64,000 bases of DNA from the NCBI GenBank assembly GCA_044344255.1, contig JBIJDH010000009.1:64001-128000 (forward strand), given 5' to 3'. Below, in pieces: positions 1 to 64,000 of the stretch. The notes under the pieces are model-generated. The model made no database searches. It saw only the letters and a program-made list of their open reading frames with translations, and was not told the DNA's origin. This DNA comes from Myxococcota bacterium (GTDB taxonomy: Bacteria > Myxococcota_A > UBA796 > UBA2385). Each line of letters begins with the position of its first letter. Within the stretch, counting starts at the first letter, position 1. The position numbers and the translations under genes were made by a program.

Positions 1-73
1 GGCATTTGCGAGGTGGGCTGGTTCCGCCCCAAGGAGGCTTCGCGGGCGGTGAGCCACCGCAGCCTCCGACCCC

Positions 74-1510
74 TCATGCGGCGCGTGCGATGGCTGCTTG
101 AGGCCGAGGACGACTGAGCGCTCGCCTTCGCCGTGCGGCGTATCGGCAGCGCCCGAGGGCGAAGAGGAAGGAGGGCCGCAAGAGCGCGGTGGGCGCATCC
201 ACCATCTGTGCCACGCGGTAGAAGGCCTCGGAGATGCGGGCGCTGTCGAGCGTCGCGCGCTGTACGAGGTCGACGAAGCGGCCGAGCAAACGCTGTAGGA
301 GGGGCTGCCGACCGACGTTCTCTGCCAACGGCCAGCGCGCGTCCTCTCCGGTCGCCATCTGCCAGGGCACCGCGACCACGCCGGAGAGCGCAGCCTGGAA
401 GCGGGCGGCGAGGCCGGTGATCTCAAGGGCGTCCCCCCGGCGATGCGCGCGGAGCACCCCGGACAGCGCGTCTGCCGAGAGGGCCGCCACGGTCATCCCC
501 TGGCCATAGACCGGGTTCAAAGCACAGAAGGCGTCACCCATCACGAGGAGACCTTCGAGCGGGCGCCGCAGCCGCTCATAGTGGCGGCGGCGGTTCTCTG
601 CCCGGGTGAACGAGACGATCGGGCCGTCGGGGACCGAGAGCATGAGGAAGCTCGAGAGCTCCGGGCTCGGGAGGCTGCGGGCGTAGGCCAGGAAGCCCGC
701 CTCGTCGGTCGGGGGCGCGTCGCCGGCCATGCCGAAGAGGGTGACGACCACGCGGTCACCCTCGATGGGCGCGATGATCCCACCTCGGCTCCCGTTCTCG
801 ACGCCGGGCTGGACGTAACAGACCTCCCAGCGGCGCATCACCTGGGGAAGTCGGCGGTAGATCCGGGTGGCGTAAGCGACCCTGGAGGTGATCACGGTCT
901 CCGCGGGAGACTCGAAGCCGAGCTCCTGGAGGAAACGCGGCGTCAGCGATCCCCGGCCGCTGGCATCGACGACGAGGTCGGCGGGCAGCCGCTCCTCGAC
1001 CCCGTCCGCCCGACGGACACGCACGGCGACGAGGCGGCGACCGGCGGCATCGAGCTCGACCCCGGTCCAGGTCCGCCCTCCGTCTACCCGGATCCGCGGG
1101 TCTTGAAGGGCCTGCTCTCGGATGCAGGCCTCCATCGCTGGCCGGCTGAGGCTCATCAGGTCCATCGCCGAGCGGTAACGGGGCCGCATGCCGCCGAAGG
1201 CGAACCAGGCGGTGTCGGCGCCGAGGTTGGGCTCCACCGCGCCGCGCGCCCGCATCCGATCTCCGAGGCCGGGGAAGCGGGCCTCCATCGAGAGCTGGCC
1301 TCGCTTGAGGAGCGCGTGGACATGCTGTCCCTGGGGCACCCCCCGCCGAGGGCGGTCGGTCTCCGGACCGAGCGGGTCGCGGTCCAGCAAGATGACCTCG
1401 GAGAAGTGTTCGGCGAGGGCAGCCGCGGCGTTGAGCCCGGCGACGCTGGCGCCGATGACGACGGCGGTCCCCGCGCTGGGGCGGGCGGCGAGGGGGGCAG
1501 GGCGGGGCAT
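74..1510 (-). CDS. FAD-dependent monooxygenase/oxidoreductase
   Basis: VVIGASVAGL Rossmann motif, VDASGRGS, GDAFCALNPVYGQGM; ATG at 1510 after a GGAGG SD (the ORF-track N-terminal extension is spurious). Confidence 0.85.
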   Translation of the reverse strand: MPRPAPLAARPSAGTAVVIGASVAGLNAAAALAEHFSEVILLDRDPLGPETDRPRRGVPQGQHVHALLKRGQLSMEARFPGLGDRMRARGAVEPNLGADTAWFAFGGMRPRYRSAMDLMSLSRPAMEACIREQALQDPRIRVDGGRTWTGVELDAAGRRLVAVRVRRADGVEERLPADLVVDASGRGSLTPRFLQELGFESPAETVITSRVAYATRIYRRLPQVMRRWEVCYVQPGVENGSRGGIIAPIEGDRVVVTLFGMAGDAPPTDEAGFLAYARSLPSPELSSFLMLSVPDGPIVSFTRAENRRRHYERLRRPLEGLLVMGDAFCALNPVYGQGMTVAALSADALSGVLRAHRRGDALEITGLAARFQAALSGVVAVPWQMATGEDARWPLAENVGRQPLLQRLLGRFVDLVQRATLDSARISEAFYRVAQMVDAPTALLRPSFLFALGRCRYAARRRRALSRPRPQAAIARAA

Positions 1511-1545
1511 CGGGCCTCCAACGGGTGGGGTCTCCACGGAGCGGA

Positions 1546-1561
1546 AGCAAAGGCCGTGCCA
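1546..1561 (-). promoter_or_regulatory. Sigma54 (-24/-12) promoter
   Basis: TGGCACGGCCTTTGCT on the minus strand fits TGGCACG-N4-TTGCW, 35 nt upstream of the monooxygenase ATG; AT-rich tract just upstream (about 1570-1605). Confidence 0.8.
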
Positions 1562-1756
1562 ATGACGGACCAAACCAATTGTATGCCTTTTTATTACGCA
1601 AATCACCACGACCCGCAGAGCCTCGAACGCTCGGCTCCGGCGCTCTCCGGCGCTCCCGGCGAACGGCGGCCCCCCCCGTTCGTGGCTGTTCAGGGAGACC
1701 TCCCTCGGCCTGCAATCAGCGGCCGCGTGACGCGTAGGCAGCTTGGAGGGTGCCGG

Positions 1757-2380
1757 ATGTCCAAGGAGCTCGTGCAGGCGCAGGTCACGGAGATGGTCAC
1801 CGAGACGAAGGCGCGGGTGAGCCTGGTGAGCCGGTCGATCGCCCTCTTGTGGGGGATCACCTTCATCGATCGGGTCCTGCTCGCCGGGGGCCTCGAGGCC
1901 TACGGCGTGCGGCCGCGTAGCCTGTCGGGGCTGGCGGGCATCCTGGCGGCTCCCTTCCTCCACGCGGGCTGGGGACACCTGCTGGCCAACACAGTGCCCT
2001 TCGCGATCCTCGGCTTCTTCACCATGGCGCGAAAGCGGATGGACTTTTGGGTGGTCGCGGCCACCTCCGCCGCCTCCGGGGGCCTCGCCGCCTGGCTGCT
2101 CGGCGGTTCGGACTCCGTGCACATCGGCGTAAGCGGGGTCGTCTTCGGGTTCCTCGGCTTCCTGATGGGGCGCGGCGTCTTCGAGCGCCGCATCGGCACG
2201 CTGCTGCTGTCCGGGCTCACCACCTTCTTCTTTGGGGGGCTGCTCATGGGCGTCCTCCCCGTGCTGGCCGGGGCCGGCATCTCCTGGCAGGCCCACCTCG
2301 GCGGCTGGCTGGGTGGGCTGTTGGTGTCCCGGACCCTGGCCCGCGAGCTCAAGCCCGCCGGCGGCGCCCGACGCGGGTGA
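1757..2380 (+). CDS. Rhomboid family intramembrane serine protease
   Basis: HLLAN (HxxxN), GVSG (GxSG), QAHLGG catalytic His, several TM helices, GGAGG SD. Confidence 0.9.
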   Translation: MSKELVQAQVTEMVTETKARVSLVSRSIALLWGITFIDRVLLAGGLEAYGVRPRSLSGLAGILAAPFLHAGWGHLLANTVPFAILGFFTMARKRMDFWVVAATSAASGGLAAWLLGGSDSVHIGVSGVVFGFLGFLMGRGVFERRIGTLLLSGLTTFFFGGLLMGVLPVLAGAGISWQAHLGGWLGGLLVSRTLARELKPAGGARRG

Positions 2381-3809
2381 ACAGCGCCGCGAAGGCCAGC
2401 CCGGCGAGCCCCAACCCCGCAGCGCCGCCCCGATTCGAGGTCGAGCAGCCGCCGTGGTAGAAGCCCTCTTGGCAGCCGTCCGGCACGCCGTCCTTGTTGG
2501 CGTCGATCACCGAGTCCACGACGATGAGGTCGATCGTGCCCGAGGTGCTAGCCTCCAGCCAGGAGAAGGTGTCGAGCAACGAGACGTTGCCCTTGGACTT
2601 CTGCGTGAAGTCGCCCCAGGACCGGGCACCGTCGTTGGGCTTCGCGGCGTCGCTAGCGGGGCTCGAGACCATGCCATCGGGCCCGCTGCTCTCGGCGCCA
2701 AGCTCTCCGTTCGGCATGAAGACATCAGCGGACTGCACGAGGGCGTCGTTCCACCGCATCGCGAGCGGTGTGCGACCACCCTCCTCCGTCAGGGAGTACA
2801 GCCGGAAGCCCGGGTAGGAGGTCTCCACGTCGGAGGCGACGAAGTGGAATTCGCCCAGCGAGACGGTGACCTGACAGCTGTAGCTGCCGGCCTCGGTGGG
2901 CTGGCCAGCGTTGTTCCGACCGTCCCAGTACACCGTGTTCTGACCCGCGACGGCGTCTCCGGAGATGGCGAGATCCTGATTGGTGGAGAGGTCGTAGATG
3001 CTGTCGCCGTCCAGATCGCAGATGAGATGGTACGTGCCCGGGTCGGTGCTGGTAAAGGTGAAAGAGCCGCCGATGTAGCCCGGAGCGACCGCCGCGCAGG
3101 GGCCGTCCTCCAGCGTGAGCGCGAGCTCCGTGACCTCAGGCGTCACGATCGCGTAGGACGCGATGCTCGGAGGCGCCAAGTAGATCGGGTACTCGGGGCT
3201 GTACGTCGAGGCGTTCTCCGGCACGCTGCGGCCGGCGTCCTCCCCGTTCACACCTCGCCGATTGGCCGCGAACTGCCACTGGTTTCCGGCGAGACCATCG
3301 GCCTTGAACTCGATGACGCCGTTGAAGCTGCCCGCGTCGTCTCCCACCAAGGTGAAGAAGGAGCCGGCGAAGGAGACGGATTCCGTCCAGTCCTCGGCGT
3401 CCATCAGCCACTCGTAGGAGTAGAGGCGCCCACCGGCCTCACCCTGGCCGAGCACCGCGATGTCCCAGTCACCGCGTTGATCATCGCTGAAGGTGAACTG
3501 ATAGGGGCCGGTCAGCCCACCGGTGTCTACAGGCTCACCGGAGGCGAAGGTGCCCAGCGCCGTGCCATCCGGGGCCGAGACATCCACAGTACCATCCCCG
3601 ACAAAGACTGGATCTTCGGCCGGATCGAGGATGTCTACGTAGACGATCGTGTCACGGAGCAGGTGCTGGGAGCCGAGCTGACCGGCACCCTCCGCGCGAG
3701 CGACGCCGACGGAGGTGGAGGCGACGCCGAACAAGATCAAGGCGCCGAGGACGCGCCCCTGGTGGTACAGGGGGCTGCGAGCGAGCGAGCGAAGGACAGT
3801 GAGGTTCAT
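2349..3809 (-). CDS. Secreted surface protein with FlgD Ig-like domain and MYXO-CTERM-like sorting signal
   Basis: Signal peptide ending ARA-E; VYWDGRNNAGQPTEAGSY (FlgD_ig-like); C-terminal GGCST, TM helix, RRRRA. Confidence 0.75.
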   Translation of the reverse strand: MNLTVLRSLARSPLYHQGRVLGALILFGVASTSVGVARAEGAGQLGSQHLLRDTIVYVDILDPAEDPVFVGDGTVDVSAPDGTALGTFASGEPVDTGGLTGPYQFTFSDDQRGDWDIAVLGQGEAGGRLYSYEWLMDAEDWTESVSFAGSFFTLVGDDAGSFNGVIEFKADGLAGNQWQFAANRRGVNGEDAGRSVPENASTYSPEYPIYLAPPSIASYAIVTPEVTELALTLEDGPCAAVAPGYIGGSFTFTSTDPGTYHLICDLDGDSIYDLSTNQDLAISGDAVAGQNTVYWDGRNNAGQPTEAGSYSCQVTVSLGEFHFVASDVETSYPGFRLYSLTEEGGRTPLAMRWNDALVQSADVFMPNGELGAESSGPDGMVSSPASDAAKPNDGARSWGDFTQKSKGNVSLLDTFSWLEASTSGTIDLIVVDSVIDANKDGVPDGCQEGFYHGGCSTSNRGGAAGLGLAGLAFAALFTRVGRRRRA

Positions 3810-3826
3810 GTTCGTCTCTCGGCGAG

Positions 3827-5746
3827 CTAGGGCTCGGCCTTCGTGCCGGTGTCCAGGATGTTGAACTCGACGCGGCGGTTCTCGGCGCGCCCGTTCGCCG
3901 TCGAGTTGGGCGCGAGCGGGCGGGACTCGCCGTAGCCTTGGGCCTGCAGGCGGCTGGCCTCGACCCCCTTTGCGATGAGGTAAGCCCGCACGGACTTGGA
4001 GCGCTCGTCGGAGAGGACGAGGTTGTGGTCGTCGTCACCCTGGCTGTCCGTGTGGCCCGAGACCTCCACCCGCTCGATCTGCGGGTTCGCGGCCAGCACG
4101 ATGGCGACCTGGTCCAGCAGGGGGAAGGAGACGTCCTTGATCGTGGCCCGATCGGTGTCGAAGAAGACCTTCTCGAGGATCACGATCTGGGTCTGCGTGA
4201 CCTGGGTGCGGGCGGGCTCCAGCTCGATCTGCACCGTCTGGTCGGAGCCCGGCGCGACCTTCAGGTCGACCCGGAACATCCCGAATTCAGGCGCGGTCGC
4301 GAAGATCGTGTGCTCACCCGCGCCGAGGGTGTGCTCGCCTGTGCCGCCGCTGCCCAGGGTGAGCGGTCGCTCGACCCCGCAGTAGTCCGGCTGAGACTGC
4401 ACCTTGATCTCCACGCTGGGGATCGGCTTCCGATCGCCCTTGGACACGGCGACATACTGCACCGTGCCGCGCACCTTGGGCTCCAAGTTGACCACGAGCT
4501 GATTCTCGCCCTCGTGGGCCACGACGCTCGCCTCGCCGCTGAGGCACCCCTGCGTGGCGCTGGCGGACCAGCGCTTCTTCGGGGGCGTCTCCACCTTGAA
4601 GGAGCTGACGCCGCTCTCGAAGGTGGCCGGCTCCTCACCGCCCTCCACCTTCACCGGGGCGCCATAGAACGGCGCCTCCTCATAGAAGACGAGCACCTCG
4701 AGGGTGGCGAGGCTGTCGGGGCAGCCGTCCTGGTCCTTGTACTTGTTGACCGTCTCGGGCTGGCTGGGGCAGGCGTCCGCCTTGTCGAGGATTCCATCCT
4801 GATCTCGGTCCACTACGGTCTCGGCCACCCGGCCGAAGCCCGCGCCCAAAAATGCGCGGTACGGCGCGGTCTCCGCACCATCACCGACCCCGATGGCGCC
4901 GCCGGCGAGCACGTGCACGCCGCTCGACCAACGATGCCGAAGCGAGAGCAGGACCTCGGTGTGGGTCGCCGAGCCGGGCTCCGGGCTCTTCGTCAACGGG
5001 AGCTGAAAGGTGGACTCAGCGTTGAGCGAGCTGCGGGGCTGGAAGAGCCAGCCGGCGCCGACTCCCGCGAGGACGTTGTCGGAATTCGAGAGGTTCTCGA
5101 GCTGGATCTCCGGGTTGAAGGCCATGCCCGCTGAGCCCGTGAAGGTCAGCTTCTCGAGCTCGTAGGTGCCCGCCAGCGCAGCGCCGCCGCCGACCCCGGG
5201 GGCGCCGGTGAACTCAGCGGCGTCCCCCGTGGGGACGTCGAGCCAGGGCACGACGCCGAGGCCGAGGCCGCCGGGCGACGAAGACGCAGGCGGAAGGATG
5301 CTCACCATCCCCCCGATCCGGAGATCGCCGAGTCCAACACCCTGGGATACATCGCCGAGACCCACCGAGCTCAAGAACAGCGGCGCGCCCACGTCGAGGC
5401 GAACGCGCTCATGAAGCGTGACCCCCGCCGACAGATTGAGCGCCATCAGGTTGTCGAGGATCGTGACCGTCCGCGCGTTTCCGCCCGTAGCGTCGGATAC
5501 GGTGTAAGATAGCGGCGCCTCGGCGTACTCGAAGACCCCGCCGAAGAACCAGTGCTTCGGCGTCATCCGCCCCGGGCGGGCCACAGCGAGGAGATCGCGC
5601 GGATCGCCGTCGAAGGCCGCGAGGTGGAAGCCGTGCGCGTCGAAGCCCTCGGGGCTCGCGTCCTGGGCCAGCGCGACGCCGGGGAGGACGGCGGCCACCA
5701 AAAGCGCGAGGCTCGCGTTTCGGAGATGGGAGGTGAGGGGCATCAT
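3827..5746 (-). CDS. OmpA-family outer-membrane protein (beta-barrel + TSP3-like repeat + OmpA C domain; TraB-like architecture)
   Basis: Signal peptide ALA-Q; DRDQDGILDKADACP...DGCPD; GHTDSQG, NLVLSDER, NRRVEF. Confidence 0.88.
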   Translation of the reverse strand: MMPLTSHLRNASLALLVAAVLPGVALAQDASPEGFDAHGFHLAAFDGDPRDLLAVARPGRMTPKHWFFGGVFEYAEAPLSYTVSDATGGNARTVTILDNLMALNLSAGVTLHERVRLDVGAPLFLSSVGLGDVSQGVGLGDLRIGGMVSILPPASSSPGGLGLGVVPWLDVPTGDAAEFTGAPGVGGGAALAGTYELEKLTFTGSAGMAFNPEIQLENLSNSDNVLAGVGAGWLFQPRSSLNAESTFQLPLTKSPEPGSATHTEVLLSLRHRWSSGVHVLAGGAIGVGDGAETAPYRAFLGAGFGRVAETVVDRDQDGILDKADACPSQPETVNKYKDQDGCPDSLATLEVLVFYEEAPFYGAPVKVEGGEEPATFESGVSSFKVETPPKKRWSASATQGCLSGEASVVAHEGENQLVVNLEPKVRGTVQYVAVSKGDRKPIPSVEIKVQSQPDYCGVERPLTLGSGGTGEHTLGAGEHTIFATAPEFGMFRVDLKVAPGSDQTVQIELEPARTQVTQTQIVILEKVFFDTDRATIKDVSFPLLDQVAIVLAANPQIERVEVSGHTDSQGDDDHNLVLSDERSKSVRAYLIAKGVEASRLQAQGYGESRPLAPNSTANGRAENRRVEFNILDTGTKAEP

Positions 5747-5897
5747 CGGAGAGCTCTTCCCATTGCAACGTCGACCCTTGCGGCGTCGACCAGGGCATGT
5801 TCACACAACGCCACGAGTTAGCGAGTTCACCGAGACACGGCCACCCCCCTAAGGTCGACGCCCCAAGACCGTCGCATTGGAGCGAGCGCCCGTGCGC

Positions 5898-7274
5898 TCA
5901 CCTCGACGCGTCAAACACACCCCAGGCCCCTCTGCCGTCGGTATCCACACCGAAGATACCGAAGTCCCGACCACCATCGGCGTCCAGGTCGAGGCCGGTC
6001 GAGAGAGAGAGGCCCAGCTGCTGCCAGTCCTCCGTGCCCGGACGGGAGTCGTCGGCGTCCCCGCTGCTGCGCCCTCCGCTTGGGCGAGAGAAGCCGTACA
6101 CGCTTCCCAGGCCCCCGAGGGCGCCGGGAGCTCCGACCAACAGCATGTCCTCGTCGAGCCAAGCCAGCGAACGGCCGAGCTGCTCATGCGGATCCTCGGC
6201 GACCAGGCGCGCCTCGCTCTCCGAAAGCTCGAGGGCTCCGCGGGCGGAGGGGGCGACCACGTAGACTACACCGCCCTCGGCGCCGCTCGGCGCGGAGATC
6301 GCCAACCGCGTCCCCCCATCCTCGTGAGGCGACAGCCGGAGGACCGCCCCGGCGCGATCCCCCTCGGCTTCACCGATCAGCTGGGCCGAAGCGTCGTCGA
6401 CGCTGCCGAATTGAATAAATGGACCACTGAACACATAAACGGAGCCAATGCCGCTCGTGCTCGGCGCGCCGACGATGGCCTCGGAGACCCCATCTCCGTC
6501 GATGTCAGCGGTCAAGAGGCTCTCCCCAAAGTGGCCGGAGGAGGCCTCGCCATACCAAGTCGAGGCCGTGTAGGAGCCATCTCCGGTGAGGGTGAGCAGA
6601 TCGATCCGGCCGGAGTTATCCCCGAACTCCGAATCGGTCGGCGCGCCGACGAGGAGCTGTACGCCCTCCTGTCCAGCGACGGCGGCGAGGGTCCACCCGA
6701 AGGACCCCACGCTCGTGAGCTCCTCCTGTCGGCCGTCGATGGCGCCCGCGAGGAGCTGCTCCTGGGTGAACAGATACACCGCGCCGCTCGGGGTCTGAAA
6801 TTCGCCCGCAACCTGCCCGGGAGCGCCCACGGCGAGCAAGGTCTCGCCGCGCTCCGACGTCACCACCGCGATGGAGCTCCCGAATTGTCCTCCTCCGCTC
6901 TGTCCGCCGACGAAGGCGAGCGTGCCGTCGGCCTGCTGGACCGCGTCGAGGTCGCTCGCTCCTTCGGGGATCCGTTCGACCACCAGCAGGCCTCCCGCCG
7001 CGTCCGACTCACCGGGGAGGAGGAAGGCGATCGCCCCCAAATCCGGGAGGAAGCTCCCCAAGTCCTCCGGGTTCGGGAAGTACCCGTTCCCACCGCCGTC
7101 GCCGATGATGACCCCGGTGGAGATCCCCCCGAGCACAGCGCCCGCGCTGTCACAAAGCCCATCCCCGTTGTCGTCCCGACAGAGGGTGGAGCTGGTGCCG
7201 CTCTTCACCGTCGGGCACCCGAGCGCGAACAGGGACAGCGTGGAGAGCAACGCAGCAGAGGGGGCAGCGCGCAT
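5898..7274 (-). CDS. FG-GAP repeat (integrin-alpha-like beta-propeller) lipoprotein
   Basis: Lipobox ALGC; repeated FG...VGAP motifs; DIDGDG and DLDADG calcium-binding loops. Confidence 0.8.
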   Translation of the reverse strand: MRAAPSAALLSTLSLFALGCPTVKSGTSSTLCRDDNGDGLCDSAGAVLGGISTGVIIGDGGGNGYFPNPEDLGSFLPDLGAIAFLLPGESDAAGGLLVVERIPEGASDLDAVQQADGTLAFVGGQSGGGQFGSSIAVVTSERGETLLAVGAPGQVAGEFQTPSGAVYLFTQEQLLAGAIDGRQEELTSVGSFGWTLAAVAGQEGVQLLVGAPTDSEFGDNSGRIDLLTLTGDGSYTASTWYGEASSGHFGESLLTADIDGDGVSEAIVGAPSTSGIGSVYVFSGPFIQFGSVDDASAQLIGEAEGDRAGAVLRLSPHEDGGTRLAISAPSGAEGGVVYVVAPSARGALELSESEARLVAEDPHEQLGRSLAWLDEDMLLVGAPGALGGLGSVYGFSRPSGGRSSGDADDSRPGTEDWQQLGLSLSTGLDLDADGGRDFGIFGVDTDGRGAWGVFDASR

Positions 7275-7289
7275 CGAGGTGTCCGGGGA

Positions 7290-9824
7290 TCAGGGGAGGG
7301 GACGGAGCAGCCGGAAGCCCACGATGTCCTGCGGGTGCTCCGGGCGGGCGGCCTGCGGCCAGGCCAATCGGATGTTGGCCTCGTAGTAACCCGCCGTGCC
7401 CCCCCGAATCCACCGGGTCGGGCCGTCACTCTCCCGTGGCCGTACGAGGGGATCGGCCTCGGGGCGCAGCTCGGCCCCCATCCTCACCGGCCCGTCCAAG
7501 CACCAGTCCGCCACGTTGCCCGCCATGCCGAGGACCCCATATGGGCCGACGTCATCGGGGGTCTCGTCGACCGTCGCGATGGCGGTGCCGGCCGCCAAGG
7601 AGAAGCGGCTGCGACACCAGGTCGCGTCAAAGCGGTCTCCCCAGGGGAAGATGCGGCCATCCACCCCACGAGCTGCCTTCTCCCACTCAAACTGCCCCGG
7701 GAGGCGCCATGATTGGCCCGTCTCGGCGGATCTCCATCGGGCATACGCCATCGCCCCCCACCAATCGAGGCGCATGACGGGCCAGTCGGGCTGCCAGAGG
7801 TCGCCCTGGTCGTCCCGCCGGAGGCAAAAGTCTCCCGCTTCGGTTCGCCCGTACGCCAAGATCTTGCGGTCCGCCTCGCCAGCTTGCGGATGCTGGGCCC
7901 CCACAAGGTTCAGGCCGGTCTGGACGAGGCCGGGAGCGGCCCGCAGGGCCTCCGCCTCCCGACCTTGCGCGATCAGGTCGTTCAAGAAGCGGATGAACTC
8001 ACGGTTTGTGACCGGCCGGGCGTCGATGGCGAAGCTGTCGACCCACAGACGCTGCCGGGGAGAGGGGCTCGGCGCGCGCGCATCTCCAGCGACGAACCAC
8101 CCAGCCGGGACGTAGCGCTCTTCGGGGCCGAGCGCCTCGGGCTCGAGCAGGCGGAGCGGGCGAGCCTCCGCTTCCCCTGGGCGGAGGTTCTGCCACTCCT
8201 CTCGACGGCCGATCAGGACGGGCAGCTCGACGATGGGCCGATCAGGGTGGCGGACGCGCAGGAGGTAGGAGCCCATCGGGAGGCGGGCCCGGAGGACCGG
8301 GCTTCGGCCGAGCGAGATCGGTTCCCTTGGTTCGAGGCGGTGTTGCACCTCGATGAACCGATAGGCGACGACCTCCGCCCCAGGAGGCTCTGTATCGAGA
8401 GACAGCCACCCGCCTCCGTCTATGTACTCCGTATACCGTCCATCATCGTGGAGTCGGAGCTGGAGGAGCGCCGCCCGAGCGGGGCCCTCCTCTTCCGCCA
8501 TCTCCGCCGCCGCGTGAACCGCATGGTAATGCGCGGCGAGGCGGGCGTGGGCTTCGGGTAGCTCGGGGTCTTCGGTGAGCGCGCCGTGAAGGAATTGAAG
8601 CCACTCGCCAAAGCCACCCCGACCGCGCGCCTCCGCCACCTCCGCCTCCGCTTCGAGGGTCCAGCCAGGCTGCTTCTCCGTGACCGGCGCGTGGCGTGGC
8701 ACGCCTGCGAGGAGCGCTCGAGCGCGGGACCGAAGCGTCTGGGCCTCCGCCTCCCAGGCGGACCACTCCGGCTGCAGGCGATCGGCCTCGGCGACGAGGG
8801 CCCGGGCTCGCTCCGTCCGGCGCGCCCCGTCCAACCAGGCCTTCACCCCCTCCGCGAGCAAGCCCGCCTCTGGCGGTCGACTGACCGGATCCCGATCCAT
8901 CGCGAACTGGCAGAGCTCTACGAGCTCCGCCGGGAGGCGGCCCACCGGGAGGGGCGGCGGCGGGCCCATCCTCAGACGGTTGAGCACCTCCATCGCGCTG
9001 TCTCCACCGTACGGAGGGCGACCGCTGAGGATGTGGTACAGGATCGAGCCCAGGGCGTATACATCCGCGGGCGGGCCCACCTCCGGCTCCCCCCACGCTT
9101 GCTCCGGCGACATGTAGGACGGAGTGCCGGAGATGGCGCCGGCGAGGGTCTCGAAGGCCCGCTCATCCTGGCGGCTGCTCGACAGCGCCCCGACCGAGCC
9201 GTCACCCTGGAGGCGGGCGATGCCCCAGTCGAGGACGTAGACTCGGCCAAAGGTGCCGAGCATGATGTTGTCCGGCTTGAGATCCCGATGGACGAGGCCG
9301 CGGGCGTGGCAGTACGCCATCGTCTCGCAGATGCGATGAAAGATGTCGATGAGGCCTCGCAGACCGCGCTGCTCCCGGATCGCCTCCGAGAGCGTCCGCC
9401 CCTCCACCTCGGCCATCGTGAAGCACCAGCGCCCGTCGGCGCGGAGCCCGAGGTCAAATATCGGGACCACACCCGGGTGGTTGAGCTGGGCGACCAGCTG
9501 GGCCTCCTCGACGAAGCGGGCGATCGCCCGAGCGTCGGGCTGTCGATCGACCCGCAGGACCTTCATCGCGACCACTCGACGCAGCACCCGATCGCGCGCC
9601 CGAAAGACCTCCCCCATCCCACCGGCGCCGAGCAAGCCGAGCTGCTCGTACCGCCCTCCGTCGATCGAGGGCGCACCGAGGACGGATCCCCCCGCGGCCG
9701 CAAACCAGCCGCTGGAGCCCACTTCGCCCGTGGTGACACATTCACGGACCGTTCCACGTTCGTCGAGCGTCGCTTCATGCTCCAACGTAAGTGGCGGATC
9801 GACTGTGTCCTTCGATGCTCCCAC
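7290..9824 (-). CDS. Ser/Thr protein kinase fused to FGE-sulfatase (SUMF1) domain
   Basis: GAGGMGEV, VAMK, HRDLKPDN, DWG, GTPSYMSPE; C-terminal EWEKAARG, MAGNVADW, GFRL; GTG start at 9824 inferred from GGAG SD. Confidence 0.88.
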   Translation of the reverse strand: MGASKDTVDPPLTLEHEATLDERGTVRECVTTGEVGSSGWFAAAGGSVLGAPSIDGGRYEQLGLLGAGGMGEVFRARDRVLRRVVAMKVLRVDRQPDARAIARFVEEAQLVAQLNHPGVVPIFDLGLRADGRWCFTMAEVEGRTLSEAIREQRGLRGLIDIFHRICETMAYCHARGLVHRDLKPDNIMLGTFGRVYVLDWGIARLQGDGSVGALSSSRQDERAFETLAGAISGTPSYMSPEQAWGEPEVGPPADVYALGSILYHILSGRPPYGGDSAMEVLNRLRMGPPPPLPVGRLPAELVELCQFAMDRDPVSRPPEAGLLAEGVKAWLDGARRTERARALVAEADRLQPEWSAWEAEAQTLRSRARALLAGVPRHAPVTEKQPGWTLEAEAEVAEARGRGGFGEWLQFLHGALTEDPELPEAHARLAAHYHAVHAAAEMAEEEGPARAALLQLRLHDDGRYTEYIDGGGWLSLDTEPPGAEVVAYRFIEVQHRLEPREPISLGRSPVLRARLPMGSYLLRVRHPDRPIVELPVLIGRREEWQNLRPGEAEARPLRLLEPEALGPEERYVPAGWFVAGDARAPSPSPRQRLWVDSFAIDARPVTNREFIRFLNDLIAQGREAEALRAAPGLVQTGLNLVGAQHPQAGEADRKILAYGRTEAGDFCLRRDDQGDLWQPDWPVMRLDWWGAMAYARWRSAETGQSWRLPGQFEWEKAARGVDGRIFPWGDRFDATWCRSRFSLAAGTAIATVDETPDDVGPYGVLGMAGNVADWCLDGPVRMGAELRPEADPLVRPRESDGPTRWIRGGTAGYYEANIRLAWPQAARPEHPQDIVGFRLLRPLP

Positions 9825-9849
9825 CTTCGCGACTCCCGCGGCGACCGCA

Positions 9850-10947
9850 CTACATTCCCTCGACGGCGACCCCATCGAACCATGCCGTCCCAGACACCGC
9901 CGAGAGCACGCCCACCTGCAGGAAGGCTGCGTTGGCTGGAGCACGGACGTCGATCTCGATCAGCTCCCACGCGTGGGTGGAGAGTCGACCCGCCTTATAC
10001 GTCGGCTTCCCGATCGACATGCCCTCGCTGTCGAAGAAGGCCACGGAGAGCCGGGCCGAGTCTTCACGCTGACGGAACTCGACACGGAGATCTTCCGCTT
10101 TGAAGTGCGCTCGGACCTTTAGGTTCGCGTTGGGCTGAACGACGATCCGCTGGGTCAGCTCATGGAAGAGCCGGGTCTTGGAATTCGCGAAGAAGCGCAC
10201 CGAGGCTTGACCGTCGAGGAAGGTCCGCCCATCGAGGGAGACCTCCGCCACCGGGCTGTCCGCGCCGAGCGAGAGCGGGTTGTCGAGCTTCCAGGCGCCG
10301 CCGATGGTGCCCTCCGTCTCAAAGGACCCGTCCACCAGTACAACCGAATTCGCGTTGGAGTCTTTGGAGGGTCGGGCTCCGCCGAAGAATCGCGCCAGAG
10401 CGTCGCGGCTGCGCTCGTCTCGGTCGGGCGTCGAGGGCCAAGCGAGCTCGGTCTGATTCTTGAAGGACTTCTTTCGCTTCTTCGCCGTGACCTCCACGCG
10501 GATGACACGAGCCTCGAGGGGGCCGATGCGCACCGCCTCCAGCCAGTCCTCTTCGAAGCCGAACTGGACGGCCAGCGCCTCGGCGGCCTCCCGCTCCCGC
10601 TTGCTGAAGTCGCCGGTGGAGCGGATCACCGTCTCTCCGCGCCGCAAGCGGCCGAGCTCGGGGGCCGGCAGCGTATTGATGTAGTCGATGACCTTGTTGT
10701 ACTCCGGACTCAGCAACTGCTCGACGATGCTCGGGAAGGACATCGCGACCACAAAGAGGGCCGCTTCATCGAGCTCACGGGTGGCGAGCAGGAGGTTCAG
10801 CCGCGCCACCGGATCCGAGTCGGACATGGCCGTGACCCGAGAGGCCCGAGCCCGCGCGGCATCGTCGACGATCGGCGGCTTTCCCGACTGGGCGATGGCC
10901 TCCATCGGCGCGAGCGCGAGCAGCAGGGCGAAGACCAGCCGAACCAT
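9850..10947 (-). CDS. Secreted protein with probable C-terminal carbohydrate-binding (CBM4/9-like) beta-sandwich
   Basis: Signal peptide AIA-Q; LVDGSFE...W and GTAWFDGV motifs. Confidence 0.6.
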   Translation of the reverse strand: MVRLVFALLLALAPMEAIAQSGKPPIVDDAARARASRVTAMSDSDPVARLNLLLATRELDEAALFVVAMSFPSIVEQLLSPEYNKVIDYINTLPAPELGRLRRGETVIRSTGDFSKREREAAEALAVQFGFEEDWLEAVRIGPLEARVIRVEVTAKKRKKSFKNQTELAWPSTPDRDERSRDALARFFGGARPSKDSNANSVVLVDGSFETEGTIGGAWKLDNPLSLGADSPVAEVSLDGRTFLDGQASVRFFANSKTRLFHELTQRIVVQPNANLKVRAHFKAEDLRVEFRQREDSARLSVAFFDSEGMSIGKPTYKAGRLSTHAWELIEIDVRAPANAAFLQVGVLSAVSGTAWFDGVAVEGM

Positions 10948-10961
10948 TATTGGACTCCAGG

Positions 10962-11660
10962 CTACTCGACGAGACGGAGATGCCCGCGGTTTGGACCCTT
11001 GGGCGCCGGCTTGACGGGCGGTGGCGGCGGGGTGGGGTCAGGGGCGAGCGGGATGAGCGAGATCTGCTTGAAGGCGTCCCACGGCAGAAGCACGGTGTGC
11101 AGGCCGTCATCGAAGGAGAGGGTGACCTGGAGCCCCTCGTCCAGATACTCCGGGCTGTTGTGGGTGTGGTAGGCGGCGTCCAGCTTGATCGGCATATTCG
11201 CAGGGAACTTGGCCAACACTTCGCGAGGGACTCCGCTCTCCTTCAAGCGGTGGGAGTCAAAGACCAGGAAGAGGTCACAGCCGAGCCCGAAGCCGAGCCG
11301 CATGGCTTGCTCGGCGTGGTTGCCGAAGGGATCGACCGTCATCGGCCCTTCGTCTTCCTCAACGAGGTTGGTGGCGAGGCCGCTCGCCCTCCTCAACACC
11401 ACAGGGGCCGGGGGTTGTTCCTCTTCCTCGGGCGGCATGGCGCCGATGCCCCCCATGTCGGCCGGGCTGATCTCAAGGGCCTGCGAGAGCTGGATGAGCT
11501 CATCGACGGTCAAGGGTTCTGCTCCGCCCAGCACCAGCTTGAGCCGAGATCGCTCGATCGACGCCGCCTTCGCGAGGGCCGCAGTGTTCAAGCCCTTCTT
11601 CTGGGCGATGTCGCGGATGAGGTTGATCAGCGGAGTGGAGGGACGGGAGGGCGACGCCAT
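10962..11660 (-). CDS. XRE-family HTH fused to SspB-like ClpXP adaptor domain
   Basis: N-terminal HTH (KKGLNTAALAKAASIERSRL...LTVDELIQLSQAL); C-terminal TLSF...VLLPWDA and Pro-rich tail ending RGHLRLVE. Confidence 0.7.
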   Translation of the reverse strand: MASPSRPSTPLINLIRDIAQKKGLNTAALAKAASIERSRLKLVLGGAEPLTVDELIQLSQALEISPADMGGIGAMPPEEEEQPPAPVVLRRASGLATNLVEEDEGPMTVDPFGNHAEQAMRLGFGLGCDLFLVFDSHRLKESGVPREVLAKFPANMPIKLDAAYHTHNSPEYLDEGLQVTLSFDDGLHTVLLPWDAFKQISLIPLAPDPTPPPPPVKPAPKGPNRGHLRLVE

Positions 11661-11700
11661 GAGGGACCTTCGATGAGGCCCGCACCCTAACCCACCGGCG

Positions 11701-12411
11701 CTACTTCGTCGGCGGGTGCTTGTGCGAGGGGAGCGCCTTCGGCGGCTTCACAGATCCGGGCGCCCCGCCGTTGATGTCCACCTTGGAGGCCTTGTAGGTC
11801 TGGGTGGAGCTGCTCTCGACCTTGGTGCTCACACCGGACTGAAAGACCGCCGTCTGTTTCCCTTCGATCGCCACAGTAAGGTCGGTCTCCAGCTTGAAGT
11901 CCTTGCACTTCAGCGAGATCGTCTCCTTGGCTTCAATGATGATGTGCTTCTCGGACTTCGTCGTGACGATCTTCTGAGCACTGTCAAAGGTGTGCCAGAT
12001 GGGACCGGAGGTCACGTCGAGGCGGGTCCCGGCCTTGGCCGCGAAGCCGACCTGCTCTGCGCCGCTCGTATCGTCGAAGATCACCATGTGATCATTACGA
12101 GACCAGAACACTCGCTTGTTGTTCTCCGAGTCGTCGTTCTTGTAGGGCTCAGGCTTGTCGGCGTCTCCGTTGTAGACGGCGCCGACCACGTAGGCGCTCA
12201 TCGAGCGGTAGGCGTAGGAGAGCACAACCTCTGTGCCGACGTCCGGGAGGATGACCAGCCCACGCTGCAGACCTCCCATCGGGCTCATCACCCGACACCA
12301 TGAGCTGTGGAGCGGCTCCCCGCTCTCCACAGGGAACTTCACCTTGACCCGATTCATCTTGTCCGGGTCCTTGTTATCGATGACGATGCCGACGATGAGG
12401 CCGTTGATCAA
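11701..12411 (-). CDS. Baseplate spike protein (Gp5/VgrG OB-fold + beta-helix) with C-terminal HxH motif
   Basis: VIDNKDPDKMNRVKVKFP, SSWCRV, LPDVGTEV, VVGAVYN; ends PSHKHPPTK; TTG start. Confidence 0.85.
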   Translation of the reverse strand: MINGLIVGIVIDNKDPDKMNRVKVKFPVESGEPLHSSWCRVMSPMGGLQRGLVILPDVGTEVVLSYAYRSMSAYVVGAVYNGDADKPEPYKNDDSENNKRVFWSRNDHMVIFDDTSGAEQVGFAAKAGTRLDVTSGPIWHTFDSAQKIVTTKSEKHIIIEAKETISLKCKDFKLETDLTVAIEGKQTAVFQSGVSTKVESSSTQTYKASKVDINGGAPGSVKPPKALPSHKHPPTK

Positions 12412-12435
12412 GGGGCACCCGGACTGGTGGGAGGA

Positions 12436-13092
12436 TCAGTTGATGGTGGTCATCGACGCGGTGAGCGTGAGGCTGCTACCGCCGTCCACCGTACAGCTCG
12501 TGCCCGTCTTGATCTCGGTGCTTGTTCCCGACTTGGCGCTCACGGACTGGCTCGCCTCCAGGATGAAGTCCTTACACTTGAGCGAGATGGTCTCCTTCGC
12601 CTCAACGATGATGTCCTTGCCAGAGTAGAGCGAGAGGGTCTTCTCGATTGCGTCCCAGATGATGCGAATCTCCTCGTTGTGGAGGACCATCTCGACGCGC
12701 TCGCTGCCGGAGGTGTCATCAAACGTGACGCGGTGACCCGAGCGGGATTGGAAGACCCGAAGGTTGTTGTCACCGTCTTCGTTCGCGTAGGGCGGAGTGT
12801 CCACTCCATTGTACAAGGAGCCCACGACGATGGCGTTGTGGATGTCTCCGTGCACGAAGGCGACGAGGACCTCGTCTCCGATCTCCGGGATCGTCATCCA
12901 GCCTCGCTCCTTCCCCGCCATCGGCATCACCAGCCGCGCCCAGTCGCTCTCGGGTGTCTCCGGCAGGGAGACGAACTTGACCTTTACGCGGCCGAGCTGC
13001 TGGGGGTCTTTGTTGTCCACCACGAGCGCTTCCACGAGGCCGGGCATCTGACCGGCGACGGGCCGGCCGTCGCGGTTGGTGACATTGGGCAC
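12436..13092 (-). CDS. Baseplate spike protein (Gp5/VgrG OB-fold + beta-helix), blunt C-terminus
   Basis: VVDNKDPQQLGRVKVKF, SDWAR, PEIGDEVLVAFVHGD, GSLYNG, SRSGH; ends TTIN; GTG after GGAGG SD. Confidence 0.9.
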   Translation of the reverse strand: MPNVTNRDGRPVAGQMPGLVEALVVDNKDPQQLGRVKVKFVSLPETPESDWARLVMPMAGKERGWMTIPEIGDEVLVAFVHGDIHNAIVVGSLYNGVDTPPYANEDGDNNLRVFQSRSGHRVTFDDTSGSERVEMVLHNEEIRIIWDAIEKTLSLYSGKDIIVEAKETISLKCKDFILEASQSVSAKSGTSTEIKTGTSCTVDGGSSLTLTASMTTIN

Positions 13093-13123
13093 AGGAACCT
13101 CCACTCCGTTCGGAGTTCGCAAG

Positions 13124-13129
13124 AGTATA
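13124..13129 (-). promoter_or_regulatory. Putative sigma70-type -10 box of the spike genes
   Basis: TATACT 31 nt upstream of the GTG in a very GC-rich background. Confidence 0.45.
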
Positions 13130-13216
13130 CCGGCCCGAGGGTGGCCGGGTCAACGCGTGGAAGAGAACGAGCCGATCCCGGAGGGTCGTCCCCCGAGGGC
13201 GGTCGGCCGCCCCGCG

Positions 13217-14362
13217 TCAGCAGACCCGGTGCATCCAGCGGTGGGGGTCGGGAGCGAGGCCATGCTGCAGATCGAGCAGTGCCTGCCGGAGGTGGGTCGT
13301 CACCGGACCCGACTGCTGGTCGCCCATCGTAAAGGAGCCCGACCTCGCCTTGATGCGGCCGATCGGGGTGATCACCGCAGCGGTTCCGCAGGCGAAGGCC
13401 TCCGTCATCCGGCCGCTGGCCGCTGCCTCGCGCCACTCTTCGACGCTCACGAGGCGCTCCTCCACGTCGTACCCGAGGTCAGCGGCCAGCACGAGCAGGC
13501 TGTCGCGGGTCACGCCCGGGAGCAAGGCCCCGGTCAGCTTCGGAGTGACGACGCGGGTGCGCCCGCCCTCAACGAAGACGAAGGCAAGGTTCATGCCACC
13601 CATCTCCTCCACCCACCGGCGCTCGACCCCATCGAGCCAGACGACCTGGTCGCAGTCCTCCGCCTTGGCCTGGGCCTGGGCAACGAGGCTAGCCGCATAG
13701 TTCCCGGCGCACTTGGCTTCGCCGGTGCCGCCCCGAACGGCTCGAACGTAGTCCTCCGAGATCCACACGCTCACCGGCTTGACCCCCTGGGGGAAATAGG
13801 CGCCGGTGGGGAGTGCCATCAGCACGAATTGGTAGGCGTTCGCCGGCCGGACGCCGAGGGCGGCCTCGGTCGCGAACATCAGCGGGCGCAGGTAGAGGCT
13901 CTGCCCGACCACCTTCGGGACCCAGGCTCGCTCGATCTCAATCAACTGGTCGGCGAGCCCCACGAAGCGCTCCACCGGGAGCTCCGGCATGGCGAGCCGG
14001 CGGGCTGAGCTGGCGAAGCGGGCACCGTTCGAAGATGGGCGGAAGGTGGAGATACCACCGTCCGACTGTGCATACGCCTTGAATCCCTCGAAGATGGCCT
14101 GCCCATAGTGGAGCGCCGACGCAGCGGGGTCAATGGAGAGGGGGCCGTACGGCACGATCCGCGCCGGGCCCCAGCCCTCACCCTCCCGCCAGTTCACAAG
14201 GAGCATGTGATCGGTGAAGTACCGACCAAAGCCGGGGTCCTCCAGGCGTCGACGACGCTCTTCGTCGGACCAGGGATGGTTGTTCCGCTCGAAGGTCACG
14301 ACCTCGGCCTCCGCAGGGGAGGGCGCCGACTTCAGGGTACCGATGGACGTGCCGCTGGTCAT
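13217..14362 (-). CDS. ilvE: Branched-chain amino acid aminotransferase
   Basis: GFGRYFTDHM, LHYGQAIFEGFKAY, AKCAGNY (PLP Lys), EEMGGMN, LPGVTR, GTAAVITP. Confidence 0.95.
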   Translation of the reverse strand: MTSGTSIGTLKSAPSPAEAEVVTFERNNHPWSDEERRRRLEDPGFGRYFTDHMLLVNWREGEGWGPARIVPYGPLSIDPAASALHYGQAIFEGFKAYAQSDGGISTFRPSSNGARFASSARRLAMPELPVERFVGLADQLIEIERAWVPKVVGQSLYLRPLMFATEAALGVRPANAYQFVLMALPTGAYFPQGVKPVSVWISEDYVRAVRGGTGEAKCAGNYAASLVAQAQAKAEDCDQVVWLDGVERRWVEEMGGMNLAFVFVEGGRTRVVTPKLTGALLPGVTRDSLLVLAADLGYDVEERLVSVEEWREAAASGRMTEAFACGTAAVITPIGRIKARSGSFTMGDQQSGPVTTHLRQALLDLQHGLAPDPHRWMHRVC

Positions 14363-14496
14363 TCGCTGGTCCTCCTTGCGGGGCCCAAGTCGTAACGCGT
14401 GACCTGCTCGGGGGCACCCGCCAGCTCCTCCCCGTGTCTCCTCGCATGGCCGCCGGGGTGGCTGCGAGTGAGGGGTTACGCTGCCGCGGAGGACTC

Positions 14497-15585
14497 ATGA
14501 TGACGAACGGCCGCTCGAAGCGGGTCGGGCTCTGGACGGTCCGCACCGGTCAGCGGCGCGCGCTCCCCGGGCTAGCCACCGCGCTGTTGCTGGCCTGCGC
14601 GCCTTCAGACCCTCTCTCTCAGCCCAGCGGGCTTGAGAGCGCGGACGGCACGGTCTCCGGGGGCTGGCGCCGCACGACGGGCGGCTGTGGGAGCGGCGGG
14701 CTCCAGCTACACCTCGCGGGCCCACATTGGGGCACCCAGGGCTGGGTGCCGGCCGAAGTGTCGCGGGAAGATGCAGGGGTCGACTGGTTGTATTTCCCAA
14801 TTCAGACCGCGGTGGGGGAGGGGACGGCGGCCTTGCGCGTCGAGGGACAGGAGGCTCTCCTCCCCCTCGGCGCCCGCCCGGGGGAGCTGGAGATCGCCCT
14901 CCGCTTGACCCCCGCCAACGAAGCGCCGGACGAGGCGCGCGCCCTCGCGCGCTCGGCTGCGCAGATCGAGGCCGCAAAGTCCGTGTGGGCACGGGGCTTC
15001 TTCTCCCTCCGGGGCCCCGACGGGCCTGCGGGAGATCTCGACCTCGGCTACGGCACCGCCACCGTCGCGCTCTACAGCCCTGTGCTGGCCACCGCCGGTG
15101 GAGCGCCGATCCCCGCTCGCCGACGGTTGGACGGGCCGGATCTCCTCTTGGAGGTGCCGATCGAGCCCTCCTTGCACGGCGAGCTCGGCTCCCTTCGATT
15201 CAACCTCGCCACCTGGACAGTGATCTTCCCGGCCGGGGAGACGCCCTCTGATGATGATCTCCACTTCCAAGCGGAGGCGCTGGAGGGGGTGCCCGACCGT
15301 GCGGCGGCCTGGTCCTTGGCGCGAGAGGCGGCCGACGAGGCGGAGTTGGCCTGGCTCGACGAGCGCCTCCCCCGGCTCGCCGCTCAGCTCCGACGCCCGC
15401 AAGGTGACTGCCTCATCCCCGCCGACCTCGATCCGAGCTGGGGTCTCTTGCTCCAGGGCTACCGGGTGACCGTGGAGGCCATGCCAGGGCGCTGCTTGCT
15501 CTCCGTCGCGCCCGACCGCCCCCAACACCGGCGAAGGGCGACGGGGACGTGGGGACCCGCCGGACGCACGGCTGATCCATCCTGA
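14497..15585 (+). CDS. Hypothetical lipoprotein
   Basis: GGAGGA SD before ATG; lipobox LLLAC; no recognised domain. Confidence 0.6.
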   Translation: MMTNGRSKRVGLWTVRTGQRRALPGLATALLLACAPSDPLSQPSGLESADGTVSGGWRRTTGGCGSGGLQLHLAGPHWGTQGWVPAEVSREDAGVDWLYFPIQTAVGEGTAALRVEGQEALLPLGARPGELEIALRLTPANEAPDEARALARSAAQIEAAKSVWARGFFSLRGPDGPAGDLDLGYGTATVALYSPVLATAGGAPIPARRRLDGPDLLLEVPIEPSLHGELGSLRFNLATWTVIFPAGETPSDDDLHFQAEALEGVPDRAAAWSLAREAADEAELAWLDERLPRLAAQLRRPQGDCLIPADLDPSWGLLLQGYRVTVEAMPGRCLLSVAPDRPQHRRRATGTWGPAGRTADPS

Positions 15586-15615
15586 TGTTGATCCAACCTG
15601 AGCCTGACGAGACCC

Positions 15616-15696
15616 AAAAAGAAGCCCTCGTCTAGCCGACGGCGCCCCCAATCTCAAACATGCGGGGGCGAAGCTCGGACTCGACCAGACGAGGGC
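15616..15696 (-). terminator. Long stem-loop plus U-tract downstream of the small secreted-protein gene
   Basis: Minus strand: GCCCTCGTCTGGTCGA pairs with TCGGCTAGACGAGGGC (16 bp, 2 G-U), inner CGCCCCCG/TGGGGGCG stem, then TTCTTTTT. Confidence 0.7.
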
Positions 15697-15734
15697 GCGG
15701 CGACCGTGTTGGACGCGGCCCCCACCACTCCAGC

Positions 15735-16202
15735 TCACATGGCGATGCAGCTCGAGATGCAGGCCTTCGGGAACGAAGGGAGGCCCGCGGGCAGGGGTTC
15801 AGCGTCGGAGATATCGAGGAAGTCGTGAGTCCAGTCGTTCAGGCTGAGTCGGAAATTGCGACAGTCTGCGACGGAGGGGGACGGACCGCTGCCACACCAG
15901 GGTTCTCGCGGCGGTGGGTAGTAGGCGTCGACGAGCTGGGCGTCCGTGAGGGAGCCTTCGGCGAGGTCGAGCGCCCAGTCCTTGGCAGCCGGCCGCCAGT
16001 TGGAGGCGACGAACTGGGTGGCCGTGTAGAAGCCGTCCCAATCCCAACCTCCGGACCAGGAGTCCCCGGAGGCCTCCGCGCTGGCACCCACGAGGAACAT
16101 CCCGAGGAACACCACGGTCGAGCGGACCATGGTCGATCGGACGACGGCCGAGGACGGGAGGCGAGGGATTCGCCGAGCGACGAGGCGAGCGAGATGAGAC
16201 AT
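15735..16202 (-). CDS. Small secreted Trp/Asp-rich protein with 4 Cys, unknown function
   Basis: GGAGG SD, signal peptide ending AEA, sigma54 promoter upstream, terminator downstream. Confidence 0.7.
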   Translation of the reverse strand: MSHLARLVARRIPRLPSSAVVRSTMVRSTVVFLGMFLVGASAEASGDSWSGGWDWDGFYTATQFVASNWRPAAKDWALDLAEGSLTDAQLVDAYYPPPREPWCGSGPSPSVADCRNFRLSLNDWTHDFLDISDAEPLPAGLPSFPKACISSCIAM

Positions 16203-16270
16203 CGGTGCCTCCAGGGATGCGGGTCGCGCCGGACAGCGGTCACCGAGGCATCCGAGATTGCATCGATCTC

Positions 16271-16286
16271 TGCAACCGACGTGCCA
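16271..16286 (-). promoter_or_regulatory. Sigma54 (-24/-12) promoter
   Basis: TGGCACGTCGGTTGCA, exact fit to TGGCACG-N4-TTGCA, facing 15735..16202. Confidence 0.88.
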
Positions 16287-16368
16287 CCCAAGCTTTCGAG
16301 GCGGACCATCAGACTATACGAGGCGGAACCCATTGAATTCTGATGCCGTTCCGACCATCGAGGCTCCG

Positions 16369-16391
16369 CGAAATTTCTATGCCGAAATTTC
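16369..16391. promoter_or_regulatory. Putative enhancer (bEBP-binding site)
   Basis: Two copies of CGAAATTTC (palindromic core GAAATTTC) with a 14-bp period, about 85-105 bp upstream of the -24 box. Confidence 0.55.
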
Positions 16392-16618
16392 ATCCCTGAG
16401 ACGACATGAGGCGGAAATGCGAGCCTCGCCTCAGCCAGGCGCCCCTCGCCAGCGCCGGTCTCCATCGGCTACTCTCTGCCCGTTGGGAGGTGGGGAGGCT
16501 CGGCAGCCGACCCCTGCCCCATGTGCCGGGACCTGCAGCGGGCCGCCGCCTCCCGATGGCATCATGGAACGTCCGACCATCGAGAGGGTCGCCCGAACGA
16601 GGGCGGGAGAGGTGAGGG

Positions 16619-19600
16619 GTGGTGTCTCGTCGCTACCGGCGGGTGGGCTCGAGTCCGCGCCCATCGATACATATGCCCGTGGTGGCCCAGGACCGAGTGT
16701 TGGGCGGGATGGTGGTGCTCAAGATGGCCCCCTCCCGCGGCGCAGAGGCTGCGGAGCTCAGCCGCGAGGGTGGGCAGCTCGCCTCGCTCGCGCACCCGCG
16801 CCTCATCCAGCTGATCGATCGCTTCGAGGAGCAGGAGGGGGCCGGTGAGGACGGGCCGGTCACCGGCTTCGCGAGCCGGTGGGTGGACGGACAGACTCTG
16901 GTGGAGGGGCTGGCGGGAACAGGCCTCGGAGAGCGACTCTCCGCCTTCGGTCAGCTGCTGGACGTCGTGGCCTACCTGCACCGGCGTCGCTGCCTACACC
17001 TCGACCTGAAGCCCGACAACATTTTGCTCTCCTCCGAGGGCGTCACGCTGCTCGACCTCGGCTCGGCGCGCCCCCTCGACAGCGGGCCTGGAGAGGCCGG
17101 CGGCACCCTCGGCTACGCCTCTCCGGAGGTGCTGCTGGGACAGGCCGCCTCGGTGGCAGCGGACATCTTCAGCCTCGGCGCCATCCTCTACGAGCTCCTC
17201 ACCGATCGGCGCGCCTTCCTGGACGACCAGGGGGGTGACCTGCGTCGAGCCGTCCTGGCGGGAGAGTTCTTCCCCCCACGCACCCTCCAGCCCAGCATCC
17301 CGCTCGGCCTGGCCCACCTCGTCGAGGGCCTGCTCGCACCAGAACCCGCGCGCCGACCCGCCAGCGTGCTGGAGGTGGTGGAGCGGCTCCACCGCTTGGG
17401 TCACCCCGTCGTCCTCCAAGGGGGCTCTCCCCCGCTCGTCGGGAGGGCAGCGGAGATCGTCACGCTGAACGAGCGGCTCAACGCGCGAGAGGGCGGCGTC
17501 CTCCGGGTGGTCGGCGAGCCTGGAGTCGGGCGGGGCCGGCTGATTCGCCACGCGCTCTCCCACCACGTCGGCCCCTCCGCGCGGCGCTGCATCGATCTCA
17601 GCCAAGCCGCTGACCCGCTGCGGGCGATCGATGGGCTCTGCTGGACCGTCGGCGCCAACCTGCCGCCGCCGATCGGCTGCACGGCCTGGCAGAGCCTCGC
17701 GGAGCGGTCGCTGCGAGGCGGCGCGCTGCCGCCCATCGCCGCCTTCATGGGACACCGGGAGTCCACGCCCGTTGACCAGCTCCGGGTGATCGACGCCCTG
17801 ACACCGGCCCTCGTCCATGCCGGCGCGCTGGTGATCTGGGCCAGCGCAGCGGCGGACCCCGACCGCCCGTCGCTGCACCTGCCGCCCCTCAACCGGGAGA
17901 GCGTCGCGGAGCTGTCGCGGTTCTACTCGGTCGTCTCGGGGTCGCAGGTCGGGGAGCTGTTGGAGCGGACCGGCGGGATCCCGGGTGCGCTGCTCCGCCT
18001 CCTCTCCCCGACCGCCCACGCCGCCGATGCCCGGGAGCCCTCGAGCCAAGAAGGTGCGCTCGACTGGATCGTCCGCCTCCCGCCAGGCCTACCGGCGCCC
18101 CTGGTCTCGGCCATGCCGGGGCCGATGCGGGAGGGCGTACAGCGACTCCTGGACCGCGGAGCGCTGCGGCTGGCACATGACGGCCGACTGTATGTCGACG
18201 GTCCTCCGATCGCGCTGGCCCCGGACGACGCCGTCGAACGGCAGCTCCGAGAGCTCCTGCTCGCCGCGGATCCCTCCGGCGATCCGCTCTGGTTCGGCGT
18301 CGCGGCGGCCCGATTGGGTCTCTTCGACCTCGCCGCCGCGCTCTACGACCGTGGCGCCGAGCTCGCCGCGCCCCGCAGGTCCACGCTGCTCGAGCTGACG
18401 GAGCGCCTCGCCGCCTCGGGCCATCGCGCGGCCGTGTCCCCGCTGGCCCGGATGAGAGAAGAGGACGGCGGCCTGAGCGCGGCCATCACCTTGCTCCATC
18501 GACTCGAAGACCGCAGCGAGGCGGAGGAGATCGCGCTCATCCGCGTGCTCCGCCGCGCGAAGCGGGGAGGGGAGGCGGAGGCCCTGGCCCGCGCCGCCGT
18601 TCAGCGGACCGCCCGGGCCGAGCTCTGGATCGAGGTGGCGGAGTGCTGCGTGCTCCGCGGCGATGTCGCCGAGGCCTCCTTCGCCGTGTCCGAAGCCGAA
18701 GCGCTCGGACCGCCGGCCCCAGAGCTGCCGTTGCTGTCGATTCGACTGTCCATCCTCTTGATCCGGGTGAACAGCGGACAGCGGCCCGAAGAGATCGACG
18801 CGCTCCTCCGCAAGGTCGAGTCGCTGGCCACCGAGCTCCCCTCCGTGAGCCTCTCCACCGCGAGCCGGATCTGCGACCGGAGCGGGCAGCTCCAGCGCGC
18901 CGCCGGCCTGATGGAGCTCGCCGTCCGTCGCGCCGACGCCGAGGGGGACGCGAAGCGGGCCGCTGGCTACCGAAACAATCACGGCAACACCTTGCAGAGG
19001 CTGGGCCAGGGCGCGCGGGCCCGCGCGGCCTACGCCGACGCCGAGACCCGCGCCGAGCACCTCGGCGCTGAAGACCTCATCCTGCCGATTCGATACTCGA
19101 TCGCGGACCTCGAGCTGCGCTCGAACCACCTCCCCGCCGCGCAGATCGCCGTCGACAGCTTTCAAACTCGAGCGAACGTGGCGAAGTCTCCGGAGGCCCG
19201 CCTCCGGGCGGCCGAGCTCCGCGGTCGCCTCTTATTGGCGCAAGGCCACCCTGAGGAGGCCCTCACGGCCTTCAGCACGATGGACAGCGCCCGCCTCTCC
19301 GAAGACCTGCGGGTGTCGCGGGCGGTGGGGATGGCGAAGGCGCTGTTGGCCCTCCAGCGCTTCGAGGATGTGCAGAGCGTCCTCGAGGGGGTGAGCGGCT
19401 CCCGGGTGTCCACCGTTCAGGCGCTCGTGCAGACGCTACAAGCCCGCTCCTGGCTCGGCCTCGCTCGGCGCACCTTGGAGGCCGCCCGCCGCGCCGTCCC
19501 CGAGGCCCCCGACTCGATGGAGAAGCCCGACATGGGCGAGGTCTTGCTCGCGGCCGCCGGCGAAGACCTCGACGCCTCTACCTTCGCCGCGCGCCGCGCC

Positions 19601-21229
19601 GATCTCGGGCGCGCCGCGGTCCTCCTCCGGGGGACGACCCGCGCCGCCTCCGCCGCGACCCTCCGCGATCGGCTGCTGGAGGGCCCGGGCGCCAATCTGG
19701 AGGGCATCGTGACCCTCACCGAGGCCATGAACGATCCCCAGGCCTTCCCCTCGGCGCTCGCCCGCATCGTCGGCGAGGCCCTCGGCGCCTACCGTGTGCT
19801 CATCATGGTCCGCATCCCTGGCCTTGGGAACCAGATGAAGTACAATGAACTGTCCGGTCAGGAGGCCGCAGGGATCGGACGAGAGGTGCTGAAGCGGATC
19901 CAGAAGCCCAACGACACTTGGCTCGCCCACGATGCATTTGGGGACATCGAGCTCCGCAGAAGCTCACAGACGGTGCGCACCTTCGAGCTCAAGAGCCTGC
20001 TCGCCGTGGCGATCCCCCAAGGAGAGGCCTCGATCGGCGCGCTGTACGTGGACGATCTTCATCGGACCAACCGCTTCACCGACGCCGACGTACTGCTCAT
20101 GCGGCGCCTCGCCGCGGCGGTCGGCAAGGTCATCCCGCTGCTCAACCTGCGCCCCGCCGAGCCCGGCGCCGGCCGGCCCGTCGAGGTCTGCGGCGCCTTA
20201 TTCGGGAGCGCGCGCCAGGCCGAGTCGATGAGCGACGTCATCAACCTGATCGAGGGATCCTCCCAGTCGAACGTGCTGATCAGCGGCCCCACCGGCGCCG
20301 GCAAGACCGAGCTGGCCCGTCGGCTCGCCACGCAGGTGCTCGGCAAGAAGGGGGTCAAGCACGTCGTGCTCTTCGACAACGACGCCGAGAAGCTGAAGAC
20401 CCTCCTGGCCGGAACCCGTCCCGGCGAATTCTCGGGGTCGCTCCAGCGCGTGGGGGCGATCGAGCAGTGCCTGGCCTCGGGACAGGCACTCTTCCTCGAC
20501 GAGCTCCAGAACCTCGGCGACGCCGGACAACAGGTGCTGCTCCCCCTGCTGGAGCTGCCGAATCGACACTTCAGCGGCCTGTCCACCGCCTCCGAGCGCT
20601 TGAGCGGACCGCTCCAGGTCATCCTCGGGACCAACGCCGACGTCTCGAAGGGCCGGTGGAAGAAGGTCTTTCGAGAGGACCTCTGGTACCGCATGGGCCA
20701 GCACCACATCGCCCTGTCGCCGATCGCCGACCGTGGGGCCGAGGTGGTCTTTCAATATCTCGCCAAGATGCTCAAGGAGCTCTGTGGGCGGACCCCGGAG
20801 GACATCATCGAGACCCCGGCCCTGCACCGCGTCACCTCCTGGTCCTGGCCAGGGAACCTCCGTCAGCTCCGCAGCTTCGCCGAGACGGTGTCGCAACACT
20901 GGAAGCGACACCACAGCCCGATCACCCCCGAGCTGCTCCCTCGGCTCGGCATGCGCGACGACGAGTCCGAGGCAGAGACGGAGCGCGCCGACTCCATCCG
21001 CCTCGACCAGCACTCCATCCAGCACGTGATGCGGGTGCTCGAGTCTTGCGGGTGGACCCAGGTGAAGGCCGCGCGGCTGCTCGACATCAACCCTCCGCAC
21101 CTCAACAAGATGCTGGAGCGGGCCGGGCTGAAGGACTTCGTCAAGGAGCAACGCACCATCGCCCAACAGCAGCCCCGGGCGGCGAGCGCCGCAGTGGGCA
21201 CGGCCGCACCACGAAGGCCGGTGGGGTAG
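16619..21229 (+). CDS. Giant Ser/Thr kinase - degenerate P-loop - TPR-like - GAF - sigma54 activator AAA+ - Fis HTH protein
   Basis: [29 protein letters not shown]; helical repeats; GALYVDD (GAF); [30 protein letters not shown]-terminal HTH. Confidence 0.9.
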
Positions 21230-21252
21230 GATGGCCCCTCCCCGAGGGTGTG

Positions 21253-22233
<981 letters not shown>

Positions 22234-22304
22234 GCGGTCCCCGCGGCGGCCTGCCTGACGACCGACCTTCCTGGGGATAGGATCCCACCCTCCCGAGGTG
22301 GCCG

Positions 22305-23381
22305 ATGCGAGACGCCCTCCCCCCCATCCGACCGAGCGGGCGCCACATCGCGGCCTCCTTCGTCCTGTTCGTCTTCGGCTGCGGCGGCGGGGAGTACGGC
22401 GAGCTCCCGAAGGGGGGTGACGGCGGGGGGGATGGCGCCGGGTTGCCCGCCTTCGCCCTGACCGGCGCCCAGCCCGACCACGGGCCGGAGGCCGGCGGAA
22501 CGGCGGTCACCCTCAGCGGCAGCGGCTTCACGTCGTCCACGGAGGTCACGGTCGGCGGCGCCCCCTGCGCCTCGCTGACCATCCTCTCCTCGGTCGAGAT
22601 CGCCTGCACCACCCCCGCTGGGGCGGCCGGCGCGGCCAACCTGCAAGCGAGCCGCCCCGAGGACGGCGCGCTCAGCTCGGTGGCCTTCACGTATGAGTCC
22701 GGCGGCACGGACGGGACCGACGGGAGCACGGACGGCGGCACCGATGGCACCGACGGAGGATCCGACGGCGGCACCGATGGGACCGACGGTGGGACCGACG
22801 GGACCGACGGCGGGACGGACAGCGGCACCGGCGGAGGCACGGACGGCGGCACCGACAGCGGCACCGGCGGAGGCACGGACGGCGGCACCGACAGCGGCAC
22901 GGATGGAGGCACGGATGGAGGCACCGGCGGCGACACGGGCGTCATCGTCACCCCCGTCGACTACTGCCACATCCAGTACCCGTGCACGATGACCAGCACC
23001 GCCGGGGCGGCGTCCTCCGTGGTCTACGTCTGGGTCTACCAGGGCGGGATCACCGTCGGCGCCGGGCAGGGTGCCGGGGTCTCCGTCGAGGTGGGCGTGG
23101 GCCCCGACGCCTCCGACCCCTCCGCGGGCGGCTGGACATGGAGCATCGGCGGCTACAACGGCGACAAGGACGGCCTCACCGCTGGCGACCTGTCGAATGA
23201 CGAGTACCAGGGCTCCTTCACCACCCCCGCCACCCTCGGCAGCTACGATTACTGCGGCCGGGTCTCGGCAGACGGCGGCGCCAGCTGGACGTACTGCGAC
23301 AGCGGGGGCTCGAGCTGCGGCGGGAGCGGGAGCGACGACGGATACAGCGCCGCCAACGCCGGGCAGCTCTCGGTGAACTGA
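22305..23381 (+). CDS. IPT/TIG-domain lipoprotein with GGTD-repeat linker and Cys-containing C-terminal domain
   Basis: Lipobox VFGC; PDHGPEAGGTAVTLSGSGF (TIG); long G/T/D repeat. Confidence 0.78.
   Translation: MRDALPPIRPSGRHIAASFVLFVFGCGGGEYGELPKGGDGGGDGAGLPAFALTGAQPDHGPEAGGTAVTLSGSGFTSSTEVTVGGAPCASLTILSSVEIACTTPAGAAGAANLQASRPEDGALSSVAFTYESGGTDGTDGSTDGGTDGTDGGSDGGTDGTDGGTDGTDGGTDSGTGGGTDGGTDSGTGGGTDGGTDSGTDGGTDGGTGGDTGVIVTPVDYCHIQYPCTMTSTAGAASSVVYVWVYQGGITVGAGQGAGVSVEVGVGPDASDPSAGGWTWSIGGYNGDKDGLTAGDLSNDEYQGSFTTPATLGSYDYCGRVSADGGASWTYCDSGGSSCGGSGSDDGYSAANAGQLSVN
22700..22938 (+). repeat. Coding tandem repeat (GGTD linker) containing a perfect 36-nt unit
   Basis: gacagcggcaccggcggaggcacggacggcggcacc at 22818 and 22854, partial copy at 22890. 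Confidence 0.85.
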
Positions 23382-23501
23382 GCCTCGGACGCGCCGCGGC
23401 CGGTGCCCCGATCACGGTCCATCGGCCCCCTCGAAGCTCCCTGAAGTAAGTTGAAGGAAAGAGCGCGCCGGCCGTCGGTCTGGGACACCCGGAGCGCGCC
23501 G

Positions 23502-24098
23502 ATGCTGTTTCTTGCTGCTCTATTCTCCGCTTCGTCCCCCTTCTCCGCGATGGTCTCCTCGGTCGCCCGCGCCGACGACACGCTCTCCGCCGAGGCCAGC
23601 GTCCTGGCCCTGACGAGCGGCGGCGTCGCCCCGGGGGCCGCGCTCCGCTTCAGGCCCGACGCCACCTTCTTTCAGGTGGAGGGGCGCGCCCTCGGCGACC
23701 AACGGTGGACGGGCCGCCTCACCCTTGGGGTCGATCTCTTCCCCTCCCTCGACGCCTTCGACCTGAGCGCCGGTGCCTGGGGCGGCCTCCGATCGGCCGA
23801 GGCGGATCCCGCCTCCAGCGGCAATGGCGCCCCCGACCTGACCACACCGAGCGGCCCGCCCCGCCTCCAAGCCGGCCTCGAGCTGAGCGTCCTCGGTCGG
23901 CTGGGGCCGGTCGGCGCTGGGGCCCGCCACGCAGAGGGCATCCTGGTGCTCGACCAGACGCGGGTCAGCGAAGACGAGCTCCGCCTCGGCTGGACCGCGG
24001 TGCGCACGGTCGAGCTCTTCGGCGCGTACAGCCGCCTGGCCTCGGAGGGGGAGGCGGTGGTCCACGGTGTCGGCGCTGGCTGCGCGATCCGCTTCTGA
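23502..24098 (+). CDS. Hypothetical secreted protein, possibly a small outer-membrane beta-barrel
   Basis: Signal peptide ARA-D, alternating beta-strand pattern, C-terminal Phe (AIRF). Confidence 0.55.
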   Translation: MLFLAALFSASSPFSAMVSSVARADDTLSAEASVLALTSGGVAPGAALRFRPDATFFQVEGRALGDQRWTGRLTLGVDLFPSLDAFDLSAGAWGGLRSAEADPASSGNGAPDLTTPSGPPRLQAGLELSVLGRLGPVGAGARHAEGILVLDQTRVSEDELRLGWTAVRTVELFGAYSRLASEGEAVVHGVGAGCAIRF

Positions 24099-24204
24099 GC
24101 CGGTCGTGGGTCGAGCCGGTGGCGTGTCGATCCGGTGAGAGGCCGCCCGCTCGCGCCCGCCGACCGCCGCCGCCTCGTTAGGGGGCGGCCCCCTTGGAGG
24201 TCTT

Positions 24205-25527
24205 ATGGCCCGCGTCCTGATGGGTCGGCTCGATCGCGCACTCGTCGTCGAGAACCCCGACTCCACCCTCGATGAGCACCTGCTCGCGGAGGGCTTCACC
24301 TCCGTACGCCGTCACCCCGGCGGCGCGCCCACCGAGGCGGAGCTCATCGACCTCTTGCGAGAGTCCGGTGCGCATGTCTTGTTCAAGCGCAGCCAGGTGC
24401 CCGTCACCCGCCGGGTGATCGAGGCCAGCCCCGGGCTCTTCGCGGTTCAGCTCTGCTGCATCGGCGACGACTCGGTCGACAAGCAGGCGGCCGCCGACCA
24501 CGGCGTGCTGGTCTTCAACGATCCGGTGAGCAACGGTCGCAGCGTCGTAGAGCTGGCGATCGGCCACCTCATCGCCCTCTCGCGCCGCCTCTACGAGACG
24601 GACACGCTCACCCGCAAGGGCGGCTGGGACAAATCGGCGAAGGAGCGGTACGAAATTCAAGGGAAGGTGCTCGGCATCCTCGGCCTCGGCAACATCGGCC
24701 GCGCCGTCGCCCGGGCCGCCGAGGCGCTGGGGATGAAGATCCGCTTCCACGACAACCGGGAGGTCGCTCAAGAGGTGGGCGTGGAATTCGGCTGGGAGTC
24801 CGCCCCCTCGATCGCGGAGCTCTTCCGCGGCTCGGACTGTGTGACCGTCCACCCCTCCGCCCGCGACACCATGGACCGCTCGAACCGGAGCCTGCTCACG
24901 CGAGACGTCCTCGAGCAGCTCGGGGCAGATCGCCCCGCCGCCTCTCCCCGGATCTTCCTCAACCTCGCCCGTGGCTTCTTGCACAGCGCCGACGATCTGC
25001 TCGCCGCCGTGAAGAGCGGGGCGATCCGGCGCGCCGCCGTCGATGTCTACCCCGAGGAGCCGCGCGGCGACGAACCCTGGTCGAACCCCTACGCCGCAGA
25101 GCCCCGCATCGCGGTGACGCCACACATCGGGGCCTCGACCCTCGAAGCCCAGCCCCGCATCGCTCGCCGCGTGGCGACCACCTCCCGCGCCTTCGCCCAA
25201 TTCGGGAGCGTACGCGACTGTGTCTTCGGCCCTCGGGTCCGGCTCGGGCTCGTGGAAGACGGGGCGGAGGGCAAGGTGCTGCTCGCGGTAGCCCACGGGA
25301 CGGCCCGCGGCACCAAGCGCGCCATCGACGACGCGATCTTCCAGGCGGGGGCGAGCAACCTCGCCTCTGCTCATAAGGACTTCGAGGCCCTCGGCTTCGC
25401 CTACGATCTGGCTTCGCTCGACCAGCCCCTCGATCAGGCCGAAATTGAGCGCCTCGTCGAGTCGGCCCGCAGCATCACCGGCGACACGAACGCCATCCGC
25501 AGCGTCCGTCAGATGCCGCTGGGCTGA
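24205..25527 (+). CDS. serA: D-3-phosphoglycerate dehydrogenase
   Basis: CIG...VFNDPVSNGRSVVEL, GLGNIG, NLARG, DVYPEEP, TPHIGASTLEAQ, ACT-like C-terminus. Confidence 0.82.
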   Translation: MARVLMGRLDRALVVENPDSTLDEHLLAEGFTSVRRHPGGAPTEAELIDLLRESGAHVLFKRSQVPVTRRVIEASPGLFAVQLCCIGDDSVDKQAAADHGVLVFNDPVSNGRSVVELAIGHLIALSRRLYETDTLTRKGGWDKSAKERYEIQGKVLGILGLGNIGRAVARAAEALGMKIRFHDNREVAQEVGVEFGWESAPSIAELFRGSDCVTVHPSARDTMDRSNRSLLTRDVLEQLGADRPAASPRIFLNLARGFLHSADDLLAAVKSGAIRRAAVDVYPEEPRGDEPWSNPYAAEPRIAVTPHIGASTLEAQPRIARRVATTSRAFAQFGSVRDCVFGPRVRLGLVEDGAEGKVLLAVAHGTARGTKRAIDDAIFQAGASNLASAHKDFEALGFAYDLASLDQPLDQAEIERLVESARSITGDTNAIRSVRQMPLG

Positions 25528-25588
25528 ACCTCGCGCGGCTCGGCGGGGCAGAGGGGGGTAGGCTCTATGCGCCCGCGTTGGAGCTCCC

Positions 25589-27613
25589 GTGCCCGCCCTC
25601 CCCGCCCCGTCGTGTGATGCCGGTTCGACCCCGAAGACCACCGTGCCCGTGGCCTGTCCGCTGGACTGCCCGGATCGCTGCGCGATGGACGCCGTGGTGT
25701 CCGATGGCCGGCTCCTCCAGCTCAAGGGCAGCCGCCGGAGCCGCTGGACCGGCGGCTACATCTGCAAGAAGGTGCAGGACTGGCCAGCCCGCGTCCACGG
25801 CGCCGACCGCGTCCTGCACCCGGCGCGGCGTGTGGGGCCCAAGGGGCCGGGCGCGCGCTTTGAGCCCATCAGCTGGTCGGAGGCCCTCGACACGCTCGCC
25901 GGTCGGATGGGCGCGCTCGTCGAGCAGGACAGGGGAGGGGCCATCCAGCCGGTCTGGTATGGGGGCTCGAACGGCCTCATCACGGGCGGCGCGATGGACC
26001 AGCGCTTCTGGGCTCGTATCGGCGCCCGGGGGCTGGAGCGCACCCTCTGCGCCGCCAACACCGCCGCCGCGGTCGCCCGTGTCTGGCCTGGATTACCCTC
26101 CGCCAGCCAGGAGGACGTGGAGCTCGCCACGACGGCGGTGGTCTGGGGCTTCAACCCGCACGCCAGCGGGATCCACCTCGTCGAGCGCCTGAACGCCCTG
26201 AAGGCGCGCGGCGGCGCCGTCGTGGTCGTCGATCCCCGCGCGATCCCCTCGGTCCGTGGCGCGCTCCACCTGCCGCTGCTCCCCGGCACCGACTTCGCCC
26301 TGGCGATGTCCCTCTTGCACATTGCGCTGCGGGACGGCTTCGTAGACTGGGGCTGGCTCCGCGCACAGGTAGACGGCGCCGAGGCGGTGGCGCCCAGGGT
26401 CGAGGGCTGGACCCCCGCTCGGGCGGCGGCGATCTGCGGCGTCGAAGCCGGCCTCATCGAGGAGATGGCGCGAATCTACCGGGCCGGCGCCCCCTCCTTC
26501 ATCCGCTGTGGCTGGGGCCCGGAGCGGAACCAGCGCGGGGTGCTCGCCTACGAGGCGATGCTCATGCTCCCCGCTTTCTATGGGCATCTTGGCAGGCCGG
26601 GCGGGGGCTATTCTCTCTCGACCAGCGCGGGGTACGGCATGGACAAGGCGCTTCTGTCGGGGATCCCCAACCCGCGCCCCGCTCCGCCTCGCCCGACGAA
26701 CCTCTCCCGCCTCGCGGATGCGCTAGCGACGGAGGACGATCCGCGCCTGGAGCTCGTCTACGTCTATAACTGCAACCCGGTCGCGACCGTCCCCGACCAG
26801 GTGAGCCTCGTCCGGGAGCTCCGCCAGCCCGACCGTTTCGTCGTCGTACACGAGCAGGTCTGGACCGACACCACCGACGAGGCGGACCTCGTGCTGCCCG
26901 CTACCACCTTCGTGGAGCATGCCGATCTGTCGCGCTCGTATGGGGGCTACACGCTCCACTGGTCCGTGCCAGCGATACCGCCGGTGGGCGAGGCCCGGAG
27001 CAACCACGCCGTCTTTCAGGCCTTGGCCGAGCGCCTCGGCTTCGGCGACGAGCCCGCCTTTCGCGACTCCGAGGCCGACATCGCCGCCCGCGTCATTACG
27101 GCGGCCTTCGGCGCCGAGACCTGGGCCACGCTCCAATCCACCGGGACCGTCGACCTCCCGCGGAAGATCCAGCTCCAGGATGTCTTCCCCAGCCGGCGCC
27201 CCGACTGGTCGGGGCTGCTGGAGGAGGCCACCGCGCCAACCCGCGACCGTGAGCGAGCGTTACACCTGATCTCTCCCGCTTGTACGGCCGCGATCAGCTC
27301 TACGGGCTTCGAGCGGCAGCCGGCCGGCTCCGGTCGCCTCTCCCTGTCGCCCGGCGACGCCGCCCGCCTCGGCGTCCGCTCTGGTGACCCTGTCCGCGTC
27401 ACGAGCTCGCTCGGTGAGGTCGACATCATCGCCACGATCGATCTCGCCCACCGCGACGGCGTGGCCGCCATCCCCAAGGGCCTCTGGCGAAAGCACAGCC
27501 TGAACGGGTGGACGGCCAACGCGCTCGCCCCCGCCGAGGTGGACGCGCGTGGGGGTGGCGCCTGCTACAACGACGCCCGGGTCGACGTCCGTCGCCTGAG
27601 CCGCACCCCCTGA
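25589..27613 (+). CDS. Molybdopterin-dependent oxidoreductase (DMSO reductase superfamily)
   Basis: CPLDCPDRC...ICKK Fe-S motif, [25 protein letters not shown]-terminal molybdopterin-binding domain. Confidence 0.9.
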
Positions 27614-27623
27614 CGAGGTCTCC

Positions 27624-28268
27624 ATGCGCTGGCCCTTCTCCTCTCTCGACAAGACCACGCTCGTCTCCGCCGCGGACGCCCTGCCGGGGCGCGGGCAGCC
27701 GATGCCGGTCCGCGGACATCACCCCGTCCTCGGCCTGCCCCTCGACTCCACTCCGCCGGGGACGGAGATCCTTCTGCTCGCCATGGGCTGCTTCTGGGGG
27801 GCCGAGCGGAAGATGTGGCAGGTGCCGGGCGTGAAGCTGACCGCTGTGGGCTACGCCGGCGGCCACACGCCCAACCCGACCTATGCAGAGGTGTGCTCCG
27901 GTCGAACCGGCCACACCGAGGTGGTCCGGGTGGCCCTCGAGCCGACCGCCCTCGACCGGGTGCTGCGCGCGTTCTGGGAGGGACATGATCCCACACAGGG
28001 GATGCGACAGGGAAATGACGTCGGCACCCAGTACCGCAGCGCGATCTACGCGCCCAACCCGAGCTGGCTGGACCAGGCGACCCGCTCCCGAGACGCTTAT
28101 CAGGAGCGCCTCCGCTCGCAGGGCTTTGCGCCGATCAGCACCGAGCTGGCCGCCGATCGTGTCTTCTACTTCGCCGAGGATGAGCACCAGCAGTACCTGT
28201 ACAAGAACCCAGGTGGCTACTGCGGCCTCGGCGGCACGGGCGTCTCCTGCCCGGAGGGCCTCGGCTGA
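27624..28268 (+). CDS. msrA: Peptide methionine sulfoxide reductase A
   Basis: [45 protein letters not shown]. Confidence 0.97.
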
Positions 28269-28294
28269 GGCCCTCCGCTCCGGTGCTGCGCCTC

Positions 28295-30364
28295 TCAGCC
28301 CTTGGGCGCCTTCGGGGCGCGGGTAGAGGGGCGCCGCGGCCGACGGCGCTTGGGCGCGGCCTCCGGGTCCGCCTCGGCCCCTTCACCTTCACCTTCACCT
28401 GCTCCTTCACCTCCTCCTTCACGGGCGACCGCCGATGAGGGAGGCGCGGCATCGGCGGACTCGGGGGTCGCGGAGGCGGCGCCCTCGAGCGTCGGGGTCA
28501 CCGCTGCGGCGGGGGTCGGCTCGGGGGCGACGACCGAGGAGGGCGTCGCGAAGGCGGGCTCTCCCCGGTCCGCGGCCCGCTCCTCCGGAGCCTCACTCAG
28601 CCCGATAGCGGGCGCCTCCACCGCAGGCTCGAAGCGCGCGGGCTCTGCCTCCTCGCGCCGGGGCGTCGGACGCCAGGGTCGCGGGGCCTCCGGGCGCCAG
28701 GTCGGCGAAGCCTCCGGCCAAGATGCGTCCTCCTGGGCCTGGCGCTCCCGGGCGTCCGAGGCGCTGCGGCTCTCTTCATCGGTGGCGGAGTCGGTGAGCC
28801 AGGCGGAGGGGTCGACCACCGGGCCGTCCTGCCGTCGCAGCTCATTCTCCCGCTGCACCCAAGCGACGAGCTCCTCGGCCTCCTGTCGGTGCTGCTCGTC
28901 CCCCCAGAGGAGGAGTGAGATCGCCGTCGAGTCGTCCAGCACCTCACCGCGCTCGATGAGGAGGCGGATGTAGAAGCGGCGCAGGCTCTCCAGCAGATCC
29001 TCGGCCTCCTTCTTGATGACGAACTGGGCCGTGTGGGAGCGGATCGGGCGGCCGTCCGCGTGGGTGATCTCTCCGGCCGCCTTGAGCGCGTTGATGATCC
29101 CCCTCACCGTGCGGGCGGGCACGTAGGGGTCCGTCTTGCGGCAGCGACGGGCGATGTCGCCGTATGCGTACATGAGCGTGTTTCGCTTCTTTCGGGCTTG
29201 GCGCTCCTGGACGTGATCTACCAGCTCATGCACAACGGTGTGCCGGCTGAAGTGCGTGGCCGGGTGGAAGCCGGCGGCGTCGAGGACGCCACGGAGGCGA
29301 CCTGCAGGTCCGGCGAGGGGGACCTCGTCGATCTCTGCCTCCTCAACCACTGGCGCGACCTCCGCCGGCATCGACCCGACCTCCGGGAGGACAGGGTCCA
29401 GCCCGGCGAGCTCCACCTGATACCCGCCGGCCTTCTCGGAGCGCCGGAGGATCACGAGCGACTTGTCGCGGGCGGCCTCGAGGAAACGGGCGAAGCCCGA
29501 ATACCCGTACTCCGTCTCGTCGAAGGCCGGCTCTTTCCGCTGCATCGACTGCTTGACGAGCCCGGCGAGCACCGGCCCTGGATCGTCTCGCTGGATCCCC
29601 TGGAGCGTCTCGACGAGCAGCGCGAAGGCCGACTCACGATCCGGAACCGGGATCGGGGGCGCGGCGGGCAGCTCGGCGCGCGGAGCCGGCGGAGCGACTA
29701 CCGTGGCGGAGGGCTGGGGGGTGGGGCTGGGCGCGGCAGTGGAGCCCGAGGCCGCATAGGCGGGGGCCGGATAGGCCGGCGCCGAGGGGGCTGGGTAATT
29801 CGGATAGGCCGAGGGGTAGCTCTCGCGGCGCGACGGCTCGGGGCTGTAGGCCGGCTCGTACTCCTGCTCGGAGTAGCGGTCACGCTCGGGGGTGGGGTGG
29901 CGATCCCGGTAGAGCGACTCATAGAACATAAACTCGTCGCAGCACTCCACCAGCAGGCGGCTGCTGCTACCGCGGGTGCCGATGCCGATGACGCGCTTGT
30001 TGAGCTCCTTGAGCCGCATCACGAGGGGGGTGAAGTCGCTGTCCCCGGAGACGACCACGAAGGTGTCGATGTGGCTGCGGGTGTAGGCGATCTCCATCGC
30101 GTCCACGACCAGCGCGATGTCAGCGCGGTTCTTCTCGGCCCCGCGATAGCTGGTGAGCTCGATCATGTTCACGCCCTGCTCGAGCAGGCTCTGCTTGAAC
30201 TTCGCGAAGCGCCCCCAGTCCCCGTAGCTGCGCGACACCAGGATCCGTCCCTTGTCCTTCAGGCGACGGAGGATCGGGCGCAGGTCGAAGCGCCCGAGGC
30301 CCTCCTTCTCCGTGCCGGCGGCGAGGTTCTCGAAGTCGATGAGGACGCAGAGCGTGTGTTCCAA
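28295..30364 (-). CDS. NYN/LabA-DUF88 (PIN-like) nuclease with OST-HTH/LOTUS domain and disordered tail
   Basis: LIDFENL, KNRADIALVVDAM, VSGDSDFTPL, PAFDETEYGYSGFARFLE; TTG start inferred. Confidence 0.88.
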   Translation of the reverse strand: MEHTLCVLIDFENLAAGTEKEGLGRFDLRPILRRLKDKGRILVSRSYGDWGRFAKFKQSLLEQGVNMIELTSYRGAEKNRADIALVVDAMEIAYTRSHIDTFVVVSGDSDFTPLVMRLKELNKRVIGIGTRGSSSRLLVECCDEFMFYESLYRDRHPTPERDRYSEQEYEPAYSPEPSRRESYPSAYPNYPAPSAPAYPAPAYAASGSTAAPSPTPQPSATVVAPPAPRAELPAAPPIPVPDRESAFALLVETLQGIQRDDPGPVLAGLVKQSMQRKEPAFDETEYGYSGFARFLEAARDKSLVILRRSEKAGGYQVELAGLDPVLPEVGSMPAEVAPVVEEAEIDEVPLAGPAGRLRGVLDAAGFHPATHFSRHTVVHELVDHVQERQARKKRNTLMYAYGDIARRCRKTDPYVPARTVRGIINALKAAGEITHADGRPIRSHTAQFVIKKEAEDLLESLRRFYIRLLIERGEVLDDSTAISLLLWGDEQHRQEAEELVAWVQRENELRRQDGPVVDPSAWLTDSATDEESRSASDARERQAQEDASWPEASPTWRPEAPRPWRPTPRREEAEPARFEPAVEAPAIGLSEAPEERAADRGEPAFATPSSVVAPEPTPAAAVTPTLEGAASATPESADAAPPSSAVAREGGGEGAGEGEGEGAEADPEAAPKRRRPRRPSTRAPKAPKG

Positions 30365-30580
30365 GGGGGGTTCCGGGGAGGAAAGGGGGCAGGGGAGGGG
30401 GCCAGAGCGCGGGGCAGGGAGATCGAGGCGGGCGGGGCAGGAGCGGGGAGGAGACTGAGCTCGAGACCCCATTTGGGTAGGAAAGCACGCAGACGTAGCG
30501 CATGGGGCAGAGGTCCACAAGGTGGGGGTCCGCAAGGCGGGCCACGCCGAGATAGGCTGTTCGCCCGCTCAGGAGATCGC

Positions 30581-31459
30581 GTGTCGCAGCAGGACAACAT
30601 TTCGCCTCCGTCCTCGAGCCCCAAGGTGGAGACGGACCCGCGCGCGGGCTTCTCGGGCACGCTCAAGTACATCGCCGACGAAGGGCTGATGGCCGACGTC
30701 AACGCCGCCGTCGTCCTCGGTCGCCCGATCCTGGTCCGCGGCGAGCCGGGCACCGGCAAGACCCAGCTCGCCCACGCCGTCGCCGAGGCCCTGGGGATGC
30801 CCCTGCTCACCTGGCACGTCAAGTCGACGACCACCGCCAAAGAGGGGCTGTACCACTACGACGTGGTCCAGCGCCTCAATGACAGCCGCTTCGGCGACAA
30901 GGACGCCGTCTCCAATATTCGCCGATACATTCACCAGGGCGTGCTCGGGCGGGCCTTCCTGTCCACCGAGCGCGTGGTGATGCTGATCGACGAGATCGAC
31001 AAGGCGGACATCGAGTTCCCGAATGATCTGCTGCGCGAGCTCGATGAGATGGCCTTTCACATCCCCGAGATCGACGAGACCGTGCGGGCCATTCAGCGCC
31101 CGGTCACCATCATCACCTCGAACGCCGAGAAGGAGCTGCCGGACGCCTTCCTCCGCCGCTGCCTCTTCCACTACATCTCCTTCCCGGACAAGGAGCGCCT
31201 GAAACGAATCGTGGACGCCCACATGCCCACCCTCGACAAGGAGCTGGTCGACGCGGCGATTGAGCGCTTCTACGGCATCCGGCGCATCGAGGGGCTGCGG
31301 AAGAAGCCGAGCACGAGCGAGCTGCTCGACTGGCTCTTCGTCCTCGCGCGGTCCGGAGCCAACCCGACGGAAATCGCCAAGCGGCTGCCCTATCCGGGGA
31401 TCCTGGTGAAACAGGAGAAGGACGTCGAGCTCCTCCGCCAGAAGAAGCTGATTCACTGA
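30581..31459 (+). CDS. MoxR-family AAA+ ATPase
   Basis: GEPGTGKT, LIDEIDKADIEFPNDLL, ELPDAFLRRC, KKPSTSELLDW; AGGAG SD. Confidence 0.92.
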   Translation: MSQQDNISPPSSSPKVETDPRAGFSGTLKYIADEGLMADVNAAVVLGRPILVRGEPGTGKTQLAHAVAEALGMPLLTWHVKSTTTAKEGLYHYDVVQRLNDSRFGDKDAVSNIRRYIHQGVLGRAFLSTERVVMLIDEIDKADIEFPNDLLRELDEMAFHIPEIDETVRAIQRPVTIITSNAEKELPDAFLRRCLFHYISFPDKERLKRIVDAHMPTLDKELVDAAIERFYGIRRIEGLRKKPSTSELLDWLFVLARSGANPTEIAKRLPYPGILVKQEKDVELLRQKKLIH

Positions 31460-32610
31460 TGTTCCAGCTCCTCCTGTTCAATCTTCGGGCCCAGGGAAAC
31501 AAGGTGGGCCTCGGAGAGTGGCTCGCCTTCCTGGACGGCGTGGAGCGGGGGTTGGCCACCGATCTCGACAGCCTCTATCACTTCGGCCGCGCGGTGCTGG
31601 TGCACAGCGAGTCCGGCTATGACCCCTACGACGTGGCGTTTCAGGCCACCTTCGCGGGGGTCGAGCTGCCACCGCAAGTCAATCAGCAGCTCCAGGATTG
31701 GCTGCGAGACGCGCGAGAGGCGATGGGGGAGAGGGTCGCCACCGAGCTGAGCCCCGAGCAGCTGCGCGCCCTCTTCCTCGAGCGGCTGAAGGAACAGAAG
31801 GAGCGCCACGATGGTGGGAGCCGCTGGATCGGCACCGGCGGGACGTCGCCCTTCGGCAATTCTGGGGCCGCCGAGGGCGGCGTGCAGGCCGGTGGGGGCG
31901 GCGGTCGCTCCGCGGTGCTGGTGGCCGGCGACCGCCGCTGGGCCAACTACCGCACCGACAAGACGCTCGATCACCGTGACTTCCAGGTCGCGCTGCGGGC
32001 CCTGCGCAACCTCGCACGCGAGGGGGCGATGGAGCTTGACCTCGACCAGACCATCGACCGCACCTGCCAAAACGCGGGTGAGATCGAGCTCGCGTACGAC
32101 CGGGAGCGGCAGAACCGGGTGCACCTCGTGCTCGTGATGGACACGGGCGGCTCGATGAGCCCCCACACCCGCCTCGTCGAGCAGCTCTTCACCGCGGCCC
32201 AAGAGATGAAGGGTTTCAAGACCTTTCAGGCGCTCTATTTTCACAACGCGCCCTATGGGTTCCTCTTCGAAGACTACGACACCTACAAGCGCCGGCCGAT
32301 CGACGAGATCATGCGGGACTGGACCCCGCAGCACCGCCTGCTGTTCGTCGGCGACGCCTCGATGGCGCCCTATGAGCTGTTCACCCCCTTTGGCTTCGAC
32401 CCCTGGCGCACGAACGGCGGCCACCTCTCCGGCCTCGACTGGCTCCAGTTCATGAGGCGGCGCTGCCCGGCCAGCGCCTGGGTCAACCCGGACCCCCAGC
32501 GCTGGTGGGACCACCCCACCGTGCGCGCGATCGGCGGGGTCTTTCCGATGTTCCCCCTGACGATGGAGGGGCTCCGAGACGCCGTGCGCTCCCTCCGCGC
32601 ACCCACCTGA
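31459..32610 (+). CDS. VWA-domain (CoxE-like) partner of MoxR
   Basis: WIGTGGTSPFG, MDTGGSM MIDAS-like motif, YFHN, GDASMAPYEL; TGATG coupling. Confidence 0.88.
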   Translation: MFQLLLFNLRAQGNKVGLGEWLAFLDGVERGLATDLDSLYHFGRAVLVHSESGYDPYDVAFQATFAGVELPPQVNQQLQDWLRDAREAMGERVATELSPEQLRALFLERLKEQKERHDGGSRWIGTGGTSPFGNSGAAEGGVQAGGGGGRSAVLVAGDRRWANYRTDKTLDHRDFQVALRALRNLAREGAMELDLDQTIDRTCQNAGEIELAYDRERQNRVHLVLVMDTGGSMSPHTRLVEQLFTAAQEMKGFKTFQALYFHNAPYGFLFEDYDTYKRRPIDEIMRDWTPQHRLLFVGDASMAPYELFTPFGFDPWRTNGGHLSGLDWLQFMRRRCPASAWVNPDPQRWWDHPTVRAIGGVFPMFPLTMEGLRDAVRSLRAPT

Positions 32611-32632
32611 CCGCCCCACCGAGAGTGCCCTG

Positions 32633-33175
32633 ATGTTGCCGCTGCTCCGAACCGGGCTCCCCCGCGCCCGCGCCGCCACCCTCACGCTGCCGCTCCCTCT
32701 GAGACTCACCCTGTCTATCGCCCTCGCCGCCTGCGGAGACAAGGGTGACTCGGGGGCCATCGCCTGCGAGCCTGGAGCCGCCGAGGCGGGCCACCTCGTG
32801 GGCGAGCTCGACGGCGCGGCCTACGACGCGCCGGAGGCCACCTGGACCTGGTCTGGAGAGAACCTCCAGATCAACACCGCCACCCACGAGGGGTGGCACA
32901 TGACGGTGGTCGGAAAGGAGACCGACGGCGGCAGCGTGAAGGCCGCCGCGGACGCCGGGGACTACCCGATCGAGGTCAAGCTGTCCGACGCCGGCGGCGG
33001 CTTCGCGCTCGCTTATCCGGCGTCGGGCTCGACCTACACATCGGACGCGGGCGGCGGCTCCCTCGTCTTCACCGAGATCGGGGCCGAGGCGGTGGGCTGC
33101 GTCTCCTTCGAGGCCTCCGACGGGTCGGAGACGGTCACGCTGTCCGGGGGCGCCTTTCGCGCCGTCGCGTTCTGA
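32633..33175 (+). CDS. Hypothetical lipoprotein
   Basis: Lipobox LAAC; beta-rich mature domain; start may lie further downstream. Confidence 0.65.
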   Translation: MLPLLRTGLPRARAATLTLPLPLRLTLSIALAACGDKGDSGAIACEPGAAEAGHLVGELDGAAYDAPEATWTWSGENLQINTATHEGWHMTVVGKETDGGSVKAAADAGDYPIEVKLSDAGGGFALAYPASGSTYTSDAGGGSLVFTEIGAEAVGCVSFEASDGSETVTLSGGAFRAVAF

Positions 33176-33205
33176 CGGCTTCACCGTAAACCGACGTTAC
33201 ACCTA

Positions 33206-33835
33206 TCAGAAGGTGTGCTCCGGCAGGGCCATGTTGGCGGCCTTCATCGCCCGAGCCACCGCGGTGACGAGGTTGAAGTCTCCGCAGTCGTCGGCCACAC
33301 GAGCGGCCTCTCGGAGCGCGGCCTCGGTGCGATCGGGGAGGCGGGCCAGGGTGAGGAGGGCGAGGATCCGCTCCCGATGGTCACCAGCGGCGATGGCACC
33401 GTCGAGCGCGAGCTCGGCCATCCGCTCGCCCTCCTCGAGCTCGCCCGCGTCGAGGCGGGCGTTGGCCCAGGCCACCGCGGTGTCCGGGGCGGCGGGCGGG
33501 CGGGCGACGGCGGCCTGCGCCATCGCCGCGGCCTGGAGCTGGCGAAGCGCGGCGAGCCCATCCGCGTCACCGGCGCTGCGAGCCGCCCGGAGGCCCTGCG
33601 TGAGGGCGGCCATCGCACCGGCGGCGTCGGCCTGATGCAGGCGAGCCTGCGCGACCCAGGCGTAGATGCGGGCCTCCAGCTTTGGACGGCCCTTCGCCGC
33701 GTCCAGCGCCGCAGGCGCCGCGGCGAGGGCGGCCCCGCTGTCGCCGCGTTGGAGGGCCAGGTACATCCCATACGCGAGCTGATCGGCGCTCGTCCCGGCG
33801 TCCGGCGGGCTGTCCGAGCTCGACATCTCAGCCAT
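33206..33835 (-). CDS. Helical (TPR-like) hypothetical protein
   Basis: Ala/Leu-rich amphipathic helices; start overlaps the stop of the AhcY-like gene; GGAGG upstream. Confidence 0.6.
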   Translation of the reverse strand: MAEMSSSDSPPDAGTSADQLAYGMYLALQRGDSGAALAAAPAALDAAKGRPKLEARIYAWVAQARLHQADAAGAMAALTQGLRAARSAGDADGLAALRQLQAAAMAQAAVARPPAAPDTAVAWANARLDAGELEEGERMAELALDGAIAAGDHRERILALLTLARLPDRTEAALREAARVADDCGDFNLVTAVARAMKAANMALPEHTF

Positions 33836-34994
33836 GCCCCCGCCGGAGGGCCTGCAGGGCGAGCCCCGCCGCTTCTTGTTCGATCGCGAGCGGCACGATG
33901 TGCTCACCGGGGGCCGGAGTGGCGCGCGTGAGCCACTCGAGCGTCAACCCCAGGACCGCGAAGTGGAGCAGCACGGGCTCGGGCGAGCCCGAGTTCATCA
34001 CGATGTTGAGCGGGTGCCCATCGCTCAGCAAGACGAGGCGGGGGCCCTCCTCGAGCTTGTAGCCGACCACGTGATCCGAGATCTGGTCGACGCTGGTAGC
34101 CGCGGCCTTGATCGCCGGGACGTCGAGCTCATCACCGCCGTGCCCGGCGTTGATCAGGACCACGCCGTCCCGCGCCCCGCGGAGCGTGTTTGGGGTGACG
34201 ACCGAGCGTTGCCCCGTGCAGGTGACGATGATGCCGACCCGACCCACACACTCGGCGAGGCTGCTCGTGGGGTAGCCGTCGTAATGTGCGCAGAGGCTCT
34301 GAATGGCGTCGGTCTCGACGACCTCGACCTGCGCTCCCGCGGCGCGGGCATAGGCGCAGACCCCACGCCCCACCGGACCGTAGCCGATGACCCCGACCCG
34401 GCGGCCGCTCAGGTGCATGCCGGTGAGGGTCTGGACGGCGTGCCAGAGGCCCTCCCCGACGCCGTGCCGGTTCTCAATCGCCGGCTTTAGACGGCCATCA
34501 TTGATGTTGATCACGGGGAAGGGGGCGTCGACACCGGAGAGGGCGGTCATTCCCGACTTCGTGACCTCCACGGCGCCCAGCGTCCGGGCCGCCTGTTCCG
34601 GCCGATGCCGCAGGAGGGTGCCGATGAGGTCCGCGCCCACGTCCGCGACGAGCTCGGGCTCGTGATCGAGGACCTGGAGCAGGGAGTCCTCACGGCTGCC
34701 CGTGGTGTAGACGGGGAGCCCGTCGTCGCGGAGGAGATCGACCACCCCGTGATCGGTGGTGGCCTCGGAGGCCCCGCAGAGCACCCAGTCGCCGCCACCG
34801 AGCACGAGCTCCCGCACCAGGGCCGCCGTGAGCGTCGTGAGGTGCGCAGAGATCGCGATGGTGCGCCCTTCGAAGGGGCGAGTGGCAGCCCAGCGGTTCC
34901 CAAGCAGGGGAAGTATCGGAAAGAAGGCGTTTATCCTGGCGAGCTCCGCCGCCGCACGCGCAGAACGATTCTCGGGGCGGTGCTTCCTCTCCAT
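33828..34994 (-). CDS. Adenosylhomocysteinase-family protein (divergent AhcY paralog)
   Basis: RPFEG, AHLT, FPVININD, ENRHGVG, GYGPVGRG, NAGH; several substrate-contacting residues differ from canonical AhcY. Confidence 0.85.
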   Translation of the reverse strand: MERKHRPENRSARAAAELARINAFFPILPLLGNRWAATRPFEGRTIAISAHLTTLTAALVRELVLGGGDWVLCGASEATTDHGVVDLLRDDGLPVYTTGSREDSLLQVLDHEPELVADVGADLIGTLLRHRPEQAARTLGAVEVTKSGMTALSGVDAPFPVININDGRLKPAIENRHGVGEGLWHAVQTLTGMHLSGRRVGVIGYGPVGRGVCAYARAAGAQVEVVETDAIQSLCAHYDGYPTSSLAECVGRVGIIVTCTGQRSVVTPNTLRGARDGVVLINAGHGGDELDVPAIKAAATSVDQISDHVVGYKLEEGPRLVLLSDGHPLNIVMNSGSPEPVLLHFAVLGLTLEWLTRATPAPGEHIVPLAIEQEAAGLALQALRRGHG

Positions 34995-35121
34995 CGGCTC
35001 CTCCAGTGGGGCCTGAGCGCCAGGCCAGCCGGGCCCCTATCCCACCCGCGCACAGACGGCGGCGCCACGGCGGAGCGACGACGAACCGGGTCCGGCCCTG
35101 GAGCCACACCCTTCGGGGAGC

Positions 35122-35811
35122 TCAGGCCGGAAAGACCCAGCCGTCAAGCCAATTCTGAAGGATCTTCTTTCCGTGATCGGTGGCGCTGACGGGGGCCTCG
35201 ATGCCCCGCGCGTGGAGGAGGTCGCGCATCGCGGCCTCGCTCATCTCGGGGTGGAATTGGACCGCCCGCAGGCGGCGCCCCCAGGCGAAGCTCTGCCAGG
35301 CCGTGTTCTCATTCCCGCCAAGGAGCACCGCCCCCTCGGGCGGCCGCACCAGGATGTCGCGGTGGGTGGACTGCACCCGCAGCGTGTCGGGAAGCCCCTC
35401 GAAGAGCGGGTCGGCCCGGCCCGCTTCGGTGAGCCCGACGCTGATGGTGCCGTACTCCCCGCCGCGCGGGTTCGCCTCCACCCTCCCCCCGAGGGCCTCT
35501 CCGACGAGCTGATGGCCGAAGCAGACGGCGAGCACGGGCACCCGTTCGGAGGCCCGCAGCGTCCAGGCGGCGAGGGCGCCCATCCAAGGGGCCTCGTCGC
35601 GCACCGACAGGGGAGAGCCGGTGAGCAGGATCCCGTCCCAGCCCTCCATCATCGGCAGCGTATCCTTGGAATAGGCCCTTACCACAGATGGGCGTGCGCC
35701 GGCTCCCTCAAGAAAGCGTACAAACCAACTGTCATAATCGCCGTGTGTGGCGATCACCGCTGGGTTGGTGGAGCCGGTCTGGACGACGAGGACGCGCGGT
35801 GCAGGGGGCAT
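35122..35811 (-). CDS. Class I glutamine amidotransferase-like protein
   Basis: LTGSP, VCFGHQ nucleophile elbow, VQFHPE. Confidence 0.9.
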   Translation of the reverse strand: MPPAPRVLVVQTGSTNPAVIATHGDYDSWFVRFLEGAGARPSVVRAYSKDTLPMMEGWDGILLTGSPLSVRDEAPWMGALAAWTLRASERVPVLAVCFGHQLVGEALGGRVEANPRGGEYGTISVGLTEAGRADPLFEGLPDTLRVQSTHRDILVRPPEGAVLLGGNENTAWQSFAWGRRLRAVQFHPEMSEAAMRDLLHARGIEAPVSATDHGKKILQNWLDGWVFPA

Positions 35812-35837
35812 CTGCTCCCCTATCCTGACCGGGCGCC

Positions 35838-36725
35838 TCAGCCCTCGAAGCACTCACGGATGAGCTGCCGCACCACATGGGGCAGCTCCTGCCACACCGG
35901 CGCGCGGTACCGCCGGCCTCGTCCGGCCCGGGCCATCCGCTCGCAGGTGCGGACGCCCTGCGGCTCCTCGGCCCCCACCTGGACCACGTGGAGCAGCGGG
36001 TAACGAGCGGCCACCTTCACGGGGTCCCAGCCGACGTTGGCGATGCCGTCGGTCATGATGATGCCGGCTCGCTCCCGCCGCGAGGAGCGGTTGAGCTGTT
36101 CGAGGCCCATCAGCAGCCCGCCCTCGATGTTGGTGTAGCCCTGCGCGGGCACCCCGAGCACCCGCCGCACGAGCTCACGCACCGGCACCTCGGAGCCCAT
36201 CGGCACGAGCAGGTGAGCGACGGTGTCAAAGCTCACGGCCGCGAGGCGGTCGAGCTTGATGCGGAGGATGGCGGCGGCGAGGGCGGTGAGGGCGATCTTC
36301 TCGCCCGTCATGGACAGGGACATGTCGAGGATCACGACCACGTCAGCCTCTCGGGGCTCTCGCCGTCGAATGACGATGTCTTCGGGCCGCCAGGGCCTTG
36401 GCACCTCGACGGTGGAATCGACGTCGAGCTCCCCATCGGCGGGGTAGCCGTGCGCCACAGAGACCATGGGCCGCGCCGCGTGACGGAGCATCTCGCGGGC
36501 CCGATCGAGGACCGCGTCTACTGCCCGCTCCTCGACCTCTCTTCGGAGGGAGGAGGGCAGGACGCGCTTCAGCTTGTGGAGCTGGGTGGCGGCCTCCCAG
36601 CCGGTGGGGAGCTGCGCGAGCTGGAGATCGAGAGACGGAGTGGCCACATAGGGCTGAAAGGGGGACTCTCGATCGTGCTCAGGGTCCGAGCCCGCCTCTC
36701 CGAGGTCGAGCTGCGGCTTCGTCAC
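35838..36725 (-). CDS. VWA-domain protein (possibly made as the C-terminal half of a frameshift fusion)
   Basis: LDMSLSM MIDAS, GYTNI, MTDG; GTG start without SD; lies in the -1 frame of the upstream MoxR gene. Confidence 0.85.
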   Translation of the reverse strand: MTKPQLDLGEAGSDPEHDRESPFQPYVATPSLDLQLAQLPTGWEAATQLHKLKRVLPSSLRREVEERAVDAVLDRAREMLRHAARPMVSVAHGYPADGELDVDSTVEVPRPWRPEDIVIRRREPREADVVVILDMSLSMTGEKIALTALAAAILRIKLDRLAAVSFDTVAHLLVPMGSEVPVRELVRRVLGVPAQGYTNIEGGLLMGLEQLNRSSRRERAGIIMTDGIANVGWDPVKVAARYPLLHVVQVGAEEPQGVRTCERMARAGRGRRYRAPVWQELPHVVRQLIRECFEG

Positions 36726-37618
36726 CGCGGTGGAGTTTTTTTTTGCAGGTCCTTCAGCACGAGCTCGAAGGGGGTCTCGCGGGCGTCCTGGAGCTCGATG
36801 CGGGTGGGGAGGGCCATGGCCGCGGCGGCGTCGAGGTCTCCACCGAGCTCCGTCGCGAGATCGGCGATGGCCACGGCCGCGCGCACGCTGGCGCCCCGGC
36901 GGATGCGCGGATCGGAGCGGGTGGCGCGCACCAGGGCCACTGCGGCGACGATGAGGTCACGCTCCGGCTCCCGCTGGGCCTCCTGGAGCACGATCACCTG
37001 CTCCTCCTCTGCGCTCTGGTAGCCGAGGCGCACCAGCTCGAAGCGGTCGAGCAGGGCCTCCGAGAGGTGGCCGGTGGCCACGAATTCAGCGGGGTTCTGC
37101 GTAGCGACCACGCCGAAGCCTTGGCGGGCCCGCACGAGGCCAAAGTGGGGGACATGCACGATCCCCTCGTCGAGGGCCGGCAACAGGACGTTTTGGACCC
37201 CCTCGGGCATCCGGTTGAGCTCATTGATGAAGAGGATGGCCCCCTCCCGCATCGCCGTGACCAGCGGACCGGCGACGAAGAGCTCGGGCAGGTACCCCTT
37301 CTCGAGGACGCCCGGCGGATCGAAGTGCCCGACCAGCTTGGCCTCGCTGTACCGCCCGTCTCCGTCGACCCGCACCCAGCCGCGGCCGATCCCCTCGGTG
37401 ACCGCGCGAGCCAGGGCCGTCTTGCCGACGCCGACGGGGCCCTCGAGCAAGACGTTGCGCCCCGTACGCAGCCCGGCCACGAGGGCCCTGAGCTCTGCGC
37501 GGCGCCCGACGATGCCATGGGCCAGCGCGAGGCTGTCGATGTCCAGGGGCGGGTGACGGCTCGGCCCGCCGAGTGAGCCGAGGGGAGCGCCGAGAGGGGA
37601 GCGGCTGTCGTGGTCCAT
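36722..37618 (-). CDS. MoxR-type AAA+ ATPase
   Basis: GPVGVGKT, LFINELNR (Walker B Asp to Asn), ATQNP, LSEALLDRF, GASVRAA. Confidence 0.9.
   Translation of the reverse strand: MDHDSRSPLGAPLGSLGGPSRHPPLDIDSLALAHGIVGRRAELRALVAGLRTGRNVLLEGPVGVGKTALARAVTEGIGRGWVRVDGDGRYSEAKLVGHFDPPGVLEKGYLPELFVAGPLVTAMREGAILFINELNRMPEGVQNVLLPALDEGIVHVPHFGLVRARQGFGVVATQNPAEFVATGHLSEALLDRFELVRLGYQSAEEEQVIVLQEAQREPERDLIVAAVALVRATRSDPRIRRGASVRAAVAIADLATELGGDLDAAAAMALPTRIELQDARETPFELVLKDLQKKTPPR
36736..36744 (-). other. A9 slippery sequence (candidate -1 ribosomal frameshift or transcriptional slippage site)
   Basis: CAA AAA AAA ACT just before the MoxR stop; the -1 frame is open into the VWA ORF. Confidence 0.65.
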
Positions 37619-37695
37619 GGTGGGGCCCCAAGAGGGTGTCCGCCCTATCCCGTCCCTCGGCCGACGGGAGGCGGGGGACCGGATATGCCCGCCCG

Positions 37696-40044
37696 ATGCG
37701 CCCCGACCCGTCGAACGTCACCTTCCGGCCCCACGCGCTCGCCCTCCCGGCGCGCATCGCGCTGACCGCCGCCTCCCTCGGCCTGGCCTGCACCGGCGCA
37801 CCCTCCGAGCCGGTCACCCCGAAGCCGTCCACGGACGCTCGACCGAACATCTTGCTCGTCACGCTCGACACCACCCGCGCCGACGCGCTCAGCATCTACG
37901 GCAACAAGCGGGCCGCCACCCCTCGAATCGCGGCGCTGGCGGAGCAGGGGACTCGCTTCTCCCGCGCCTTTACGGTCACCCCGCTGACCATCCCGGCCCA
38001 CTCCTCGATCTTCACCGGCCTCTACCCGCCCCGACACGGCGTGAGGGACAACGGTGACTTCTTCCTCGGCCCGGAGGCCTTCACCCTGGCGGAGCGCCTC
38101 CAAGGCGCGGGCTACCAGACCTTCGCCTCCGTCGGCGCGGAGGTCACGTCCCATCATTGGGGCTTCAACCAGGGCTTCGACCAGTACTTTGACGACATGG
38201 GCCAGCCGACCGAGGCGGAGGCGAACCGCTGGCGGGTGGAGCGGCGAGGCGACCTCGTGGTCAACGACGCCCTCGGCTGGCTCGGCGCTCATGACGCCGA
38301 GCCCGCACCCTGGTTCGGCTGGGTCCACCTCTTCGACGCGCACCACCCCTACGCCGCGCCGAGCCCCTATGCGGAGCAGTACCCGGACCAGCCCTACCTC
38401 GCCGAGGTGGCCTTCCTCGACGCCCAGGTGGGCCGCCTGATCGATGACCTCCAGGCCCGCGGCGCGCTCGACCACACCTTCGTCATCGTCACCGCCGACC
38501 ACGGGGAGGGGCTCGGCTCTCACGGGGAGGCGATGCACGGCGTGCTGCTCTACAACGCCACCACCCGCATCCCGCTCGTGATGCGCCCCCCCGGCGGTCA
38601 GTCCAAGGCGGGCTTCGTCCACTTCGCCGTCAGCCTCGTCGATCTACTCCCCACGGCGCTCTCCGTCGCGGGCTTGCCGGCGCCCGAGGGCCTGGACGGG
38701 CAGGACCTCCAGCGCTGGGTGGCGCCCCCCGATCAGCAGCCCATCGCCGTCCTCGAGCGCTCTGTCCTCATCGAGTCCCTCTACGGCTGGCGTCATTACG
38801 GCTGGGCGCCCCAGCGGGCCTTGGTGGGCCGAGACGTCAAGGTCATCGACTCCACCACCCCCGAGATGTACACGCGCGACGACGTGATCGAGCTCACCGA
38901 CATCGCCGCCCAGCACCCCGAGGAGGTTTCCTCCGCGGTCCGCGACCTCGCCGCCCGATACGCCACGTGGTCCGACGTCCAGACCCTATCGGGCACCGCC
39001 GACCAGAGCGGCGAGCGGATGGCTCAGCTCGAGGCCCTCGGGTACATGACCAGCGGCACGCCCACCGTCGGCCAGGGCTTCGGAGAGGGCCTCCCCGACC
39101 CCGTGAAGCACCTCCCGGCGCTGCGGGAGATGGAGCGCGCCCGCAGCGCCCTCCAGCGGGGAGACCTCCCCGGCGCCGAGGCGGCCGCCCGCGCCCTCAT
39201 CGCCGCAGAGCCGGGCCTCGTCGAAGCCAAGAGCCTGCTCGCCCAGATCCTCTCTCGCTCGGGCCAGACCGACGCGGCGATGGAGCTGCTCACGACCCTG
39301 GACGCGGCCCAGCCCGCCACCGGAACCAAGGTGGCGATGGCCTCCCTGCTCCTCCAGCGCGGGCAGCCTCGGCGCTCGCTGCCCCTCTACGCCGCGGCGC
39401 TCGAGACCGATCCCTACTACGCCCCGGCCTGGACCGGCTACCTCCACGCCCTGTTCCTCTCCGGCGAATTCCAGCAGCTCGAGGCCGAGCTGAACCGAGC
39501 CCACAGCCGCATCCCTGACCTTCAGGCCGCTCAAACCCTGGGTGGCGTCCTGCACGCGGCGCGCGGAAAGTGGGGCCCCGCCGGTACGATGCTCTCCGCC
39601 GCTCAGGCGCGAGAGCCCTATCAGCCCTTCTTGAACCTCGGGCTCGGGATGGTGGCGATGTCCGCCGGCGAGGCCGAGGCGGCCGAGGGCCACTTCACAG
39701 AGGAGATCGCGCTCTATCCACCCGCCATCCCGGCGCGGAAGGAGCTCGTGAAGCTGTATGCAGGTCAGTCCCGGTATGCGGAGCAGCTCGAGCAGCTCGA
39801 GCCGCTCGTGAGGTTTCAGCCCGAGGACACGCTGAACCACCGGGCCCGCGCCCAGGCGCTCTTCAACCTCGGGAGGTACCCCGAGGCGAAGGCGGCCCTG
39901 AAGGGCTGCCTGGACCGGGAGCCGGAGGACGACGCCTGCCTGCTCCTCCTCGCCAACACCCAGGGCAAGCTCGGCGAGACCGAAGCCGCGAAGGCCACCT
40001 TCGAGAAGGCGAAGGTGGCGCACGCGGCGAAGGGCCCCCGCTGA
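37696..40044 (+). CDS. Sulfatase-like hydrolase/transferase with C-terminal TPR repeats (lipoprotein)
   Basis: PNILLVTLDTTRAD, PLTIPAHSSIFTG, HLFDAH, TADHGE; lipobox GLAC; TPR motifs. Confidence 0.88.
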   Translation: MRPDPSNVTFRPHALALPARIALTAASLGLACTGAPSEPVTPKPSTDARPNILLVTLDTTRADALSIYGNKRAATPRIAALAEQGTRFSRAFTVTPLTIPAHSSIFTGLYPPRHGVRDNGDFFLGPEAFTLAERLQGAGYQTFASVGAEVTSHHWGFNQGFDQYFDDMGQPTEAEANRWRVERRGDLVVNDALGWLGAHDAEPAPWFGWVHLFDAHHPYAAPSPYAEQYPDQPYLAEVAFLDAQVGRLIDDLQARGALDHTFVIVTADHGEGLGSHGEAMHGVLLYNATTRIPLVMRPPGGQSKAGFVHFAVSLVDLLPTALSVAGLPAPEGLDGQDLQRWVAPPDQQPIAVLERSVLIESLYGWRHYGWAPQRALVGRDVKVIDSTTPEMYTRDDVIELTDIAAQHPEEVSSAVRDLAARYATWSDVQTLSGTADQSGERMAQLEALGYMTSGTPTVGQGFGEGLPDPVKHLPALREMERARSALQRGDLPGAEAAARALIAAEPGLVEAKSLLAQILSRSGQTDAAMELLTTLDAAQPATGTKVAMASLLLQRGQPRRSLPLYAAALETDPYYAPAWTGYLHALFLSGEFQQLEAELNRAHSRIPDLQAAQTLGGVLHAARGKWGPAGTMLSAAQAREPYQPFLNLGLGMVAMSAGEAEAAEGHFTEEIALYPPAIPARKELVKLYAGQSRYAEQLEQLEPLVRFQPEDTLNHRARAQALFNLGRYPEAKAALKGCLDREPEDDACLLLLANTQGKLGETEAAKATFEKAKVAHAAKGPR

Positions 40045-40060
40045 GCCCGAGCCGAGCGGC

Positions 40061-41296
<1,236 letters not shown>

Positions 41297-41355
41297 GGTG
41301 CGTCTCCAGGGGGTGAGATCGGGGATCCAAGGGTACCAAGCGAGGCCGCGCTCGG

Positions 41356-42981
41356 TCAAACGCTGATCGCGCCCTTGCGGAAGTCGCTGGCGCCGATCTT
41401 GACGTTGACCAGGGCCGGCTTGCCGCTGGCCAGAGCGCGCTCGATCGCAGGGCGCATCTCTTCGGGGCGCTCCACGTACTCACCGTGCCCGCCCAGGGCC
41501 TCGACGACCCGGTCGTAGCGCGTGAACTCGAGGCGGGTGGCTGGAGAGCGCTCCTCGCCGAAGAACTCGAGCTGGCCGCGGCGGATCTGGGTCCACGCGG
41601 CGTCGTTGCCCACCACGCCGATGACCGGGATGCCCTGGCGGGCCATGGCCTCGAACTCAAAGCCGTTGAGGCCGAAGGAGCCGTCTCCGTAGATGATGAA
41701 GACGGGGCTGTTCGGCCGCGCGAGCTGGGCAGCCATCGCGAAGCCAGGGCCCACGCCGAGCGTGCCGAGGGGGCCAGGGTCCATCCAGTGGCCAGGGTGG
41801 CGGACATCGACGAGCTTGGCCGCGGTGCCCACGATGTCGCCGCCGTCACAGATGACGGTGGAGTCGCCGGGGATGGCGTCTGCGAGCTCCTTGGCGAAGC
41901 GGAGCGGATTGACGGGGGAGGCGTCGGAGGCCATCTCTTCCCGCATCTTGTCGTACTGCCGCTGCTCCATCTGGCGGACCTGGTCGATCCAGCCGCTCGT
42001 CGGTCGAGAGCCGGCCTCTGCGAGCTGCTTCATGACGAGGCCGCTGTCGGCCTGGAGACCCACGTCGGCGCCGCGGTTGTGGCCGATGACGTGCGGATCG
42101 AGGTCAACCTGGATGACCTTCGCGTCGGCCTCGATGCTCTGGCCGTAGCCGAGCCGGAAGTCCCACGGGGTGCCGAAGATCACCACGACGTCGGCCTTGG
42201 CGAGGGCACCCGAACGACAGAGGCGGAAGAAGTGGCGGTCCTCCGGGGCGAGCGCGCCGCGGGCGCCGCCGTTGAGGAAGCAGGGCATGTCGTAGCGGCG
42301 GAGGAACTCGCCGAGGGCGTCGCGGTAGGGGCTGAAGAACCACTGGGTGCCCACCACGGCGACCGGGCGCTCCGCCCCTGCGAGCAAGCGGGCCGCGGCC
42401 TCGATGCCGGCCGGATCGCCGCCGGTGGCCTGGCGGGTGCGGGAGTTCTCCGGCCAGGAGATGAAGCTGTCGTCCTCCTCGGTGAGCAGCACGTCCAAGG
42501 GCAGCTCGAGGAAGACCGGCCCCGGGACGCCGGTGGTCGCCTTGCGGAAGGCCATCGCGAGGTAGTCGGGGATGCGCCGAACCTCGGGGACGGTGGCCGA
42601 CCAGCGGGTGATGCTGCGCATCAGGGTGACGTGGTCCATCTCCTGGAGGCTGCCCATCTCGCGCAGGGCGTTGGGGCCCTGGCCGCCGATCAAGACCATC
42701 GGGATGCCGCCCCGCCAGGCGTTGGCGACGGCGGTGACGGCGTCGGTGACACCGGGCCCGGCGGTGACCGCCGCGACGCCCGGCTGACCCGTGGCGCGCG
42801 CCCAGCCCTCGGCGGCGTGGCCGGCGGACTGCTCGTGTCGGGTGTCGACGACGCGGATGCCCTCATCGAGGCAACCGTCGTAGATGTGCTGGATATGGCC
42901 CCCACACAGCGTGAACAGGTGGCTTACACCCTCACGTTTCAGGGCTCGGGCCACCAGGGCGCCACCATGCTTGGAAGCCAT
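41356..42981 (-). CDS. ThDP-dependent enzyme (acetolactate synthase-like / 2-hydroxyacyl-CoA lyase family)
   Basis: FTLCGGHI, RHEQSAGHAA, TAGPG, GTLGVG, GDGSFG...NDAAW. Confidence 0.9.
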   Translation of the reverse strand: MASKHGGALVARALKREGVSHLFTLCGGHIQHIYDGCLDEGIRVVDTRHEQSAGHAAEGWARATGQPGVAAVTAGPGVTDAVTAVANAWRGGIPMVLIGGQGPNALREMGSLQEMDHVTLMRSITRWSATVPEVRRIPDYLAMAFRKATTGVPGPVFLELPLDVLLTEEDDSFISWPENSRTRQATGGDPAGIEAAARLLAGAERPVAVVGTQWFFSPYRDALGEFLRRYDMPCFLNGGARGALAPEDRHFFRLCRSGALAKADVVVIFGTPWDFRLGYGQSIEADAKVIQVDLDPHVIGHNRGADVGLQADSGLVMKQLAEAGSRPTSGWIDQVRQMEQRQYDKMREEMASDASPVNPLRFAKELADAIPGDSTVICDGGDIVGTAAKLVDVRHPGHWMDPGPLGTLGVGPGFAMAAQLARPNSPVFIIYGDGSFGLNGFEFEAMARQGIPVIGVVGNDAAWTQIRRGQLEFFGEERSPATRLEFTRYDRVVEALGGHGEYVERPEEMRPAIERALASGKPALVNVKIGASDFRKGAISV

Positions 42982-43118
42982 CTCATCCCTCCGAAAAATG
43001 TCGGCTGGACTATCCCAAGACCGGCCCACCTGCCCCCCGGAATTCGGCGGGTCGGGCGCGGGTGTGTCGAGAGGGGCACCCTGGCTGCGGAGACCCGCTG
43101 GCGCTACGCTCCTCCGGG

Positions 43119-43706
43119 ATGAGCGCCCCACCGCCGGAGCCCGCCGAGCCGCCCCCGCCCAAGGGGGGCCGGGCCCTCTTGAGCCGGCGCACGATCCTGT
43201 GGGCTGGGCTCGGCTCGGCGGCCCTCCTCGGCGCCGGGGGCCTCGCCCTGCACCTCGACCCGCCGGCCGAGGGGCTCCGCGCCCTCTCGGCGGCCGACGT
43301 CCGGGTGGTCGAGAAGCTGGCCGCGGTGCTCTTCCCCGCGGGCAAATTCCCTGTCACCGGGGGGGACGGCGGCACGGCGCCGCTCGTGGACGCCATCCTC
43401 GCTGACGCCTTCGATCCGGCGGCGGTCCGGCCCTTCCGGACCCTCCTCCGGGCCCTCGAGCTGAGCACCCAGCTCATCGAAGGCGCGCGCTTCACCGCGC
43501 TCTCCGACGCGGGGGCGCGCGCGGTCTTTCACCTCTGGTGCGCGCCCGAGCCGATGCCGCGCCGCCTCGCCAGCGACTCCCTGAAGGTGGTGGTGGGCAT
43601 GGGCTTCCTGCGGCGCCCCGAGGTCGTGGCCGCCATCGGCTGGCGGGTCGGCTGCCGGGCCGCGCCCGCGCCCCCTCCCGGGACGTCGGGAGCGGGGGTC
43701 CCATGA
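43119..43706 (+). CDS. Tat-signal small subunit of GMC oxidoreductase (gluconate 2-dehydrogenase subunit 3-like)
   Basis: LSRRTIL followed by a hydrophobic stretch; RFTALS motif; ATGA overlap with the GMC gene. Confidence 0.65.
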   Translation: MSAPPPEPAEPPPPKGGRALLSRRTILWAGLGSAALLGAGGLALHLDPPAEGLRALSAADVRVVEKLAAVLFPAGKFPVTGGDGGTAPLVDAILADAFDPAAVRPFRTLLRALELSTQLIEGARFTALSDAGARAVFHLWCAPEPMPRRLASDSLKVVVGMGFLRRPEVVAAIGWRVGCRAAPAPPPGTSGAGVP

Positions 43707-45196
43707 AGCTGGGCTTCGAGAGCTACGCCGCCGAGCAGGTCTGGAAGGCCGATGTCGTCGTGCTCGGCGCGGGTGCGGGCGGGAGCGCGGTGGCCTGCGC
43801 CCTCGCCGAGGCCGGCCTCGATGTGCTGGTGCTGGAGGAGGGTCGGCATTGGCGGCCCGACCAGTTCCAGGCCGACTCCGCCTGGGCCTACCGCAACATC
43901 TACGCGGGCCGTGGGTCACGCAGCGCGGCCGGCAACTGCCTCATCCCCGTCCCCGGCGGCCGTGGGGTGGGCGGGAGCACGCTCATTAACAGCGCGATCT
44001 GCTTCCGCACGCCCGACCCGGTCTTGAAGGACTGGTCGGAATCCTACGGGTGCTCGCGCCTCACGCACGAACAAATGAGCCCGCTCCTCGACCGCGTCTG
44101 GCGCACCATCGGGGTGACCGTCAACCCGGTCGAGGTGCAGCGGAACAACAACCTCATCTTCAAGGCCGGCTCGGACCGCCTCGGGCTCCCTGGCCAGTGG
44201 ATAGCCCGCTCCGCCCCGACCTGCGTGGGCTGTGGGGTCTGCCAGTTCGGGTGCCCGACCGGTGGAAAGTCAACGGTAGATCGGTCATTTCTCCAGATCG
44301 CGATCGAGACGGGGCGGGTGAGGGTCCACGCCGACTGCAGGGTCGAGACGGTGGAGGTCGAGGGGAGCCAGGTCCGCCGCGTCCACGGGCTGACGATCGA
44401 TCCGAGCACCCTCGAGCCCGCCGGGCGCTTCACAGTGGAGGCCCGCCAATTCGTGCTCAGCGCGGGGCCGATCGGCTCACCTCGATTCCTCCAGAAGAAC
44501 GGCCTCGCCGAGGAGGGGATCTGCGGCGGTAACCTCCACCTGCACCCGGCGAGCGGCATGCTGGCCCGCTTCATCCAAGAGATCCGGCCCTGGCATGGCG
44601 TAACACAAGGTTACTACGTCGATCGCTGGGACCGCGGCTACCTGCTGCAGACCTTCACGACCTCCCCCGACCAGACCTACGTGGCCATGCCCTGGTCGCT
44701 CGGGGATGACCTCGTGCACATCATGCGCGATCTCATCCACATGGCGATGGCCGGCCCCCTCGTCCACGACGTGGACAGCATCGGCACCGTCGGCTGGAAG
44801 GGGATGACCTACTTCGTGGGCGAACAGGACCGCCGAACCGTGATCGCCGGGCTCCGGGAGTGCGCCCGGGTCTTCTTCTCTGCGGGGGCGACCGAGATCT
44901 ATCCGCCGGTCATCGGCGGCACGAAGATCCGCTCCGAGGCGGACATCGACAGGGTCATCCACGAGGACATCCCCGCCAGCCAGCTCTATCTGTACGCCAG
45001 CCACCCGATGGGCACCTGTCGGATGGGGGCGGATCCCAGCCGGAGCGTGGTCGATCCGGACGGCCGCGTCTGGGGCTGGGACAACCTCTACGTCTCAGAC
45101 GCCAGCGTCTTCCCCACCTCCCTCGGCGTGAACCCCCAGGTCACCACCATGGCGGTGGGGCTCACCATCGGCGCCGCGGTGGCCAGCCGGGCCTGA
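43703..45196 (+). CDS. GMC-family oxidoreductase
   Basis: GAGAGG, GRGVGGSTLIN, CVGCGVCQFGC, HPMGTCRMG, DASVFPTSLGVNP. Confidence 0.92.
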   Translation: MKLGFESYAAEQVWKADVVVLGAGAGGSAVACALAEAGLDVLVLEEGRHWRPDQFQADSAWAYRNIYAGRGSRSAAGNCLIPVPGGRGVGGSTLINSAICFRTPDPVLKDWSESYGCSRLTHEQMSPLLDRVWRTIGVTVNPVEVQRNNNLIFKAGSDRLGLPGQWIARSAPTCVGCGVCQFGCPTGGKSTVDRSFLQIAIETGRVRVHADCRVETVEVEGSQVRRVHGLTIDPSTLEPAGRFTVEARQFVLSAGPIGSPRFLQKNGLAEEGICGGNLHLHPASGMLARFIQEIRPWHGVTQGYYVDRWDRGYLLQTFTTSPDQTYVAMPWSLGDDLVHIMRDLIHMAMAGPLVHDVDSIGTVGWKGMTYFVGEQDRRTVIAGLRECARVFFSAGATEIYPPVIGGTKIRSEADIDRVIHEDIPASQLYLYASHPMGTCRMGADPSRSVVDPDGRVWGWDNLYVSDASVFPTSLGVNPQVTTMAVGLTIGAAVASRA

Positions 45197-45198
45197 GC

Positions 45199-45543
45199 TC
45201 AGCCCGGCACCGCCGGCACGTCCAGGCAGAGCGCCCCGGTACCCTGAGCGAAGGTCAGCGAGATCGTACCGGCCAGATCGACATCCCCATCCGCGGGGAG
45301 GGCCGCGAGCGCCTCGGCCGCGGCGGGCGAGAGAGACAGCCCCCGAGCGGAGAGGCCGCGCGCGAAGGCCGGCCCTGCCGTGGCCGGGAGCTCGATGTGA
45401 AAGGAGGCCATCAGGTCGCCGAACAGGTGGGTGTCGAGCAGCCAGCCACCCGACTCGACGAGCACGTCCCGCACGGCCTCCAGCGCGGCGTGACGGTCTC
45501 CGCGCGCGACCAGCTCGAGCGGGGGGAGGCTTCGGGCGCTCAC
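45199..45543 (-). CDS. Hypothetical protein (possible ACT/ferredoxin-like fold)
   Basis: GTGA overlap with the CoaB-like gene; GGW...D...F.D...S and VPAVPG C-terminus. Confidence 0.6.
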   Translation of the reverse strand: MSARSLPPLELVARGDRHAALEAVRDVLVESGGWLLDTHLFGDLMASFHIELPATAGPAFARGLSARGLSLSPAAAEALAALPADGDVDLAGTISLTFAQGTGALCLDVPAVPG

Positions 45544-46175
45544 GAAGCGAAGGCCCGCGCCCGAAGGCGGCTCACGAGGGCCTCAAGCGCATGCGTACGA
45601 TCCTCGAAGTGCTCGACGCCCCCTTCATCGGCGATCAGCAGGCGGCTGCCGAGGGCGCCGATCACGTTGCCAAAGACCAGGTCACTCGACGTGCGGAGGC
45701 GCTGGGCCGTCGCGATGCCGGCGAGGTCGAGGGCGGTGGTCTCCGGAGCGGCGGCCTTGAAGGAGACGAGGAACGTGCGCGGTGACCAGGCCTTCACCCG
45801 GTCCACGATCTTCGGCGTCGGGCGGAGTCGGAGCACGATCTCCGCCTGTCCAGACGGGATCTTGGAGGGGGTGGCCTCGACGGCGTAGTCTCCGACCGCC
45901 GCCGAATGAAGCAGCACCCCATCGGGGTGGGCGGTCACCCAGCGCTCCATCCGCTCCAACAGGTCGAGCGTGCCGCCGTACTCCTCGCGCAAGACACTCA
46001 CGGGCGCCCGCAACAGCGCCTCTGGATTGCCGAAGACCGTGATCGGACCACAGTCTGCGAGCCGGTCGGCCAGCCAGGCTGCCGTGCCGCCCCCGGCGTG
46101 AGAGGAGAGGTATCGGATGGCGTCCACCGGGTTTCGGGTGGCGCCCGCGGTGATGAGGATGGGTCGTCGGCGCAT
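45540..46175 (-). CDS. Stand-alone phosphopantothenate-cysteine ligase (CoaB) domain protein
   Basis: LITAGATRNPVDAIRYLS, HSAAVGDY, KIPSG, PTPKI, VSFK. Confidence 0.8.
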   Translation of the reverse strand: MRRRPILITAGATRNPVDAIRYLSSHAGGGTAAWLADRLADCGPITVFGNPEALLRAPVSVLREEYGGTLDLLERMERWVTAHPDGVLLHSAAVGDYAVEATPSKIPSGQAEIVLRLRPTPKIVDRVKAWSPRTFLVSFKAAAPETTALDLAGIATAQRLRTSSDLVFGNVIGALGSRLLIADEGGVEHFEDRTHALEALVSRLRARAFAS

Positions 46176-46262
46176 GGCGCAGCGCTATCCGTGCGGAGCG
46201 GACAGGGCCCACATCGGCGCGAGGCTTGCCCGAACGCAGCCTGTGGAAGTAAGGTGCGGTCA

Positions 46263-47141
46263 ATGCACCCACCGCCTCCGTCCACTCTTCCGTCGCCGGG
46301 CGCCCTCGCACCCGAGGCGACCGCACCCCCTCCAGCCCTCTGGTCCCTGGCCGCCGAGGCGCTCCGCCGCCGCTTCGGCCCCCCGCCAGAGGCTGCCGTC
46401 GTCCTGGGCAGCGGCATGTCCGGCCTGGCTGATCGGCTCACCGATCGGGAGGGCGACGTCCCCTACGGCGCGCTCGGCCTGCCGGCCACCGGCGTCGCCG
46501 GCCACGCGGGCACCCTGTCAGTCGGGACCCTCTCCGGTGTGCGCCTCGCGCTGCTGGCCGGTCGAGTCCACCTGTATGAGGGCCGCCCCGTCGAAGAGAG
46601 CCTCCGGCATGTCCGCGCGCTCGGCGCCTGGGGAGTCCGGCGCCTCTTGCTCACGAGCGCCGTCGGTGGGATCCGCGACGATCTCTCCCCCGGGCTGCTG
46701 GTGCGGATCACCGATCACATCAACCTCATCGGTCGCAACCCGCTGGTCGGCCCGAACGAAGCGGCGCAGGGTGAGCGCTTCTTTGACCTCACCGACGCCT
46801 ACTCCCCCCGGCTCGCCGCCGTCCTCGACGACGCAGCGAGACATGCTGGTGTAACGCTCAAGTCTGGCGTCTATGCCGCGGTGTCTGGCCCCACCTACGA
46901 GACACCAGCAGAGATCCGGATGCTCGGCCTATTGGGCGCCGATGTTGTGGGGATGTCCCTCATCCCCGAGGTGATGGCCGGCCGTCACCAGGGGATGGAG
47001 GTCGCCGCCGTGGCGGTCATCTCGAACCGCGCCGCGGGTCTCTCCGCCGAGCGACTCACGCACGAAGACGTTCAGCTCGTCGTCGGCCGGGCGGCCGACC
47101 AGATGACGCAGATCTTGAAAGAGACGGTGATCCGATGGTGA
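46263..47141 (+). CDS. punA: Purine nucleoside phosphorylase
   Basis: VLGSG, VAGHAG, GRVHLYEG, DHIN, GPTYETPAE, DVVGMS, ISNRAAG. Confidence 0.93.
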   Translation: MHPPPPSTLPSPGALAPEATAPPPALWSLAAEALRRRFGPPPEAAVVLGSGMSGLADRLTDREGDVPYGALGLPATGVAGHAGTLSVGTLSGVRLALLAGRVHLYEGRPVEESLRHVRALGAWGVRRLLLTSAVGGIRDDLSPGLLVRITDHINLIGRNPLVGPNEAAQGERFFDLTDAYSPRLAAVLDDAARHAGVTLKSGVYAAVSGPTYETPAEIRMLGLLGADVVGMSLIPEVMAGRHQGMEVAAVAVISNRAAGLSAERLTHEDVQLVVGRAADQMTQILKETVIRW

Positions 47142-47578
47142 CTGAAGCCGATCAAGAGCTCATCGACGCCGCCATCGCGGCCCGCGAGAACGCCTTTGCT
47201 CCGTACTCCGGGTACAAGGTAGGCGCGGCCGTCCGCACGGCGAGCGGGCGTATCTTCACGGGATGTAACGTCGAGATCTCGAGCTTTTCGCACACTTGCT
47301 GCGCCGAGCGGGTGGCGGTCTTCAAGGCCGTCAGCGAGGGCGAGCGTGAGCTGATCGCCGCGGCGGTGATCACCATTGACGCCGAGCCGGGCACCCCCTG
47401 CGGAGCCTGTCGACAGGTGCTCTTCGAATTTGGCCCGAACATGGACGTCTGGCTCTCGAACCTCGACGGCGTCGTGCGGAAGCGGAACAGCCGTGAGCTC
47501 ATCCCCGACGCCTTCGGCCCGGGTTGGGTCCTGCCCCATATCCAGCGCCGTCACGGCCGCGAGGGAGAGCGAGGCTGA
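47135..47578 (+). CDS. cdd: Cytidine deaminase
   Basis: APYSGYKVGAA, GCNVE, CAERVA, PCGACRQ. Confidence 0.95.
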   Translation: MVTEADQELIDAAIAARENAFAPYSGYKVGAAVRTASGRIFTGCNVEISSFSHTCCAERVAVFKAVSEGERELIAAAVITIDAEPGTPCGACRQVLFEFGPNMDVWLSNLDGVVRKRNSRELIPDAFGPGWVLPHIQRRHGREGERG

Positions 47579-47597
47579 GCCGAGCCGGCCGCGTTGC

Positions 47598-48365
47598 TCA
47601 GCGGACAGTCCGGAGAAAGTGCTCGATCAACTCTCGCAGCGGTGCGGGGTGCGTGAGCTGCGCGCGATGGCCCCCTTGGACCGTCTCCGCGCCGGCCAGG
47701 GGGAGGTCGCGCTGGGCGTCGGCGACGGTCCAGGGGGCCTCCCGATCGAGCTGCCCGCGCAGCCAGAGCGTCGGGACGGGCGGCGGCGGGCCGAGCGCCC
47801 AGCCCCGGATCGCCCAGAGGCGGCCCCGGAGCGTGTCCCGCGAGGGGAGGTCGTCCAGCAAGGGCTCGCGCCAGACCGACGCCACCCCCTCCTCGGTCAT
47901 CCGGTGGGCGATGCGCCGCCGATAGGCCACTCGAAACACCGCCTCGGGCACCCAAGCGAGGCGCTGGGCCTGGCGCTCCACTGCCAGCGGGAGGTGGCGT
48001 CGAGCGGGGAGCGTGCCGAGCGTGACGAGCCCGGCCACCCGCTCCGGGGCCCGCTCGGCCATCGCCCGCGCGACGAGCCCGCCGAAGCTGAGCCCGAAGA
48101 CGGCGAAGCGGGGCGCCCGGATGCGGGAGAGCAGGCCCGCGGCGAGGGCGGGCAGCCCGCCGTCCGAGCTCGAAGGGAGGTCAAAGGCGAAGGTGGGGCG
48201 CCGATCTCCGAGGGCGGCGAGCGCGACGAAGCACCGGCCGTCTCCCTCGATACCGGGCAGCAAGAACAGCGGCAGGCCCGTCGCTCCGCGCAGCCCGACC
48301 TGCCAGCGCCCGGGATCGTCGGGGAGGGCGCGGAGGGCGGTGAAGGGCTCGCCGAGGACCCTCAC
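47598..48365 (-). CDS. Alpha/beta hydrolase (thioesterase-like)
   Basis: LFLLPGIEG, GLSFGG (GxSxG), GGH; GTGA coupling to the upstream gene. Confidence 0.8.
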   Translation of the reverse strand: MRVLGEPFTALRALPDDPGRWQVGLRGATGLPLFLLPGIEGDGRCFVALAALGDRRPTFAFDLPSSSDGGLPALAAGLLSRIRAPRFAVFGLSFGGLVARAMAERAPERVAGLVTLGTLPARRHLPLAVERQAQRLAWVPEAVFRVAYRRRIAHRMTEEGVASVWREPLLDDLPSRDTLRGRLWAIRGWALGPPPPVPTLWLRGQLDREAPWTVADAQRDLPLAGAETVQGGHRAQLTHPAPLRELIEHFLRTVR

Positions 48366-50092
48366 GGGGAGGCCTCCGAGAGAGCGCCGGGCGCGAAGGC
48401 CCAGACCTGCACACCATCCTCGACGCTGCGGCGCTCCGCCCGGGTGCCGAGCCAGGCCTCCAGCGCGGCCACCTGCGGCGCGTCCAGCCGATCCCCGAGG
48501 AGCACGAGCCGCACAAATCCCGCCTCGCGCGCCGCGTCGGCGCGTGTCCGCTCTCGGAGGGCCGTCTCGCCGATTGGCAGGCCCGCCACCCGACTGAGCG
48601 CGACCTGCACCTCGAGATCGGCGGGGACGCCCTCCCGACCGTAGTCGAAGGCCACCGGCACCCCGGCGAGGCCGGCGATCGCCAGCGCCTCCTTCGGGCC
48701 CACAACCGGAGACCAGCACGGCGGATCGCCGCTGGGGAAGACGATCGTCGGGCCCTCGAGCTCGGCCAGGGCCGCGGGAGAGAGGGGGAAGGGGGAGCGG
48801 GGGACGCGCCCGCTCGGGATGGTGAGCAAGGTCTCCGCGACGGTGACGACCAGGAGCAGCCCGCGAAGCCAGGGGCTCCGCGCCGCGGCCAGCCCCCCGG
48901 AGATCGCGGCCAGCAGCACCCAGGCGGCGAGGAGGCGGCCACCGTTGCCCATCGAGGCCGTCAAGGGAAGGGCCTGGAGCAGGCGCCCCAACAAGGACGG
49001 AGCCTCCGGGCCGCGGTGCTCGAGGAAGCGCTGGATGAGCTCCGGGCCGGGGCCGGCGAAGTAGAAGGTGAGGGCGAGCAGGCTCCACCGCCGCGCCCCC
49101 GGCATCGTGAGGCCGGCGAGGGCGGCCACCAGGAGGGCGAGGCCGCCCGGGGCGCGGTGGAGAGCCCGGGCCAGCGCCGAGGGGGGGCCCGCGGGGCGCT
49201 CCCTCGGGTCGGTCAACCCTCCCCTTGGGCTGGGGGCGGTGAGCGGGCGGAGCGGGGCCGCGGGGCGCCCGGTGCTGGCGTCCACCAGGGGAGGGGGCTT
49301 CAGCTGGTATCCGTGGCCTTGGTATCGCGGCCCGAGCCGGCCCGACGCCCCGCCCTCCGCGGCGAAGAGGGGCAGCAGGACGAGGCCGCAGGCCAGCCCC
49401 GCCGCCGCCGCGATGCGCGCCCAGGCCGCCCAGCGACGCCGCTCGAAGGGGAGGCCGATCGCGCAGCCGAGGGCGAGGTAGACCGCGTAGTAGGGGCTCG
49501 TGGCGGCGAGGGCCCCGACGCCGAGCCCCACCCCGACGAGGCGCCGCCGATCCGGCCGCTCCCGGGCCTCGAGGAGGGCGGAGAGGGCCAGGGCGCCGAC
49601 GCCAAGGCCGGCGACCTCAAGCACGAGGTCGTGCAGGTTTCGGAGCAGGAAGGGGGAGAGCTCGACGAGGAGCCCGCCCACCGCCGCCGCCGAGGCGGGG
49701 GCCCCGAAGCGCCGAAGCAGCCGGTAAGGGCCGAGGCCGCAGAGGCCGACCAGCAGCACACAGGTGACCGACAGCGCGGCGGGCCCGCCGATGAGCAAGG
49801 CGAGCGGGGCCTCAAAGGCCTGCACCAGCGGGTCCACCGGCCAGAAGGGCGAACCCGCCGGCGCTGCGAGCAGGTCGGCCCAACCCCAGGGGGCCTCGCC
49901 GCGCATCCAGCGCCCCACCTGCGCGCTCACGAAGAGCCGCCCCCAGGCCTCACCCTGTGGCGTGCCGGGCACGCTCCAACCACCCCCGATCCCGCCGAGG
50001 ATCCAGGCGGCGAGCCCGAAGTAGGCCGCACCGACCAGCAGGTCGCCCCCGCGCGCTCGAGAGGAGGCCGTCACGCGAGGATCCGCGTACAC
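48362..50092 (-). CDS. Polytopic membrane protein (possibly GT-C glycosyltransferase-like)
   Basis: Many TM helices; LLAAPAG.PFWPVDP and SPYYAVY motifs. Confidence 0.55.
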   Translation of the reverse strand: MYADPRVTASSRARGGDLLVGAAYFGLAAWILGGIGGGWSVPGTPQGEAWGRLFVSAQVGRWMRGEAPWGWADLLAAPAGSPFWPVDPLVQAFEAPLALLIGGPAALSVTCVLLVGLCGLGPYRLLRRFGAPASAAAVGGLLVELSPFLLRNLHDLVLEVAGLGVGALALSALLEARERPDRRRLVGVGLGVGALAATSPYYAVYLALGCAIGLPFERRRWAAWARIAAAAGLACGLVLLPLFAAEGGASGRLGPRYQGHGYQLKPPPLVDASTGRPAAPLRPLTAPSPRGGLTDPRERPAGPPSALARALHRAPGGLALLVAALAGLTMPGARRWSLLALTFYFAGPGPELIQRFLEHRGPEAPSLLGRLLQALPLTASMGNGGRLLAAWVLLAAISGGLAAARSPWLRGLLLVVTVAETLLTIPSGRVPRSPFPLSPAALAELEGPTIVFPSGDPPCWSPVVGPKEALAIAGLAGVPVAFDYGREGVPADLEVQVALSRVAGLPIGETALRERTRADAAREAGFVRLVLLGDRLDAPQVAALEAWLGTRAERRSVEDGVQVWAFAPGALSEASP

Positions 50093-51048
50093 GGGCCTCC
50101 AGCCATCGCCCGGGCCAGGTTCTCCGGGGAGGTCACCACCACCGACCGTGCGTTCACCGATGCCGGGTCGGCGTCGACCGACGGGCGCGGGGCAGTGAGG
50201 AAGCCGATCGCGGCGTCGATCTTGGGGCCCATCGAGCCGGGGGGGAACTGGCCCTCGGCGGCCCAGCCGCGCAGCTCGGCGAGGCTCACGGTGGCCAAGG
50301 GCCGACGGGTCGGCCGCTCATAGTCGAGCCAGACCTGATCGACCCCGGTCAGCACCATCAGGGTCTCGGCGCCGATGCTCGCCGCGAGGAGCGCCGAGGT
50401 GAGGTCCTTGTCGATGACGGCCTCGACCCCCGCCAGCCCGGCGATGCTGCGAATGACCGGCACGCCGCCGCCGCCGCAGGCGATGACGATGACCCCGGCG
50501 CGCGCCAGGAGATCGATCAGGGGGGCCTCGACGATCTCCAAGGGGACCGGAGAGGCCACCACCCGCCGCCAGCCACGGTCGCTGTCCCGCTTGACCTGCC
50601 ACCCGAGCTCTCGGGCCCGCTCCCGAGCCTCCGCTTCGGTATAAAATCGGCCTACATACTTGGTCGGCTCATGAAAGGCGGGGTCGTCGGCGCAGACCAC
50701 CACCTGGGTGATGAGCGTGACGACCCGCCGAGGATCTCCTCGGCGGGCCAGGGAATTGTTGAGGGCGACCTGAAAGAGCCAGCCGATCTCTCCCTCCGTG
50801 GCGGCGACGGCGACGTCGAGCGGGGTGGGCGGGATTTGATCTTTCAACAGATCGCTGCGGAGGAGATGACGCCCCACCTGGGGGCCATTTCCGTGTGTGA
50901 GCACGAGCCCGCCAGGGGCTTGGATCTGCACCACCTGCTCCGCGACCTCCGCCACGCGGGCGGCCTGCTCTTCGACGGTGCCCACTTCGCCGGGGCGGAT
51001 GAGGGCGTTGCCCCCGAAGGCGATGACGAGCGGAGCGGGCCGGCGCAT
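50071..51048 (-). CDS. arcC: Carbamate kinase
   Basis: AFGGNAL, THGNGPQVG, RRVVASP, GGGGVPV, EAVIDKD, GSMGPK. Confidence 0.95.
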   Translation of the reverse strand: MRRPAPLVIAFGGNALIRPGEVGTVEEQAARVAEVAEQVVQIQAPGGLVLTHGNGPQVGRHLLRSDLLKDQIPPTPLDVAVAATEGEIGWLFQVALNNSLARRGDPRRVVTLITQVVVCADDPAFHEPTKYVGRFYTEAEARERARELGWQVKRDSDRGWRRVVASPVPLEIVEAPLIDLLARAGVIVIACGGGGVPVIRSIAGLAGVEAVIDKDLTSALLAASIGAETLMVLTGVDQVWLDYERPTRRPLATVSLAELRGWAAEGQFPPGSMGPKIDAAIGFLTAPRPSVDADPASVNARSVVVTSPENLARAMAGGPCTRILA

Positions 51049-51240
51049 GGAGATCGTGTGGATGAGAGGGAGGACATGCGATAACGGGCCCCGTCTGTCA
51101 CGTCGCGGAAGCTCCCCCCGTCGCGGATCGTGGGTGACAGCTGCGATGACCACGGAGCCCTGTGCGCCTGCCCACCAGCGCGCCGCCGAGCCCAGCATCA
51201 TCGCAGTACGCGGGCGCGGACGATGGGGTAAGGTGGCGCG

Positions 51241-52473
51241 ATGTACGGCGATACTCCCCTCATCATGGTCGAAGATCAGACCGCCCTCCTGGCGATGGTC
51301 GAGACGCTCCGTCAAGCGCCCGTCATCGGGCTGGACACCGAGGCGGACTCTTTCCATCACTATCGAGAGAAGCTCTGTTTAATCCAGATCTCCGATCTGG
51401 TGAGCGACTACATCGTGGACCCCCTGAAGGTCGCCGACCTGTCGCCGCTCGCGGCGGTCCTCGAAGACCCGAACATCGTCAAGGTCCTCCACGGCGGGGA
51501 CTACGACGTGGTGAGCATCAAGCGCGACACCGGCATCCAGATCCGGCACATCTTCGACACGATGGTCGCCGCGCAGTTCCTCGGCATGCCACGGGTGGGC
51601 CTCGCCGACCTCATCGGCCGATACTTCGGCGTGGTGATCGACAAGCGTTATCAGCGGCACGACTGGGCCCAGCGCCCCCTCGAGATCGAGCACCTCGACT
51701 ACGCACGCGGCGACACCCACTGGCTCCTCGCCCTGCGTGACGTGCTCACCCGACGCCTCGAGCAGACCGGCCGCCTGAGGGCGATGCAGGAAGAGTGCGC
51801 GGTGCTGGAGGAGCGCCAGTGGGGCGGCCGCGAGCACGGCCCCGCCGACTTCCTCCGCGTGAAGGGCTCCACCGGCCTCGACGAGCCCGGCTTCCGCGTG
51901 CTCCGGGCGCTGTGGGCCTACCGCGACCAGTGCGCTCGGGAGGCCGACCGCCCGGCCTTCAAAGTGCTCCCCGATCCCGTGCTGCTCAGCATCGCTCAGC
52001 AGCGCCCGACCACCCCGGACGCGCTCGCCGAGCACATGCGCCGGGGCTCGGCGATGGCGCGCCGGCACGGGGACGCCCTCCTCCAGTGTGTCACCGACGG
52101 CCTCGCCGATCCCACCCCGCTGCCCGACAAGCAGTCTCGGAACGCCCGCTCCAAGACCCCGCGCGCGGAGGAGGCCCCCGGCATCGATCGCCTGATGGCG
52201 GTGCTCAAGGTCTGGCGGAACGACGTGGTCAGCCGCCGAGGCCTCGCGCCGGTGGTCGTCGCGAACAACGGCCTGCTGAAGGAGATCGCCCGCCTCGCCC
52301 CCACCACGCAGGAGGCCCTCGCCGCGGTGCCGGGGATCCGCGCCTGGCAGGTCGAAGACTTCGGCGCCGAGATCCTCGCCCTGGTCGGCTCGATTGAGTC
52401 CTCGACCTCCTCCGGCGCGAAGAAGCGCCGGCGGCGGCGGCGGCGGACCGGCGGCGGGGAGTCCGAAGGCTGA
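51241..52473 (+). CDS. rnd: Ribonuclease D (DEDDy exonuclease + two HRDC domains)
   Basis: LDTEADSFHHY, LCLIQI, FDTMVAA, DWAQRPL, YARGD. Confidence 0.92.
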   Translation: MYGDTPLIMVEDQTALLAMVETLRQAPVIGLDTEADSFHHYREKLCLIQISDLVSDYIVDPLKVADLSPLAAVLEDPNIVKVLHGGDYDVVSIKRDTGIQIRHIFDTMVAAQFLGMPRVGLADLIGRYFGVVIDKRYQRHDWAQRPLEIEHLDYARGDTHWLLALRDVLTRRLEQTGRLRAMQEECAVLEERQWGGREHGPADFLRVKGSTGLDEPGFRVLRALWAYRDQCAREADRPAFKVLPDPVLLSIAQQRPTTPDALAEHMRRGSAMARRHGDALLQCVTDGLADPTPLPDKQSRNARSKTPRAEEAPGIDRLMAVLKVWRNDVVSRRGLAPVVVANNGLLKEIARLAPTTQEALAAVPGIRAWQVEDFGAEILALVGSIESSTSSGAKKRRRRRRRTGGGESEG

Positions 52474-52491
52474 ACCGCGCTCGTGCTCCCC

Positions 52492-53790
52492 TCAGCGGGA
52501 GGGAGCGCCGCGTCGCCGATCCCGGCTGATCAGCCCACAGAGGCCCACCAAGAGGAGGCCCGCCACCGGTGCCCGGCCGCGGGGGAGCGTGGAGCAGCCG
52601 CCCTTGCCGTCGTCGTCGTCGCCGATGACCGTGCCAGACTCTTCGTCTCGCGGCCCGTGATCGGGGGGCACGCCGCCGCCGTCGGTCGCGCCGCCGTCGC
52701 TGCCGTCGGTACCCCCGTCGGCGCCGCCGTCCGTTCCGCCGTCCGTGCCGCCGTCGCCCCCGCCGTCGGTGCCCGCCTCCTCGGTGGTGGCGGCGTCGAT
52801 CGCGGCCCAGAAGTCGGGATCTCCGCCGTCATAGCCGATGGCCCAGAAGCCGATGCCGCCGAGGCCGCGATCGAGGGCGTACTCCGTCTTCAAGACGATC
52901 GACTCGGTGTCGTCGTACCAGACCTGGGTGGTGCTGCCGGCGGCGTACCAAGGGGAGGCGCTCTCTTCGTCCCACTGCTTGCCGTACACGGCGGCCTCGT
53001 ACTCGGCGTCGGTGTAGGTGATGCTCCCGTCCGAGTCGTAGGTGGTGGCGGGCACCACGCTCGAGCTGGCCACGACCCAGGCCTGGCCGTAGAGCGGGAG
53101 CCCGATGACCACCTTGGAGAGGATCGCGTCGTAGGCTTCATAGTCGTCGATCGACCACTCCAGGGAGTAGGCCCCCCAGCGGCTGCTCCCGTACAGGGGC
53201 AGGTTGGGCCCGGCGTCTCCCCCCGACCAGTGGACGCCGTAGCCCATGATGAAGAGACCATCGGCGACGGCGCTCAGGGCCGAGTAGTCGAAGGCCCCGC
53301 TCCAATCGACGAGGGGGGTCGCGATCCAGACCTCGCCGGTGCGGGCCTGGAGCTCCTCGATGAAGGTGACGAAGACGTCGCTGTCTTCACCGTAGAGGCC
53401 CTCGAAGTCGACGTTGACACCGTCGGCGCCGTAGGCGTCTACCTGGTCACCGAGGGCCTCCACGAGCTTCGCCCGGGCGCTCGCCGAGTTCAGGAGGGCG
53501 TGCTGGACGCCACCGTCAAAGGAGGCCACGCCGAGGTGGACCTTCACGCCGCTCGCGTTGCCCAGCGAGACCGCCTCCGCGGCGCGATCCGTCCAGTGCG
53601 AGAGAGAGCTGAGGGATCCGTCTGAGTTCGCCGCCACCTCGAAGATGCAGAGGTGCGTCAGGCTCGACCAGGGGACCTCAGCAGGCGACTCCTCCCAGTA
53701 GGGGAGGTAGCCGTACACCACGCCCGTGCGGACCAGCTCAGGAGGGGGCGGAGCGGAGAGGGCCTGCTGAACGAGGAGGAGGAGCATCAT
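52492..53790 (-). CDS. GH18 glycoside hydrolase with GGTD linker and MYXO-CTERM-like tail
   Basis: GYLPYW, DGVNVDFE, IMGYG, GLPLYG, VWYDD, GIGFWAIG; C-terminal KGGCST, TM helix, Arg-rich end. Confidence 0.88.
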   Translation of the reverse strand: MMLLLLVQQALSAPPPPELVRTGVVYGYLPYWEESPAEVPWSSLTHLCIFEVAANSDGSLSSLSHWTDRAAEAVSLGNASGVKVHLGVASFDGGVQHALLNSASARAKLVEALGDQVDAYGADGVNVDFEGLYGEDSDVFVTFIEELQARTGEVWIATPLVDWSGAFDYSALSAVADGLFIMGYGVHWSGGDAGPNLPLYGSSRWGAYSLEWSIDDYEAYDAILSKVVIGLPLYGQAWVVASSSVVPATTYDSDGSITYTDAEYEAAVYGKQWDEESASPWYAAGSTTQVWYDDTESIVLKTEYALDRGLGGIGFWAIGYDGGDPDFWAAIDAATTEEAGTDGGGDGGTDGGTDGGADGGTDGSDGGATDGGGVPPDHGPRDEESGTVIGDDDDGKGGCSTLPRGRAPVAGLLLVGLCGLISRDRRRGAPSR

Positions 53791-53796
53791 GCCCCG

Positions 53797-53802
53797 ATTA
53801 TA
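53797..53802 (-). promoter_or_regulatory. -10 box of a putative leaderless transcript
   Basis: TATAAT, 6 nt, then the GH18 ATG; no SD. Confidence 0.6.
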
Positions 53803-53889
53803 CACATCGGGGTGGACGCTCCTTCCGGTGACCTCAAGGGCGAGGGACGGCCTAGGCCGGCGCCCCGAAGCAGGGCCTCGATCGACGGC

Positions 53890-54207
53890 TCAGTGACCGC
53901 GACCAGCCTTGCCACCCTTGCCCGCCTTGCCGCCGCGCCCACCGCCGCCGCCGGACTTCGACTCTTCGGTGGCCTCGGTGGTGGTGGTGGTGGTGGTCTC
54001 CGTGGTGGTGGTGGCCGCCGCGGGGGCGGCCTCGGCCGGCGGCGCGGCGGCGGGCTCAGCGGGGGCGGCGGCGGGCGCGGCCGCGGCGGGCTCAGCGGCG
54101 GCGGGCGCCGGAGTGGCCTCGGGGGCGGGGGTGGTCACCTCGGAGCTGCCCCCGCAGGCGAGGATGGCGGCGGCGAGGGCGAGGACGACGGGGAAGAGGC
54201 GCTTCAT
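53890..54207 (-). CDS. Small low-complexity lipoprotein (Ala/Pro, poly-Thr, Gly/Lys tail)
   Basis: MKR...ILAC lipobox; GGAG SD. Confidence 0.7.
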   Translation of the reverse strand: MKRLFPVVLALAAAILACGGSSEVTTPAPEATPAPAAAEPAAAAPAAAPAEPAAAPPAEAAPAAATTTTETTTTTTTEATEESKSGGGGGRGGKAGKGGKAGRGH

Positions 54208-54304
54208 CATGATCTCCAAGGGAACGTGCGGGCGTCGCTTATTGTGTTTTGGCGCGCACGGGCAGCTCCGGCGACGAGATCCTCGCGGGGAGCCCCCGCC
54301 GGCC

Positions 54305-56677
54305 TCAGGGCTCGGCGACCTTCACCGCGGTGACGAGCCGCTCGGCGACCACGCCATGCCCGAGCGCCGTCAAGTGCGAGTCGTCGAGGAAGACGGGCCC
54401 GCCGCGGTGATCGTAGAGCACGCCCGCGAGATCGAGGTACTGGACGTGGTCGGGGTCCGCGGCCGCGACCCGGCTCATCATCGTGTTGTATGTGTACAGC
54501 GGGCCCGGATCGGGAGACAGGCCCTCGCTGGCCAGGATCAGCCGGCCGCCCCGCCCGACCACGAGGTCGCGGATGGCCTGGAGGTTGAGCTCAGCGTCCT
54601 CCACGGGCACCGCGACTCGGCGGTCGGCCGGCCGGAGCGCGGCGAGCCCGTACCGAAGGCCCATGTAGAGCCGGAAGCGTTGGAAGAAGGTGCTCAGCGA
54701 GCGGTTGGCGCCCACCTGCCGCCAGGCCGTATAGAGCTCGGCGAAGGGGAGGGGAACGGGGGTCAGCGCGTCATTCCGACCGACGTACAGCGTGAGCACG
54801 TCGGGGTCGAGCGCGTCGATGGACGCCTCGAGGTAGCGGCGGATGTGCCAGGTCGTCCATCCGCCCACGCCCTGGTTCACCACCTGCCAGGCCGGACCGA
54901 GGGCCTCGGCCATGCGCGCGGGGTAGAACTCGTCGAGATCATCGTTCTGGAAGGCGCCGCCGGTGCTGCTCCCGCCCATCGCCACGAGGCGCCGGCGACC
55001 GTCGGCGGCGGGGATGGGGACGGGGAAGCCGCGGTCCGGGTAGCGCGTGTGCCTCCCCGACTCGAAGAGCTGAAACTGCTCGTTGGCGGTGGGGATGATG
55101 CCGTAGATGTCGCCGATGTCGCCGTGGGTTCGAGGGGACCACGCCACGCCCGCCTCGGTGTAGCGGACCATGTGCTCGAGGGAGATCAGGCTCAGCCCCA
55201 GGGCGGCGAGGCAGATGAAGTTGTACGCGGCGAGCCGCGGCGCGTTGGCGTTCGCCCAGACGAGGAGCGCGGCGGAGAGGCCCACGCCGCCGGCCAGCGG
55301 CACCGCGATCGGGTGCAGGGGGCTGAGCTGCGCGAGGACGCAGGCGGCGAGGGTGCCGCTTCCCACGATCCAGGTGGCCGACCGCTCCGGACACAGGCTG
55401 CCGAGGCGGCGCATCACCGCCGGCACGACCAGCGCCGCGCCGATCGAGGCGCCCACCCCGAGCAGGATGACGCTCCCCTGCGAGAGGGGGGCCGGCGCCC
55501 CGGCGACGGCCAGCACCGAAGGCATCCCCGCGGCGAAGGGGGCGGAGCGGGGCCAGTCGCGCCGATCGCGGTCCCAGGTGGCGCCGCCCTGCTCCCGAAG
55601 CGCGCGGCCGAGGTGGTGGGCCAGCTTGAGCCCCGTCACCAGGCCCACCGGACCGAGCACGGACAGCGCGCCGTCGGGGAGCCAGGTGAGCCGCGCGGTC
55701 TCCGTCCAGAGCCGGGTGTCGACGAAGCGGAGCGGCAGCGCGAGGATCAGCGGAGCGGAGGTGAGGGCGACGAGGAGCGGCCATGCCCCCAGCCACAGCT
55801 CGGCGACCGCGACCAGCAGTCCGACGAGCGCCCCGACCAGCCAGAACAGCGGCCGGAGGCCCGGACCGGGGGCCGGTGACTCCACGCCGTTCACGGTGAG
55901 ACCGCCGATCGCCACGCGCCGCATGCCCGGGTGTACCGAGGGACCCCGGGTGCCGAGCACCACCGGGCACTCGACCCGCGCTCCACCCACGGACACGCGC
56001 ACCCCGTCAGGCGCCGGCACGATCGAGACCTCCAACGGGGTGGCGCCGGGCGCCGGCAGTCCGTCGGAGCACGGCAGGCGGCTCCGGCCGGCCGCGGTGA
56101 CCGTGACCACCTCCGACGAGGGCACGCCCAGGCGCTCGAGGACGAGGCCCACCGCTCGCTCGGTCGGGGTCGAAGGCGGTTGGGAGAGCGTGGACGGCAA
56201 CCACCGAAAGCCGGGGACCCATTCGAGCATCTCGGCGTCGCGCTCGAAGTTGGAGGCGCTCGGTGGGCGGCCCCCGGCCGGCGCGCCCCGGGCGCCGCCT
56301 TCCGCTTCATTGCGCCCGGGGGCCTGCATCACGGGCTGCTTCGGCGGAGGGGAGGAGGCCCAAAGCACGATCTGCCCCTCCTCTGGGAGCCGCACTCGCC
56401 CGCTCAGGGCGCTCGGGCTCACCGCTGCGGCCGGATCGAGGGGGAAGATCACCTCGCCGAAGTCGAGAGACCAGTCCTCGGGCTGGATGGGCAGCGTCCC
56501 AGCAAGATCCGTGAGGTGGTACGGCACGGGGCTCGCCTCCCGCTGCCAGCCGGCGGGCGGGAGCTGCGCACGCCCGACCACCCGCCCGGAGTAGACCGCT
56601 TCGGCCACCACGGCCCCCCCGGTGAGGCCGAGGGCGAGCACGAGGAGCCGGGTTCGGTCGATGTCCGCGGCGCGCAT
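54305..56677 (-). CDS. Membrane protein with C-terminal SGNH/GDSL hydrolase domain
   Basis: Multi-TM core; GGSSTGG, NQGVGG, VGRND, DDSH blocks. Confidence 0.8.
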   Translation of the reverse strand: MRAADIDRTRLLVLALGLTGGAVVAEAVYSGRVVGRAQLPPAGWQREASPVPYHLTDLAGTLPIQPEDWSLDFGEVIFPLDPAAAVSPSALSGRVRLPEEGQIVLWASSPPPKQPVMQAPGRNEAEGGARGAPAGGRPPSASNFERDAEMLEWVPGFRWLPSTLSQPPSTPTERAVGLVLERLGVPSSEVVTVTAAGRSRLPCSDGLPAPGATPLEVSIVPAPDGVRVSVGGARVECPVVLGTRGPSVHPGMRRVAIGGLTVNGVESPAPGPGLRPLFWLVGALVGLLVAVAELWLGAWPLLVALTSAPLILALPLRFVDTRLWTETARLTWLPDGALSVLGPVGLVTGLKLAHHLGRALREQGGATWDRDRRDWPRSAPFAAGMPSVLAVAGAPAPLSQGSVILLGVGASIGAALVVPAVMRRLGSLCPERSATWIVGSGTLAACVLAQLSPLHPIAVPLAGGVGLSAALLVWANANAPRLAAYNFICLAALGLSLISLEHMVRYTEAGVAWSPRTHGDIGDIYGIIPTANEQFQLFESGRHTRYPDRGFPVPIPAADGRRRLVAMGGSSTGGAFQNDDLDEFYPARMAEALGPAWQVVNQGVGGWTTWHIRRYLEASIDALDPDVLTLYVGRNDALTPVPLPFAELYTAWRQVGANRSLSTFFQRFRLYMGLRYGLAALRPADRRVAVPVEDAELNLQAIRDLVVGRGGRLILASEGLSPDPGPLYTYNTMMSRVAAADPDHVQYLDLAGVLYDHRGGPVFLDDSHLTALGHGVVAERLVTAVKVAEP

Positions 56678-57286
56678 TCAGGTGACCGGCACGGCCTTCA
56701 CCTTCGCCTTGCCCTCTTCGACCGTCACCCGGAAGCGGACCTGCTCGACGCCGAAGCGGCTCTTGATCGTGCGAGTCTGCTTCTGCAGGACATCTCGCAC
56801 GGACTCGTAGGTGAGATCGCCGGCCTGCCCGCACTCCGCCCGCGTCTTGACGTATTTCTCATAGATCTCGCGGTAGCCGGCCTCCTCCCGCTCCTGGGGG
56901 GTCAACGGCCGAGGCTTCGGCGCCGACTTCTCCGCCTCGCCGGACTCGACGCCGCGCTGGCGGTCGTGAAGATCGGCCCGGAACTTCATCCGAGGGTGGG
57001 TGCCGCGCTCCACCATCACGAGGTTGCGGGTCAAATAGAGGTCCAGGCTCGAAAAACGAGCCCGGAGCGTGTTGATCCGATACTGTTGCGCGGTGTTCTT
57101 CACGGACGTGAGCTCGGCGATGATGTCGCGCAGGGCCCGCTTCATGTCGTCCCGCTCTCGAACGGGCTCGATCGACTCCAAGCCGGAGAAGTACTTCTCG
57201 TACTCGATCTTGAGGATGAACATGCGCTTTTCGAATTCGTCGAGGCGCGAACCCAAGCCGCGGTCAAGTCTTTGGACCTTCGCCAC
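56678..57286 (-). CDS. MXAN_5187 C-terminal domain-like protein
   Basis: LKIEYEKYFSGLE, IYEKYVKTRAECG, FRVTVEEGKAKVKAVP; GTG after GGAGG. Confidence 0.75.
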   Translation of the reverse strand: MAKVQRLDRGLGSRLDEFEKRMFILKIEYEKYFSGLESIEPVRERDDMKRALRDIIAELTSVKNTAQQYRINTLRARFSSLDLYLTRNLVMVERGTHPRMKFRADLHDRQRGVESGEAEKSAPKPRPLTPQEREEAGYREIYEKYVKTRAECGQAGDLTYESVRDVLQKQTRTIKSRFGVEQVRFRVTVEEGKAKVKAVPVT

Positions 57287-57492
57287 TTCCTGCTCCTCCC
57301 TCAATCAACTGTGCTCGAAAGGCAACTCTGCTCGATCGGACATCGAGGCGGTCGAACGACACGAAGGCCGAAGAGCGGAGCCGCGCGACGCCGCCCCCTC
57401 CCGGTCGGCCCGCTCAGCACCGACCCGCATTCAGGTAGTCTACCACCCGTGACGGGGGACCCCCTCCGCACCACCCGACCTTCGGCAGGCAG

Positions 57493-58305
57493 ATGCCCGA
57501 TCCAGAGCGGCTAAGAGTCCTCGTCGTAGACGACGAGGAGGAGATCCTGGAGCTCCTCGGCGAGTACCTCAAGGCGCGTGGCCACGAGGTCCGCACGGCG
57601 TACGACGGGCGCGACGCCATCGACCTCATCCGTCAGGGCGCGCTCGATCTGGTGATCACCGACCTGAAGATGCCCGGAATGGGCGGCATCGAGCTCCAGA
57701 CCGAGATCGCCCGACTGAACCAACCGGTGGCGACGATCCTGATGACCGGCTTCGGCACGGTGGAGACCGCCGTCCAGGCGATGCAGGCGGGGGCCTACGA
57801 CTATCTGCTCAAGCCCTTCAAGCTCCGCAGCGTGCACGACGCCATGCTCCGCGCCTGGGAGCGGCTCCGACGGGAGCGGGAGCAGGCCCGCCGCGCCGAG
57901 CTCGTTCAGTTCTATGAGGTCGCGACCAGCCTCGATGATCCCGCTGGGCTGCCCCGCCTCTTCGGCCTGCTCGCCGCGGTGGCGCGACGGGAGACCGCCG
58001 CCGACGAGGTCGCGCTGTGGATGCGCGGCCCGTCGGGTTGGGAGGCGGTGGCGCGCGGGGGCACCGTTCGCCGGCTCGCGACCTTCGACGTCGAGGGGAT
58101 CTCAAGCCCCATCGATCTCCCCGAGGGCGGGGCCGCGGCGCCGATCCTCGTCGGCTATGCCCGCGCCGGCGTGATCGCGGTGGCGGGCGGCGAGCGGCGG
58201 GCGAACCGCCTCGAGCGGCTCCTGCTCCTGTCGCGGGTGCTCGGTCAAAACCTCGCCCGCCTCGGGTGGCAGCCCCGCCTGAGCGAGGGGAGGGGCTCCG
58301 CCTGA
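57493..58305 (+). CDS. Response regulator (REC + degenerate GAF-like region)
   Basis: VLVVDDE, ITDLKMPG, MTGFG, DYLLKPF; no recognisable DNA-binding or enzymatic output domain. Confidence 0.85.
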   Translation: MPDPERLRVLVVDDEEEILELLGEYLKARGHEVRTAYDGRDAIDLIRQGALDLVITDLKMPGMGGIELQTEIARLNQPVATILMTGFGTVETAVQAMQAGAYDYLLKPFKLRSVHDAMLRAWERLRREREQARRAELVQFYEVATSLDDPAGLPRLFGLLAAVARRETAADEVALWMRGPSGWEAVARGGTVRRLATFDVEGISSPIDLPEGGAAAPILVGYARAGVIAVAGGERRANRLERLLLLSRVLGQNLARLGWQPRLSEGRGSA

Positions 58306-58323
58306 GCGGGGCCCGCCTCGGGC

Positions 58324-59382
58324 TCACCAGGCGAGCTCCGCCAGCACCGGGAGATGATCGGAGGGGGGCTCGGCCAGATGACCGACCCGCGCCGACACGA
58401 GCCGGAAGGCGTCTCCGTGGAAGATGTAGTCCAGCCGCCGATTGGGAGCGGCGGCGGGGAAGGTGAACCAGGCGGACTCCCCGGCCTGGTAGACCGAGGT
58501 GGGTACGACCTCGTGCAGGCCCGGGATCCCGGCGAGGCGATCGAGGGTGTCATCGTCGCTCATGTCGGTCTCGGGCTCGTCGGGGAAGCCTCGCCGAAGG
58601 GTCGCCACGGTGGGCACGGCGTTCATGTCTCCGAGCAGCAGCGCGCCGCCCTTCATGTCCTGGAGGGCATGGGCGAGGATCGCGGCCTGCTCCCGCTTGT
58701 TCTGGATGTCGAAGGCCTCGAGGTGGGTGTTGATCACCCGCATCTCACGGCCAGGGCCGACCTCGACATCCACCTGGAGCACCGCCCTGTGCAGGTAGAA
58801 GCTCCGGTAGAGGAAGGACGCCGCGGCCGGCTGGGGGAGGCCCTGGCGGGAGGCGTCGCGCAGCGGGAAGCGCGAGAGGATCGCCTGCCCCGATCGCACC
58901 CGCCCGATGTGGCGGCGCGGATCGAGGCCCGGCCAGGGCACCCAGCGTGCGTTCCAGGTCTCGGTCCAGGCGGCCCAGGGGTAGCCGGTGGCCTCCCGCA
59001 GCCAAACGAGCTGATCGATGTCGAAGGAACGCACGGCGCCGCGATCCACCTCTTGGAGGGCGACGATGTCAGGGTCCCACGCTCGGATCTGCGCCGCGAT
59101 CTGCTCAAGGTAGCCCACCACCTGATCCCGACCGAGCCCGCGCCCCCGATCGAGGGTGGGGCCGTAGCCGTAGTGGATGTTCCAGGTGAGGACCCGCAGC
59201 GGACGCCCGTCTTCGAGGGTGTGGACGGGAGCACCGGCCGCGGGGGAGAGCACATCGGCGCCCTCGGGCCGCTGACCGCGTCCCCAGAGCAGGGCCCCGC
59301 TGATGAGGCCCACGGGGCCGAGCAGGCCGAGCATCCACCACCACTTGCGGCGGTGGGCGGGCGACGGCTGAGGGTCGGACAT
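58324..59382 (-). CDS. Endonuclease/exonuclease/phosphatase family protein, membrane-anchored
   Basis: LTWNI, LQEVD, NTHLE, GDMN, RLDYIF, SDHLPV; N-terminal TM helix. Confidence 0.9.
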   Translation of the reverse strand: MSDPQPSPAHRRKWWWMLGLLGPVGLISGALLWGRGQRPEGADVLSPAAGAPVHTLEDGRPLRVLTWNIHYGYGPTLDRGRGLGRDQVVGYLEQIAAQIRAWDPDIVALQEVDRGAVRSFDIDQLVWLREATGYPWAAWTETWNARWVPWPGLDPRRHIGRVRSGQAILSRFPLRDASRQGLPQPAAASFLYRSFYLHRAVLQVDVEVGPGREMRVINTHLEAFDIQNKREQAAILAHALQDMKGGALLLGDMNAVPTVATLRRGFPDEPETDMSDDDTLDRLAGIPGLHEVVPTSVYQAGESAWFTFPAAAPNRRLDYIFHGDAFRLVSARVGHLAEPPSDHLPVLAELAW

Positions 59383-59522
59383 CGGTTCCGCCTGGGGCAA
59401 ACGGTGGGCAGGAGGCCACGGTCGAGGGCTGGTCTAGCATGAAACGGCGCGGCGGCGGCTGTCCACCCGCTTTGCCCCCGTCGCGCGTCGGGCTATGCGC
59501 CGGGGCCTGCCCGGACGGACCC

Positions 59523-62291
59523 ATGAACCTCGCCCATGTCCTCGACCAGTCGCTGCTCTCCCTCGTGGAGAAGCCGAGCCGCTACCTCGGCTCCGAGGTC
59601 AACGCGACCGGCCGCGCCCAGAAGCCGGCGGAGCAGGTGCGGGTGCGTGTCGCCTTCGCCTTCCCAGACCTCTACGACATCGGCCTCGGCAACCTCGGCC
59701 TGCACATCCTCTACGCCGTGGTCAACCAGCTCCCCTGGGCCTGGGCCGAGCGGGTCTATGCGCCGGGCCTCGACATGGAGGCCCTGCTCCGAGAGCGAGG
59801 GCTCCCCCTCTTCGCCCTCGAGAGCAAGGACAGCCTCGATCAGTTCGACGGCATCGGCTTCACGCTGCAGTCCGAGCTCACCTTCACGAACATCCTCAAC
59901 CTGATCGACCTCGCCGGCCTGCCGCTGCGCACGGTCAACCGCCGCGAGCAAGATCCGCTCACCTTCGCGGGTGGGCCGGCCGTCTTCAACCCCGAGCCCC
60001 TGGCCCCCTTCATCGACTTCTTCGTCTTTGGAGACGGCGAGGACATCATCCTCGAGATCTGCGAGATCTTTGACCGCGTGAAGGGCCGCGCCGCCCGCCT
60101 CGAGGCCCTCTCCCAGGTGGAGGGCATCTACGTCCCCGCGCTGTACCCGATGGAGACCCTGCCGGACGGCCGCGTCCTCCCCGTAGAGGGCGGCCCGATG
60201 GTGCGGAAGCGCACCGTGAAGAGCCTGAACGGGGCCACCTTCCCCGTGAACTACATCGTGCCCTTCACGCGGCAGGTGCATGACCGGATCTCGCTCGAGG
60301 TCCTTCGGGGCTGCACCCAGGGCTGCCGCTTCTGCCAGGCGGGAATGACGACCCGGCCCGTGCGGGAGCGCTCGATCGACAACATCTCCGATCTGCTCGA
60401 CCGCACCCTCGCCGCCACCGGCTACGAGGAGGTCTCGCTCGTGAGCCTGTCGACCTGCGACTACTCCCAGGTCAAGCAGATGGTGGACGCGGTGGCCCGA
60501 AAGGCCGCCCCCGAGCGGGTGAGCGTGTCGCTGCCCTCGCTCCGCCTGGACAGCTTCAGCGTCGAGCTGGCCGACATGGTCGCCGGTATCCGCCGCACCG
60601 GCCTCACCTTCGCCCCCGAGGCGGCGAGCCCGCGCCTGCGCGCCCTCATCAACAAGTGGATCCCCGACGAAGATCTGCTGACGATGGCCACCAAGGCCTA
60701 CTCCCTCGGCTGGGACCACGTGAAGCTCTACTTCATGATCGGGCTCCCCACCGAGCGCGATGACGACGTGGAGGCCATCGCTGATCTGGCGCACCGCACC
60801 GTCGCCGAGGGCAAGAAGCTCAACAAGAAGGCGAAGGTGCACACCGGCGTGAGCACCTTCGTGCCGAAGCCCTTCACCCCGTTCCAGTGGGCCGCGCAGA
60901 TCACCCCGGCTGAGACCGAGCGAAAGCAGGCCATCCTCGAGCAGCGCTTCGTCCGCGGGGGTCCGATCAAGTTTGGGCGCCACAAGCCCGACGAGACCTT
61001 CCTCGAGGGCCTCGTCTCCCGCGCCGATCGTCGCGGGGCCGACCTCATCGAGGCCGCCTGGCGCCTCGGCGCCCGCTTCGACGCCTGGGATGAGCACCGC
61101 AAGATGCACATCTGGCGGGAGGCGATCGCCGTCGCCGGCACCGACGTCGCCTTCGAGCTGCGCGAGCGCGACGTGCACGAGCGCCTGCCCTGGGACCACA
61201 TCGACATCCACATCCCCAAGAGCTGGTTCCAAGAGGACTGGCAGCGGGCGATCGAGCTCAAGCACGCCGAGGACTGCCGCCACAGCAAGTGCCACCGTTG
61301 TGGGGTCATCGACGTCGAGCGCGCGCTCTGCGCCCACATGCTGCGGAGCAACATCGAGGCCCGGAAGACGGAGGCCGCCTTCGAGCGGGCCCCCTTGCCG
61401 CCCGAGCTCGCCCTCCGCCCCGCGCTGCCCGGCCAACCGCCTCCGCGCCTCGCCGAGCCCCCCGCCGTCCAGCGGCTGATCTTCCGCATCGGCATCATCG
61501 GCGAGGCCCGCCACCTCGCCCACCTCGAGGCGATGAACGCCTGGATGCGCACGCTCCGCCGGGTGCGCACCCCGCTGTGCTACTCGGAGGGGTTCCACCC
61601 GCACCCGAAGCTCGCTTTCTCCGGCGCCCGGCCGGTCGCGGAGGAGACACTCGGGGACTACATGGACATCCTGCTGCACCAGCGGGTGGATCCGGGCGAG
61701 ATGTTGGCGCGGCTCCAAGCCACCGTGCCGACCGGCTTCCGCGTGTTCTCGGTGGCGGAGGTGCCCACCAACGCCCCCTCCTTGATGAGCACGGTCGCGG
61801 GGGCGGACTACCTCTTCCTGATTGACGCGCCCCCCGCCGACCTCGGCGAGCGGGTCGCCGCCCTCCTCGCCGCCGAGACCATCCCCGTCGAGCGCAGGGC
61901 GAAGCTGAAGAAGAAGATCGGCCGCCGCGCCGCCCTGCGCCCGAAGACCAAGATGGTCGACCTGAGGCCGAACCTCCGCTCGTTGGCCCTCCTCGACGGT
62001 GCAGATCCAATGGGCCTCATCACGCCCCTGCCCGGGCAGGTGGTGATGGAGGTGGGCCTGCTCACCGCCGGGGGCCGCGGCGCTCGCCCGAACGAGATCA
62101 TCCGCCTGCTCGACCTCGGCGCGGTGCGGGTCATCCGCCTCGACACCCGCTTCGGCGCCCCGGTCCGCGGCGGTGAGGACGGCGACGAGCTCGACGAGGA
62201 GGGTGACGAAGGCGGGGAAGGGGCCGGTGGAGGAGGCCCGGAGCTCGACCTCGCCGACGGAGGGCTCGTGGAGCCCGCCGACATCGGGTAG
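59523..62291 (+). CDS. B12-binding-like radical SAM protein fused to radical-SAM-linked domain (TIGR03960/TIGR03936-type)
   Basis: VEKPSRYLG, FPDLYDIG, RGCTQGCRFCQAG (CxxxCxxC), FVPKPFTPFQW; C-terminal YSEGFHPHPK. Confidence 0.88.
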   Translation: MNLAHVLDQSLLSLVEKPSRYLGSEVNATGRAQKPAEQVRVRVAFAFPDLYDIGLGNLGLHILYAVVNQLPWAWAERVYAPGLDMEALLRERGLPLFALESKDSLDQFDGIGFTLQSELTFTNILNLIDLAGLPLRTVNRREQDPLTFAGGPAVFNPEPLAPFIDFFVFGDGEDIILEICEIFDRVKGRAARLEALSQVEGIYVPALYPMETLPDGRVLPVEGGPMVRKRTVKSLNGATFPVNYIVPFTRQVHDRISLEVLRGCTQGCRFCQAGMTTRPVRERSIDNISDLLDRTLAATGYEEVSLVSLSTCDYSQVKQMVDAVARKAAPERVSVSLPSLRLDSFSVELADMVAGIRRTGLTFAPEAASPRLRALINKWIPDEDLLTMATKAYSLGWDHVKLYFMIGLPTERDDDVEAIADLAHRTVAEGKKLNKKAKVHTGVSTFVPKPFTPFQWAAQITPAETERKQAILEQRFVRGGPIKFGRHKPDETFLEGLVSRADRRGADLIEAAWRLGARFDAWDEHRKMHIWREAIAVAGTDVAFELRERDVHERLPWDHIDIHIPKSWFQEDWQRAIELKHAEDCRHSKCHRCGVIDVERALCAHMLRSNIEARKTEAAFERAPLPPELALRPALPGQPPPRLAEPPAVQRLIFRIGIIGEARHLAHLEAMNAWMRTLRRVRTPLCYSEGFHPHPKLAFSGARPVAEETLGDYMDILLHQRVDPGEMLARLQATVPTGFRVFSVAEVPTNAPSLMSTVAGADYLFLIDAPPADLGERVAALLAAETIPVERRAKLKKKIGRRAALRPKTKMVDLRPNLRSLALLDGADPMGLITPLPGQVVMEVGLLTAGGRGARPNEIIRLLDLGAVRVIRLDTRFGAPVRGGEDGDELDEEGDEGGEGAGGGGPELDLADGGLVEPADIG

Positions 62292-62300
62292 CCTCCGAGC

Positions 62301-64000
62301 GTGCCACCCCGCCTCTCTCCGCCACACCATCGGTCTCCGCCACCCCGTAGGCCTCCGCCGCGCCGCGCTGCCCGCTCGGGTGCCCTGATCCTCGGGCTGG
62401 CGCTCCCGCTCGGCGGCTGCAGGGTCCTCGTCGAAGGGGGAGGGGGGCCGCTGCCCACTCAGCCCTCGATTCGAGGCTTCCTGGTCGTGCACGTCGATCC
62501 GCTGCCGCTGCGGGCGGCCGGGCGCTGCGTCGACGAGGCGATGTCGGACTGCGGCGGGCCCGCGGGCAGCTCGTACCAGCAGCGCAGCGAGGACCTCGTC
62601 TGGTTGAGCGACACCTGGGTCGCCGCAGGCCGCACCGCTGACCTCGAGCTCGGCCCCGAGCTGTCGCTGGCCTGGGCCGACGATCCCGACGCCACCGCCG
62701 CGATCGCCGCCGACCTCGAGGAGAAGGGCGGCGTCCACGGCCCGGTGACGGACGGCGCCGCCCTCGTCGCCGAGACAAACGCGGCCCTCCGCGACGGCCT
62801 CGGCCGGATGTTGGCCGCGGGCGCCGCGAGCATCGGGGCGCACACCCACGGGCAGCTCCCCGACGGGCCGGGCCGCTGGGGGCAAGCGCGCAAGGTGAAG
62901 CTCGACGGCGAGCCGGAGGCCTGCGCCGCCTGGGAGGGAGATCCGCTGATCGACCCCACCCCCGCCATGACCGAGGCCGTCGTGGCCTACGCCGCCACCT
63001 CCGCCGCCCTGCTCGCGGGCGCGCTCGACGCCCCGCTCCTCTCGTACACCGGCCACTTTCCGCGCACGATGACCGGAAAGATCGACGTCGTGGAGGCCCC
63101 GGACCGCCTCGATCCCGACGGCGTCACCGCCTTCCCCGACGCCTTTCAGCCCCTCGGGCTCGGGTCCGCCTACTCCGAGTGTATGCACCCGGTCAGCGAC
63201 ACCCCGCCCTTTGAGCTCTGGCCAGCCGACGCCGACCGCGCCCTCGGGGCCGGCGTGGGGCCCCTCGTCACCCCCGGTGAGCGGGTGGTCGGGCTCATGG
63301 ACGAGCACCTCGACGTCTACGCCGACACCGCCGCCCCCGCGGCCCAGCGCCGGGCGATCGAGCTCTTCGTGAACTGGCGCTACGCTGCGCTGCAGGGCGA
63401 CGCGGATCGAGCGTGGGCTTGGACCTACCACATCCACGACTACCAGCTCCGCCCCGGAGAGCCCGACGCCCGGGCCGAGGCGGCGCGCCAGTCGAGCCCC
63501 ACCGGGGGTTCGGCCTTCCGGGGGGACGTGGAGGCCGTGGCAGAGCTCTTCGACGAATTCGCCGCCCGGTCGAGCTGGCAAGGTGCGAGTGCGACCGAGG
63601 GCGGCGTCTTCCGGTGGGCCCTCCCCGAGGATGTGGCCGAGCTCGGCGGGGGCGTCGAGTCCAGCTTCGACTTCCGAAGGGAGGGCGAGGCACCCGACGT
63701 TGCCTTGCCCACCCCTGCCTGGCCGTACCTCGACCTCCTCGCCCGCAGCCTCGTCGACAGCCACCTCGCCTGCCGGGGGCAGATCATCGGCGGCGCCGAG
63801 GTCTTCGGCTTCGACCGCTGTCTCGCGGGTTGGCGGTGGGGCGGTGAGAAGAGCGGCTACCACTGCGCCGAAGGTCAGTCGCCGAGCCGAATCTACCTCG
63901 TCGTGCCCGACGGGGACGCCGACTGCCTCTACTTGCCCTACGACGCCGCCTTGCAGACCGCCCCGGTCGACGGAGAGGCGCTCGGCACCCCGGAGCGGTG
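62301..64000 (+). CDS. Hypothetical lipoprotein, runs off the window end
   Basis: Frame from GTG 62301 with LALPLGGC lipobox then FLVVHVDPLP; GC3-rich codons; missing from the ORF track because there is no stop in the window; start uncertain. Confidence 0.65.
   Translation, partial: MPPRLSPPHHRSPPPRRPPPRRAARSGALILGLALPLGGCRVLVEGGGGPLPTQPSIRGFLVVHVDPLPLRAAGRCVDEAMSDCGGPAGSSYQQRSEDLVWLSDTWVAAGRTADLELGPELSLAWADDPDATAAIAADLEEKGGVHGPVTDGAALVAETNAALRDGLGRMLAAGAASIGAHTHGQLPDGPGRWGQARKVKLDGEPEACAAWEGDPLIDPTPAMTEAVVAYAATSAALLAGALDAPLLSYTGHFPRTMTGKIDVVEAPDRLDPDGVTAFPDAFQPLGLGSAYSECMHPVSDTPPFELWPADADRALGAGVGPLVTPGERVVGLMDEHLDVYADTAAPAAQRRAIELFVNWRYAALQGDADRAWAWTYHIHDYQLRPGEPDARAEAARQSSPTGGSAFRGDVEAVAELFDEFAARSSWQGASATEGGVFRWALPEDVAELGGGVESSFDFRREGEAPDVALPTPAWPYLDLLARSLVDSHLACRGQIIGGAEVFGFDRCLAGWRWGGEKSGYHCAEGQSPSRIYLVVPDGDADCLYLPYDAALQTAPVDGEALGTPER

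Follow-up and report, generated by a model that had tools for sequence, protein, structure and literature searches.

In the 64-kb window (the whole stretch of 64,000 nucleotides analysed here), the adjoining reading frames for a MoxR-type AAA+ ATPase and a VWA protein very probably form one gene with programmed -1 recoding at a run of nine A, past which the -1 frame is open into the VWA ORF. Comparison of relatives strongly supports a conserved -1 recoding site between the ATPase and the VWA half, and most likely the cell makes both a free ATPase and an ATPase-VWA fusion. We propose that an ancestral single AAA-linker-VWA gene has at its A9 run a programmed site for slipping by one base: standard reading would reach a stop four codons past the run and release the free 298-aa ATPase and a net -1 slip would give a 593-aa fusion. 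The slip at this copy would be mostly RNA polymerase adding one A, to which the ribosome may contribute, and where relatives combine A7 or C_CCA_AAA with a 3′ hairpin the ribosome would do the shift. Free ATPase and fusion would then join in one hexameric ring that has roughly one VWA adaptor tethered to it, a putative chaperone machine that, on the model of NorQ6-NorD1, remodels a client or inserts metal into it, and the recoding may thereby set the subunit ratio.

The A9 run and the two reading frames

The run, T9 on the plus strand (Table 1), is the sole A/T run of at least six in the window, in agreement with the initial annotation, which had called it the longest A/T homopolymer there, and is one of two runs of nine A/T in the whole 8,177,060-base genome. 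Lysine is almost always AAG in the window, as had also been claimed: AAA makes up 7 of 118 Lys codons in 12 window ORFs, and two of these seven lie at the slip site. Genome-wide, 3784 long GC3-rich ORFs contain 1594 Lys-Lys pairs, of which AAA AAA encodes 14, and in the GC-rich loci of relatives AAA stands at 31 of 487 Lys codons outside the site. Logan contigs from runs X4, X11 and X17 (three of four assemblies, X4 being possibly the source of this DNA) span the A9 run with no gaps; the fourth assembly, X3, extends too little beyond one side of the run to be counted.

Recomputed frames agree with the earlier description of a -1 frame that leads without a stop from the run into the VWA ORF, which yields a joined product of 294 + 299 = 593 aa versus the 298-aa ATPase. 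The open -1 frame over 11 nt is not evidence by itself, because the VWA GTG shares letters with the ATPase stop TGA (GTGA, 36722-36725) and this overlap alone yields a -1 offset. The overlap of the VWA start with the AAA stop had been overlooked in the initial annotation. No SD precedes the VWA GTG at normal spacing, and the second MoxR gene of the window, offered as an internal control, indeed encodes its end as CAG AAG AAG.

Table 1. Coordinates of the features at the ATPase-VWA locus and of the control pair, in positions of the window
Feature	Position	Strand	Basis or remark
AAA+ ATPase ORF, short product, 298 aa, MoxR type	36722..37618	-	Pfam AAA_5; closest folds CbbQ, NorQ
Residues 60-67 of the ATPase, presumably the Walker A motif	37418..37441	-	G60, G63, G65 and K66 invariant in 35 aligned relatives
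A9 run, probable recoding site, codons CAA AAA AAA ACT	36736..36744	-	sequence, contigs, relatives
A_AAA_AAA, in-frame -1 heptamer within the A9 run	36737..36743	-	read from sequence
Zero-frame TGA closing the free ATPase, 11 nt past the run	36722..36724	-	
VWA ORF, 295 aa	35838..36725	-	ORF list
Extension in the -1 frame (299 aa) with flexible linker, helical/finger segment and VWA domain	35838..36737	-	
GTG overlapping the ATPase stop, possible re-initiation	36723..36725	-	not conserved; overlap in 5/136 loci
P-x-L-[DN]-L-type short motif in the -1-frame linker	36702..36719	-	present in 20/135 loci
Pair of small, weak tandem hairpins downstream of the run, perhaps a minor stimulator	36690..36728	-	z -1.5 to +0.1
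AAGGA, unsupported as stimulator	36750..36754	-	duplex -4.7 kcal/mol
VWA domain with DxSxS...T...D residues, which we take to be of MIDAS type	35883..36344	-	Pfam VWA_2, VWA and VWA_CoxE above cut-off
Control pair: second MoxR and CoxE-like VWA, TGATG overlap, without A run	30545..32610	+	

Conservation of the offset and two kinds of signal

Both patterns that the initial annotation had suggested looking for in homologues were found: an A-rich site with a -1 offset at the junction, the -1 shift being required by 180 of 181 distinct split relatives having a slip site, and natural in-frame fusions, in 23 further relatives. An in-frame X_XXY_YYZ heptamer is present in the 181 split loci, and the sites fall into the classes C_CCA_AAA (33), A7 (34), A8 (2), A9 (64), A10 (46) and A11 (2). 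Runs of 9-11 A, the copy studied here among them, thus make up 112 of 181 loci and reach the length of at least nine A/T used to recognise programmed transcriptional slippage; one of these 112 (L111) needs +1, possibly through an assembly error. Two or three split loci, including L231 and L236, have no slip site. Within 101 related genomes, own genome included, 48 of 50 strong loci combine the -1 offset with an A7-A10 run; the other two are one locus without the AAA half at a contig end and one that is broken. The gene occurs in MAGs labelled Myxococcota/Deltaproteobacteria and in Bdellovibrionota, Thermoleophilia and Thermoplasmatota.

Several features of the junction bear on how the VWA half is reached. 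The zero-frame stop lies 0-51 nt past the heptamer (median 12, 136 relatives), all of the best 120 short homologues have KK within their last 40 residues, and lengths of 540-900 aa occur in 56 of the best 150 representatives. The first conserved residue of the VWA half, a Trp, has no ATG, GTG or TTG ahead of it in 24 of 129 aligned loci and no ATG in 75, and the +1 frame is stopped between run and Trp in 87. Where the P-x-L-[DN]-L motif is present, it has no start codon ahead of it in 18 of 20 loci and begins ahead of the zero-frame stop in 10. Short sites keep one codon phase (45/46); A9 and A10 runs occur in all phases.

At this copy a 5-bp hairpin begins 7 nt past the run. Its 3′ fold z scores in four windows were 0.09, -1.5, -0.03 and -0.67, none beyond chance; the 3′ window ranks 0.09 among windows of the gene pair, which places it among nine long-run loci with top-decile structure. 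The tandem hairpins are not common to most of the nearest relatives. The AAGGA and the weak hairpin pointed out earlier are present, but neither is beyond chance, and neither finds support as a conserved stimulator. The hairpin as a conserved element finds no support in z scores or relatives, and the upstream SD was rejected as a stimulator because the family has no enrichment over synonymous shuffles: long-run relatives gave -3.25 vs -3.57 kcal/mol, with a slight enrichment in short-site loci (-5.05 vs -4.42). These energies refer to an assumed anti-SD motif; the 16S 3′ end was not found in the genome.

Top-decile 3′ structure was present in 44 of 67 short-site loci (A7, C_CCA_AAA) versus 9 of 112 long-run loci, counts that include related, hence non-independent, loci and in which many of the long runs have hairpins weakened by low GC. 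With GC matched, the figures were 30/46 versus 3/41, and the contrast ran in the same direction across three separately fetched sets, the thresholds for a strong hairpin having been set after the first set was seen. Over independent tree pairs the association of run length with hairpins was consistent in direction and not significant (5 pairs); a second pair test gave 4.1 of 6 pairs the same way and 0 opposite (median p 0.125, not significant). In one clade the A7 hairpin covaries: 6 of 12 pairs change on both sides, a result reached in 0 of 500 shuffles, with lower values for slid controls. The consensus fold of 11 Thermoleophilia sites has just 4 pairs (-0.47 kcal/mol), and single-sequence hairpins there differ in register. 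Taken at the sequence level, A7 or C_CCA_AAA with 3′ structure has the form of a ribosomal -1 signal, and the family appears to use two signal types, long A runs seldom accompanied by a hairpin versus A7/C_CCA_AAA mostly with one, a trend that is not significant over independent pairs. This pattern is what is new in the present analysis.

Polymerase, ribosome and other readings of the junction

RNA polymerase leads the slip at this A9 copy with about an even chance in our estimation. Polymerase slippage is efficient from 9 A/T (PMC5009743), and in E. coli reporters carrying chelatase cassettes the yield was 10% for A7, 40% for A9 and 63% for A11 (PMC3711429, PMC5009743); the near-absence of A8 here (2 of 181, versus 112 loci with at least nine) matches this 9-base threshold and argues against a purely ribosomal slip. 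The same two products could nevertheless arise if two Lys-tRNAs in the ribosome slipped in tandem by -1 on A_AAA_AAA, with long runs as stronger sites needing less stimulator; this variant of the preferred explanation is a serious contender, somewhat short of an even chance. The uniform -1 direction in 180/181 loci would count against the polymerase, because a single shift direction among orthologues is taken as ribosomal under Antonov's rule (PMC3711429), and 33 loci use C_CCA_AAA, which with only 4 A is impossible as a polymerase poly-A site. A_AAA_AAG, a very shifty ending, also closes many long runs (14 of 23 in one locus set), and the top-decile rank of the 3′ window at this copy likewise seems to favour the ribosome. 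The heptamer of this copy, A_AAA_AAA, is shift-prone in E. coli (PMC4066793) but far less so than A_AAA_AAG (PMC5009743), and the long-run loci are without a conserved SD or hairpin. Across the NorQ/CbbQ-like family, taken to be widespread, we tentatively picture a midasin-like machine of about five free ATPases and one fusion made from a single gene, which would repeatedly swap polymerase slippage (A9-A11, no hairpin) and ribosomal -1 shifting (A7/C_CCA_AAA, hairpin) while its output is kept; we hold this as a possibility that falls short of being probable.

Readings without recoding fare worse. Two ordinary genes could be coupled by re-initiation at the GTGA overlap, with the A run incidental or a damper of expression: the overlap of this copy would permit it, the control MoxR pair is joined by TGATG, and at L236 an ATGA overlap occurs without any run. 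This is improbable, however, since the overlap occurs in 5/136 loci, 24/129 loci have no start ahead of the conserved region, the -1-frame motif precedes any start in 18/20 loci and the run is maintained despite the strong AAG bias, although minor re-initiation may add free VWA protein at this copy. The in-frame fusions also weigh somewhat against recoding, as they show that in some members this gene supplies no free ATPase. Still less probable is phase variation at the DNA level, in which replication slippage would toggle a population between split and fused alleles. One 90% cluster does contain fused (P0001, P0019) and split (P0016, P0017) members that lie one A-equivalent apart at the junction, and L111 needs +1, but a common -1 state is shared by 111 of 112 long-run loci, A9 stands in 3/3 bridging contigs, and C_CCA_AAA and A7 sites with hairpins misfit. 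That T9 and its adjoining stem form an intrinsic terminator of plus-strand (antisense) transcription is very improbable: against two terminator-like matches at 36710-36737 on the plus strand (0.8 expected) stand the lack of any plus-strand gene ending at T9, the 5-8 nt between run and stem in relatives, a frameshift-stimulator spacing, the phase-locking of the run to codons and the 33 loci with just 4 A. A runs are error-prone, yet a homopolymer assembly error within a single ORF has a negligible probability and is refuted at the contig level by three assemblies from different studies without an indel, and the same offset recurs in 180 loci. Programmed -1 recoding stays the preferred reading.

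Protein family, neighbours and known systems

The locus has both components of a MoxR AAA+/VWA pair, a MoxR-type AAA+ domain and an adjoining VWA partner with MIDAS residues. The ATPase scored 76.9 bits with Pfam AAA_5 (cut-off 22) and 47.2 bits, over cut-off, with AAA_3, and its PDB sequence matches were midasin (best), NorQ and CbbQ. In the model of the relative P0001 the top folds were NorQ/CbbQ: the ATPase part aligned with CbbQ at Z 23.9 (rmsd 2.7, 253 aligned) and with NorQ at Z 23.6 (rmsd 2.5, 250 aligned), residues 338-591 with the NorD VWA domain at Z 18.7 (rmsd 2.6, 185 aligned) and residues 356-592 with the midasin MIDAS domain at Z 16.8 (rmsd 3.0, 196 aligned). A helix ends at the Lys run of this model, residues 300-327 are disordered and the remainder is of high confidence, so that the slip, in the predicted structure, falls where the last ATPase helix ends, ahead of a disordered linker.

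The ATPase is NorQ/CbbQ-like, not ChlD. It reached 29.9 of 499.55 bits with TIGR02031 and 31.9 of 779.45 with TIGR02442 (ChlD/cobaltochelatase models), to which the VWA half had no match, and 19.8 against the 20.3 cut-off of Pfam Mg_chelatase; the GvpN equivalog (88.1 of 266.8 bits) and MadB (62 of 475 bits) were likewise below curated cut-off. ChlI, ChlD and CobS are absent among the top fold or sequence matches listed, which excludes nothing. PF02514 (CobN/ChlH) was not found in the 95% complete genome, with the control matched in 5 of 14 genomes; this absence alone is not decisive, as some published fs-chlD genomes lack the large subunit too.

No family-wide client was found among the neighbours of 80 loci. 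The two lysine 5,6-aminomutase genes are immediate upstream neighbours in 17 and 16 of these loci (Bdellovibrionota-type), and TPP enzyme, GMC oxidoreductase, AdoHcyase-like and Bax1-I neighbours each occur in only about 9-11. Lysine 5,6-aminomutase was rejected as the client in this organism, PF09043 being found in 0/101 lineage genomes (where the control was silent); it was matched in 104/401 phylum genomes, none in taxonomic families carrying the AAA-VWA gene. Neither a norCB nor a rubisco gene was present among the 14 window proteins scanned.

If the proposal is true, hundreds of genomes carry two annotated genes where there is a single recoded one, and chlD would be joined by a second AAA+/VWA family in which recoding sets how many VWA adaptors a ring has, which would fit the 6:1 stoichiometry known for NorQD. 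As close relatives with A9/A10 and no hairpin, or with A7/C_CCA_AAA and a hairpin, stand beside fusions, they form natural pairs for the ribosome-versus-polymerase question on poly-A, which the two-mechanism series makes directly testable. The proposal carries less weight as a new principle, because chlD and dnaX already show recoding of this kind. The initial annotation had regarded such recoding as undescribed in MoxR-type complexes, and this holds for the present subfamily but not more widely, since fs-chlD has been published and one preprint places ChlI and CobS among MoxR ATPases. Our literature search retrieved no MoxR slippage paper and nothing on this family, although members of it or the run-length/hairpin pattern might still appear in Antonov 2020 (Mol Biol Evol) or in the first supplement file of PMC3711429. 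A halovirus paper naming MoxR, frameshifting and VWA was set aside, as its frameshift concerns tail chaperones.

Among the closest known systems is frameshifted chlD, a single gene that is read into a short and a long protein (Antonov et al. 2013, PMC3711429; Kuznetsov et al. 2022, PMC9227772). It shares with the present family the AAA half, the A-rich -1 site, the nearby stop, the VWA half and in-frame fused relatives; one tested cassette has the A_AAA_AAA GCC TGA layout of the short-site loci here, two AT-rich cassettes have A9/A11, and some of its genomes are also without the large chelatase subunit. The ATPase here, in contrast, scores far under ChlD/cobaltochelatase and folds closest to CbbQ and NorQ, the taxa differ, and the C_CCA_AAA variant was not met in the passages on chlD covered here. 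The dnaX gene likewise gives a short and a long AAA+ subunit (gamma and tau), its orthologues using a ribosomal shift in some species and polymerase slippage on 9 A in Thermus thermophilus; it belongs to the clamp-loader family, and in E. coli and Thermus the long product comes from unshifted reading, whereas here it comes from the shift. NorQ-NorD, with a NorQ6:NorD1 stoichiometry (PMC9976466), and CbbQ-CbbO resemble the P0001 model in the ATPase fold and the helical/finger-plus-VWA half, but are encoded by two separate genes with a known client nearby, whereas the adaptor here would be tethered by recoding. Midasin/Rea1, finally, is the best sequence match of the ATPase, aligns in its MIDAS domain and has six AAA units per VWA, but does so as a eukaryotic single chain of six fused AAA domains, with no recoding.

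Sequence and conservation of the slip site

The initial annotation had singled out an A9 run between a MoxR-type ATPase and its VWA partner as the longest A/T homopolymer of the window, and it proved to be the sole A/T run of six or more there and one of two runs of nine in the whole genome (8.18 Mb, 71% GC). Across 3784 long GC3-rich ORFs of the genome, AAA AAA encodes 14 of 1594 Lys-Lys pairs. As the annotation stated, the -1 frame is open into the VWA ORF (299 aa in this frame) and would yield a joined product of 593 aa, and the other MoxR gene does end in CAG AAG AAG; a simple TGATG overlap couples that gene to its VWA partner. The suggested stimulators, an AAGGA and a hairpin, both exist and are both weak. 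When contigs of four sequencing runs were compared, those of X4 (possibly the source of the window DNA), X11 (seven substitutions outside the run) and X17 spanned the A9 gap-free, whereas that of X3 had fewer than 31 letters on one side.

Features of the window around the slip gene
Feature	Position	Strand	Basis
AAA+ ATPase ORF, 298 aa	37618..36722	minus	ORF reading
VWA ORF	36725..35838	minus	ORF reading
T9 run (coding strand CAA AAA AAA ACT)	36736-36744	minus (coding)	sequence
Walker B position of the ATPase, residues 132-133	37220-37225	minus	
Adenosylhomocysteinase-like gene	33828-34994	minus	
Molybdopterin oxidoreductase, MsrA, second MoxR + CoxE-like VWA pair, all inside 7 kb	25589-32610	plus	

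A search of 101 related genomes with the VWA half gave 50 strong matching places, and the alignment of homologous junctions called for by the annotation revealed the -1 offset with an A7-A10 run at the ATPase end in 48 of them; the exceptions were L010, without an ATPase (contig end), and L038, in which a deletion plus a further shift disrupts the locus. KK occurs within the last 40 residues of all 120 best short homologues, and AAA outside the site accounts for 31 of 487 Lys codons in GC-rich loci. The best 80 of 437 matches from a search with an alignment include MAGs labelled Myxococcota/Deltaproteobacteria, Bdellovibrionota, Thermoleophilia and other Actinomycetota, Spirochaetia, Acidobacteria, Thermoplasmatota and Bathyarchaeia.

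Three sets of loci were compiled. Set 1 (L001-L160; 5 incomplete loci excluded) comprised 103 distinct two-half loci, 95 split with the site, 7 fused and 1 broken. Set 2, the best 80 of 346 metagenome stretches (10 duplicates and 4 incomplete excluded), held 14 fused loci, 41 split with the site, 1 split without it (L236) and 10 lacking a VWA match since the contig ends, the site being present in nine of these ten and absent in L231. Set 3 (55 loci, with 6 duplicates and 2 incomplete) contributed 2 fused and 45 split with the site. Of the resulting 181 split loci with the site, some of which are close relatives, so that the counts are not independent, 180 need a -1 shift; L111, with an A10 run, has its VWA half in the +1 frame, either a natural variant or an assembly slip. 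Among the split forms without a slip site, L231 and L236, the latter carries an ATGA overlap, which suggests true fission into two coupled genes. In the tree, the split A9 copies L118, L126 and L221 are nested in a largely archaeal clade of in-frame fusions, and two of them come under the title Thermoplasmatota, which extends the occurrence of the slip site to archaea.

One recoded gene or two

The main local rival holds that these are two ordinary genes, the VWA protein being translated from a GTG that overlaps the ATPase stop codon, as it does in the window, an overlap that the initial annotation had left unmentioned. However, a start codon overlaps the stop in 5 of 136 loci. The stretch running from the site to the first conserved Trp in the VWA half contains no ATG, GTG or TTG in 24 of 129 aligned loci and no ATG in 75, and its +1 frame has a stop in 87. 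A short -1-frame motif in 20 loci likewise argues against a separate VWA gene, lying upstream of any start in 18 and beginning ahead of the zero-frame stop in 10. In-frame fusions number 23 over all sets, and several Thermoleophilia genomes encode a fused paralogue immediately upstream of the split copy (L109:1742-3652; L266-L273). The natural fusion P0001 has a VWA half 65% identical to that of the window; in its model the Lys run marks the end of the last ATPase helix, followed by disorder over residues 300-327, and all other parts have high confidence (mean pLDDT 90.7). Within one 90% cluster, P0001 and P0019 are fused and P0016 and P0017 split at exactly this place, a difference of allele or of assembly. 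Beside the established site, offset, conservation, in-frame fusions and folds, we consider it very probable that most reading would terminate at the TGA to give free ATPase and that a fraction would slip -1 to give the ATPase-VWA fusion.

Ribosome or polymerase

The runs fall into C_CCA_AAA with four A (33 loci), A7 (34), A8 (2), A9 (64), A10 (46) and A11 (2). Taking a 50-nt window from 4 nt after the heptamer as strong when its stability ranked in the top 10% for its own gene pair, we found strong 3′ windows in 20/31, 10/15 and 14/21 short-site loci (C_CCA_AAA or A7) versus 4/64, 1/25 and 4/23 long-run loci (A9-A11) of sets 1, 2 and 3, and at GC of at least 0.66 (sets 1 and 2) in 30/46 versus 3/41; one of the two A8 loci has such a window. 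Within one clade, the hairpin of nine A7 loci showed changes on both sides at 6 of its 12 pairs, exceeding all 500 shuffles, an outcome that kinship can inflate, and all slid controls; the consensus fold of the Thermoleophilia sites is weak. Of 46 short sites, 45 share one codon phase; A9 and A10 runs are spread over all three. A quick, unrooted LG+G4 tree of the ATPase (157 rows) requires 10 changes for the short class, at least six forced by strong branches, and the hairpin accompanies the short site in 4.1 of 6 independent pairs and goes against it in none (median p 0.125); the link is consistent in direction and not significant (six pairs, or five in another tree test). Among 47 loci of sets 1 and 2 with runs of up to eight, 45 have a G right behind the heptamer, and in Thermoleophilia short sites the stop usually lies one codon past it, as in one published chelatase cassette. 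Both C_CC.A_AA.A and A_AA.A_AA.A are shift-prone in E. coli, where stimulators begin 5-8 nt downstream (PMC4066793). The ribosome is the likely agent at the C_CCA_AAA and A7 relatives.

For the window's A9 copy, polymerase-led slippage adding one A stands at roughly even chances, favoured because of the A8 gap in the run classes and the loss of hairpin and codon-phase constraint in long runs; RNA polymerase slips efficiently on nine A or T (PMC5009743). A ribosome-led slip there is a serious possibility, short of even, to which the shared direction in 180 of 181 loci (a single direction being reported as a mark of ribosomal shifting, PMC3711429), the A_AAA_AAG endings of 14 of 23 long-run loci in set 3 and the rank of the window copy's own 3′ window (0.09 within its gene pair) all point. 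Chelatase cassettes in E. coli shifted by 10%, 40% and 63% for 7, 9 and 11 A (PMC3711429).

Elsewhere in this genome, an A7 run in A_AAA_AAG context lies at a frame change (G000:C52:109452), presumably like an IS3-type frameshift site.

Possible role and comparison with known systems

In sequence the ATPase is similar to NorQ, CbbQ and midasin and, in the P0001 model, to CbbQ/NorQ in fold; the second half of that model aligns, past the VWA core, with both the VWA of NorD and the MIDAS domain of midasin. The Walker B position reads N-E, not D-E, both residues being invariant across 35 aligned relatives. One NorD is described per NorQ hexamer, with a finger inside the pore (PMC9976466, PMC13036017), and by analogy we infer a ring in which most subunits are free ATPase and about one carries a tethered VWA adaptor; this ring may act as a remodelling chaperone. 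In Bdellovibrionota-type loci, the slip gene directly follows the genes for both subunits, alpha and beta, of lysine 5,6-aminomutase (L093, L094, L096, L100, L101, L104, L106-L108, L110, L113, L115, L120, L121, L124, L127 and L130), often with Zn-dehydrogenase and ELFV dehydrogenase genes. A B12-enzyme reactivase is possible there, and since the site is built of Lys codons, lysine sensing is conceivable; the aminomutase was not found in the 101 genomes of the window's lineage. The adenosylhomocysteinase-like gene, near the slip gene in nine loci including the window, falls below all curated cut-offs (best 232.6 versus 275 bits).

By its sequence, the site is a real, conserved recoding site, and the kind of system is already known. 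Frameshifted chlD occurs in genomes without any chelatase pathway (PMC9227772), and ChlI and CobS have been counted among MoxR ATPases (preprint 10.64898/2026.10.09.757910), which means that, taken broadly, a recoded MoxR-type AAA/VWA gene is already known. The suggestion that it was undescribed for such a complex therefore fails in the broad sense and holds for this NorQ/CbbQ-like family, on which a non-exhaustive literature search found no paper; MoxR and ATPase are absent from the main text of PMC3711429, and MoxR from PMC5009743 and PMC8211752. This precedent limits the weight of the finding, as does the prediction of both products from sequence. CobN/ChlH was not found in the window's genome (95% complete), and the ATPase is not a ChlD by profile score, yet the slip gene would work much as frameshifted chlD and dnaX do, to which it adds family breadth, a non-poly-A variant showing a ribosomal signal and an apparent exchange between two mechanisms.
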